Positions 1 to 64,000 of a stretch of DNA of 64,000 nt are shown piece by piece. How positions within the stretch are numbered: the stretch's first letter is position 1; each line of letters opens with the position of its first letter. The stretch is from Guillardia theta CCMP2712 (Eukaryota; Protista; Cryptophyta): positions 155,867-219,866 of the forward strand of contig NW_005434633.1 of assembly GCF_000315625.1 (NCBI RefSeq), in the 5' to 3' direction. The position numbers were made by a program, and so were the translations under genes. The notes beneath the pieces were generated by a model that worked only from the letters and a program-made list of their open reading frames with translations, made no database searches and was not told the origin of the DNA.

Positions 1-164
1 GTAGGTGGTGGTGGTGGTGGTGGTGGTACGTGTCTTTTGTTGTTGTTGTTGTTGGTGTGGTGGTGGTGCTGCTGCTAGTGGTGGTGGTGGTGGTGGTGGT
101 GGTGCTGCTGCTGCTGCTGCTGCTGCTGATGGTATTCTTCTTCTGGTGATATCTTGTCCTGCAG

Positions 165-724
165 TGCAACTTGCTACAGTCAGCAAAGAAGGGCATGCCA
201 AAGTTCGCACTGTCGTTTTCCGAGGATGGAGCGATCTGGACCTTTCGAGTTCTGAGGCGTCGGAGCAGAACGCCAGCGAGACTGCCTTGTATCAACCAAC
301 CAGCTTCAAGTTCATCACCGATTTGCGCTCTGAGAAGATGTCACACGGCAATATCGTCGAGGTCTGCTGGTACTTGACAGAGACTCGAGAGCAGTTCAGG
401 ATAGCAGGTAACCTTATGTACATCACCAAGGACGCCAAGGAGGAGAAGTTTGTGAATGAGAGGATTTCAACGTGGAAGACTGTCTCCGAAGCATCTCAAC
501 GGTCCTACTTCTCGCCTGCCCCTGGACAAATCGTCGATCAGACACCTCTGGTGGAGCCGGCTGCTGGGGCCCTGGGTAACCAATCTTTTCCTCCAGATTC
601 TTTCGTGGTCGGGCTAGTCGATCCTTTCAAGATAGACTACTTGCACCTCCGCAGCCCCCAGGTGAGAAAGATTTGGACGAAGAAAGAGCAAGGAGAGTGG
701 GAGGGGCAAAATGTCAACCCTTAG
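165..724 (+). CDS. Pyridoxamine 5'-phosphate oxidase-like FMN-binding protein, last exon (5' part lies outside the window)
   Basis: VQLATV...VRTVVFRGW, FITDLRSEK, EVCWYLTETREQFRIAG and IDYLHL match the PNPOx-like split-barrel family. Bases 1-164 are a (GGT/GCT)n intron ending in cctgcag. Confidence 0.8.
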
Positions 725-892
725 ATGTTGATACTTGATTGGTATCAATGAAGTTTGATTCCTCCCCGCCTTTCTTCTTCATTCAGACATGTATGGGAGC
801 TAATCTCTGTCTTTCACATGACCGTGACACGCTATCACAAGACATGTCAAGGTAGTCAATGGAATCGAATAGTTTACAAACCCACAACTCAT

Positions 893-1757
893 CTACAACG
901 AAACTTTCTCGGTCTGCTTGATAAGGATCTTCATGAACTGCTCCTCGTTGATCTCAAACGCGTCCTCCCCTCCCGGCTTCACCCCAGCCGCCTCGTTCAT
1001 CATCTCCTGCAACGCCTCCTCCGACGCATTTTCTCCGATGAGCTCGGTAATCTCAGCAAGATTCTCCAGGGTTATGCTCCCTGCCCCCTCCATGTCGTAC
1101 AGCTTGAAGGCGGTGCTCAAGAGCTCTGGAGGATCCGTCTCACCCTGCAGCCTTGCAGTCAACCCTCTGCTCCAGCGACAACAAGCGCAGCACTCACCCA
1201 TTTCGCTCTGAATATCTCGACGAACTGCTGTTTCGATATCGAGCCCGTGTTCTCCTTATCGTAGTCCGACATCAGCTTCTTGACCTCGTCCTTTCTTGGT
1301 TCGAATCCCAGGGCTCGGAGTGCAACCAGCAGGTCACCAGCATCAATAGATCCTGTCAAACACCCAGAATTACTACAAATAGGAAGAGTAGAAATGTGAC
1401 ATATTCAACTTGCCAGGCATCTAAGAAGTTTCTCTCCTGTCCTGTCCTGCACCTCATCCCTACTCCCTTTCATCTTTTCGCTTCATCGTCTCCATCACAG
1501 TTCTGCTTCCTCGTCTATTCCCCATCTTCCCCATTCCCATCTCGTCCCGTCACACACATCTTCATTCTCCTCCACCTTCACTCATAGCATCCATCCTCCT
1601 CTCAACGAGACAGCGCATGAGCTTGCAGACCTGTTCCTTCAGTATCGAGGATGTCGAATGCTTCTTCAATCTCCTTCCTCTGCTGATCTGTCAGCGTGTC
1701 CCTCGGCGGCACCTTCGCTCGTCTCCCTTCCTCTTTTTTCGCTGCCACGGCTGCCAT
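893..1757 (-). CDS. CETN: Centrin (EF-hand protein), 3 exons
   Basis: Spliced: MAAVAAKK...LTDQQRKEIEEAFDILDTEGTG|SIDAGDLLVALRALGFEPRKDEVKKLM...|GETDPPELLSTAFKLYDMEGAGSITLENL...GENASEEALQEMMNEA. ALRALGFEP is a centrin signature, and the GT-AG junctions are in frame. Confidence 0.88.
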
Positions 1758-2555
1758 TTTCCCCTTCAGTTAGGACCACCCCTCGGACCCTACCCCTCCT
1801 TTTACCAATAATTACCCCATGAATATGGACCCCAAGCAATACACCCTACCCCTTCTTTCCAACTACCTACCCCACTATTTCCATGAATTCCACTATGTTT
1901 CACCCCCATATGTCATGACCCCACCCACAAATATTTGTACCCTCCCGCTCCATCACCGCGAATCCCTTCATCAGCCCATGGCATGCGCGCTGCGGCGAAC
2001 GGGAACGAGGGGGAATGGCGGGGGAGGATGGAGGAGGGACGAAGAAGGAGGGCAGAAATGTACTTCTTCCTTATCCTCTCCTCCCCTTCTTTCTCCTTAT
2101 CCTCTCCTCGCTTCTCGCTTCGCCTCTCCTTTCCTCTCCTCCCACCTCACCTCGCCTCTCCTTTCCTCATCTTCGTTCCTCATTATTCCCTTCCTCCTCC
2201 GCTCCTCCGCTCGCATGTTCATGTACTCCTCTTCTTCTTTAGTTGCAACGTATCCCTCGTTTCCTTCTTTTGCTTGTTTTCATCTCTGTCCATTTCAAGT
2301 CATTTATCCCCCCCACCCTCCCCTCCCCCTTCCTCATGAGTGTGTTTGTACTGGCTGTTGTACTGTAGGCTACTCAAGGGAGGGGGAGAGGCGGGATGTG
2401 AGAAAACGAATGAGAAAATTATCGATTCCAACTTGTCATTCACTCTTCATAAGAGCAGGTTGGTTGAATTCAGGAGCAGAAGGATTCAAGAATCTCAGAT
2501 CGCGGATCCAAACATGTTCCCTTGACATTGAAGCTCTGCCCTAGTTCTCTCAAGC

Positions 2556-4685
2556 ATGCCGCCACCTCCCAACAACCAGATGCCTGGTATGCCGCCTATG
2601 CCGCCTATGCCGGGCATGCCTGGTATGCCAGGTATGCCGCCTATGCACGGCATGCCGCCTATGCCTGGAATGCCTCCCATGCCCAGTCCGGAAGTGATGC
2701 AGCAGTACCTGCAGCAGGCTGGAATGCCGCCGCCAGAAGTTTTCATGCAGGTGAGGAGCGCAGACAAGTTCTGTCTTGATGAGAGCTTGTGCCGAGTTGT
2801 AACTTGTGTGCGATGCGATCCCTTACCTTCTCCTTCAACAGATGATGCGATCGGGTCAAATGCCTTTCAACCCTGCTGCTCCTCCAGGCTCGCGACCACC
2901 CAACATGCCGCCCCAAGGGCCGCACGCTACTGACAGGGGCAGTGACCAGTCTCAAGATTATTCAGCAGGACAGAAACGACCTCTGTCAGACATTTCCAAT
3001 GAGCAACCTGTGCTGGTGCCGGGGACCTTGCTGGAGAACGAATCGTCCAAGATTGACATCAAGGAAGATGGGTTTTATGCTGGGCCGTACAAGCAGGAGA
3101 GAAACTTGATTTTCGACGTGGAGAAGTACATCGAGGAGAATGAGATGAAGGAGGAACTGACTGTCGGCGATCGTACTGGAAAGCCGCAGATCTGCCCGTG
3201 GTATAAGGCTCATTGCTTGTCGGTGGGGGTTAGCTGACTCCTAACTCCTCCAGGCATGCGAGGGGCGCTTGCAAGACAGGATTCAAGTGCCCGATGAGAC
3301 ATCAGCGAGTGAAGAGAACGGACGTGTGCAAACATTGGTTGCGAAGTCAGTGCAAGAAAGGCGATCAGTGTGAATACCTTCATCAATACGACATGACCCG
3401 CATGCCCCTCTGCCATTTCTTCGCTGACGGGCAGTGTACCAAGGACGACTGTCAGTTCTTGCACATCCGCCCTGAGGACAAGGTGGTTGAATGTCCCTGG
3501 TACGCCCGTGGCTTCTGTAAGCATGGACCGAAATGTCGCAAGAAGCACGCAAGAAAGGAGCTCTGCGGGAGCTACATGGCAGGTTTCTGCCCCAAGGGAC
3601 CAGGTCTGTCGGTGCTGACTGTAAGTGAGGTGGAGACTCTGACTTGTTGCCTTCAGACTGTCCCCTGGGGCACCCCAAGTGGGACCTGCCGACGGAGCAG
3701 GTTCAGGATGGAGATAATCAGGATTCGAACGCCATCGTCACTTCGATCAGATGTCACAACTGCAACGAGATGGGTCACAAGGCTTCTCAGTGCCGATACC
3801 TCGGAAACAATGTGATGGGTCAAAGTCGTCCACCAGAGCAGGGAGAGCAGCAGCAGTTCGTTGGGAAGGTGACTGCGGTGAAGGAGGGTTTCTGCTTCAT
3901 GGAGTCGAAGCCCGGCGAGAGGTTGCTGATTGTTATGGAGGAGGAGAGGAGATCTTGGATCTGTTGGGTGATGTTTACGGAGATAACGATAATAATGATG
4001 ACGACGATATCGATAACGATGACGATGATGATGGTGGTGGTGGTGGTGGTGGTGGTGATGATGATGATGATGATGATGATTACGATGAAGATAATTGCGG
4101 TGACGGGGGTTGACACACTGCTAACGATCAATATGATGATTGTACTTTGATTGCCTTTGTGACTGTTGAGCAGCAACGTTTACATCCCGGCTCAAGTTGC
4201 TGATCCTCAATACATCCGCATGGGAGACATCCTCTGCGTGAAGGCTCACTGGAACCAGCGCAACAGCAACTGGCGTGCGTTCGGCGAGTGCACTAAGGAC
4301 GGGAACGTCGTGCCTGCAAGGGACGGAGGAGGAGGAGGGGGAGGAGGAGGAGGAGGCGGCGGCGGCGGAGGAGGAGGAGGTTTGCATAATCTTGCTCTTG
4401 CCTTGGATGCATACTGACGGTGCCGGAGCAGGAGGAATGATGGCTGCCAGCCCCATGCAGAACGCCGCGAACCCAGGTGGACAAGGTGGGCAGAACTCCG
4501 CAAACAAACCCGGCAGCTGGATGTCGAACTACAAGACTAAGATCTGCAAGAACTGGCAGCAAGGATCTTGCGCCTACGACGCCAAGTGTACCTTCGCTCA
4601 TGGCGAGGCGGAGTTGCTCCAGTACACGGGTGGAGGGCAAGCAGCCGGAGGGATGAACATGGCGAACGCGCAGAGGTTCTGGTAG
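2556..4685 (+). CDS. CPSF4: CPSF30/Yth1-like polyadenylation factor: Pro/Met-rich N-terminus, 5 CCCH fingers, CCHC knuckle, extra OB-like segment and C-terminal CCCH finger (multi-exon)
   Basis: Contains VCKHWLRSQCKKGDQCEYLHQYDMTRMPLCHFF, ECPWYARGFCKHGPKCRKKH, CGSYMAGFCPKGP|DCPLGHPKW, CHNCNEMGHKASQC and YKTKICKNWQQGSCAYDAKCTFAHG. Confidence 0.88.
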
Positions 4686-5162
4686 GGGCGATGAGCGAGA
4701 GGAGGAGCAGAAGGGAGGAGGAGCAGCAGCAGCAGCAGAAGGGAGGAGGAGGAGGAGAAGAGCGGAAAGATGGGAGAGGGGACTGAGAGGCGAAAGGTTT
4801 CCTTCAGGGCATATCCTCCAATGAAGACCGCAAAAGTTGGGATAAGAAAAAAAATAGGAAGGCCCGGGCCGAGGGAAAGGACACACTGAAGTTTTAGCAG
4901 TTGTAATCACACTTTCTAATATCGGAACAAGGCTTCAGTGAAGACACCCTTAACGGTCCGTTTCCCTCTCTCCGCCCAGCTATGTACCAGCACATGGGTC
5001 CAGCGCTGCTGCAGCGATCTCCACCGCCCCCCCTCCTCCTTCCCTGCAGGCGATGAATGTCTGCGGATTAATTACCTGTTGAGGAGTGTAAGGGAGTTGC
5101 GCAATCATTGAAACTTGACTCACAAGTTTTCTTTCTTCCCTCTCCTACCCACTGCGATGGTT

Positions 5163-7060
5163 TTAGATGGAGACGGCCGCTCTCAAGACCTTGTGCCATG
5201 CGTCCATGTGGAAGGCCTGATAACAGATTTGAGATCAACGAGATATGACGAGAAAGTTGAGCAGCAGATTAGAGTTGATGCAAAGAGAGATGAAGAGAGG
5301 GAGAGGGAGAGGGAACAGAATAGGAGGGGAAATAGGGAGAGGGAGAGGAAGGAGAAGGCAGGGAGGGAGGGAGGGAGAAAATAATAGTGCTCGTGGCACT
5401 GGTGAAAAATGTTGATATGAGGACAGACATGGTAAAAGAGAAAAACGCGCAGGAGAGAAGATTGAGGATTTCCTCACCGTGAGCATGTTGTTTGCCACGT
5501 AAGTGATCATGCCGAAGTCATAGCGAACCGACCAAACCACGCAGTCCCCGAGGGAGTCGTAGTAGCATCGACCCCCAGGGGGGAGCGATGAGTACTTGCA
5601 GCCGTAGATGAGGCCATCCTGATGAGCGAGGTGAGAAGGAGAGCGGAGTACAAGGAGGGAAGAGATAGAAGGCGAGGGAGGGGGTAAACCGAGAGGGAAA
5701 GAGGAGACATCGGCTGGGAGGAAAGAGGGAGAGGATCAAAGAAGGGAGCAGGCAGTTGTGATGAATTGAGGTGATGACGATGCCAAGAAGAGAAGACGCG
5801 AAGGTTGGCAGGTCAAGAGGCGAGAGAGGAGCGAGAGAGGAAGCGCGGGAGTTGCAACACCTCTCCAAGTCGGCTGGGAAGAAATTCAAAGATAGTTCCC
5901 TTAGCATATCGCTCGTTCTGTCAAAATCCACGTCACCAACTGAAATGGGTTCAGTGCATGATCCTACCCGGTAGAAAGGCCCCTCCTGATAGACCTCGGC
6001 CTGCAATCGGAATCCAAAGATCTACACCGAATGTCTTATGAAGCGCAGGGGCAGCATGCAATAGAGGCAACACAGGACAGCGCAGGTCTTGGGAGTCTGG
6101 GAGAAAGGAGCGAGCAAGAGCGAAGGGTGAGGGGAAGGAGACAGGGAGTGGGAAGGGAGAAGGCGGATGATTGAGTGGTGAAGGAGGAGGAGAATCTCGA
6201 ATCAAAGTTCACACGGAGACATCACGAGTGGAACCTCATTCATCAACCCAATGCTGGCGAAGCCACCCAAGAACACGATGTTGTTACCCGTGGACACGTA
6301 GCTGAGGCAAGGACGTTAGATGACAGCAAGACCGTGAGCACACAAGTGACAACATCAGCAAAGGCACAACTTTCAAGCTCTCCTCAGAGAGACGGAGCGT
6401 AACAGACATGTTCGAAACTCACGATCTCAAATCAGTCTTGGCGATCTCGTGGACGTCGGGGTATTCCGTGAAGGGAGGGAATATGATGACGTGGGTACTC
6501 TTGTCCCAGCACACCGCACGGACCTGCACCATGGACCCCATCAGCTGTTCTCATCCCCCGCTGCTTCAAACTCACAGGAGCTGGGCGGATCGATTCGAAG
6601 GTCATGACCTCAGTCTGCGGTACAGCAACGTGAGACAGGCTCGCGGCTGGTCAGGAGACGGAAACCTCGTAATGTCCCTTCCTTAAGACGGACTTCAGGT
6701 CCCCGATCTCTTTCCCCCTCCCGTACAGGTACGTTTCTCTTCCAGCATACAACCAGACCCTGCCGATCGTCACCGACAGTCGCACCAACAACTGTCTGGT
6801 ATGCACACCTGTCTGGGTAGAAACCGAAGTCTTCACTCCTCAACTTCTTCCACACAGCCTTGAGCTCTGTTGTCTTCTGTTGAGGTGTGTACGTTGCCTG
6901 AAGAGCATATGAGCTTGTGAACTTCGCAACCTCCGACCCTCACCACCATCGCGGTCTGCTGCTCCAGTTCATTGCTGCTCTTCTCCTTGGTAATGCTGAA
7001 TACGGCCAACGCGAAGGCGCACAAGCCAACCAGAAGCAACGCTAAGCTCCTTCCGCTCTG
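5163..7060 (-). CDS. Hypothetical multi-exon protein with an N-terminal hydrophobic/TM segment (first exon not resolved)
   Basis: Exon chain with GT-AG boundaries: LALLLVGLCAFALAVFSITKEKSSNELEQQ ... WDKSTHVIIFPPFTEYPDVHEIAK ... SYVSTGNNIVFLGGFASIG ... CYYDSLGDCVVWSVRYDFGMITYVANNML ... AFHMDAWHKVLRAAVSI*. Confidence 0.55.
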
Positions 7061-7624
7061 ATTGCACGCACCATGTCAGTCCAATAGCAAGCACACTAGA
7101 CGTAGCAGCCTCTCTCTAATCAACGCATACACTATCCTCTCCTGAACATCACTCTTGTCACAACCACACGCCCTCAACTTCTTTGCTCGTGCTTCTGCTT
7201 ACACATTGCTTGCTGTGTTCAAGAACTAAGTCATGCTTCCTTGTCTCGGACATGTCATCCTTGGTTTCCGGTCTCTAACTCTCCAAGCTCCACCCCAGTT
7301 CTATGCTCCCCTTGTTCGGCTTGTCTGGCTTGCAACAGGTCGAATGATTGAAGTTGCCTCAGGCATGGCATCGCATCCTCATGAAACATACATCTACTTC
7401 TATCTATCTTCATCTCCTCTTCCTCCCTCCTCTCCCTCCCCATCCCGCCCCCCTCCTCCTTGCCATCCATGTGCTCACCATGCTGCCGTCGGCGAAGGGT
7501 CGTCTATCCCACCGTTACGATCGTTACATTTCCTCCAGAATCGAGACCTGACCGTTACAGAAGTGGAGTTCTACCGTTACAATTACCGTTCTATACCGTT
7601 ATTTGTGAAGGGCCACACGCCATC

Positions 7625-9850
7625 ATGGCGTCTTGGGGGGGGAAGACGGCGGTGGCGGCGAAAGTGAAGAAGATGGCAGAGGAGGTGACAAGGGACAGGA
7701 GAGCGATCGCGATCATGACGATGACAGCGATGATGCTTGTTCTCTCGACTTTGATATTCTTTGCTGGGTTTGACACGCTGCACTCTGTGGTGGAAGTACA
7801 GCAAGGGGGTAGGGGGAGCGGAGGAGGGTTCAACTGGCGGGCATGGAGAGCTCAGCAGCGGAGGCTGATGAGGCGTTTGGATGAAGTTGAGAAGGGGGTG
7901 GATGCGAACAGCGAGGATGATTCGAAGTCAAGAGACATAAAGTCCGTCCTCTCCAGTCTCAAGGACACACTAAGGCCACATCCTATGCCCCACTTGAACA
8001 CAGTCCCCATGGATCAGGAACTTGCTATCCTCAAGGTCCACAAGCAGATGAGGACAGAGAAGAAGTTTCCCAAGGACAGAATAGAAGGAGCAGGCGACGT
8101 GACGGGCATCGTTGCTGAGCAGGACCGGGCGGACGAAAGGAATGCGCTCATGGAAGGGGATGACGCGGGTCCAGACACCAAGACCAAGCATCTCTTCGAG
8201 AACTGCGAGGATGGTAGCTTGACAGTGGAGGATGCAGAGCTTTGCTCGAGGAAGGCGCTTGCGATCAAGATGCTCACGCATGCCGCCGTCCAGTCGCAGC
8301 TGTCGAACACTGGAATGTCGCCGATGGGCTCCAAGTCGGAGCCATCACTGCAGACGATGGATCTGATGAACGATGCCACCAGTGAGCTCATCAAGGACGC
8401 GATCGTCGGGAAGGAATACCTTGACTTCTTGCATGGAGCGCCGGCAAGAGCTAAAGGCGGAGCAAGGAAGCATCTCAAGAAAGCTTCTCACTCTGCCCAG
8501 AGCCCATCGGAGGAGAAGGACGAGGCTTCAAGCAAGACGTCTGTGCGTCGTCATGTGACCAAGAGCGATGCCTTGCCGAAAGCCGAGCCTGCGCATCCCT
8601 CTGCGCCTTCAGCTCACGATGCTTCGGGTAGAACTCAGTCAGCCCCTTCGTCGCCCTCAGTCGATGACTCGGAGAAGGGCGAAGCCAAGAAGACTGCAAG
8701 AGATTCTGCTGAGCATCACGACCTTAGCGCCAAGAAGATGTCCTTGCACGGTGATCTTCCTGTCTTGGCGAAGATTGCCGATGCTGCCAAGATGGCCTCG
8801 AAGCACTCAGATGCAAGCAAGACCTCAACGCCAACAGTGGACTCCAAGGTTCGCCTGGAGGACCTTGAGAGTCAGATCTCAAGTGAGGAAGACAAGCTTG
8901 CTAAGGAGAAGATGGAGTTCACCAAGGCGATGCTGAAGCGGCAGATCCAACTGCAGAAGGAATTCTCCAAGAGCATGAAACAGATCCATGAAGGTCTTGA
9001 CCTGGTGGACGACTTCGGGGGTGCCAAGTCTTCTGTTCTGATCCCGCCAGAGCCGACCTTGTATGGCAGCAACAGTCTCCAGGTAGGTGCAACGGCTAAG
9101 AACGCCGCGAACCCGTCGATAGCAGCGGTGATGAATGCAATCAAGCAATCTTCGCTCTTCTCAGTTCCAAAAGTCAAGGATAACCAAGGAAAAGGGCATC
9201 ACGTCTCCTTTGAGGATAAGGAGAAGCAGGTGTTGAAGGACGCCTTGGATCGGCAGTTCGATGAAGTCGCTTCTGACGGCTCGGCGAGTGACAAAGTGCG
9301 GGAGAACCACTGGCAGTCTCCGAGCTTCTCGGAGTTAGAGCCTAAGGAAGATATTCCATTCCATGCACACAAGTCCAAGAAAGCGAAGCTGAACCAGCAG
9401 AAGCTGCGGCTTCTCTCCAGCACGGTGGCCCCAGGTTCGTCACAGACACACGTGGGGCCGGCCACGTACCGAGATCTCTCGACCAAGGCCACGAAGTATC
9501 TCGACGAGGCGCTGAGCGATGGATCGCCGACTTTGAGTAAGGCTACGAAAGACGCCATGCTCGCAGACGAGAAGAGAGGGGGAGCGACGGTGAGTAGCGG
9601 CATGAGCCAGAGAGATGAGGACTGACGTGTTGTGCTGCAGGCCGAGCTGAACGATGCAGAGGAAGTCCTGTGCACGGTAGCGAGGCTGAAGAAGGGACTG
9701 TGCTCACATCGGGTGGGAGGCAGGAGAATGCAAGGAAGGGGGTTGAGGGAGAGGAATGTGGTCAGGGCGTCGCCGTCTGTCGCTACTCTGGCTGGGGACG
9801 TTGCGGGGAACATCGAGAAATTCTTTCACAAGAACGGAATGACAAACTAA
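7625..9850 (+). CDS. Hypothetical protein with a single N-terminal TM helix, coiled coils and a low-complexity Ser/Lys/Ala region
   Basis: Long open frame from ATG 7625. Hydrophobic AIAIMTMTAMMLVLSTLIFFAG. Short 3' introns (gtgagt near 9590) lead to a stop at 9850. Confidence 0.65.
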
Positions 9851-11647
9851 ACGTGTAGAAAATAAACGGAGAAACCAAACAGCAGGGGTGCTTTTAGGAT
9901 TGAGCAAGTGTTGTAGGCAGGGCAGATTGTCTTAAAGGAGGAGGATGCGGAGCGGGGATAGAGGCGGGTACATTGAAGAATATCACAAACATTGCAAGCT
10001 TGTCACACAGCAAGCTCTTGTCAAACAGCAAGTTTTTGTCAAAACAGAACAGATTTATGTAAAGAATACATGAGCGTAAGGGAACCGAGAGACTAACAAG
10101 CAGATCCTTTCTCACACCCCTCAAGGTCGGGTACGATGATCGCGCAGGGCGAGCGAAACATTTCAAGATTTGCCTTGTCACTTACCAGACAGGATTTCCT
10201 GTTGTCAAGAAAAGAAAGAGTTAGAGTGTGAAACAACAGAAGGGATTCAACGGGCCTCACCTTGCAGTCTGGTGTTGCTCGTGGAGTTCCTTGCAAAGGT
10301 GATGGTGGAGGTGCAAGGGTCCCAGAGGTCACATGCTCGCATGTTGTAATTGTTCATCTTGCCATCTCCGTAGAAGTTCGACGCCCAAGACTCAGGCTGT
10401 ACCACAACATTTCCGATCAGAGCATGTTCAAGAACAATGCCTCTTAGCAAACAGAGTATCGTCCATCTTCATCTTCTCTCTCGATCATATCAATTCACAT
10501 CAACATCGTCATCATCATAATCATACAGTTGATCGTCATATTGTTTTTTCTCCAACGAGCGTCATCATTATCAGTCTCAGGTATGAACACAACTCACCTG
10601 CATGTCGGTAAGATCAAGAGACTGCAATCTTCGGTTTGAGTTTAAATACTCAGAAATGCACTGAAACATCTGAAAGGCCGGGAGTCAGGAACTCGTTCGG
10701 AAAACAACAACTGGCAGCCTGTTGCTCCTTTAGCGACTAACAAAGACATCGGAAGGCGGGGGAGAGACGGCAGGGAGTAGGGAAGGGAGCGAGGAAACGA
10801 AATTGCATAGGGAGGATCAAAACTGTTGTGAAAGCAAATGAGGCAATGCTGATCGTGTACATGAGCTGAGCTCAGGCTGGATGGAAATGTGTGAATGAGC
10901 ATGAGGTGTCCAGTATGAGTTCGAGGGAATCTGCGAAATCCTACAATAAGGGCAGGGCACTCAACAGAAAGCAAATGGTATGTGTGAATGCAACAATGAT
11001 AGATGATTTGACGAAAATGACCAAAATTACTGCGCTACGACAGAGACATTTCATGAACAAGAGTTTCGCTATGAGAGTGTATGGTTGAATACGAACAAGG
11101 AACACAGTTTCAGATGCAGCAGCGAAAGTCACATAGGAACATGACTTGTCGATGGATAGTAACAATATGAAGCATTCACAACAAGAAGGAAAGCTTACGG
11201 AGGGATGGAGGGGGGAAGGAGAACAATGGTAACTCTTTGGAGGAGTGGGAGTCGAGGATGAACAAGGAGGATGACAGGTAAAAGGACACAGCCGTGATAG
11301 CGGGGGAGCACAGGAGAGGAGGATGCGATGACGTGATAGAGCATGAGAGGGCAGGGGAGCACAGGAGAGGAGGAGAGAGGGAGCGGGGGCGGGTGCATAG
11401 AGAGACATCACGGCAGGTTCCCCAAATAGAATGTAACGAACATGTAACGGAAATTGACAGTTCTGTAAAAGAAACAAAATGTTCCTTTTTTGGTTGAGTA
11501 AACATTTCTTCTTCTTCACGTGCGGTACAGGGGAAGGGAAGGGAAAGGAAGGGAAAGCACTGAACGTTACTAGCTCCTTGATCGTAGCCTCTTCTTAGCT
11601 TCTTCCTGTCTTCTCCTTCACCTCCACAAGTCCTTCTCATCGCCAGC

Positions 11648-12912
11648 ATGTCTTCCCTCGCAGGGCCGCTGAACGTGCGGCAAGTGGAACGGGCCGTGGA
11701 CGCTCTGTTCAACCACGTGCAGAAGAAATCCAAGTCTGGGGACAAGGAACAGCTCATTGACAGCAGCGATCCAGTCACTGTTGTTATTGGAATGAAGAAG
11801 ATTCCGAGAACCAATGGCAGAGTGAAGCCATACATGATGTGAGTGCTGTTGTAGCTTCGTTGCGCTATGATTGATAGTTGTGTCTGTTTCAGCAAGTTGA
11901 AACACTCCATGTATGAGGCGGGGAGCATAGAAACATGCTTGATCACAAGACCCCCGCAGAGGAAGTACAAGGATCTGCTCCAGAGTCTCAACATAGACTA
12001 CATATCGAAAGTGATTGATTTGAAGAAGCTATCCAGCAAGTATAAGCAGTACGAGGCGAAGCGACAGTTGTCAAGCTCCTTCGATGTCTTCTTTGCAGAC
12101 GAGAAGATCATTCCAAAGCTTCCTCACCTGCTGGGTAAGCGATTTTTGTGTGCCGACCAGGCGTGTGGGCCTGACCCGGGCTTCAGGAAAAGAATTCTTT
12201 CAGAAGAAAAAGATCCCCCTGACGGTCAAGCTGGGAAAGCAGAACCTCGGCGATCAGTTCAAGAGGCTTTTGAACTCATCTCCTTTCTTCCTCGTGAGCT
12301 TTTGTTCTCCTCCTCCCCCCCAACTCTTGTTTGTGACGCGTTTGTACAGGCTGAGGGCATGTGCTCGGTGCTCAAGGTAGGACATACGGGAATGGACCGA
12401 AAGCAGGTTGTAGACAACATCATCGTTGGCATGGACTCGGTTGCCAAGCTGCTGCCCAAGAACTGGGACTTTATCCAAGCCCTGAATATCAGGACCCACG
12501 ACTCGATCGCTCTCCCAATCTACAGCTCGCTCCCTGTGCGTGAAGATTGTGTTGCTGCTGTTTCAACGCCTGACTGCCACATCTGCAGACCGTGTCTACT
12601 ATCACTGCTGCGCCTGCGAAGAGCCCGAAGAAGAGGAAATCTCCTGGCAAGCGTGAGGATGAGAAGGATGAGAGACCTAAGAAGGTCAAGAAGGCGGCGG
12701 GGAAGGCGAAAGAGGAGGCTGCGGACGAGCCAGCAAAGGAGGAGGAGAAAAAGGAGGAGGAAATCACCGAAACACCGAGCGCGAAGAAAAGTGCGAAGAA
12801 AGCAGCAAAGCCCGAGGTCACGAAGACGCCGAAGAGCGTGCAGAAGAAGAAGATAAGCACACCAAAGAGCACAATGAAAGCTTCAGCCAAGAAAGTGAAA
12901 GCTGCAGCTTAA
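11648..12912 (+). CDS. RSL1D1: Ribosomal L1 domain-containing protein (RSL1D1/Cic1/Utp30 family) with a Lys-rich tail
   Basis: QVERAVDAL, ISKVIDLKKLSSKYKQYEAKRQLSSSFDVFFADEKIIPKLPHLLGK(E)FF, LKVGHTGM...VVDNI, LPKNWDFIQALNIRTHDSIALPIY; multi-exon. Confidence 0.88.
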
Positions 12913-13076
12913 GCCCGCATCAAAGATTTTTACAAACAAATCCTATCCCTCTTCAAAGGACATTTCTGCTGATTGTCTTGTTGATTTTGTAAAGTTCATA
13001 TTCAACGCTCACAGTATCGAGGGATCACAGTCCATGTGCTGTAGTTTTTCCAAGACGCTCGCGAGATATTTGACCT

Positions 13077-16000
13077 TCACTTGGGTCCCTTGCTCTGATA
13101 TATGTACATGTATCCCATCGAGATGGGAGGGTCTTCGGAAAGCGCAACCTTCCCTGCAAGCCGCACGAGGGTCACGAGAGGAGCGAGGGTGAAAATCAAC
13201 TCACTGTCATTGAAAATCGTCCACTTTCCATCCTTCTTGATGTGGCAGACATAGTGCCCACAGGCGGTGTTGCTTCCAATGTGGCTGATGAAACCAACCT
13301 GAAAGACATGGTCAATCGAGGATCGGCCCAGAGGTCAGAGCACTCACAAGGTCGTACTGGGGCTGATAATCTACATTGGAGTCTGTTGGAGGAGGCTGCG
13401 ACGCCTCTTCGACATCCATCGCGTCAAGTTGGTCGACTCTAGACAGCAGCCAGTCGCTGGCTCTTTGGATGTCTCCGCCGGTCTCGCGCAAAGCTCGTTC
13501 CGCATGATGTTTGGCGAAGCCCATGGAGCCTGACACACCAGCATCATACAACGAGACACAAATGGTAACAAGGTCGCACAGAGCATTTCGACGGCATCAG
13601 GATCTACTGCAGCTCCTGACTGCGCTTGGGCGCTAGGCGCCGCGATCGGATCATTGAAGTCTGGATCACCCATGTGCTGCAAGACCCACTCCATGGCGGC
13701 CTCAGCCGAAGTGTTGTTCGTGGCCAGTGCCGCACGCTTGCATCCATTCTCGCCGAAGCCCATATCCACCAACTGACGAACAATGGCTTCATCTGGAACG
13801 GGCCCAGCTGCCGCCGCCGAGCTAGTGGCATCCTCTGGCAACAATTCTTCGCCAGGCTGATGTCCTTTGCTGCGGAGAGACTCGAGGTCCAAGGTCTCAG
13901 GAAGCGTGATCATGGCATCAAGCTTCTTTGGGCGCCAGTCTTCTCCCAGCACGTACCTGTCATCGAAAACTCTCATTGTCATGTTGTATACCATGAGATG
14001 CTAGCTGTACCTTCTCATATGAATACAGAGATACTTGGGGAACCTCTTGATTCGGGTCGACTTTGTAGCGGAACCCTTTGAACCAGTCGCTGGTGAGAGG
14101 TAATCCTCAACGATCACTTCCTTCATGTAGCTCTGCAAGAATCGTGAGCAAAGGTCAATGATCCACATCTAGGCCCATCGCGGGCCTCACAACTTACCGA
14201 GACACAAGCATCGAACGGGATGTTGGCCTTGACTGGTTCTTCCTTGTCGGCTTCAGAGATTTCATTCTTCTGTCGTTTTGCATTTCGCTCCTCATAGGAT
14301 TGAACCTATCGAAGCCCAACATGATCAAGTAGACACTCTCGAAGGACGTAAGTTCTACCTCGTCTTTGTTTGTTGCAGCGTCGAGAGGGATCAACAATGA
14401 TAGCTGCTTCTCCTTTGCCTGAGTATACTTGACCTTCGCAACAAACTTCAAGACTTGTTAATGAGACCTTGAGGGAAATACCTTTCCACTCTGCTTGCAC
14501 TGGAGTCTCTCCTCGATCTCAAACTCAAAAAACTTGGAGATGAGTGGCTCGGATCCTTTCTTGGCTCTCTCGCCCAGCTCTAGTTTTTCAAGCAAATGTT
14601 GGTAATACTCAAAGGCATCTTGCTGATTTCCGGTGCTGAATTCTGGATGTCCTTTGCCAACAAGAAATTTGAACATTTGAGGATTGACGAAGGCTCCTTC
14701 ACTTCCTTCGACAGGCTTGCTGTATTTCTCTGACAGCAAGCCAGTTCCAAGTTTGGCCGTTTGCACCAAGATGTCGTCAGCACTTGCACTCGACGACGTC
14801 GATTGGAAAATTTCAGGAGCCCTAGGTATCAATCAATTGAGCTTTGCTAGAAAGGAATATCTTACTTCTTGTAGAATCGTTCTTGGAAGTCAGGCAGCGA
14901 GAACAAGACCTGGTCCATACAATGACAAACGCACTGTTTCAGCCAAAAACAGCAAACCTGTACAACGCTGTTGACATAGCAGCTATTGCCAAGATTCTTG
15001 AGGCCAACAAATCTGCCAAGCTAACGTTATTCTGTGATATATAGATCGTGTCAGTGTTTCACCCGGGCCCAGAAAGTGTTTGCAATTGCTTTCCAGATTC
15101 ACAAATCTTATCGAAGTCAAACTTGTTGTTCATGTCAATCTCCATCTCGGCAATGGTCTTTTCAGTCTTCTCCATCTACACACAGAAGTAAGTTGTACTC
15201 CTCCACCTCGATCAATCCATTTCGAGAGTGACCTGCATCATGTTAATGCCCCAATGTGAAAGATGCTGAGCAAGTTTGGGATCCTCCACCTGAAAACTGT
15301 GAATCAAGCATGCAACCGTACTACGGACCATACCATATCGTCTTCATCTGCTGCGTAGCTGTACACATCAGCTCCTTTGGCTGTGATCGTGCCGAGCTTC
15401 ACAACCAACGGGAACTCGTTCCCTAGTCTTTTCTGCTCGTAGTAATGGTTGAGCGCAGCACCTGTACAGTCCATCAACTGCCATCAAGGCCCCATACAAG
15501 TGAACCGCACCTGTTCCTCCGGTCATCTGCCCTGTAGCATCCATCTGAGCACGTCCAGAGCCGATGTGCCCATCGGAGAGGTTCAGCCACAAGTTCTCCG
15601 TCATTCCGGATTCTTCGCACTTCCATGTCTTGGGGTCGGGGGAGATCTTCTTGCCGTTGTTGACCTGGACCAGGCTGTCTGCGTACTTGGAGACTTGTCT
15701 CTTGTCCTCCCAGGCCATCACCTGTCCAGAGTCAGCTCTCGACTGAGAGCTTAAAGAACCCGGGGAACCTGCGCTTCGTCCTCCGTGAGGTCACTTGCCT
15801 TAAGGATGCCGTCCACAACCATGGAGATCAGTTCGGGCAGCTGTCACACACGAATCATCTACGGATCCTAAACAATCCAAAGTCAAGTCACCTCCTGGTT
15901 GGGAAGGGGAATCAGTATCCTTTCAGGGAGCAGCGCGAGGAAGTTGGTCTTCTCGTACTCAAACTGCTCCTCGTCGACCTGCAAGAGTGCAGGTTCATTC

Positions 16001-16426
16001 CAGCACCCCTAGCAGCAGGAGATTCAACCTGGAATCCTCCCTCCACTCCGATGGCCATCTTGGTCGGGGCCTCCGCATCCTTAGCCTCCTTGGGCTCTTT
16101 GGGAATTTTCTTCCAGCGCATGTTCAGGTAGAGCGGGAAGTCCGAGCGCGCAAAGTCCAAGTCCACGAAGCTGCTTCCAAACCCCTGGTAGTTCGACAAG
16201 CTGACAAAGAGTCCGTCTGGAGACTCTGGCGTGTCGAAGCTGTAGATACACTCCACCTTCCTAACCCGATCACCATGTCCTGGCACCTAACAAGGAAACT
16301 TTGTCAAGAGACATTCGGCCGCAAAGGCGCACAGGCCATGGCAACCTTGAGAGAGCTCAGGTGTTTCCTGATCTTGGTCAGAATCTCTTCGTTGACCTCC
16401 TTCACTTCGTTCCACGCCTGCTCCAT
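13077..16426 (-). CDS. USP5: Ubiquitin C-terminal hydrolase 5/Ubp14 (isopeptidase T): zf-UBP, USP catalytic domain, two UBA domains; many exons
   Basis: [84 protein letters not shown], His box [30 protein letters not shown], and C-terminal MGYMYIY. Confidence 0.93.
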
Positions 16427-17877
16427 TCCCCCGTCACCCTCCCCTCCTCGCTTGTACATTTCTTACCTGCATTGAGCCGCTTGACGTGTCCTTCTTTTCC
16501 CGACAGGGGTGACCACCCCTCAACTGCATCAATTTTCTCCTGCAATATTTTAAAAGTTCAATAATATTTCAGTCAATTACAATATATAAACTTTAGTTAC
16601 CAACACTTTTCCTATTACCACTTTCCACCACCCTCGCACTACCCCACCCTCTGAATAAAAAAACATGGCAAAGGACAGGTGGCAAGACCTGCTATGGCAG
16701 AGATGTGGAGGCTTAACGAGCGGCATGGCGGCGCCTGAAACATGACAAGCATGAGATGCGGCGAAGATTCTGACAGAATGCGGAGGAACACCGAAGAGAT
16801 GAACTGGTTGAGCACGATTGAACAAGGAGGGAAAGCTGCATCATGAACAACAGGGATTTCTTTACGAAAGTAGGAGGGAGAGGAGAAGGGGGGGGAGGAG
16901 GCGAGGTGCAAACAGCGAAAATGCTGGGCGGGGAGAAGATTTTCTACGGCACAGCATGATCTCACCTAGCATGAATGATCTTCTCCTTCTCCTCCAGCTT
17001 TTCAGGCCTGGGTTCATTTCGTGGAAGAGACGGCCGCTGCGTGATTATCAATTTAGACATTCGGAACGAAGCCATGGTTGCGAAATCAGCCATGAGATTC
17101 TTGATTGTTAATATGTTGTGTCTATGAAAGAGTTGTTGTAAAGTATTGTGATGGAATGAACAAGACATCGAGAAGATGTATGGCAACGTAGTATCATGTG
17201 TTCGTCACCTGCTCGCAAGAGCATTGCCGAAAAGCATCATGAAGATGAGGACTTGGATGGTCAACCATGCTCGAATACCTGGAGACAGAAACCTTCACAC
17301 CCTCCTCACTTCCATGGAGGTTCTCACCCGATACCGTCATCATCGCACCGAACTACTTCACGTGCACCTCTGTTCCTTCATATCGGCCTCCCCCCATGCT
17401 GCAAACAATATATCACACCGTCAGGCTCTGACTTCTTCCTCCCTCTCCTCTCTAGTGTTGTTCCCATTCCTCTCCCCTCTCTTCTCCCACCCTCCCCTAT
17501 CCGATCCACCCATTCCCTCACCTCCGCCTCCACTGGTCGCTTCCTTTCACCCTCCTCCCCCTACTGCCCCCCACAAGAAATTTCCGGCTGAATTTCCCGC
17601 CATCCATGCATCGCAGCATCCTCCGTCCTCCGTCCTCCCGCCGCTGAACCCTATCCTGCTACCTTCTCCTCGTCGCTCCTCGTCGTCGCTCCTCCTCCTC
17701 GTCGCTCCTTCGCTGTCGCTGTCCTCCATCCTCCTACTCCTTGCATTCGCTTCCCCGAATCAAGAACTTGTGCCCCGGTCTCGTCGCGTCCGTCCAACCA
17801 CCCAGTTAGCGTGAGAGACACGTGTTTCGCGGTACAAGGCCGCATGTTCAGTCTGATGGTTGTTGGTAGGATCTACC

Positions 17878-18783
17878 ATGGGGCTCCTCACCATCTTGAA
17901 GAAAGTGCGGCAGAAGGAGAGGGAGATGAGGATATTGATGGTGTAAGACACTGATCTGTTTCTGCTCCCTCCCTTCGTTGATGTTCATGATTGCGTGCAG
18001 TGGGCTGGACAATGCCGGAAAGACGACTATCGTCAAGAAGTTCAATGGCGAAGATATTGACGTTGTCAGCCCAACGGTGAACTAGAGATCGTGAAGCACT
18101 TTCCTTGCTAATCGAAATCGATGTTCAGCTTGGTTTCAACATCAAGACCATGGACTACGATGGGTCGGAAGGAGGGATCCTTGTCTTGTCCGATTCTGAT
18201 TGTGACGTGTACAGTTACAAGCTCAACGTTTGGGATGTAGGTGGGCAGAAGACGTTGAGGAGTTATTGGAGGAACTACTTCGAGGTGCGATATCATACGT
18301 GTTTGAGTAGCAGCGTGACTGGTTACAGGCGACCGACGGTCTCATCTGGGTGGTTGACAGTGCTGACACTCGTCGTCTGAATGATTGTGCTGAAGAGCTA
18401 CAGAACCTGCTAGTTCAGGAGGCAATGACCTGTCGATGCAAGCTGCTCTGCTCTGACTCCGCGCGAGCAGAAACTCGCCGGGGCTTCACTGCTCGTGTTT
18501 GCAAACAAGAAGGATTTGCCGGGAGCAAACTCCAAGGAAGAGATTCAGCAGGTAAGTGGCTTCTTCGATCCTGGCTTGTCTTTACGACATCACACACTTG
18601 CAAGGTGCTGAAGTTGGACGACGTCACAAATCGACATTGGAGCATACAAGACTGTTCGGCTGTCACTGGATCAGGATTGGTCAGATGAGAATGCTCTCTG
18701 TATTGTACTGATTGTTGCAAAAGGTTGAAGGAGTGGACTGGATTGTGAAGGACATTGCAAGTCGCATCTACATGCTTGATTAA
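17878..18783 (+). CDS. ARL2: ADP-ribosylation factor-like GTPase ARL2 (multi-exon)
   Basis: [21 protein letters not shown]|[40 protein letters not shown]|[51 protein letters not shown]. Confidence 0.96.
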
Positions 18784-19226
18784 CATGGAGGTTGGGAGGA
18801 GTTTCCTTCCATGTAGCGTTCTGTTCCATTGCATACATGCCACTGTTGAACCGATTCTCGCTTCAGTATCAACAATCTGATATTCAAACTTCTCATCATG
18901 TTCCTGTCTAGATGTCTCCAACTCCCCTCACTATTTCTTCTCCTCCCCTCCCTCATTAGTTCTTCTGTCCCTCTCCCCTTCTCACCTCTGCTCTTTCCAT
19001 TTTTACCCCATTCGACACTCGCAAACACAACTTGCTCTCACATCATCTTTTCAACCTCCATGACAGTATCTGGTGATTCACGGATATTCCCTGAAACTGA
19101 ATCGCCAATGTCTGGAGATTTCTTCCTTGATTGTACAGCAAGCAGTATCTCAGTACAGTGGGATGATTTAAACCAAAATTCAGTTCAGCAGGACGCGTTG
19201 ATATTTACAGACTCATCCTTGCAAGT

Positions 19227-20998
19227 TTAAATGGCCTCAGCCTCATTCTCCCTGAATCTCATCCGCTGTCTCCACGTCTATCAGTGATGTCAGAAGAGCT
19301 CGCAAGACCAACGACTGCGGGCAGGCAGGAAGGCAGGCAGGCAGGCAGGAAGAAACCCAAGGAAGGAAGAAGCTCACCGATCACGTTGGTGAAGAGAAGG
19401 AAAGCGACCTGACAAGTTTCTAAGCTCAGATTCGAACTCTTCTCACATCTCCACTCACTGTCACAACAACTCCAAGAGCAATGAAGTCTCTCGTTCTCCG
19501 GCGAACAGCCTGGCAACCAACGATGACTCATCAAACATGCCCAACGAGGGTCTGTACCTTCTCCTGCGTTGACAACTGAGACTTGGCACTCTTTGGATTG
19601 GCATTGGCAGCATCCGCCTGTCCAGCATGAGGTCGCAGCTTTTAAGACAAGAACTTACAGCTTCAAGCTCGGCAGGGTCTGGAGGAGGAATCCGAGGCAT
19701 GCTCATGTAACCCTTTCTAATCCTGTCTACGAAACCGCACAAGTTTTGATACTTTCGCAGCTGCTTCTTCAGCCTGGCTTCAACCATGGGGGCATACCTG
19801 GAGCAAGAACAGTCAGCGCAAGGTCCCAGCCTTTGATCACAAGTGACAGTTGTGGCGCGAGGTGCCCGAAGACAACAGCGTCCAACGACGTCGGAGTGCT
19901 CCCGAAGAAAAACATTTGATCCCTTTGATGCAACGTGCTCAGCTATTGTCTTGATGACTTTGCAGTCTCTCACCCTAAGAATGACGACAACGCGCTGTAG
20001 CAAGCATCGGCCTGGCAAGAATGTCACTGGGGCTATGAACGCCTATCATGATCTCCATACTCTCTTATACAGTGCTTCCACGTCCTCGTGAACGCTGAAG
20101 AAAAGCAGCTCAATTCATTGTTTGCAGGTTTGACAATGCCCCCCACCTAAGCTTGTTCTTCATCCTCCCCTTGACTTGCCACGGCAAGATAACAGTAGCA
20201 GGAAACGTGGCTGATTCCGTATACAGCGGTCTTGTGACCTAGGGGGCAATCGTCAAACGACCGAGATAATGTGCTGAGATGGGAAAGCCAGCTCACATTG
20301 AACCAGTTATCGTCCGACATGTACCACTCGTGCAACTGAAAGCATGACGTCAGCCCATCTCTTTGGCTGGCAGTGAGATACCATGGCAGGTAGGAGGCAG
20401 TCTTCGATCATGGAGCTGAACGCGAACACCTGCGCTCTCTGCTTCTCTTGCAGCGGTTGGTCGATATCTGTGACCTGTAGCCCACAAGTTACCAGTCACC
20501 ATGTTCCTCCCTTCCACGCTTTCACGTCGTTCCGCAGCGTCTCAACAATTTCATCAGCCCCATTCACTATCTGGTAAGGGTGGAAGAAGCATCAGAGGGC
20601 AGGGCAACAAGGCTGTAATGTTCACCTTGCCCGACACGTCTGCCACGGGCGTTTCTGCATGCAGCCTTTCAGAGAGAGGAAAGAGTGCGCCTGAGCTCGA
20701 GCCACTTACCGAAGTTGGGATCTGCCATGGACGATGGCGATGTTTGAACGTTCTGAAAATCGATCGCAGCTAGCTGTTCACAATCAAGATCAGTCTCGAG
20801 CGCATGGCTGCATCGAGACTGTCTACCTTGCAGTATGCATACGCCTTGAGGAAGTTCGGGTGGAACGTTGGGAGGCCCCAGGTGGGTGGCAAGGAGTACA
20901 GAGTTACCTTTTTCGGCATGTCCTGCATTTCGAGCAGAGGGAAGCGACATGTCAGCTGATATCAATAATCTGCTCTATTCAAGATGATACTCTCCCAT
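19227..20998 (-). CDS. Metaxin-like mitochondrial outer-membrane import protein (GST-like fold, C-terminal TM); fragmented into many exons
   Basis: Manual translation gives LYSLPPTWGLPTFHPNFLKAYAYCK, AFSSMIEDCLLPAM|LHEWY, FFFGSTPTSLDAVVFGHL, LKKQLRKYQNLCGFVDRI and TM FIALGVVVT|VAFLLF. Confidence 0.78.
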
Positions 20999-21578
20999 CC
21001 TCTCTCCGATCTTTCACCTGCACTCGATGCTGTATGCTACACTCCTCTGCTCCGCTTCTCTCCTCTTCCACCTTCCTCTCCCTTTCTTCCTCCCCTACTC
21101 CTCCTCTCCCTCCTCCTCTCCCTCCCTCCCTCCCTCCCTCCCTCCTCCTCCTCCTCCTCTGTCTTCCATCCTCTTCCTGCCTTCCTCCTCCTCCTCCTCC
21201 TCCTCCTCTCCTCTCCCTCTCCTCTCCTCTCCTCCCTCCCTCCCTCCCTCCCTCTGTCCCGCTACCCTGGTTCATCAGAAAGAGGGATCCATGCCCCTTG
21301 CCCCTCATCCCCAACCACGTTATCATCACCCTCATACCCACTAATCTTCGTCTCAACGGAAATCCCTACGGAATGCTTCGGTTAGGGACATGGGCAGGAA
21401 GGTGGAGGCAGGAAGGGCGAGGATAGCATGCGGGAGTCGGCGCCAACAGCAGCAGAGGACGCTTGACAGCTCTGCCAGAGGAGGCAGGAGTCGGGGTAGA
21501 AGAGCAGCAGGCAAGGAGTCGAGGTAGAGGCGCAGCAAGGAATTTGGGGAGCAGCAGTCTCTACACTGGACATAAGGC

Positions 21579-22877
21579 ATGGTGGTCGAGTTGCCTGCGT
21601 TCGCTACGACGCAGGTCCGAGGGGTTGGCTCGTTCCCCAAGACCATCATGGAAGGGACCGTGAAGCCTACGACCATGAACGGGACGACGAAGAAGCTCGA
21701 GATGGGCTACACGGGGATCTACAGCGGATGCCGACCTGACACCTGCAGTCGCTACGAGGCTGCTCACCCGCCCATGAGGAACACTCTGCTGGGAGAGAGC
21801 TGGGCCAACCTACCCGTCCACACCTTCCTGTGGAAGAACACCAGGACTGAGCTGATCAACCAGATCGATCACCCGCACAGGGGAGGACGGATGGATCCGA
21901 GGCAGGACCTGACCAAGAAGAAGCAGTACTCCTGCTTCACCATCACCACTTCCGGCAAGCGCAAGCTCCAGACCCAGTCTCACACTGGATCCAGCTACCA
22001 CGGCCTCATGTTCTCAGTCCGTGCTGAGCACCGGCCGCTCAGGATTACTAAGTTGCACATGGCGTGTGGTGGTAACCCCCGCCGAGAGCTCTACCGTGTG
22101 TACGTCAAGAAGGGTATGGTTCTTGACGGCTTCATGGACGCGTCGAGCTGGCAGGAGGTCGCAGCGGGGGAGGCGGAGCTACCGTGCTCTAAGGCCCTGT
22201 ACGGTCTCGTCCCGTTCCCAGAGGAGGGAGTTCGGGTCCAGCCGGGGGAGGTGATGTCCTTATATGTCCACTGCCCTTACAATCAGCAAGGGGTTTGCTT
22301 CAGAAAGTTCGCGCGATCATGGCCGGGCTACCCCCGAGCTGATGCTGTGACGGACGGGAACAAGGACCTGAGGTTGGAACGTCCTCTCCCTCCGTCCCTT
22401 CCTCCTCTCCTCTCCTCTCCTCTCCTCTCCTCTCCTCTCCTCTCCTCTCCTCTCCTCTCCTCTCCTCTCCTCTCCTCTCCTCTCCTCTCCTCTCCTCTCC
22501 TCTCCTCTCCTCTCCTCTCCTCTCCTCTCCTCTCCTGACTGGGGCATTTCAGTATCTTGGTTGCCCGCGCAACGTATAGTCAAACTCCATTCGAACGGCT
22601 GTCCAAGGATGGATATGCATTTGCAGGTCTGTCACTGAGATACCAAAGAGAAAGAAAACGAATTGATGATGGTGCTGGTATTCAAGGGGAAGAATGCTTG
22701 TATGATGCAAACAGAGAGGAAGAGGAGGGAGAGGTAGAGGGAGAGGGAGAGGGAGAAGGAGAGGGAGAGGGAGGGGGAGGGGGAGAGGGAGGGGGAAGTG
22801 AACAAGAATTTTGTGAGACGGCGAAGCTGTTGTTGTTGAAGAATGAGGCACCAGATTAGAAGCTGGTGGAGTACTGA
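21579..22877 (+). CDS. Hypothetical protein with a probable C-terminal beta-sandwich domain; 3' end approximate
   Basis: Open coding-like frame 21579-22372, then an intron containing (CTCTC)n, then exon SILVARATYSQTPFERLSKDGYAFAG. Confidence 0.6.
22405..22536 (+). repeat. (CTCTC)n pentanucleotide microsatellite, intronic
   Basis: Perfect CTCTC tandem array lying between a gt donor (~22373) and an ag acceptor (~22551). Confidence 0.95.
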
Positions 22878-23191
22878 TGGTGATATTCCTGATGGTGATA
22901 TTCCAGGCATCATCGAGTATGATTTCATCGGGACCAAGAGCATGTTCCAGACAGCAACAGCGGCGCTGGATCAGACAAAGCAAAATCCACTAGCGAACAA
23001 GTGATCGCAATGGGAATAGGTTCATGATTGTGGTTGTGAAATTTCAGTGAAATGGGAAGAAATTTGCAATTAGTCCCAACAGAATTCATTTCGGCAACAG
23101 TTTTCATCTCGAGTTTCATTCTCACTTTACAAGATACATCACTTCATCATCACAAATAACAACAACAATCACAACCCAAGGATCCTATCAT

Positions 23192-25505
23192 CTACACCGG
23201 CGAGCGCGTGTTGCCCATCTCAATCGCCTCCATCTCCTCCTGAGCAAGTTTGTGCGACGTTACAAGCGCGTCGTTCTCATCATCCACCGCCCGTCTGAAC
23301 ATCTTCCATGACATCAAGCTCTTCATCCTCGTCTGTATCGTCGAAGTCTGCGGATGCTCTGCCGAGCTGCCGAAGACATGGAGGATGAGAGCGAGGAGGA
23401 GGATGCCGATGGGGAGGAGCATTGACGCTACGATGGCAGAGGAGGAGGAGGAGATGAGGCAAAGGAGGAGACTGATCAGCCCAACAACGCAAGCGTACGG
23501 TCCTTGTGTGCGCACGTGCTGCATCAGGTCACAAGAGGAGCAGAGGGAGGATAGGATGGTGGTGTCGGAGATGGGAGAGACGTGGTCGCCGAACATGCTC
23601 CCTGAGATGATGGCGCCGAGGGTAGCCAGCAGGCTGTCGTTGGCCCGCACGGGACCGTCGCCGTCATGCGCGACAGTGAGAGGGAGAGCGATGGGAAACA
23701 TCAGCACCATCGTACCCCATGACGACCCTGACGCCACGCTGACGAAGGCAGAGATGAGCATGGCGGCAGGAGGGAGGAGGTTGATGGGGAAGGAAGGGCC
23801 GAAGGCGGAGGAGACGTAGGAGCCCACGTGCAGTACCGTCGACATGTTGCCGATGCCCCAGGCGAAGACGAGCGTCAAGAAGCCGACGGTGATGGAGCGG
23901 ATACCTGCGACCCATGCCGCCATGCACTGCTCGAGGGTGAGGAGGCGCTGGCCGATGGTGAGAAGGATCGCCATGGCGTCTGCCAGCAGGCTCGACCAGA
24001 TCAGAACTTTCGTCGTCTCAGCGTGCGAGAGGATCTCAACAGCCGACGGCGGGGCTGCTGCGTCTCCTAACGCCTGGTAGTATCGGCTGACTCCTGAGCT
24101 GATAATCCCTGAGGCCATGGCGACGAGCATGGAGAGGATGGGGATGAGGGCGTTGATGGCCCGGGGAGGCGTGTCAGGGTCTGGCTCCATGTCAGGCTCT
24201 GATCCCAAGTTGCTGTCAACCAGATCAGCCGCCTTGTCCACCGTCTTTGCTCCGAACTTCTTCCTTGCGTGCTGTTCCGCCACGAGCATCGGCCCAAAGT
24301 CCTTCCCCATTGCCGCGACCAGCATCGCCATGCTCATGGCCAGGATAGGGTAGAAGCTGTAAGGGATGGCTCCGATGAGGATAGAGAAGACGTCGTCTGA
24401 AATATTCATCTGCTGCAGCAGCTGCTGAGCAACACTGAGCTTGAACCCGATCCACGTGCTAAGGATTGATACGGAGGCAACGGGGGCAGCGGTGGAGTCC
24501 ACAAAGAACGCGAGCTTCTCTCTGCTCACTCCACACGCATCAGTCACCGGCCTCATCGTTGGGCCAACAATCAGGATGCTGCTGTAATCGTCGAAGAAGA
24601 CCAGGTACCCCACCAGCACAGCTATCATCTACCGCAAGTCATGTCAACTTCCTCTGCCCCTCTTTGCTTCCAGTACCTGAGCCCTTCTCGCGGAAGTCGC
24701 GTACTGCACGAAGACTTTGCCCAGCCCGAGAGCTCCACCATTGCGAGAGATCACACCCACAAGACCCGCCATGAACCAGGTGAAGAGCAAGAGGCCTTGG
24801 TCTGCCCCTTGCAGAGCATCGTAGAGGAACGTGTCTCCTGCCCGAAGGAACCCTGCGGGGCCAGTCACGGCAACAGACGTCTGCGAGGCTGAGGAGAGGG
24901 GAGGACGTACCTTCGAACGGGTTGTACGCACTGATCAAGGTCCCTCCGACAATCAACCCTGTGAACAACGCAAAGCAGACATTCTGACTGAGGATGGCAG
25001 AAAGTACGATGACAACAGAAGGGAGGAGGCAGAGAGCTCCAGGGATGGAGGGGACACTCTCGATGACCTCTGAGAACATCTCTCTTCGATGAAGGATGCC
25101 TGATCGCTCCTCCTCCTCAACCACGTTCAGACGGAAGTCCACAAAACCACTCGATGTTGTTCGGAAAGGAATTGAGGATTCGATGAAGGCAAGCCCGTTC
25201 ACGTCAAGAGGCATTCTGTTCGCTTCGGTGTAAGAGCACTCCCTCAAGGATTTGGAAGTTGTGTTGGCGGCCGAGCAGTTCTCCAGCATCACAACCTCTG
25301 CGAACATCCTTTTACTGCTCGTTCCACTCGAATTTGAGCAGAACATCGAAAAGTGAATGCGCGACCGGATCTCAGTCAGCACAATCTTCGGCGTCGATGT
25401 CACATGAAACAAAGTGCATGAGACACCGGAGGCTGTACACTCTGTTGCGGACGAGATGAAGACAACGAGCAAAGCAAGCACGCAGTATCGACTTCCTGTC
25501 CTCAT
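23192..25505 (-). CDS. Na+/H+ antiporter NhaC-family (ion transporter superfamily) protein with N-terminal signal peptide and soluble extension
   Basis: FFDDYSSILIVGPTMRPVTD...SREKLAFFVDSTAAPVAS, ASGSSWGTM and SGSMFGDHVSPISDTTILSSLCSSCDLMQHVRTQGPY are NhaC motifs. Two short introns near 24630-24675 and 24852-24910. Confidence 0.88.
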
Positions 25506-25850
25506 CGCAGATAGCTTTCACCCTGAAAGTGGAGGAGAAAACCTGAGCGCCCTTCCTGCTCCTCCTCTCCCTGCAGTCCCTGCTCCTCTTGCTCCTCCTC
25601 CTCCTTCCCTTCCTCCTCCTCCTCCTCCTCTCCGTCCTCTCATCGCTGTCTCATCTTGCCCCTTGTTCGCCCCTCCCCCTGCCTTGCATGTGCTACTCAA
25701 ATCAGCTACACCTAAATCCACGGAACCACGAAAGATGGCTGACCACAGAGCATTCGCCGCATATGCCATGGCCTGAAGCGAGCAAGGCTTGCGTTGCGAC
25801 CGATGCCTCCTTCATGCAGGAGAGGCTGTCGTGAAGGAGCAGCAGAAGAA

Positions 25851-25886
<36 letters not shown>

Positions 25887-25928
25887 AGAGGGATGCTATC
25901 CCCATGCAGGAGGACTGGAAGGCAAGAT

Positions 25929-26490
25929 TTAGACGAGATTCCGCAAACAGCTCCGAACAAAGTTCAGCTCATTGTGAGGAAAAGGTCTATGGCCACCAGA
26001 AGGAGCATGACGAGATCAGATAAAATTTCGGTTTGAACACGCAGGGGGTTCGTGATAGAAGAAGGACCCTTGCCCTTCAGCACACTACTTATTGGATACA
26101 GTTCGCCCCCCTGCTGACCACTACGTCCTTTCGTCGTTCTTGCTGGGACCGTGGGAGAATGATGCGCTTTTAGGGAGCCATGAATTGCTGCATCCCACTT
26201 GTGTTCTTCTCGCATCTTGTACTTGTCTGAGATGTGCTGGTTCACCGTTGGATTCGAACTCATTGCATGATTGTGCTTACTAGAAAAACTTCTACTTGCA
26301 ACGTTGTCATCGCTCCTTGTTTGGTCGATGTAGCAGCTTCTTTGTTTTCCATCTTTCTCAGTGTGTATGCTCTTGTAGCCCACAAAAGGATACACGGCAG
26401 TTCTCTATCTATCGCACGCTAATTACAATCCCACTGACTTCGTTCCTGTGATATGGTCGAAAGTTTTGACTGATTTTCCTTTGAACAGTC
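25929..26490 (-). CDS. Small hypothetical protein (spliced; start uncertain)
   Basis: Coding-like frame ...YPFVGYKSIHTEKDGK...SDKYKMREEHKWDAAIHGS...; probable last exon PFPHNELNFVRSCLRNLV*. Confidence 0.35.
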
Positions 26491-27560
26491 ATGATCTCAA
26501 TCAGCGATTCTCGATCTGCAGTCAGAACAGAAGTGGTTGCTACAATCTTGCTGCTCTTTGCCATCTCTCTCGCGGCAGCAATACCCGTTGAGCTTGCAGG
26601 AGGTAAAACTTGTGAACAAACCTCGTTTCCTCCTATGAGCCGATCGCTTCCAGGCAAGAGGCACGTCAGATCCAACTCAACAGCAAACCCGCGGGTACAC
26701 ATCGCTGTTACCATCACTTGCCTCACCCGCTCTTGTCATGCGAGCAGGAGCTCAAGGTGGAACCGTTCGCATGGAAGATGTGCGGCGATCCTTCGGACCC
26801 GTTCCAGGTTGCAAGCGCGACAGTATCTCCGTAAGAGCGAGGAAAGTACTGGAGGAGGAGGATGACTGTGAATCTTCAGATGGCCGATCAGATTCAGCAA
26901 GGCCAAAGAAACCCCCATCACCATCTCTCTCGATGGCTACCTCAACACTAGTGTCGGTACTAGTGACTTGGTTTCTACCTTGTGCGCTGACGAGCTTGAA
27001 GTGTCCGGCACCCTTGAGCTCGGGATAAAGAAGAAGCTGCCGTATGTTGAGGTCTGGGTAAGTCGGAGCGCAAACGTGGGTGAGAGCAACAGCGCTGAAG
27101 TCTCAACGTGCAGGAAAAGATTCCGTGCATCGAGGGATACGGATCCTGTGTTTACGACCTGTAATCGAGATGGTGTTTGTGTTTGCAATGATGACCTTTC
27201 TCTATCGCAGCTGCTCTACACTACAGAATGTCTTCGGAGTCTGTGACGTATGGTTCACTGAGCATGGGCTCCCCTGCGAATGTCCCTTTAACCCCCAGGC
27301 AAGATTCAGCTCTTCCTTCTCCTCTCTCCTCATGCTCAGCGCAGTCATTCACCGTCTTGCCATCGACTCTCAACCTTCCTGAAGCCGGACCAGACGTACC
27401 TGCATGGCTGTTCGATGGAGACTTCCAGATCGAGGCTCGCTTTCTCCTGAATGAGCTGGACCCTCAGCTGACAGAGTTCCAGGTCATCATAAGAGACTCG
27501 GACGGCAACCGGGTGGCGTGTGGGTGGGTACAGCTTTCTCTGCTGATTGTGAATAATTGA
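26491..27560 (+). CDS. GM2-activator-like ML-domain lipid-binding protein (secreted or lysosomal)
   Basis: Signal-like VVATILLLFAISLAAAIP; LELGIKKKLPYVEVW; HGLPCECPFNPQ|SFTVLPSTLNLP...VPAWLFDGDFQIE|VIIRDSDGNRVACGWVQLSL parallels the GM2A motif GLPCHCPF...LPSWLTTGNY...KRLGC. Confidence 0.78.
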
Positions 27561-27929
27561 TCATCATGGCATCCTTGTCTATGTTCTATATGTATTCCTC
27601 ATATATCCCTGCAAACGTTGATCCCTCTCATCCATCTCCTCCTACGCATCAACCAGTGTGTCACCCATGTAGCTCCCGACAAGACTCGCTGCCCGTGGGG
27701 TCATGCGTGCACATGCGAGACTCGCTATGAGACATGCAAGGTCGATGATCGAAGAGCTTTACTACCCATCCGACGTATACTCGGTATGCTAGCTGCTGCT
27801 TGATCCGCCTCACTCGATCAGCTTCGTCATTCATCTATGCTCGCAAATACACAAAACACTTACACACACACCTATGTACACATACACACCAGCAAGCAAG
27901 CACGCCATCCCTCCCCCTACCCCCCTCCT

Positions 27930-28148
27930 CTACCGCCTCAGCCCCAGCGCTCCTAGCACCGCCCGGCTCATGTGCCGGCGACACTCGAGCTGCACGCTCA
28001 CGGGATCAGCCAGGGGCTTGCGAGAGGCGGCGGGGACGATGCGATGGGCGAGGAGGTCGCGCTGGGCGGCGAGCTTGGCGTCGACGAGGGAGGAGGTCGA
28101 GGCGGCGGAGGAGGCAGAGGAGGGAGTACGGGAGGAGAAGGAGGGCAT
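27930..28148 (-). CDS. 72-aa small basic protein, copy A (intronless)
   Basis: gccATG start, TATA-like CTATATAAG ~130 bp upstream (28279-28287 on the minus strand), and conservation with copy B. Confidence 0.6.
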   Translation of the reverse strand: MPSFSSRTPSSASSAASTSSLVDAKLAAQRDLLAHRIVPAASRKPLADPVSVQLECRRHMSRAVLGALGLRR

Positions 28149-28937
28149 GGCAGGAGGCTGAGACAGGGGCGGACTGGACGGAAGGAGGGAGGTCGTGCAA
28201 CGACAGGACGGCAGGGCGCGGGAGAAGGCTGTAAGAGAAGAGAGGTCGGTAGCGAGGGAGGGAGGACGGAGGGAGGGGCTTATATAGGAGGAGAGGGAGG
28301 CGGAGGGAGACGGTTGCTGTTGACCACGCAGATGCTGACGGAGGACAGGAGGGCTTGAAATGACGAGGCTTGGAGCCGCCAGCCGGCAGCCCTTACGTCA
28401 CCCTGTAGTAACGTAGGTCTGAGGGGATAGGAGATCAGAGGGGTCAAGATAGAAGATCGGGTGGTTCCGCCCGCCGTCAGCTAGTCGTCCGCCTGTGTCG
28501 GAGATCGCGGGAGATCGGGGGCCTGGTGTAAAGAGCCCCCTCCTTATCTGCACAGGGGGTCAGTACACAGACGGTATCACTGGAGGGGTGGGGGTTTCCT
28601 ATCCGTACGGTCTACCGCCAGTAGTAGATGCCTCGCAGATGTCCGTGCTAGTCAAAACTACGACAAGCTCCCGTTGCTCAAGGTGACGTTGCTGGGGGGC
28701 CGAAGGCTCGTCATTTCACGGCCTCCTGTCCTCCTTTTTTTCTCCAACACGGACAAGCCCGAAGACAAACTTCAACCGACTCGATGCGCCTCCCTCCGTC
28801 CTCCCCGCTTACGCTATATCAGCCCCCCTCCTCCCTCCCTGCTCTACCGCGCCCTGCCGTCCTGTCGTTGCACGACCTCCCTCCTCCCGTCCCTGCCTGC
28901 CCGGTCTCCTAGTCCGCCCCTGTCTCAGCCTCCCGCC

Positions 28938-29156
28938 ATGCCCTCCTTCTCCTCCCGTACTCCCTCCTCTGCCTCCTCTGCCGCCTCGATCTCCTCCCTC
29001 GTCGACGCCAAGCTCGCCGCCCAGCGCGACCTCCTCGCCCATCGCATCGTCCCCGCCGCCTCTCGCAAGCCCCTGGCTGATCCCGTGAGCGTGCAGCTCG
29101 AGTGTCGCCGGCACATGAGCCGGGCGGTGCTAGGAGCGCTGGGGCTGAGGCGGTAG
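28938..29156 (+). CDS. 72-aa small basic protein, copy B (intronless)
   Basis: gccATG at 28938, gcTATATc at ~28814. Differs from copy A by T18I and one synonymous change. Confidence 0.6.
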   Translation: MPSFSSRTPSSASSAASISSLVDAKLAAQRDLLAHRIVPAASRKPLADPVSVQLECRRHMSRAVLGALGLRR

Positions 29157-29878
29157 AGGAGGGGGGGTAGGAGGAGGGATGGTGTGCTTGCTTGCTGGTG
29201 TGTCGGTGTACATAGGTGTGTGTGTGAGAGCGAGTGATTTGTGTATGAGCGTGTATACGCGTGCGCGAGAGCAGAGAGAGGAAGGAGTGGTTTTGTACAG
29301 GTAGCTTTCTGTCATCGCAATAAATGAGAAACACGATTATGTGCTTGGATCTCTGCCTTGGCTCATCATAGCTGATCACCTGACTGCAAGCGCAGACGTG
29401 TGAAAGCATGGGTGTGGGGATCGGATGTCGATGATGAGGCTTTGATGAGGGATGGTTGTGATAGCTGACGATGGATCGAAGTCGAGCACGAGCGTACACA
29501 GAACAGCTGCTGACGTTCTGCAGCAACTTATCGGGCACATCGGTGCGAGATGAGTTTCAAACCTGGTATGCTTTCTTTACTATCTGTTTACTATTTCCTT
29601 TGATAATGATCTTTCTGCCCTGTAAAAAATACCAATATAGATCTGAGGCAGGCTTGATATCAATCGCACAGCAAGAAAAATGGCGGGAGAGCGAATCAGG
29701 GCCAAGGAAAGGAGAGGGGGGGGAGGGGAGAGGGCAAGAGGAGACGAGAAGAGCAGATGGAAAGGGAAGAATCTTATGCTGTGGGGAGGAGCAGTGAATG
29801 TCTGATGTTCGAGTGCGGTAAGATGAAAGTCCCTAGAACTCAAATCGACATCTAGTCTGTCGGAAGCAAGGTTGAGCT

Positions 29879-32800
29879 ATGTCTCACGACGAAGGCGGAC
29901 AGCCAGGTGAGGAGGGTCCTAGGGAGCAGGAGGAGCTCGATGATCGCGAAGACTTGCAGGAGCAGAACTCTCTGACACATCAGGATGGGGAATCGGATGA
30001 CTCGTTCCAGGAATACGTAGACGAATTTGCTGGGAAACTTTCGAATCTACTGAATGATCCGAATCATTGTTTGTATGACGATTGGACATCCCCGGCATGT
30101 GTGAGACATGCGCTGATCATGCTTGGGTTCTCCTTGGACGACGATCATATCCGAAATGTACTGCTGTCTTGTTGCGAGTCAAGCATGGCCGATACTATGA
30201 ACATGTTCGATGAAGTTTTCAGACCCTTCATGCAGCGAGTGGAGGATGCAGAGAACTCTTTTGTCTGGAGGGACTTGCGAGTGCATGCAGTTTACAGCGA
30301 TTCTGAGGTTGACTCTGACAGTCAACAGGAGAGCCAGGTGTACCCACTTTCTTTGGTGGAACCCAGCCGGGGTTTGATTTGGAGCAAGTTTGAGACTTAC
30401 TTCCGAAGAGATGTTGTTCTTGAGCACCTGCAAGATATTGTCGAGCTGGTGGCGATTGAGAGCATGACCGTCTCAAGAAGTTTTGGAGATGGCGAAGCTT
30501 CAATGGAAGAGGAGAGGTTTGCAAGTGAAATCGAACTTGAAGAGAAAGTGGAGTCTCTGGCGGAAGTCGAGAGGAAGTGGGAATTGCTTGCTAAGGGAGG
30601 GGAGGACAGTCTCATGGAGATCGGGAGGCTTCTGGTTTCCTGCGGGTTTCATTCATACATGCCGAGCTATCACGAGATGAGGCGATCGGGGCTTCGGCTT
30701 GCTGCTTCAGCAGTCCGAGACATTCATGGCGGACTGTGCCAGACAGCGTCGAAACTTTTCTTCCTGAGGGACAAGCTCCCGTTGTCAAGGAACTTTTCGT
30801 TCTACCCTCAGCCCAGGAGCGTTGTAGATGCGAAGACAAAGGAGTGCTATTGGAGCGACGGTGATGAAATTGAGGGGTTGCACCAGATTTTCTCGTCCTC
30901 CTCCCGGAACAAACTCGGCCGATGGGTTTTCAATGGCAACGAAGTCCGATGCGTCTTTGACCCGGCGCAGTTTAAAGACCTCAAGGACGTTCTAGTCTCG
31001 TACGAGATCATGGCGGAGGAGCTGCATGCGGTGAAGGAAGGCTTCCTGCCGATGTACAGCGAGTGGAGGAGATACCAGTTTGAGAGCGTGGGAGGAGCCA
31101 TCCTGACTTGCCATGGCGGCATGCATGAAGTTTGCAGGAGCCTGCGGCTGAAAGGGCCGTGGGAGAGAACGCAGGAGGTCCGACGAAGAGCAAGGAGACG
31201 CGAGAGAGTGTCAACAAGGAACTGGTTTGACATCCTACATGCTGTCTATGAGCTAGTGGACGAGTCGGAAGATCCGACTTTGATGCCGTCATTGAAGACC
31301 TTGAAAGAGGAGGGATACAGGGAAATCTCCGCAGCTCTTTCCAACCGCAGCATGCTCGCGGCGTTTCCAGGTCGTCGGCAGCTGCACTCCCATGCTCCGA
31401 GCGGGAGAGAGCTTGCAGCTAAACACCTGCGACTTCGAATCAAGGAGGAGGAATCAAGTCGAATGCAAGACGACTTCTTCTCCGTTGACTTCAACGTCAT
31501 TCGGCAGACGGCCTTGTTTGCAGATACAGACTTTCTAAGGCATACCATCGCCATGATCGCGCAAGATTCGAACCAGAGCGCGGTAGAGGACGACTCAGTG
31601 AATACGACGCTGTTCATTCCCAGTTACCGCGAACTTTACGAGAGGAATTTCTTCCATCTTGCCGAGCACATTCGTCGAAGGAAGGGAGGGATGTTGAGTC
31701 TTATCGACCTCTGGGATCGCCGATCCAACGCAGCACGAGGCTCTGTGACCAGTCGGCATCGGCAAGAGCGAAACCTTGTACAGCCGTCGGTAACAAAGCA
31801 ACCTACCAGCCAGGTAAATGGAATAGTGCAGACGTTGTTGAGAATTTATGTCTGAGTGCCGTACCACAATCTCTCTTGCGCAAAAGTCCCTTGTTTGTTG
31901 TCTCGGACATGTCATGTTTCTGTACAAGTCAAAGAGACATGAGAGTATGTGTGGGTGTGAAAGTGACGTTGCAATCAGGACAACGAACTCGCCTCAGCAG
32001 TGCAGGCTGGGCTGCTCTCATTGGATGACGTGTCAAGACTAGAGCAAGAGCGGCAGGGAGGCAGAGGAGCGTCAGAGGAGGAGCAGACGCTCAGGTTACC
32101 TTATGTCTTCAAGGTGCTTGACGCAGGGCCGAGGAGGAGAAGGAGAGCAGATGAGGAGATGGGTACATGGCGGCTGTCATGGTACCTTGAGGAGACCTGG
32201 GTGGTGATAAGAGCGATAGAGGACCTCTCCTTCGAGCTGCGAACTTTGGATCGCCTGCCAACTTATGCAGAGATGCGGGATCACGGGTGGGGAGATCTTG
32301 CTGACCACATTCTCCGCACGCGCCACCGATCGGACTGTCCGAGGTCAGGGAGTTTTGATGATGTTGACTACGCACGAGAGTCTTGCTACTGCGTGCAGCT
32401 CATGTTGACTGACAAGCTGAGGCTTCTGGCTGTGAACGAGCAGATGTCGCTGGCTAAGGAGGGAGTGGTGACCGAGCAGGAGGTTTTGGAGAGTTCAAAC
32501 ATGCAGAAGGTCCAACAGAAACTTGAGCAGATGGCCAAAGTTCAGCTGGAGCTGAAGTCACTCAATCGCGATTACATGCCTGTAGACTACGTCACAGCAA
32601 ACAGAAGGCATCACTTCGTGTCTGAGACGCAGGAACATCTCCAAGAGCTCATCAAAAAACTAGAAGCGGACAAGAACGGGCTAGTCAATATCTGTGACTT
32701 CGTCCACATCACGAATTGGGACGAGACTTGGATCAAGACTCTCAGCAAGTACAAGCTGTCGATGAAGCGAACTCTGAGACTGCTGGGGTATGAACCTCAC

Positions 32801-35297
32801 GGGGACTACTCCTTCTCCTACGTGAAGCAGCAGGTCAGCAAACTTGACCTAGAGGCTGCCCTGCTGCGAGGTCAGAACCTTGATCCCTCCTGGTGGGCGA
32901 CGCAACTCGAGAGCTCGAAGCAGACAGTGCTGAAGGAAGACGCCAAGGCCCTCGCGATCTCAGCGCTCGCTCCTCGCCTGCGCGGGATGTCGCACGTGGC
33001 CAACCTGGCGACCCCCTTCTCATGGCGAGAGTTTCTATTGGAGATCTTCTTCAAAGTTGACAGCAGGGGGGTGGGGAGGATCTCGAGCAGGGACGTTCAC
33101 TACGGCCTGCGGCAAGTCGGGGTTTCAGTCTCGCAGTTCGAGGCGGAGAAGATGGTCGAGGCTTGTGGACCTGTTCATGGCCTTGTCGACTCCGCTTCCT
33201 TCCTGCGGGTCGTCCTGTCTGACCTCAAGCCTCGCCTCCAGCAGCTGTCCAGCTCTCAACATCCCCGCGAGAGCAATAGAGTCCAGCTGGCCTCCGGGCT
33301 GGACCTTTGGTCGTTTGCCATCGAGAAACTTTGGACTCTGGAGCAGAACGGGAGGGGAATGAACTCAGGTGTCCTCCCAGACATTATAAGGATGCAGAAG
33401 CAGGCCATTCCTCTGGACATTCCGGTCAAGATCCCCCTCGTACATCACCTTGTCACCAGCTCCCAACCCTCTCACTCCGTCACCGACAAGATTGAAGTCG
33501 TCTTCTGTCTCGACGGCACAGAGGTCCTCTCGTCCTCCTCGTGGAACTCAACTCGCAAGCTCATCTTGGATTGTCTGCTGCGCATGGGGATCCAGAGCAC
33601 AGGGAACGTTCGATGCGGATTTGTCCAGTCGCACGACTTCCTGTCCATCACGCATGCCATCAACATCGAGCTCGACGAGGTTAGAAACGCAATGAAAGAA
33701 TGCGACGTGAAGGACCTCGTGCGAACCTGCTACACGGGCGACAACTTAGACTTTGAGGTCTTTCAGAACTACCAGCGATCCTTGCGTTACAGGGGACAGC
33801 TCAAGTTCTCCTTCCAGAGACACACAGGAGAGTTTGCCAGCCCCCTCGCGTCTTCCTTCCGAGAGGGCCTTCAGCTGATGTTCGAGCACGACAGGACTAT
33901 GGTCCACTTTGACAACCCCGCGTCAACGCACAAGATCGTGCTAGTGAGCTGCTGCGAGTCCATCTTCTCCGGAGGAGTCGGAACTTCGCTGCTGACGGAG
34001 ATGACGCGCTGCAAGGGGCTGGGGATCGAGCTGTACATAGCAACGTTGCCCTGTGATGCGCGGAGGGAGGAAGAGATCAGACAGATCGTGTCCTCGCCTT
34101 CCTCCTCTCACTTCTTCACTCTCTCCCACTCTGACGTGGCGTCTGATGACGTGGGTCTAAATGAGTGGGACGCGCTAGTCCGCAATGTGGAGGAGCTTGT
34201 GGATGGGACTGACAGGATGAGGCACTGCCCGAGCCTGATCGGGCTGAAGAGGATGGGGATGAGGGAGGTCGCCAACAAGATTCAGAGGCTTTCGAGCATG
34301 TTGGACGTGCGTTACAGGGAGGACAGATCTCTCGTGATCCCTCAGTTCGAGAGCGGGTTGGAGCTGATCAGCCAAGAGTTGGGGCTACTCGCACCCACCA
34401 CCAAGTTCGCGTATGGAGGGGATGGGAGGGAAGGAGGAGGAGACGCGGGTAGCGACTTTCGACGGGAAGGAGAGGAGAGGTCGCACGTCGCAGGCCATGG
34501 CAAAGGCTACGAGCAGGAGAAGGAGATGTCAAGTGTGGCAACGAGGGTAAGGGAAGGAAGTTGTGCTTGCGGTCTGACTGATACACGTGCAGAGGAGGAG
34601 AGACTTGCAAGAGATGGAGATGGCCGTGGAATGTGGCCTGCTACCGGCGGAGGTTCTGAAGAAGGAGAAGACTCTAGAGTTCACGGCCGAAGATCTGGAA
34701 GTCGACGAAATCCTGAGGGCCAAGGGCAGCAAGGAGGAGCCAAGGCAAGAGGAGGACTCCAGCAAACCTGCGAGGAGAAAAAAAGACGTCAAGAGGGCAG
34801 AGGACGAAGGGAAGGGAGGGGGGGCGGAGGTGGCGAAGACAAGAATCGCCATCGCACCCCTTGACATCAAGTCGACTCCCATCTTCTCGAAGCCCAATTC
34901 AGCCTTGTCTCGCCATCGAGCGATACCCCGGAGCAACACGGGCTGCCTGCCAGCCTCACAGGGCTGTCGATCATACAACGGGGCGTTGTTCCTGGCGAGC
35001 AACGCTGCTGAGCTAGTGTTCCAACAGGGGCTGCGATCTGAATCTTATGTGGAGCGACAGAGTTTGTCGTTAGAAGCCATCCATAAGATCATGCGGCTGA
35101 TGGCAGGGAGGCCAGACAAGACACACATGATGCGATTGGGAGAGGTGATGCTGATGAGTTGAGCTGCTGCGGAGTATTGTCATGGTGGTGGTGGTGATGA
35201 CGATGACGACGATGATGTTGATGATGACGGACGATGATGACGATGACGACAACGATGATGACGATGACGACAACGATGATGATGATGATGATGATGA

Positions 35298-35342
<45 letters not shown>

Positions 35343-35985
35343 TGATGATGATGATGATGATGATGATGATAGAGGTGAAGGTGATTGAGATGATGATTAC
35401 TTTGGCAGAATGAGGACGACATCCGAGTGACAAGACTTCTGCCAACAAGTGCTGTCTTGGTCGGCGCAGGCCTGCATGATGTTGTCGCATGTGTGGAGAA
35501 ACTTTGTGAAGACAAGGATGAGGGCTGGCAGCTTCTGTCAAGACAGAGTGATCCCTTCGACGTCCGGTCTTGGTCCTGCCATGATGTCGCGCGTCTCATT
35601 GACAAGATGAGGGGACGTTTGATGGGTCCTGTCGATGTCTATAGGAGACTTGCGATCGTGAACAAAGTGGACGGGAAGAAGATGCTGCAACTCTCCGAGG
35701 TCTGAGCCCATTAGCCTCCCTCCCTCTATTCCCTCCCCTCCCTCCCTCTATTCCCTCCCGTCCCTCCCTTCTTTCCCTCCCGTCCCTCCCTCCCTTTCCT
35801 CCCTCCCTTCCCTTTCCTCCCTCCCTTTCCTCCCTCCCTCTCCTCCCTCTCCTCCATCCCTTTATCTATCCATCTTCGCTGTCTTGAACTTATTCCCTTA
35901 TTCTTGTCAACGCTGCAGGCTGGGCTGGCTGAAATTTTTGATATGAAGGCAACAAGCGACGCGTAAGAAACGAAGAAGTTGATGA

Positions 35986-36020
<35 letters not shown>

Positions 36021-36355
36021 CGATGATGAAGTTGATGATAGAGATGATGGTGATGGTGATGGTGATGGTGATGGTGATGGTGATGATGATGGTGATGGTG
36101 ATGACGATGATGAAAATCATGAAAATCATGATGCATTTCATGATGATGAGGAGGAGGAAGAGGATAACAACAATGACCTTGTTGCAATCATTAGAGATCA
36201 AAGAGTCTCCTGATCTCATTGTCTTCAGGCACGTGATATACAAGCGACTCTCTGCCATGAGGCGGCTGGCGGTGTGGGACAGGAGGAGACATGGGGAGGC
36301 GTCGAGATGCTACTGGCCGAGGGACTTGAAGCTCGCGGGACACGAACCCTCCTGA
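29879..36355 (+). CDS. Very large multidomain protein: ~6 helical P(S/T)xxE repeats, EF-hand-like pair, vWA-like domain, C-terminal SAM-like domain
   Basis: ORFs 29879-31855 and 32000-34864 join in phase through intron 31814-32005 (gt...tgcag). vWA: IEVVFCLDGTE...VRCGFVQ...KIVLVS...GIELYIATL. EF-like: IFFKVDSRGVGRISSRD. SAM-like: VRSWSCHDVARLI...NKVDGKKMLQLSE|SLEI. Confidence 0.65.
35182..35400 (+). repeat. (GAT/GAC)n microsatellite, probably intronic
   Basis: Long GAT/GAC array ending just before a ttttggcag acceptor. Similar arrays at 3985-4095, 35985-36150 and 39160-39270. Confidence 0.9.
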
Positions 36356-37137
36356 TCTACTGCTCCGCTCGTCACGTACACTTGTCCTTCTCATTCATCA
36401 ACATCGGCAGCGCCTCCCTGCCTGATATTATGTCAATTACATTCTCTCTCGATTCATCTCGGACTGTCTCCAGGTGTTGCAGATGAACCTTGTGTGTCTT
36501 GTATTTCTTCTTTCTCTCCTCCTCCTCCTCCTCCTCCTCCTCCTCTTTTCTTTTTCTCTTCGTCTTCTTTTCTTGTCTTATATCTTCTTCTCCTCTCTCT
36601 TCTTCTTGTCTGATACTTCTCGTCTTTTTCTCTTTCCTTCTCGTTTCCTTGCTTGACTCTCTTTGGAAGCTTGTTCTGTTACCCTCTTGGTCATTAGCAT
36701 TTATTCTTTTTTGTCTTTCTCGTTTTTGTTTTCAATTATGAAAAGAATCTAAAAATGATCCACAATATTTCAACTACCAATGTTCTCCACCCCCGTCCTT
36801 CCCACCCTCAATTAGGAAAATGTGCTGTATTTCAGACAGAGCAGATTTGAAATTACCTTCTTCTGAACAAGCATTTTCCGCAGAGGAGGTTCTGTGCATT
36901 CTTTCAAACGTGATGGGAAGAAAAGATGGCTGGCTGTCATGTCTTCATATCTGTCAAGTAAAAGCTGTATGTTGTTCTACAGATGCTTGCTGCATCACTA
37001 CTGTGCATTACAGGAGACATGACAGAAGCCTTTACTGCGTTCAAGTACAACAAGAAAGAGGAAAAAGAGAACAAAAGAATATGATGAGATGCTACAGGCC
37101 TAGAAGTCAAGATCCATGTGGGTGGCGGCATAACTGA

Positions 37138-38115
37138 TCAGCTGGGCATGCTGCTCGTGAAGGTATCTGCCGCCAAAGGAGTGGGAGGAGTCGGTGGAGT
37201 CGGAAGAGTTCTGCAAGCTCGAGAGTCAGGGGAAGGGGTGCGGGTAGGACAGGCTGTCACCTCGTCATGCTCAGTAAGCAGCTCGATACCAGCTGAGGGC
37301 ATGACGGCAGGGGTGGTATGGCTGGCGTCCCCTTGGGGACCCTGAGGGCTCGAGAGTCAGTGACAGAATATGGAGGGAGGGAGCAGATGAGATGAGGGAG
37401 ATAGAGGGAGAATGTTGGAAGGGAGATGAAGGAGGAGAGAGGGGAGGAGGGAGGAAGAGAAGGGAAAGAAGTATTGGAGGTGAGATAAAGAATGAGGGGG
37501 AGGAGGGTGGGGAAGAGGAGGGATTCTTCAAGAAGTGTCTTACGTTGACAGTCGCGAGATTCTTGAAGGCAGAAGGCTGAGCAGGGCCCATGGTCATTGT
37601 TGATCCTACGTACTCCCAGTGTTTCTTCTTCTGCTCAGTCTCCTGCTTGTCCATGTTTGCTATCAGCTCTTCGATCTCTGCTATCAACGGCTGAACCTGC
37701 ACACGTGACCCAGTCAGCACGTCAACCACCGCCAATGACGTCATCAGAGGGCTCGTCTCACCGCGTAAAACTCTGCTTCGACAAGCATCGACTGCAACTT
37801 GGACTTGTTGGTCTTGTCGATGGCCAGGTGCGTGCACTGGGACCTCAGGTAGTTGAGGACGTAGCTGAAGAGTTTTGCTGCCAGCCATGTCAGCAACTTC
37901 ATCTGCTCGTTCCCTACCGGCTCACGGTCTCTATCGATGAACAAGTTCCCCTTAGCGTCCCTCTGCCCCCCAAAGTTCCCCCCGATCAAGACGGAGAAGA
38001 AAGAGGGCCCGGCTGCCTCCAAAGTCTCCCGGGAGGTAGAGAAGAACTGTCCTCCGACATTCAGCTGAATAATCTTGTTGGCGCTCGATCCCTCCGCATC
38101 TGCTACTGTATACAT
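37138..38115 (-). CDS. BTB/POZ (KCTD, potassium-channel tetramerisation type) domain protein
   Basis: IIQLNVGGQFFSTSRETLEAAGPSFFSVL...GNLFIDRD|...LFSYVLNYLR...LVEAEFYA|VQPLI. Confidence 0.85.
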
Positions 38116-39182
38116 TGACGAGAAGTGCCCTCTTGTTGTGAGTTGTTGGATAAACTGAGAACATCAGTCAGAAACAATGATGAAGGAAAAGTTGATTGCA
38201 AAAATGTATGAAAACATAATTAAGTACGAGATAACATCTCTCAGCGCGTGCGATGGTCTAACACAAGTATGCGATCGAAGATCAGAGGATTACAGAATAA
38301 GATCTTTTGTAGGAAACGAGGAAATGAGGAAATAAAATCATCGACGAATGAAAAGGCGATAGCATAACGATGTGGAGGAATGCAGAATGAGGTCGTAAGG
38401 TCGGAAAGACAATGGTCGCTGATACCAAAGAGATGACATAGAGAACGCAACTCGGTGAAAGAGAAGAAGAAACACACAAGGAAAGAGCAAGGAAAAGGAG
38501 AAGAAGATAAGAAAAGAATTTGGAACGAAGCATGAGCAGGAAGGGAGCTAAGGACCAGGACGGAGCGAGCAAAAACTGAGAGAAGCATAAAGTTGGCAAG
38601 GAAAGGATGACGATGACCAGGAAGGGAGGGGAGGAGGGGAGAGCAGGAGAAGAAGACATGGAAGAGGGAGGGAGGGAGGGAAGGAGGGAGGGAGGGAGGG
38701 AGAGGGGGAGGAGGAGGGAGGGAGAGAAGAATTCTAGCATACACACGCCTCTCACACGCCTCATCCGTTCGAATTCGAATTATTTCAGTTCGGTACCCCC
38801 AGTATGAGTACCCTACCCTAATTTGAAAGGGTATATCTTTTATGACCCCATCATGTATAAAGAAAAAAGGGGGTTTAAATTGTAACAAGATCACCACCGG
38901 TGGGACAATTACCCCACAACTTGATCACCCCCATCACCCTACCCCCATCAAAACAACCCACCCTGATTTTTCAACGTCTTCTGGACCCTACGAAACACGA
39001 AGATGTTTAATTGGAAGTACCCCTCTATTATCATCCTTTTTTCAGAGAAATATACCGGTACACTATACTACCCACCCTAACAAATTGAATATTCCCCCTT
39101 TTCTGAAGAGCAAAGTTTGTTTCACGTACAATGATGGATGTCATTGTTTTTTTTCGGGGGAGATGAAGATGAAGATGATGAA

Positions 39183-39223
<41 letters not shown>

Positions 39224-39775
39224 CGACGACGAAGATGAAGATGAAGATGAAGAATGAAGATGAAGATGATGTTGATTGACAATAATGTTGCAGAGCACAC
39301 GATGACAGGCAGCGATGGGAATATCAATCAACATTGCCATGATCGGCGAATGCGGGAGACTGGAGAAGACCATTTCTTTCGAAGAGCAGATGGATCATGT
39401 AATAGGATCCATGAATGAAACCAGGCCCACTGGTATGATTAAGTCATGAAAGGATGACGTAGAAAACACACGCCGAGCATGTTTCTTTCCACATATGAGG
39501 TTTAACCACAGCGAAATCAACATAGAAAAGAATCGAATCGTGATAAAAAACCAACCTGAACCTGACATCTGCACAGACCAGCTGCATGATCCGAAAAGAC
39601 GTCGCCCACCGTTCATTTTTGTCGTTCCTTGCCGCTTGTGGAGATAGACTCCTTCCTTGAGCTGGTTCATTGCTGGGCACAGCTGCATGCGTGTCTTGGA
39701 GAGAACAAGTTTAACATTCCAACATTTCCCTTTCGACAGAATCGTTCAAAATGGGTCTGGAAAGCTCCAACGCCA

Positions 39776-41113
39776 TCAGAGCTTCCTGACTGGCCGAAAA
39801 TCCATTTCTTCATAGTCCTCGTCGTCGACTACCGCTCGTCCACGCGGAATCGTCATCATCTTCTCGGCTGCTGCCGCTGCCTCCTTGTCTGCAGCGACGC
39901 CACGGATCTTGGCAAGCTCATTCTCACGGTCTCCCACCTCAAAGGTGTTGCTGTCAAAGGCAGGGCCCTTCCCTATGATTCCTCTGCGATTCATGCCTGC
40001 TGCATTCCCTGCCCCACCAGCTCGCCAGTCATTTTCTGGAGGGACTTGTGGGCCCTTCTGTAAGGGAGCTGAGCCTCGCCCCACTTGACCCTGAGCGCTC
40101 CTCCAGTTTCCTCCCATCTCTTCTCGTGGCTCTGCGAGCAATCCGAACTGACCCCCTTTGGGTGACTGTGCAGCTGCTCTCCAATTGACATTCTGATCGT
40201 TTGCAGGGGCAGGCCGGGATCCCATATCTCCGTTCCTCCAACCACCTGACGGAGCCGAGCCAAAGTTGTTCCCGGGCTTGTTCGTCAAAATTCCAGGGTC
40301 CCGTCGCTCCATGTACGCCGGTCCAGGTGACCGCCCTCCGTAACCTCCTGCTCCTGGTGACGGCATCTGAGCCCCATTGCCACCTCGCCAGTTGTCTGTC
40401 GGAGCTGAGAGGATTCCACCTTGCCTGCATGCCAGTCAGGAGATATCCATGAGTGCTTGAGAAATCTTGCCTGAATCCTGCCTGAGGAGGACCGGCGGGA
40501 GGGGGCGGCCCCCCGAAGCCACGGCTCTTAGGCGGAACCCCTCGGCCATTCATCCCAGGAGGAGCCTGACCTGCCCTTGGCTTCACAAGGCCAATCTCTC
40601 GACCACCATTGCGCTCCAGCACGTCAATCACAGATCGAATCGATGGTCCAAACCCATCCTGCCTGCAAATGGCCATGGCCGATCGTCCATACCCGTCTGG
40701 TTCGTTCACCCGAGCACCCACTTGCAACAGGTAATCCACCATTTCAGCTGGTGAACAGGAGGGAGATCCAGCCCCAAGGCATGCGGCGTGCAAAGCAAGC
40801 TGGTTCTTTTGCTTGGATGTCACGTGCAGGATTGAAGGATCCACCGAGAGAATGTCATCGACTGTCGCTCTGTCACCCTCAGCTGCTGCTGTACAGAGCC
40901 GATCTGCACTTTCGTGCCTGTCCCCGTTCGAGTTAGCAAAGCTGAATATGGAACCCAAAGAAATGTAAGATATGACCTGATGACCAACGCTAGCACTTCA
41001 TCTGACATGTTTCGATTGGCAATCATCTCTTGGATGTCCACTTTTGTCAGATTTGAAAGGTCATTGGCTTCAGCTTTAATCCAATTCCATATCTGTTCAG
41101 CATCGCCTGCCAT
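39776..41113 (-). CDS. Ankyrin-repeat protein with a Gly/Pro/Arg-rich low-complexity C-terminus
   Basis: LCTAAAEGDRATV, LALHAACLG...MVDYLLQVGARVNEPDGYGRSAM, followed by GGNWR-type repeats; spliced. Confidence 0.75.
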
Positions 41114-41159
41114 GCGCGATTTTTGTTGAGAAAACAAACTTAGCAAAATTGAGATACAC

Positions 41160-42446
41160 ACGTCGTTCTTGCGGAGTCAGATTGGATGCGATTGAAGCGG
41201 GGGCCCTTTGGGTGGTGGAAGGGGCAAAAACTGATAAAAATCTATCCACGTTGTAACCTTGGGAAACTGCACCCAAACCTATGCAGGAGAAATCATTCCT
41301 TCATAATAGTTATCGTGAGGCTTTAACCTTGATTCTTGGCAACATTTAACAATTGGGCCCGGATCTCTCTCGTTAAGGAAGGTGAAAACTCAAGGACAGC
41401 TCTGTTGTCCTCAGCGAGTATCCTCGAAAACCATTCGAAGAGATTTGTGACCTGGAAGGATTTCTAAGGGAAACAAAAGCCTCTAGATTCAAGTACATTT
41501 GGTGGCGGGTTCTCTGCAGAAAAAGGTTGGATAGGGAGGGACAACTTCGCTATCTGCGAAATAATCAGTACCAACAATCAGATCATCAAACATCGTCAAA
41601 TACCTCAACGCATTCGTCGTTCTTAAATTCCACATTCTCAGGGAATTCATAGGCAAGCTGAGAAAGAGAGATGTCAGCAAGAGTGCGTGGAGGGTTCTCT
41701 ACGATCAAACACCTCCAGGCCCTCCAAATCAACTTGTCTCGTCGTCTTCAAAGAGATATTCACGGTTGCTGTCTCCAAGTTTATATCCAGCGAACTCAAT
41801 GCTGTGACTTCTGATCCGTCTCCTTCACCACTGGCCATCTTCCTTCGCAAACTCGGGGGTACATATCTCTTACTCGTACTTTCTTCCAGGGAGTTTTCAG
41901 CCTCATCCTGCAATTTCGAAATCAGAGAGTCTTTCACGCAAACAGCAAGAAAGGGCCAACCTTCGGTTCCATCGAACAATTAGAGTTTCCTTTCAACAGC
42001 TACCCAACAATCCAAAATGTTTTCCAGCAAGCTATACAGAAGCAAAAGTTCAGTGAGTACGTGAAACTCAAGAATTCAAATACAGATATCCTATACCCAT
42101 CTATCTGCATAGAAAAGAACCTTGCAGGTGTAGCCAAAAGAATTCTCAGTCCTCTCATCTACGATTGGAGAGCATTTTCACGATACAGATATCAGACTTC
42201 AGGGGTACGGTCCCGCCATTCATAAAGGATCCCACAAGTAAAAAGAAGTTGCGAAAAATCCGACAAAAAAAGGACACATCCAAGAGGGAAACAGCAACAA
42301 GCTAGCGTAACCCGATCAAGGTCAGGATGAGGCCGTTTGAGAGAGCGAAGGGGCAGAGAGGAGCAACAGGAGAGCGAATGGCGGGAAGTGAACATGAAGG
42401 CTGCGGCGCCGGGGCTGACCGCCGCCATTGCAAGAGGATGTTGCAT
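41160..42446 (-). CDS. Hypothetical multi-exon protein, possibly with a bipartite plastid-targeting N-terminus
   Basis: Coding-like fragments (EGWPFLAVCVKD..., FDDLIVGTDYF...PPYPTFFCREPATK|VTNLFEWFSRIL). AAAF followed by a Ser/Arg-rich stretch near the 5' end. Boundaries approximate. Confidence 0.45.
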
Positions 42447-43291
42447 GCGGCGCTAATGCCATCATTAGAAGGGGGTAGGGTACCTTACCCCACCAACAAA
42501 ATTCTTGCAACCAAGGGGTCATCTACTACCATACCCAACAATTTCCAAGTAAAAAAGTGTTAAATATGGGGTGCGTGTAGTCAATAAATGTGAATTAGTA
42601 GGGTAGGTAATCAAACGTACGGGTGTTTTAGCCTTGGGGGTGGGATTTACAGAGATGCGTCTGGGGGGGGGAAGGTAAATGAAAGTTGGAAGAAGATATT
42701 TAAAAACTCTCCAGTTTATTTCAATTTCTAGATATAAATTAGAAATAATGAATTTCTTGAACTTTAACCGAAATCTGACCCCTGGCGCCAAAAAGTATTC
42801 CTGGTACCCTACCGGTTACTTTGGAGGGAAATTTCTTGTCAATCAAATAGCTAGTTCTCCTGTTGAGATTTTCCGGTAGGGTTATCCATTTTGTGAACTC
42901 ATACAGACGATGGCGAAGCAAGGGGCGGGCTCGGTGGCAAGGTAAAACTTTGAAAACTTTCAAACCCGAAAACTCCATTCCAAAGTTCTCAAACTCCGGA
43001 AGTTTCGTATCGGAAATAGATCATGCAGAGCGCCGTGCACTTCTACGGCACTGAAGCACACAAGACAAGTAGACTCTGATCCTCCTCCTTCTCCTCCTTC
43101 TCCTCCTTCTCCTCCTTCCCCTCGTTGCCGCCCTCTCCTCGCCCTCTCAGATCTCTTTCATCCCCTTGCTCGGTTTCTGTTCCTGCCCCTGCCCTTAGCT
43201 CCTCCTTCCACTCGTCACTGCCCCCTCTCTTCCAGACTTTCTCCTGTGAACCTTCCCAATGTCGCCTGTGCCAACACCATCTCATCCTATT

Positions 43292-44643
43292 ATGTCGCTC
43301 TCATCACATGTGAGCAAAGAAACCCACGGGAATGGGGAGGACGCAGCTTCGTCGCCTAGTGCGTCCTTGAACCAGGGCATGGACTCGACATCAACTTCTC
43401 TGAGGAGGCTAGTCGTCATCTCAACTTCGGCACTACTTGCTGTCTCTCTCATTGTTGTCTTCGTTGCAGACAGCATGTACGAGCACGCAGAAGGCGGTCC
43501 AGTCTCGCAGCTCCAGAAGTCTTCAACAGAGATCCTTTCTCTGGAATCGAAGTTGAAGTTGCAGACCGACAAGTTGAACCAGGTCGTCAAGAATTATGAC
43601 TCGATCAAGGCGCAGGAGAAGAAGCTTCAAGTTGAGGAGGCAAAGCTGCGCACAGAAGCAAGCAGCATCCGCTCTTTGGTCCATGAGGCCAGGAACTCTG
43701 CCATCAAGACCAAGTATGAGATTCACAACCTGAAAGCTGCCGATTTCTCCAAGGCCATGTTCGAGAGCCACAGGAAGGAGAAGGCTCGAAAGAACATCGC
43801 AAAGAAGGCAAGGATGCACGCGCCTGTGAACGAAGCTCCTCACCCTCCTCCTCCCGCTGCTCGCCATCCCACAGCAGCTCAAGCTGTGCACGGAAAGGCC
43901 CCTGTCACCCCTCTCGTCAAGGCACAGGTCGTGGCTCCCCCGATGCCAGTCTATGCCGCCAAGCCGCTGATCGAGCAGGCGCCTAAGGTTGTGAGCCGAC
44001 CGGCGTTACCTCCTCGCGCTGTCAGCCCTGTCTACGTGCGATCAGTCCCAGAACATGCGATCAGAGCTCAGGTGGCGCAGCAGCAGCTGCCGATTGCCCG
44101 ACAGGTACGAGCAGCTGCCGTGATGTTTCCTCAGTACGAGATGAACGGAGAGAACTCAATCTGGAAACCGGTAAGGAAGAACGCATTGCAGCAGTGATGG
44201 CGACTGAAGCATTCACAGCTCCGCATGCCTGTAGTGATCACAAACCAGCCCAGTGACGCCTATCGTCCTCCTCAGGTGTTACAATCACCGGGATGACCTC
44301 ACTCTCTGACCTTCGTGACGTCCAGTCCCTCGATCAAGCCACCGACTCAGCAGAGCAGAACGCAGTCCGAGCGCAGCAGCTCGCCTTCCTCCGGTCCCCC
44401 CAGTATGAGCGCCGGATGAAGGAGACGCAGCGGAGGCAGATGGTGAGATCAGAGTTATGGGAGTCTTTGTTCCCCTTCTAACTTCTCTTGGCAGGAGGCT
44501 ACCAACTCTCCTTTCCCCCTCCTTCCAAGGCTCCGACCTCTCGGTAAACCCTCGCAGCTGACGTCACCTGGCTGAATCTCTCTTGCAGGCCCCGAAGCTG
44601 CGGACCCCTAGACCTTGAAGGATATTCTTTCCATGTTCGAATA
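43292..44643 (+). CDS. Hypothetical type II membrane protein with coiled coil and Pro/Ala-rich tail
   Basis: TM LVVISTSALLAVSLIVVFVA, heptad-rich region, small 3' exons with GT-AG boundaries. Confidence 0.6.
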
Positions 44644-44873
44644 AAGTCTTCAAAAATCAGTGCCCGATGATCCTTTCAGACAAGAAGAAACGACACTGAT
44701 GATATGCTGCTTGAGGTTCTGCCTCTAACTAGTTAACCGAGCAGTCACGTATGGTGACATCTTTCAGTATGCAGTGGAAGAAAACGGGCAGTTCTCGGAA
44801 ATTGAATTCACTGCTAAGTTTAATGAAGTTGCGGCCAGCAGCACCAGTTCTCGGTATTCTACAAAATTCCAGT

Positions 44874-46527
44874 TTACCGCGTGCCAGGAGCTCCGGGTCT
44901 GAGGCCTGACGTCAGAACGAGCCAACACACAGTAAACGGAAAACTTACGCTCCAGGGGCACCAGGAGATCCGCTTGCTCCTGAGCAGACAGACAAGTAAG
45001 TTCCGGCTCGTCACTCTCCCTTCCTCCCTCCCGCACCTGAGGGTCCAGCGGCTCCCGCACCACCAGGGGCACCATGAGCACCAGGGGCTCCCGTCTGCAC
45101 CTCTAGTCAGACAAGAGACAAGCACGTGGGAATGTTCTTACGGCTCCGTTGCCACCTGCAGGGCCCGCCGGACCCGGGGCTCCGTTGGATCCAGAAACTC
45201 CTGCAGTACCAGCAGGTCCGGCTTGACCCGCAGGTCCAGCAGCACCCTGTGAAGAGCAAGCCGATCATTGGTGAGCCAGGAGAGCATCACATCCTGTACC
45301 TGAGCTCCTTGCGGGCCCTGGACGCCACTCTGTCCAGGAGGACCAGCGGGGCCAGTCTGTCCGTGCAGGCCGTTGGCTCCAGCCGGGCCGGGAGGGCCCG
45401 AAGGACCATCGGGTCCCATGGGTCCGGGAATTCCTGATGGACCCTAAACTCACGTGTCAGAAACATTTCGTGGAGGAATTGGGAAGACAACATCACCTGG
45501 ACTCCAGGTGGGCCCGGAGGACCAGTGGGTCCCATAGGGCCGTCGGTTCCCTTCTGTCCTGGAACTCCTGCCGGGCCCATCGGGCCCATCGGGCCCATCG
45601 GACCCATAGGGCCAGCAGGTCCCTGGATGGAATGTCCCGGCTCTCCACGAGGTCCTTCTCTGCCTGGATCTCCCTTCAAGCCTTGAGGCCCAGGCTGACC
45701 CGGCAAGCCCGCAGGTCCCGGAGGACCGGCGGGGCCAGTGTGACCGGAGGGGCCTCTTGGACCGACAGGACCCGGGGGGCCCGGACGTCCCTCAATTCCA
45801 GGAGGTCCAGCAGGGCCCGCGGGACCAGCAGGGCCAGTCTTGCCCATTGGGCCCATGGGTCCCATGGGTCCTATGAGGTGTCAAAAGGAGAAGGTGGCTG
45901 GCACGAGGTTCTTCACTCACCGACAGGGCCCGGCAGACCAGTCTTGCCAGGAGCACCTGGATAACCACGAGGTCCACGTGGACCAGGGATGGGAGGCTGC
46001 TGGCTCAGACGCATGTAGTTCCTCTCGAGCCTGAATGCTCAAATCAGCACTGACATACCGTAGAGAACAAGCATACTACCTCTCGTACTTCCTGCGGAGA
46101 GCATGATTTTTGGTCTCAAGATCATCGAGTTCCTCCTTGTCAGAAGACTTGACGTTCTGCAGCTTCTTCTCTGCAGCGCTCAACTCGGAATATCTGACAA
46201 AACCGGAATCAAAAAACTAAAGAACGAATTCCCTCAGCTACTCACGCAGAGTTTACACGTCCTTCAAGGTAGACAACTTCTTCTTGAACAGTCGGAACAA
46301 TTTGCTGAGTAACTGTGGTGGTGGTAGCTCCACAGCCGTAAGTCCCAATGACACAATTGACAGGACCAAAGAGAGCCATGGGAGACTGGCGACCCTGACG
46401 AAATCATAAGTCAGCATATACAACTGAACCATTCCGCTCTCACGTAGGGTGTGGAAACGGTTGCAATCAGTACAGCTGCTGAAACAGTGGCAAGGAAAGC
46501 AGCTGTGGGCCGTAGCCACCGCTGCAT
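44874..46527 (-). CDS. Collagen-like protein: N-terminal hydrophobic segment, coiled-coil neck, long (Gly-X-Y)n running to the C-terminus
   Basis: Spliced: [28 protein letters not shown]|GRQSPMALF...|[12 protein letters not shown]...[14 protein letters not shown]|...[20 protein letters not shown]|GPMGPMG...|...PGAPGTR*. Confidence 0.85.
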
Positions 46528-47324
46528 GTAACCTGAAAGAAGACAAGTCAGGAAATGCAACTACCAGTCGATTCGGCAGCACTTCGCTACATGCTGCACA
46601 AAGATGTCTAGGCCTCTCTTCTCCTGATTCAAATCAAATACATCGACTACAACTGTTTTCAATGACTGCATCGACATGCTTTAAACCCCATACTTCGAAC
46701 AAAAAGCCATGAAACCCCTTCACTCTCCACTCGATCCGAACAGATAGTACACTTCTTGTCAGGTTGCAAGCAACTGGATGTCCTCCACACAACAGCAAAG
46801 CATTGCAGCAACTCCAACTATCACTCATGATACATTCAATTTTCATCGCTCATGCAAATGTCCATTGTCCTTCCTGCTATCTCTTATTCACAGTCTCACA
46901 GCCTCTCATTGAAACTTTGCATGCCTGAAAGCTTTCTGGTAGTTCCTTCATTGCTAGTCTAGCTGTTCATTCGCATCCTTCTAAATTCCTGTATCGTTTA
47001 TATATTGATACCATACGTTTCCTCTTTTCATATTTCAATACCCTTGCCTACAATTTTCGCTTGCAACCGAACACAACATAGCTTCAGGTGAGAAAGAACC
47101 TTCAACTCATCCCTTCAACGGTCCCTCCTTCCTCTCCTTTCAGCTCTCTTCTTCTGTCTCATTGTTTCTTCCTCCTCTTGCGACGTCACTCTCCCCGTGC
47201 TCTCTACCACCACCTCCTCCTCCTCCGGCCCCGCTTACCTCGCCCTCTGCTCATGACGCTTAGCTCCACTGCGAAGAGCCGCGCTAAAAATCACTCAAAT
47301 GTGACGGTTATTTCACGGTTATTC

Positions 47325-47615
47325 CATTTCGGCGGACTCCCGGGCCCGAGCCCGGCCGGGACCGCCGGGTGCCGGGCAGCCTGAGGCAGTCACAGTCACT
47401 GCCACGGTCCGGCGGCCCGGAGCCTCCGAAGCGGCTCAGCCCTCCGAGCGTGATGATCCGGGGTGACGGTGTCGGACCGGGAGAGCCGGGCCCGCTGTCC
47501 ATCAGTGCTTAACTTTGAGTAAAGAAGAAGTGCGGCAGTGACTTGTGACTTGCACGGTGATCAGAGCAAACTTGCTGGACAGGCGAGTCCGGCCCGGGGC
47601 CAAGCCTGGACGTGT
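47325..47615. repeat. GC-rich CCGG/CAGT-motif element (probable dispersed repeat)
   Basis: Abrupt GC-rich block with many CCGG/GGCC palindromes and cagt(c/g)ac motifs. A compositionally similar block lies at 52540-52680. Confidence 0.4.
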
Positions 47616-48226
47616 TAAGGGTATTGTTGATAGATGTGATATGTATAGTTATACATGGTAATGGGATTTAACTGACAGTTTCTAGATGGGTAGGGTACAG
47701 GGTAGGGTAGGCCTGGAGGGGGGGTGGTAGAGACTGCCGATACGGGTGTGAAGTTTTATCGGGGGACGATCCTGTCTGTTGTATCCTTACGTAAGCCCAT
47801 GTGATCTTGACTTGTGTTGCTTCTTCTGATCTCAACATCTCTCTTTGCTCTCTACCCTATGCTCGTGCTCACCTACCTGCGTACGTTCTCCTCTTTTCTC
47901 AATCCTGTTCATTATCTCCAACCATTCCCTCTACTCTCAGTCAAGATTCATCACTCTGTGTCTTCCTCCTCCCCCCGTACTTTTTGAAGAGGAAATTAAA
48001 AAAGTCAAGGCAAGGAAGGGGACGTAAACAAGATGAGCGCAGGAGAAGCAGCAGATCAATTTCCTAGAAGCTCTTGAACAAGAGTAAGGCTAGTGTAGAG
48101 GTAGTGTAGAGGTCTCTCTGCTGATCCAGGATGCAGGTCTGAGGCTCGGAGGGGAGACGATTGGCGTGAGCGAAGGCTGTGAGGAGAGGAGATTCCTGTC
48201 CTTGCGCTGGAGGCGGCACAGGAAGG

Positions 48227-51200
48227 ATGAGGTGCTTCCGGAGCTCGTCTTCATCTCGAGTGACACCGGAGAACAAGCAAGCAGAGGTGGACCTAGAGAA
48301 AGCAAGGGAGAAGATCTCAGAACTGGTCCAGAGGCTGGCTAGCTTGTCGAGGGAGAATCAAGAGCTCAAGGCGAAGACGGATGATACTGGCACTGGCTCC
48401 TACTCCTCACTTGAGCAAAGGTCGGAGCAGGCGACTGGGAAGATCTCAGAGCTGGAAGGAAAGCTCAAGATCTTGGTGGAAGACAATAACAAACTTCAAG
48501 CGGCACTCCAGCTGGCAACTGTGAAGGACCCGCCTGCCAGCCTTCACGAGACCCAGCAGAGCATGTCGATCATGTCAAGCCCGAGGCCTCAGCCACAGCC
48601 TACAACAACAGATCGTGTCACATCTTGGACACTCCCTCAAGACATTCGATCTACCCTCCGTGAGTACTACCAAGCCTCTCAAGAGCCCCAGGGATCCAAG
48701 CTCCTCCGCAAAGACCTCCTCGTATATCTCGGCGTGGACTTATCATCCGTCAAGCTTCAGTCAAGCCCTGACAAGCTCTCGTACGAGAACTTCGAGGTCA
48801 GAGTCGCTCGAGAGTGGGAGCTTGTTCGCAAGGCCAGCAGCCTCGCCGACATGGACATCCTGCGAGTGCTGGCGGAGTGCATCCCCGGCGGGAGCGCGGA
48901 GAGTCCTCTTGGGGGGCTACAGGGGATGACGGAGGCAGCAATATCGGCTCTATGCGAGACCACGATAGCAGGGAGGCTGGCAGCAGCGCTGAGGAGGCCG
49001 GAGAAGGCTCCAGGACGAGAGGTCGGAGACTATCCAACCTCGCACAACAGCAAGTACGCAGAGACGCGAGAAGCCATGTACGGGAAGATCGAGGAGTACT
49101 ACGGGGGGCTGATGGACCGGATCGGGCTGCCTCAGACAGACCTGATGAAGGCGATCGAGGAGGAGCACTGCAAGGGCGAGGACGCGGAGGAGGCGTTTGT
49201 GACGAGCAACTACGGGATCACGACGACATCGAAGGAGGAGTGGCTCAACGTTAGAGACTCGGAGAGGAGGCAGAGGCTGTCGGACGGGACGCGGATCATC
49301 CGAGGGATCGAGGAGCTGATGGAGCACGAGACGGCGATCAAGGCAGGGCTACAGGAGGCGGAGCTGATCGCGCTGCAGCTCTACACAGGTAAGGGAGATA
49401 GAGAGCGAGAAGGAAGCTTGTAGGAGAGAGGGAATGAGAGGATATGCGGTATATGACGAGAGGCTTTGGTCTGACAGGGCCGATGTACCAAAAGTACAAC
49501 TCTGTACTTCGAGCTCCCAAAGAGCTCCTCCAAGACCCCAAGAAGATCCCCAACAAGTACACGACCACCATCCACTGCATTGTCAGCGGCGTCGTCAAGC
49601 TGTCTCGTCACACGCCTCTGCCGGAAGACCGGCGGGTGTGGAGGGGGCTGAGCGGGCTGAGGCTGCCGGAGAGCTTTCTGAGCGAGAACGAGCTCGGCGT
49701 GTCTGGAGGAGTTGAGTACGGGCTGCTGAGTACCACGACAGACGTCGGGACGGCGATCCAGTACTCCGGGGCGGGGGCAGAGCCGATCGTGTTCGAGATG
49801 AGCTGCGGGGCGATCGACCGGGGGGCGAGCTTGGCGTTTGTGTCTCAGTACCCGGGGGAGGGGGAGATCTTGTATCCGCCGCTGTCGTACTTGGAGGTGG
49901 TGAAGACGCCGCGGTACAGGGAGGTAGAGGGGAGGCGGGTGAAGGTGCTGGAGCTGAAGATCAACGCGAACACGATGAGCTCGACGATCGAGGACTTTGT
50001 AGGGAAGAGGAAGCAGCTGTACGTAGGGCTGATGGAGAACATCGCGAGGGAGGTCGAGCGAGACTTGAAGGGGTGGGAAGGGAGGATCCAGGAGCGGCTC
50101 AGGACAGCAACAGGCGATGTTTTCAACGGGTACTGTCAGTCTCTTGTGGAATCGATCATGGAGGAGTGCTGGGGTCTGGTGGAGGCGAGCAAGGGGAGGG
50201 AGGCGGAGTGGTACAACAAGGAGTCAAGGTACAAGGAGGCGATCGAGCTTTCGAACCGAGTGAAGGACATGGCGATGAACAAGCTCAGACACTGGATCGA
50301 AGACACTCAGGGAGACAGGAAGTGTGAAGATATTGCGTACGAGCCGATGCAGTCAGTGTACTGGAAGACGATGGCGGGTCTGATGTACTCGATCAGCTCG
50401 CGGACTTCAGCAGGTGATAACGGCAGAGCCGAGCTGAGCAAGAGACTATGCCGAATGTACGGCTTGTCGATCTCAAGGTCGGACATGGAGGGGGAGCCGC
50501 CGACAGTTAGGGCGATGGTACGAGGACAGGGGGAGCTGATCGGGCTGCTCAAGGCGGCCGGAGGCGACATGAACGAGCGGATGGAGGACGGGAGGACAGG
50601 GCTGCATGTAGCAGGGATGCTGGGGAGGGCGGGGAGCGTGAGGGAGCTGATGGAGGCAGGAGCAGAGGTAGGAGCGAAGGACAAGGAAGGGAAGACTCTG
50701 GTGCACTGGGCGACGGCGTATGGGCATGTGGAGGTACTGAAGACGGTGGAGCAACAATGCGGGAAAGAGGCTCTGAGCACCTTGATGTTGGAGAAGACCG
50801 ATGATGGCACGACATGCGCGCATAATGCGAGTATGGGAGGGCACTTCAAGGTGCTACGGTATGTTGCAGAGACATGTGGGGAGGAGCTGCTGAGGGAGAA
50901 GGACAAGGACGGCTGGACATGCGCGCACTGGGCGAGTGAGGGAGGGCACTTGGATGTGCTGCAGTATCTTGAGGAGAGGTGCGGGAAGGAGTTGCTGAGG
51001 GAGAAGAACAAGGACGGTAAGACTTGCGCGCAAACGGCAAGTGCTGGAGGGCACTTGGAGGTAGTGCGGTATGTTGCAGAGACATGCGGGGAGGAGCTGC
51101 TGAGGGAAAAAGACGATTTCGACAGGACATGCGCGCACTGGGCGAGTGCGGGAGGGCACTTGGAGGTAGTGCGGTATCTTGTAGATACATGCGGGGAGGA

Positions 51201-51507
51201 GCTGCTGAGGGAGAAGGACAAGGACGGCTGGACATGCGCGCACTGGGCGAGTGAGGGAGGGCACTTGGAGGTAGTGCGGTATCTTGAGGAGAGGTGCGGG
51301 GAGGAGCTGCTGAGGGAGAAGACACAGATCAGCAATACATGCGCGCACTATGCGAGTATGGGAGGGCACTTGGAGGTGCTACAGTATGTTGCAGAGAAGT
51401 GCGGGGAGGAGCTGCTGAGGGAGAGGAACGAGGACGGTGAGACTTGCTTGACTTTGGCTCGTACGTCAGAGGTTGAGGATTACCTTAGAGGTTTAGGTAT
51501 CGACTAA
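48227..51507 (+). CDS. Coiled-coil + NAD:arginine-type (R-S-E clade) mono-ADP-ribosyltransferase + C-terminal ankyrin array; single intron 49389-49477
   Basis: The intron joins LIALQLYT-G-PMYQKYNSVLR in phase. ART motifs VWRGL (R), LLSTT (S) and SQYPGEGEILYPP (E-x-E). About 10 ankyrin repeats follow. Confidence 0.88.
50776..51460 (+). repeat. 105-bp tandem repeat encoding 35-aa ankyrin units
   Basis: gaggagctgctgaggga (or a close variant) recurs at 50881, 50986, 51091, 51196, 51301 and 51406, an exact 105-bp period. Confidence 0.95.
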
Positions 51508-52902
51508 GACTGAGCCAACAAGCTGCAGCCATAGAAATCGCTCTCATACCTATATTAAAAGCCTTTGTAAGCGACCTGACTTCCCTCACTGCTGGTAGGA
51601 CGAGGAGCAGAAGCTTGTGAGCAGCGAGAGCTCGCACGAGGCGAGAGTGCTCGAGCAGCAAGGAGCAGTAGCGTTAGTCCTTCCTCTAGGCTTACGAGGA
51701 TGAGCCTCTTGAGGCAGAAGGGGCTGCTGTCTGCTGATGGAGTCTAGCTCGCTTGTCTGGCATCGCCCGTACAGTAGAGGTGGCAGTGCACTTCACCTCT
51801 GAGCGATGCAGCGGAGGTGCCGTGAGCACTCGCTGTCAGCGTTAGCTCGCTATTGCTCGCTTCTCCTCTACAGCGTCAGGCCAGCTGAGGATGCAGCTAG
51901 CATGACGCTTGCAACAACCGTGATGAGCCCAGAGAGAGAGGGGATGAAGACGTCGCTCCTACAGGGGAGGAGGCAGATCTACGACGGTAGGAGGGAAGCG
52001 GAGGGGAGGGGAGGAGAAAGTGAGAGAAGCTTGAGCGAGGTTGGCTCTTGCCATCCCTAGCTGGAGGTCAGAGGTGAGCGGCGGAGGGTGTAGGTCATCA
52101 TGGCTTGTGCGAAACGGAAACTTATAGCAGATTCAGTCGTGTGACGCACCAGCAACGCTGATGGAGGAGGGAGAGAAGGATGAGAAGCCTTAGGGAGGGT
52201 GGAGGAGGGAGAGGAGGATGGGGAGGTGAAGAACAAGTATGCTCTTGCCCAGTCAAGACGTGGGGGGAACCTGTGGAACCCATGAAGCCTGCACGGACCT
52301 TGACAGGTGATGACGAATGTTTGAAAACGAGCAAGGGAGGAAGACGAGGGTTGTATGAGCGGTACGATAGAGCAGGAGCACTGCGGGTACAGTTGTACAG
52401 CAGCAGAAGCAAGACAGAAATCGTTGCACGAGAAAGAAAGCAAGAGAGAAGTTTTTTGATCTTGTAACAAGTGCTTGTATAACAAGGAGAGAGTACAACG
52501 AAGATTGCACTCTGGTGGTCATACTGTAGTACTTGGAGCACCGTGGCACCGTGCGCCTCGGGCCGGGCCCAGGCCCGGCGGTCTGTTGGGTTCGACAGGG
52601 CCGGCCGCGCTAGTCGGCGGCGCAGCGGCGGGCCGCCGCAGTTTCAGCCGAGCCGCTGAGCGGCCGGCGGCGAAGAAGCCACCTCAATGCTGCTCTCCCA
52701 ACTTCAAGCGTCCAGACATGAGAGGACCTTAGCGGCGCCGCAAGACGGCTAGGGAGGCCTACTCTTCGTCAAACGTAGTACATTGCCGCCTCCGACGGCG
52801 CAACACGTAAGGGTCGTCTTGGGTTTACATTTAACAGGAGAGGACTGGCACGGCTGGCATGCGATTGTTAGAAAGCATCCTCCATACCGTCACCCACTCA
52901 CA

Positions 52903-55900
52903 TCAGATGCGCAGAAACTCGACGAGGAATTCAGGGTAGGTCTGCCGTCGGTCGTAGACTATGAACTCGCGGTACATGAGCAGGCGGGCTCCGGGGTGCG
53001 TCGCGGTCGTGACTCCGATGACCGAGTCAAACACCCGATGGTCTGCCATCATCGGCGGTCGCCTCGCGTTGTTCATCGGCTGCACAGCCTCATACGGCGT
53101 GCCCAGCAGGGCTCGAACTAGGAACATGTGGCAGAGACCGTTGCGGTCGGGCCTGCAGTACTCGTCGCTCTTGCTCGAGTTCTCCGCCAAGTATATCCCA
53201 GCTCCGAACAAGCCGCTGAGACTGCAGACGCGCTCGTCTAGCCCCGCAGTCAAGATGGCATCGACGATATCTGGCTTGGTGCCATGGAAGAGGAACACCT
53301 CGTTGCTCGCTCTGTCGCACGCGAGCTCCTTCTTCATCCAGTCTCTCCACGTGGCCACTTTGCTCTTGGGATGGCGTTTGCCCAGCTGCATCGGTAGAGA
53401 GGCTGTTGCTTGTCGCTGGAGGGCATAGGCGGACCAGAAGTTCAAGTTTTCAACCCGGAAGACTCGCTCAACCCTGTATCCCGTGTGAGTCAGCCCTCTG
53501 TTGTTATTCCCTCTCCCGATGTACTGGGGTATGCATGTCGACGACATCAGCTCTTGTATCCTGTCCTTCCATGCTGCCGTAACGTCCACCTTGATCAAGG
53601 CGTGCAGCGGGTTCTGCTTGCTCTCCTGCCAGTACAAGGGCGGGTTGAGCACAGCTCGATCCTGTGCGAGCAGCTGCTTCTCTTTCTCAAGGTCTTTCTG
53701 CTTCCGTTCAAGCTCGGCTTGTTGCTTGCTCGCAGCCGTTATCTTGCTCTGCAGGTCATGCTGCTGCTTCTTGAGACGACCGTCTTGCTTGAGCAGCTCT
53801 TGTTTCTGCTCCTGTAGCTGCTGCTTCTTAGCTACGGCTTGGAACTCAAGCTGCTGGCCTTTAGAGGCTAGCTCCTTCTGCTGTTCTAAGATCTTCCTTT
53901 GCTCAAGCTGCACGTGTTCTCTCTGCTGCCTGATGTTCTTCTCTTGATCGGCTAGCAGCTGTTGCTGATGGACGAGCAAGGCCATCTCCCGATCCTGCGC
54001 CTCCTGCATCTTCATCCGCTCCTTGGCGAGGTGCTCGCGCTCTACGATCATGGAGTGACAGAAGTAAGCGTGGGCGAGGGCTTCGACTGACGAGAGTCTT
54101 GCACGAGGATCAGCTTCGAGAAGCTTCTCGATAAGGCCTCTCGCGTCGCCAGCTAGACCGGCGAGCTGCGTTGCATCATCAAGCGAGCCTCCTCTAACTG
54201 ATCCAGTCAGCAGCTCGAGCATCACGATGCCGTATGAGAACATGTCTGACTTGTGCGAGGCTCTTCGCTTCGTGCTCGAAGGGTTCACGAGCTCCGGGGC
54301 CATGTACCTCAACGTCCCGACCACATGAGTCCCTGACGTCACAGTAGCAACCAGGTCTTGAGCGCGATCCTTCTGCTCCTTGGATACGTCAAAGTCTGCG
54401 ATCTTGGGCTCAGCGTCGGGTAGCTGGGAGGACATAAGGATGTTGGAGGGCTTGATGTCGCAGTGGATGATTCGGTTCTGACGGAGGTGCTCTATCCCCA
54501 GCAGCACCTGCAGCAGTACCCTGTGCTTGTGCTGCTCGCTCGGTTGCACGCTCAGAAACCATTCCCACAGGGTCCCTCCCTCAAGAAAAGGCATTTTGAG
54601 GTAGCCCTTGATCAAGCCGTGCGCCTCCTGCTGCTCTTCCACGAAAGCTCCGTACATGTTGATGAGGAAGGGATGTTCAAGCCGACGTAGGATGCTGACC
54701 TCCTGCAAGAAACGTCTCCTGTGTTTGTCATCTTCAGACGACAGCCAGTACTCCTTGATCACAAACTCGTCTCCTCCCTGCCTGACGCGAATCACGTTGT
54801 GTCGAGCACCCGCATGTCCAGCTCGTGACAAGTACTTGACGACGTCATACATATCAAGCTTGTCGTACAGGCTGACGTCTAGTTCTTGCACCAAGTTCCT
54901 CTTGTATTCTGGGTAGTGATCGACTAGTGACCAGAGCCTGTTGTCAAGCATCTCGAGCTCCTTGGTAGAGGCCACAAGCTTCTTCTTGATCTCATCGATC
55001 TCCTCTTCGAGCTTCTCGCATGAAAGTTTCTTCCGTGTGTTCCATTCTACCTTGTGCTTGCAGGTCATGAGCTCATCTTCTAGTGCCTCCATCGCATTTT
55101 TCAGCTCATCTCGCTTGGCGAACAAGAGTCCGGGTTCCTCTAGGCCCTTCAGCTGCTCCGTGCTTGCCTGCACGACCTTCATGTTCGACTGCTGCCCCAT
55201 GGTGAACAACGTATCCCTTATCCAGATAACGGCAGTTTGTAAGCCCTCACGCAGGTGTGTGAAAGGAAAAGAGTCAAGGAGGGACTGGTCGCTCAGAATC
55301 ATCTCTTCCGACACAAAAGCTTCTTCGAGGGCCACGTGCACCTTCGGCAGAGCCTCTTGTAGCCCCTTGGCTTCTTCTCTGCTCCTCTCAGTTCCGCTCC
55401 CATCCAGCAGAGTCGTCAGCAGACGCAGCCCATCAGCGTAAGTACGAGCAATCTCAAGTCTCTCCTCCCTCGCGCGCATCAGCATTCGGTTGACACCTTC
55501 AACCCACTGCAACATCCTCGTCTCCACGTCCTCAAGCTGCTCTCGAAGCGACGCAGAGCTCGTAGTAGCAGCTGACTGTCCTCGCTCCTCGGAGCTTGAG
55601 GGCGTCGGATCGCCCTGACAGCACCTCAGGTAAGTCTCCAGCTTGTCTGTCAGCTGCTCGAGAGTCGTCTGATGACCCTCAAGGCTCTTCTGACTGCCAT
55701 GAAGCAGAGCAAAGAGACGATCCCACGCCGCCACCAGTGACTGTCGGACCTCGTCCCGTCTAGCGATGCCTCCTCTCAAGTCTTCGCCTGCTCCAACTCC
55801 AGCAGCTCCTTCGCTTGCCAGCTTTGCCACCTCTTCTTGCGCAGCTGAAAGATCATCTTGTAACGAACGCACCTCAGCCCAAGATTGCTGGACGCGACCG

Positions 55901-56310
55901 TAAGTGAGCTGACCAGCCCCATCAAGCACAGACAGACACGTCAGCAGAAGCTCGTGCCCCTCCTGTGCTGCCGCCAGCTCGGAGCTGAACATTCCCTCAG
56001 CCCAAGCAGACAGATCGAGCTTTGATGATGCAGCAGATGTCTTGTTGGCATCGTAACGCAACGCAAGCTTGACAACTGAGCGAAGAGAAGTAGACCGATC
56101 CAACGCGTCTTGACGCTCTTGTGCTGCTCTGGTCTCACGTTCCTGCTCCTCCTTGGCCCTTCGCTCCTGCTCCTTCTTGGCCCTTCGCTCCTGCTCGTCC
56201 TTGGCCCTTCGCTCCTGCTCCTCTTTCGCCTTTTGCTCTGATTCTCGTCTTAATTCATGCTGCAGCTGCTCTTGTGCCCTCAGTTTGCAGTGAGCGCAGC
56301 CGAGCTGAAC
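52903..56310 (-). CDS. Coiled-coil + Ser/Thr protein kinase + coiled-coil + tankyrase-like PARP catalytic domain fusion. This is a 3.4-kb terminal exon; small 5' exon(s) probably lie upstream.
   Basis: Kinase: FVIKE, FLQEVSILRRLEHP, IIHCDIKPSNIL, KIADFD, GTLRYMAPE, SDMFSYG. PARP: NEVFLFHGT, GLDERVCSLSGLFGAGIYLAENSSKSDEY, YREFIVYDRRQTYPEFLV. Acceptor ttcgttcag at ~56305, preceded by a candidate exon CNKANGWTQYEQ|gt. Confidence 0.9.
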   Translation of the reverse strand, partial: VQLGCAHCKLRAQEQLQHELRRESEQKAKEEQERRAKDEQERRAKKEQERRAKEEQERETRAAQERQDALDRSTSLRSVVKLALRYDANKTSAASSKLDLSAWAEGMFSSELAAAQEGHELLLTCLSVLDGAGQLTYGRVQQSWAEVRSLQDDLSAAQEEVAKLASEGAAGVGAGEDLRGGIARRDEVRQSLVAAWDRLFALLHGSQKSLEGHQTTLEQLTDKLETYLRCCQGDPTPSSSEERGQSAATTSSASLREQLEDVETRMLQWVEGVNRMLMRAREERLEIARTYADGLRLLTTLLDGSGTERSREEAKGLQEALPKVHVALEEAFVSEEMILSDQSLLDSFPFTHLREGLQTAVIWIRDTLFTMGQQSNMKVVQASTEQLKGLEEPGLLFAKRDELKNAMEALEDELMTCKHKVEWNTRKKLSCEKLEEEIDEIKKKLVASTKELEMLDNRLWSLVDHYPEYKRNLVQELDVSLYDKLDMYDVVKYLSRAGHAGARHNVIRVRQGGDEFVIKEYWLSSEDDKHRRRFLQEVSILRRLEHPFLINMYGAFVEEQQEAHGLIKGYLKMPFLEGGTLWEWFLSVQPSEQHKHRVLLQVLLGIEHLRQNRIIHCDIKPSNILMSSQLPDAEPKIADFDVSKEQKDRAQDLVATVTSGTHVVGTLRYMAPELVNPSSTKRRASHKSDMFSYGIVMLELLTGSVRGGSLDDATQLAGLAGDARGLIEKLLEADPRARLSSVEALAHAYFCHSMIVEREHLAKERMKMQEAQDREMALLVHQQQLLADQEKNIRQQREHVQLEQRKILEQQKELASKGQQLEFQAVAKKQQLQEQKQELLKQDGRLKKQQHDLQSKITAASKQQAELERKQKDLEKEKQLLAQDRAVLNPPLYWQESKQNPLHALIKVDVTAAWKDRIQELMSSTCIPQYIGRGNNNRGLTHTGYRVERVFRVENLNFWSAYALQRQATASLPMQLGKRHPKSKVATWRDWMKKELACDRASNEVFLFHGTKPDIVDAILTAGLDERVCSLSGLFGAGIYLAENSSKSDEYCRPDRNGLCHMFLVRALLGTPYEAVQPMNNARRPPMMADHRVFDSVIGVTTATHPGARLLMYREFIVYDRRQTYPEFLVEFLRI

Positions 56311-56640
56311 GAAGAAACCCGTCAATGATGGTCAGCCTGTCATGAAAATCAAGTCCAACAAATAAACGTGCACCTGTTCATATTGGGTCCATCCATTAGC
56401 CTTGTTGCACTTGATTACAAAAAGTCAAAAGATTGACAAGTTCCACGACTGAAATGAAACAAACTCACATTCTTGAGAATCGAGAGGATAAATATCCAAT
56501 AACACAAGTCAAATTCAGAAGATGAATGGAAAACTTGAATCTTACACAGCACTGTCTCCAATTAAACAGAGGCATATAAAAGTCAGAAGAAAACCAAAAT
56601 CAAAACTGTATTTTTGAGACAACCCTTTTCTGCAATTCAC

Positions 56641-57385
56641 CTCTCCTCCTCTCCTTCCCCCTCGCCGCCTCGTCTCTCCGATACTCACCGACTACGTACA
56701 GCCCCGTGCCCCCAGCCCGTCCGCCCGTCCAGCCGCCCATCCGTACATACACAAAGACTACATGTCAGCTCGTTGAGTCTGCCTCCCCGTCCCCGTCCCC
56801 GTCCCCGTCCTGATGCCGGTCCCTGCTCCCTGCCTTTCCTTCCCTCCTCCTCCTGTCCTCCCTCCCTGTCTCAGTCGCTGTTGCTTCCGTCCCTCTTGCT
56901 CGAGCATCTCCTCTCCTCCTCTCCTTCCCCCCTGCCGCCTCGCCCCTCCGATACTTACCCACTACGTACAGCCCCGTGCCCCCAGCCCGTCCGCCCGTCC
57001 AGCCGCCCATCCGTACATACACAAAGACTACATGTCAGCTCGCTGAGTCTGCCTCCCCGTCCCCGTCCCCGTCCCCGTCCTGTCCCCGTCCCCGTCCCCG
57101 TCCCCGTCCCTGTCCCCGTCCTGATGCCGGTCCCTGCTCCCTGCCTTTCCTTCCCTCCTCCTCCTGTCCTCCCTCCCTGTCTCAGTCGCTGTTGCTTCCG
57201 TCCCTCTTGCTCGAGCATCTCCTCTCCTCCTCTCCTTCCCCCTCGCCGCCTCGTATCTCCGATACTCACCCCCTATACAGTCCCGTGCCCCAAGCCCGTC
57301 CGCCCGTCCAGCCGCCCATCCGTACATACACAAAGACTACATGTCAGCTCGTTGAGTCTGCCTCCCCGTCCCCGTCCCCGTCTTG
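56641..57385. repeat. Tandem repeat, ~270-310 bp unit x 2.5, with internal (CCCCGT)n minisatellite
   Basis: Units start at 56641, 56911 and 57222 and share ccgcccgtccagccgcccatccgtacatacacaaagactacatgtcagctcg. Confidence 0.93.
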
Positions 57386-58682
57386 ATTCAGATCTCTTTT
57401 TTCTTCCTTTCTTGTTTTTCTCTGTTGCTCGTCATGTTTTCCCACCTTCTGTTGGTTTGGAGTTTTCAAAGTTTTTGCCAAGGATATACATGTTGGAAAT
57501 GTCAAGGGGAATTCATCGAATAGATGCTTCATTTACGCATTTTGTCGTGTCGGCGGTGTCCGCTTCAATGACGATCTGAGGAGCTCACAGTCAGAAGAAC
57601 GAACAGATGTCGAGCATGGAGCTTTAGCTCCTTCACTTTCCTGGCAAGCATGGCAGCGGGACATCCTCGCCATGTGAACATGAAGTTGCGATTGTTTTTA
57701 TACCACAAGAGTCTGCCCCAGAGAAATAGATAGACACAAGAAAAGGCACAAAATGTCAGATAAGAATCCTTTCAAGAAGTAGTACCAGCTGCCTCCAAGC
57801 TGGTCTACCATCATTCTGCAATGCCTGAAAATTCTCTTGAACCCTCTTACAGGAGGAACTAGTTATTACTGAACTAGTTACTGAAGCTCTAACTTCTTCC
57901 CATCCAGGCAAGACAACAACTGAGTTGCAAGTTGCCGCACTGCGTTCATGTCACCGTCTTGCTGCGATGTTCGTGGGTATTGCCATGTTCGTCATTTTCG
58001 TCCACCGGCGTAGATCGTCATCAATCGGAATAAGGGGTCCAACGGGTTTCGAAGGCAAAACCGGGACTTGGTGGCAGATACGATGGATACGATGCAAAGG
58101 GCTGCTTCAGAACAGACTAAATGTACGAGTCAAGAACAGTAGTAATGGGGAATTGTATTTCAACAAACTGACATTTGATGCTGGTTTTGATTATACAAGC
58201 GATGCGCTGCTCCTTGCGCGAGAATGGGGATGACAGCAAGCTTTCATCATCATGCTTGCCTGCCTTTACAAAGCGACCTTATACGCAACCACCTCACGAC
58301 ATGAAGGACGTGTCTCTGAGTGGGACCCTCGGGTCATTCAAAAGGACAAGGTTAGACAAAGAGTAGATGTTGTGTCATGTTCGACGACGAGATGTTGGGT
58401 TTAGTGCAAGTATATCTTAGATTAGGCTCGAAAACTTTCACACCACGATGATGCTGTGTTTGTTCAGTTTTCGCTCCACTGCCTGTTATGCATATGTTCC
58501 ATATGAAATTTAACCATCACCGTGAGTGTTGTTCGGATCGGTCAGAAGTTGTGCAAGATTCATCAGTGCTTTCAACACCACTACAATGCCGAAGAAGAAA
58601 CGAGGGTTCGCAAGAAATGTAAATGAACTTCTTAACACAGTTTGCAAGATTAAATTGAAAGAATACTTTATTAGGAATACAT

Positions 58683-58853
58683 TTACTCGTAAAGAGACTT
58701 GGTGTAGGTGGCGGTGGCAGCAACGTAGGCGTCACGGGCAGCCTTGTAGGGGCCAGTGGCGAGCTTGAGCTCGTTGGCAGCCTTCAAGTAGGCATCGCGG
58801 GTGGCGCGGTAGGTGGTGGCGTAATCCTCAAGGTCGAAGAGAAGGGCGAACAT
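58683..58853 (-). CDS. 56-aa protein resembling cryptophyte ejectisome ribbon proteins (Tri family/ejectisin)
   Basis: MFALLFDLEDYATTYRATRDAYLKAANELKLATGPYKAARDAYVAATATYTKSLYE*. Intronless, strong C/G-ending codon bias, internal YxAxRDAY repeat, TATA box ~35 bp upstream, ~6 kDa. The family call is from memory, not a search. Confidence 0.6.
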   Translation of the reverse strand: MFALLFDLEDYATTYRATRDAYLKAANELKLATGPYKAARDAYVAATATYTKSLYE

Positions 58854-58884
58854 TGCTGTCTTGCTTCCTCCCTCCTCGCTACTC

Positions 58885-58892
58885 TTTTTATA
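58885..58892 (-). promoter_or_regulatory. TATA box (TATAAAAA) of the 56-aa gene
   Basis: Minus strand reads gggTATAAAAAGag, ~32-39 bp before the ATG. Confidence 0.7.
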
Positions 58893-59999
58893 CCCTCCTC
58901 CCGTTGTTCTATTTCCGGTATCCCCACCCCCACCCCCCCATATGATACATCCCCACCCAATCAAAGTCCTTTGTTTGTAGCGATATCTACCGGGTAGAGA
59001 AACTCTGATACAGCACGGGGTACTCGCCAACCCAATGAACTAAACACGTGTTCATTCAGGACCGGTGAAGAATGTTGATGACCCATCATTTCATAGGAAT
59101 ATTCATTATTTTTATACCGGTACTTTGATGACCCTACCACCAAAAATTTTCTGATCACATGACTGTACGACCGTTGCTGTGGTTGTTCATTGGTGTATAC
59201 CCCTCTTCCAACATTGATTACCCCCGAATAGTATTGATTTTTCATAGTAAATGACCGGTACTTGACACTACCCCCACCCGTTCGTTTGAACTTCGAAAAA
59301 TAAGTTCTATTTCGGGTGCATAGAGCCGGCCCGGCCCGCCTCATCCACATACAAAAGTTTGAAAGTTTAAAGTTTGTATGTATTGTTCCAAGACACTTTA
59401 GATCATCAAAGTTTCAAACATTCAAAGTTCTTGTCCGTTGGAAAAAACGAACGAGATCCTCCACAATGCTTTCCCCACCTGCCCCTGCCCCTGCCCCTGC
59501 CCCTGCCCCTGCCCCTGCCCCTGCCCCTGCCCCTGATCCTGCTGCTGACCCTGCTGCTGCTACTGTTACTGCCTCGCTCCTGCTCCCGCCCTCTCCTCTC
59601 TGCTCTCCGCACATCTATATGACATTTATCATTCTTTTTCTACTGGCCTTGAGTGTTTCTATTCCTTCTTGCTTTCCCTCACCAGACCATACTTGTTGTG
59701 AGGGCCATATCCTGCTTCTCCGTCATTTTACACCTTGTCAATATCCACATTGAAACTTCATCAGTAATGTTTCTTCAGTGCTTAAGATTCTGATTTCACT
59801 TGAACCAGCTCGTCCTGGTTGCTTTTTCTTCACTCAACATCTGCTTTTGTTTTTCGCATTGTGATATCAAAATACCTCCTAAATATCTGCTCATGCCCTC
59901 GTATTGATGTTCTTGTTTTCATTCCACCATGTTCGCAATCGTTATATGTAGCTATCATGCTCATTTTGCAGCGTTGTTTTGACTCTTGCTGCTTTCAGA

Positions 60000-64000: not shown

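Follow-up and report, generated by a model that had tools for sequence, protein, structure and literature searches.

A 64,000-nucleotide stretch of the Guillardia theta genome (hereafter, the window) carries on its minus strand a gene that joins a Ser/Thr protein kinase and a poly(ADP-ribose) polymerase-type (PARP) catalytic domain within one polypeptide. The best overall explanation of our data is that the locus is a real, transcribed nuclear gene encoding a multidomain enzyme of approximately 1,170 residues or more, and we assign this reading a probability of about 70%. The identity of the kinase-PARP gene and its domain architecture, taken by themselves, are nearly certain. Read from the N-terminus, the protein would begin with a Cys-rich part that tiny exons encode, followed by the charged EQERRAK helix and by approximately 400 residues that form an all-helical domain without known relatives. 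Next would come a non-RD Ser/Thr kinase, a linker of approximately 140 residues with two helices and rich in Gln, Glu and Lys, and, at the C-terminus, a PARP domain with the H-Y-E triad.

Most of the gene is an uninterrupted frame of 1,140 codons (window positions 52903-56325, minus strand), with no stop inside. The corresponding exon and the transcribed regions downstream of it are as follows.

52902..56304, minus strand: main exon of 3.4 kb with nearly the entire coding sequence and the TGA stop codon at 52903-52905 (open frame and RNA).
52854..52901, minus strand: 3' UTR intron of 48 nt, GT..AG (joint 52853>52902 in the X1, X3 and X6 RNA contigs).
52443..52853, minus strand: 3' UTR exon, minimum extent (X6 record 8 and X1 record 1).

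The 3' UTR intron begins one base past the stop codon. One RNA contig (X1 record 1) matches 52902-56307 without mismatch and has splice joints at both ends. The original prediction of a single-chain kinase and PARP protein, made from the sequence of this stretch, is supported by the occurrence of both Pfam domains in one frame and on one RNA: a spliced contig spanning 52561-56307 carries the two together, rather than on separate mRNAs. A single true RNA-seq run offers raw reads, and hardly any of them fall on the frame. It could be argued that two neighboring genes, or an assembly join, were misread as a single frame, since one paralog appears in the official annotation as two fragments (162 and 117 residues), and since a single transcript cannot be proven from contigs alone. 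However, this spliced contig and the 1,140 stop-free codons speak against such an artifact, as do the identical continuous frame at seven or more further loci, the single ORF found likewise in independent Hanusia and Nolandella transcriptomes, and the purifying selection detectable on the linker. The artifact reading is thus largely refuted, and we consider it extremely improbable.

The 5' limit proposed at first, position 56310, turned out to be a splice acceptor (the main exon runs from 56304) and not the start of the gene, because the RNA shows that the coding sequence continues upstream. It runs through the intron at 56305-56373 into small exons, and the RNA contigs extend via these tiny exons, some of them composed of a single codon, into a tandem array of introns.

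56305..56373, minus strand: intron of 69 nt, GT..AG (joint 56304>56374 at 17x in X1 and 212x in X6).
56374..56409, minus strand: coding exon of 36 nt, reading CNKANGWTQYEQ, part of the Cys-rich N-terminus (RNA contigs).
56469..56471, minus strand: one-codon exon AAT, in the context AG/AAT/GTGAGT (RNA contigs and site scan).
56546..56551, minus strand: two-codon exon TGCTGT, in the context AG/TGCTGT/GTAAGA (loose ends of contigs and site scan).
56637..57418, minus strand: three tandem units of approximately 270-310 bp each (direct repeats; AG/NNN/GT sites).
56689-56691, 56959-56961 and 57270-57272, minus strand: one-codon exons TCG, TGG and (predicted) GGG, respectively.

Retention of the 69-nt intron exceeds its splicing, with unspliced pieces over 56278-56403 at 34x in X1 and 573x in X6. 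The retained intron places an in-frame TGA before the main frame and, since retention prevails, part of the mRNA pool may lack the coding capacity for the full N-terminus. The in-frame translation of the 36-nt exon matches the N-terminus of the Hanusia protein P0003, and the same exon, with a short intron after it, is found upstream of the paralogs L002, L003 and L004. In the RNA contigs the 36-nt exon is preceded by TGCTGT AAT, and one of them (X6 record 14) starts precisely at 56546. Farther upstream, each tandem unit consists of an intron and a one-codon exon; the TGG and TCG exons are joined in this order in both X1 and X6 contigs, and the GGG exon is predicted from its AG/NNN/GT site alone. 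The main frame contains no ATG ahead of residue 112, and neither a start codon nor an ATG exon could be placed in the sequence upstream of it and in the RNA contigs, whose loose ends were read over 30 letters each.

The regions of the encoded protein are listed below in the order in which they are translated.

56141..56238, minus strand: EQERRAK charged repeat, 24 nt x 4 (Tandem Repeats Finder and translation).
54871..56094, minus strand: N-terminal all-helical bundle, residues 78-485 (AF2 model).
54070..54846, minus strand: Ser/Thr kinase domain, residues 494-752 (Pfam PF00069 and family alignments).
53647..54069, minus strand: helical linker rich in Gln, Glu, Lys and Leu, residues 753-893 (AlphaFold2 and composition).
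52906..53649, minus strand: PARP catalytic domain with its N-terminal extension, residues 893-1140 (Pfam PF00644).
53284-53286, 53191-53193 and 52966-52968, minus strand: PARP triad residues H1014, Y1045 and E1120, respectively (alignment to tankyrase-1).

The N-terminus had been described as helical or coiled-coil with EQERRAK repeats. The repeat is present; the stretch is almost entirely charged and has few hydrophobic heptad positions, according to a crude count that separates regions poorly, and looks more like a charged single helix than like a coiled coil. The all-helical bundle that follows was modeled in isolation (residues 78-485) with a pLDDT of 85 and a pTM of 0.70; F353-P354, numbered F276-P277 in the N-terminal alignment, forms a conserved motif within it. 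Profile comparison of this region with the Naegleria and Nolandella members of the family (hhalign) returned a probability of 85% and an E-value of 6e-6, which suggests that the helical region is probably homologous between these organisms and Guillardia theta. Pfam contains no match to it, and searches of PDB and the ESM Atlas gave none that is significant. The fold matches returned by Foldseek against PDB, by the wide VIA-align search and by ESM Atlas features and shape were generic helical hairpins and bundles, and we rejected them because they are non-specific and because the best of them (Z 10.5) falls under the noise level quoted for helical models. A ClyA-type toxin was also discarded as a match (TM 0.23-0.27, rmsd >17 Å).

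The kinase had been placed at approximately 54060-54850, in agreement with the Pfam Pkinase match at residues 511-755 (PF00069, E-value 3.8e-40, 138 bits with a cut-off of 31.7). Its catalytic set is complete and comprises K524, E542, H621-C-D623, N628, D644-F-D646 and APE676-678. K524, E542, D623, N628, D644 and APE are either invariant or shared by 90% or more of the 24 family members compared and, together with R743, are conserved from cryptophytes to Naegleria. The domain is of the non-RD type, with HCD, where Cys replaces the arginine of HRD, and DFD stands where DFG would be expected, conserved throughout the family. The canonical GxGxxG is also replaced, by a loop that reads AGHAGARHNV, in which one canonical position still has Gly, and this variant is likewise kept family-wide. 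The one-Gly loop and the DFD suggest that ATP handling may be unusual.

Both Foldseek and phmmer returned CAMK-type kinases as the best matches, the best structural ones being CaMKII, CDPK and Chk2. The CAMK group and similar kinases (these three and DAPK) share the fold of the Guillardia domain, and all catalytic residues correspond. However, the sequences are only 20-26% identical, the Guillardia kinase stands apart by its reduced Gly-rich loop, by DFD and by the Cys in place of the HRD Arg, and the protein has no calmodulin-binding or EF-hand part. By sequence, the best match is PDB 9gmp, a 'MAP kinase kinase-like protein' (E-value 6e-23). A word search with residues 290-770 was dominated by generic kinases and showed no HECT or RBR partner of the kinase module among its matches, and the next-best kinase matches in the genome (contigs C20 and C23), which are either kinase-only or adjoin a WD40 frame, belong to a different family.

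The degenerate Gly-rich loop and the replacement of DFG by DFD would also fit a pseudokinase that only regulates or scaffolds the PARP domain, which would leave the protein with a single enzymatic output. One paralog (L011, contig C21) has indeed lost K, D and DFD and retains an intact PARP H-Y-E, indicating that the loss of kinase chemistry need not entail that of the PARP part. We nevertheless consider a pseudokinase quite unlikely in the gene studied here, given that the catalytic residues, R743 included, are shared from cryptophytes to Naegleria, that the kinase region is under purifying selection (dN/dS 0.16-0.28), and that DFD is conserved rather than decayed.

Between the kinase and the PARP domain, composition bears out the predicted stretch rich in Gln, Glu and Lys, which has no match in Pfam. 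AlphaFold2 models it as a monomer with two long helices (753-819 and 825-893) at a modest pLDDT of approximately 55-72, separated by a low-confidence break at 820-824. A crude heptad-hydrophobicity score does not separate the linker from globular regions and is uninformative on whether it forms a coiled coil.

The PARP domain is detected by Pfam at residues 941-1137 (PF00644, E-value 2.4e-20, 73.4 bits with a cut-off of 26.7), over model positions 13-197 of 199. All motifs quoted at first are there, and the full H-Y-E triad that they hold lines up residue by residue with that of tankyrase-1: FHGT contains H1014, GIYLAENSSKS contains Y1045 and YREFIVY contains E1120. Among 24 family members, H1014 and Y1045 are invariant and E1120 occurs in at least 90%. 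P896 and W899 are conserved in the N-terminal extension; this PxxW extension presumably resembles that of the PARP7/10-15 group.

We compared the family profile with solved structures and obtained the highest score for tankyrase-2 (113 bits, E-value 1.4e-31), followed by PARP15 (99 bits), PARP12 (96 bits) and the PARP14 type (77 bits). When the single sequence is used, tankyrase and the mono-transferases score 58.7 and 56.8 bits, respectively. With tankyrases 1 and 2 (TNKS, PARP5a/b), the domain shares H-Y-E, a GIYFAENSSKS-type motif and a YPE(F/Y)L C-terminal motif, and both are without the PARP1-type helical regulatory domain. The original description as 'tankyrase-like' is therefore justified in that tankyrase offers the closest solved catalytic domain, but not beyond it. 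The Pfam scan of the 1,140-residue protein found no ankyrin or SAM match, whereas both are listed for the tankyrases used for comparison (P0134 and P0135), and a kinase and a long helical region stand where tankyrases have their substrate-binding ankyrins. Opposite the zinc-binding insertion of tankyrases (approximately 14 residues) the alignment has a gap, whether the single sequence or the profile is used, and identity between true tankyrases and the Guillardia PARP domain is approximately 35%. In a tree built without PARP1, PARP14 or other PARP clades, the kinase-PARP domains split from tankyrases with a support of 100/100.

PARP15, PARP12 and PARP14-type enzymes have a catalytic domain of comparable length; they are mono-ADP-ribosyltransferases that read H-Y-L/I, the catalytic Glu being replaced in most of them. 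H-Y-E is necessary for polymer synthesis but not sufficient, as PARP3 and PARP4 have H-Y-E and yet make no polymer. It is a substantial possibility, if short of even odds, that the Guillardia domain is a mono-ADP-ribosyltransferase too, in which case the predicted poly(ADP-ribose) synthesis would be wrong and the fusion unaffected. The PARP15 and PARP12 scores, nearly equal to those of tankyrase, would fit this alternative, as would the PxxW extension that we take to be shared with the PARP7/10-15 group, and the fact that neither the helical regulatory domain of PARP1 nor the zinc loop of tankyrases is present. On the other hand, E1120 and its Y-x-E context are conserved in the family, whereas most members of the PARP7/10-15 group have replaced the Glu, and a PARG is present in the Guillardia theta genome. 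The partners of the domain differ as well (macro, WWE and CCCH in PARP15, PARP12 and PARP14-type proteins; a kinase here). With respect to PAR turnover, macrodomains are encoded in the genome in addition to the catalytic domain of PARG. Based on their residues, the kinase and PARP domains are somewhat more probably both catalytically active than not, and the protein may thus be able to phosphorylate as well as to ADP-ribosylate.

The Guillardia theta genome has at least eight full-length intact copies of the gene, this one included, each a single open frame, and the family also includes truncated copies and fragments. Identity to six paralogs is 41-54% over nearly the whole length. The C-terminal 661 residues are 52-59% identical to Hanusia proteins, and the kinase and PARP regions are 30-38% identical to their counterparts in Naegleria and further members. 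The same domain order is found by Pfam in Hanusia, Naegleria, Nolandella and metagenomic eukaryotes, and transcript-derived ORFs with both domains exist for the paralog P0001 and for P0003 of Hanusia phi. Naegleria fowleri FDP41_002250, Naegleria lovaniensis C9374_005202 and Hanusia phi A0A6T7TA30 are uncharacterized proteins whose database names are automatic. These protist proteins share the succession of helical region, kinase, helical linker and C-terminal PARP, with DFD, HCD and H-Y-E. They differ at the N-terminus, where some relatives add LRR, WD40, SNase or RRM modules and the cryptophyte copies have the Cys-rich start and EQERRAK.

The kinase tree and the PARP tree agree in their groups, in keeping with a single ancient fusion. 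Between paralogs, dN/dS ranges from 0.14 to 0.55 in all four regions and never exceeds 1, as expected under purifying selection; the N-terminal region and the linker evolve fastest. A viral origin was also considered and rejected: the PARP ORFs in giant-virus contigs of IMG/VR are all short and stand alone (24-41% identity), and none of the three that we inspected is fused to a kinase.

These features may suggest how such a protein works. The N-terminal helical region, or the LRR, WD40, SNase and RRM modules of the relatives, would act as the input or targeting part, and the invariant kinase-linker-PARP cassette as the output. One activity could gate the other via auto-modification, or both could mark the same target; such direct functional coupling is a tentative proposal, less probable than not. 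The route proposed at first, in which oligomerization via a coiled coil would couple phosphorylation to ADP-ribosylation, is likewise tentative. In a broader and more doubtful version, the helical region, non-RD kinase, linker and H-Y-E PARP would form an ancient, undescribed eukaryotic 'dual-writer' signaling cassette, to which protists attach differing sensors (LRR, WD40, SNase, RRM or Cys-rich), and whose coupled phosphorylation and (poly)ADP-ribosylation would be the outputs of a receptor-like protein, possibly in defense or cell death.

A related reading sees the family as an innate-immunity or cell-death conflict system, in which variable N-terminal sensors trigger a kinase-PARP effector, which might act, for instance, by depleting NAD+ or by marking targets upon infection. 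The multi-copy family with its truncated copies and fragments, the fast-evolving N-terminal and linker regions, the additional N-terminal modules of the relatives and the non-RD kinase (HCD) are all in line with such a role, and a neighboring gene belongs to a greatly expanded ART-ankyrin family. However, dN/dS is never above 1, the remaining genes of the window are ordinary (TTL, a Na+/H+ antiporter and an L1-family protein), and the three inspected giant-virus contigs yielded no kinase-PARP fusion. We regard a conflict system as rather unlikely.

To our knowledge, the crosstalk between PARPs and kinases that is well known in animals always takes place between separate proteins. In the kinase-PARP family, both catalytic domains lie in one polypeptide with intact active-site residues, and the arrangement is conserved in distant protists and expanded in a cryptophyte. 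It had been asked whether this architecture is already a common characterized family; it does recur in several protist lineages, and our literature searches found no description of the fusion and no published characterization. A survey of PARPs (PMC2964712) lists Guillardia theta among the organisms without an identifiable PARP, an entry that presumably refers to the nucleomorph genome. Since at least one paralog is broken up in the official annotation, the family is easily missed in proteome-based surveys. It would add a PARP lineage missing from the PARP surveys consulted, including PMC2964712, and offers a natural system to study the coupling of phosphorylation and ADP-ribosylation.

The minus strand carries, at 52903-56325, a single open frame of 1140 codons that encodes both a protein kinase and a PARP catalytic domain, with Pfam scores far over the curated cut-offs for both. 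The original prediction of a kinase fused to a PARP domain is thus borne out, and the complete H-Y-E triad and PARP motifs that it quoted are present. In the alignment with tankyrase-1, the catalytic triad of that enzyme falls opposite H1014, Y1045 and E1120. The EQERRAK repeats were also found, as a tandem array.

Residues 511-755, minus strand: protein kinase domain (Pfam, E 3.8e-40)
Residues 941-1137, minus strand: PARP catalytic domain, reaching the C-terminus (Pfam, E 2.4e-20)
56141-56238, minus strand: EQERRAK tandem repeat, 24 nt x 4
52854-52901, minus strand: 48-nt GT..AG intron in the 3' UTR, starting one base past the TGA stop and missing from three RNA contig sets
56305-56373, minus strand: second intron, 69 nt, GT..AG (RNA contigs)

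We compared four RNA runs with 52400-56636 (4237 letters), three of which are contig sets flagged only 'RNA?'. Since these three sets lack the 48-nt GT..AG segment, they derive from spliced RNA. We checked whether kinase and PARP lie on separate mRNAs: the first record of contig set X1 (3699 nt) covers 52561-52853 and 52902-56307 with zero mismatches and carries 3' UTR, PARP domain, linker, kinase and N-terminal region in one piece. The fourth run, X20, is the only one of true raw RNA reads and contributed just 35, which map almost entirely to the 3' flank and add no information on the ORF. They fall within 52400-52825 only, with first mates always on the minus strand; most align in part, and at 52710 they differ from the window by G>A. 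These reads may come from a library biased towards 3' ends, from a different strain or from the UTR of the convergent neighbour.

We conclude that the gene is real; it belongs to a protist family that has not been studied, and adds a new variant to the PARP and kinase superfamilies. Our literature search turned up no publication that describes a kinase-PARP fusion. A 2010 survey of eukaryotic PARPs does not include the architecture, does not place two Naegleria PARPs of H-Y-E type and lists Guillardia theta with the genomes without PARPs (PMC2964712); the architecture is likewise absent from a 2014 survey (PMC4245714). Family members are in the databases under names assigned automatically, 'Poly [ADP-ribose] polymerase' for example.

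The 5' part of the gene is divided into tiny exons. Exon junctions were read by local translation, and all searches used the main exon alone rather than a joined spliced model. In the contigs, retention of the 69-nt intron (34x in X1 and 573x in contig set X6, over 56305-56403) is commoner than its splicing (17x and 212x, respectively). With the intron retained, the main frame is preceded by a TGA in frame and by a short ORF, MDGPNMNRCTFICWT followed by a stop, so that translation would need to start at Met112, the first in-frame ATG, or later. No start codon of the gene was found upstream of the main frame. These contigs join ...TGG TCG TGCTGT AAT, in this order, upstream of a 36-nt exon, and all four pieces occur in the window as tiny exons flanked by canonical AG and GT.

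56374-56409, minus strand: 36-nt exon, read in frame as CNKANGWTQYEQ (RNA contigs)
56469-56471, minus strand: exon AAT (RNA contigs and AG/GT site scan)
56546-56551, minus strand: exon TGCTGT (RNA contigs and AG/GT site scan)
56689-56691, minus strand: single-codon exon TCG (RNA contigs and site scan)
56959-56961, minus strand: exon TGG (RNA contigs and site scan)
56637-57418, minus strand: tandem repeat with a unit of ~290 bp, each unit holding a single one of the exons TCG, TGG and GGG (the last predicted)

In translation, the 36-nt exon corresponds to the Cys-rich N-terminal part of an ORF from a Hanusia transcript, and the exon and its short intron also lie upstream of three paralogs. As TCG, TGG and GGG each fall in one repeat unit, the unit corresponds to one intron plus one codon. 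The X1 and X6 contigs hold four further codons, GTG CTG CTG TCG, ahead of TGG, and X6 also holds the context '...gtacgtag|CTG'; all are absent from the window. The array may therefore have collapsed in the assembly, or the strains may differ.

To assess the kinase, we relied on an alignment of 24 family members. It retains K524 (the beta-3 Lys), E542 (the alpha-C Glu), the catalytic loop H621-C-D623...N628, the Mg-binding D644, APE (676-678), D694 and R743. Three departures are shared throughout the family: Cys takes the place of the HRD arginine, so that the kinase is of the non-RD kind, DFD stands for DFG, and the Gly-rich loop has one Gly left, as part of the conserved motif G-x-R-H-x-V. 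Among solved kinases, the closest are generic enzymes of the CAMK type and PDB 9gmp, though at only 20-26% identity. Judged from its sequence, the domain is probably an active, divergent Ser/Thr kinase.

The PARP domain had been called tankyrase-like. In a single-sequence search of solved structures tankyrase-1 (E 5.8e-15) is barely ahead of PARP15 (2.3e-14), and a profile of 15 family domains ranks tankyrase-2 first (113 bits), followed by PARP15 (99), PARP12 (96), PARP14 (77) and PARP1 (62). However, the zinc-binding insertion of tankyrase faces a gap in both alignments, and true tankyrases (Ank+SAM+PARP) share just 35-36% identity with this domain. Its neighbours in sequence databases are kinase-PARP proteins, and then protist PARPs with WWE, helicase or FN3 domains. 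A maximum-likelihood tree, built without PARP1 or PARP14 outgroups, splits the kinase-PARP domains from the tankyrase branch at 100/100, with a few kinase-less PARPs interspersed among the former. Together, these comparisons indicate that the tankyrase label can be applied to the catalytic core, but that the protein as a whole is not a tankyrase. H-Y-E is kept in the family, as are K1052, Y1056 and Y1118-x-E1120, a set of residues that would permit polymer synthesis. Since the genome, besides macrodomains, also codes for the catalytic domain of a PARG (145 bits), poly(ADP-ribose) turnover is plausible in G. theta.

AlphaFold2 on the family alignment returned a mean pLDDT of 78 and the following layout.

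Residues 11-480: helices
Residues 494-750: kinase fold
Residues 753-819 and 825-893: linker, two long helices (monomer model)
Residues 912-1140: PARP fold

When modelled alone, residues 78-485 form a long helical bundle (pLDDT 85, pTM 0.70), for which neither PDB nor the ESM Atlas gave a significant match and Pfam gave no family. Profile comparison ties its C-terminal two thirds, in which an F-P motif is invariant, to the corresponding part of the Naegleria and Nolandella members (probability 85%, E 6e-6). The EQERRAK N-terminus had been described as helical or coiled-coil; helices are indeed modelled, but the stretch is almost purely charged and, by a crude count, its pattern resembles a single charged helix rather than a coiled coil. 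The linker is rich in Q, E, K and L.

We searched the 87.1 Mb genome assembly (669 contigs) and found at least eight copies of this architecture (contigs C41, C234, C221, C29, C239, C195, C112 and C164), all single open frames of 945-1175 codons with 41-54% identity to the gene under study, as well as several fragments and a divergent copy. The latter, L011 (G000:C21:506781-511463), no longer has the catalytic residues of the kinase (HCLINPHN; NFS for DFD), sits on a very long branch in the kinase tree and keeps the PARP H-Y-E; it is a predicted natural pseudokinase-PARP. Among paralogs, dN/dS ranges from 0.14 to 0.55 across the N-terminal, kinase, linker and PARP regions. All regions are under purifying selection, the N-terminal and linker parts evolving fastest. 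L002 (G000:C234) and L003 (G000:C221) have diverged at synonymous sites by 0.22 in the PARP region but by 0.71 in the N-terminal region, a difference suggesting that the 3' part underwent gene conversion. The 1115-codon frame of L004 (G000:C29:208512-214820) falls in the same 90% cluster as GUITHDRAFT_152279 (162 aa) and GUITHDRAFT_70371 (117 aa) (G. theta CCMP2712, NCBI). Both official models are fragments of this frame, which the 1005-aa transcriptome ORF P0001 spans, and annotation has thus hidden the architecture.

Outside Guillardia, the nearest relatives are in the cryptophyte Hanusia phi. The domain order recurs there and in Naegleria fowleri, N. lovaniensis, Nolandella sp. and metagenomic eukaryotes, some relatives adding N-terminal LRR, WD40, SNase or RRM modules. 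Kinase and PARP trees share the same groups (L007 with the Hanusia protein P0005; the paralogs L002, L003, L005 and L009; a Naegleria trio near the family member P0010), which fits one old fusion kept as a unit since then. Giant-virus contigs (IMG/VR, L017-L023) also have PARP-domain matches, 24-41% identical to this domain; no kinase was found in the three ORFs inspected (160, 183 and 461 residues).

One neighbour of the gene is convergent with it.

49444-51507, plus strand: ART-ankyrin frame (sequence motifs and a PF03496 match under the cut-off)

Its first part is probably an ADP-ribosyltransferase domain of the R-S-E type (VWRG, STT, EGEILYPP; PF03496 below cut-off, E 0.0065), and a long ankyrin array comes after it. 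The genome contains at least 78 matches to the N-terminal 319 residues of this frame; many are 80-88% identical, and some share contigs with kinase-PARP copies (C239, C194, C28 and C41). A 414-codon frame at 48179-49423 (plus strand), with weak coiled-coil-type matches only, ends 20 nt ahead of the ART-ankyrin frame and may be the upstream part of the same gene.

The copy number, fragments and variable N-termini of the kinase-PARP family, its non-RD kinase and the greatly expanded family to which the neighbour belongs suggest a role in defence or cell death, although no positive selection is seen between paralogs and the remainder of the window is ordinary. One polypeptide carries two conserved catalytic centres, joined over long evolutionary distances under purifying selection. 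Both centres would be active, with the conserved kinase-linker-PARP cassette as output and the helical region and lineage-specific N-terminal modules as input or targeting. The simplest coupling would be auto-modification, one activity switching the other; alternatively, both activities may mark a shared target.
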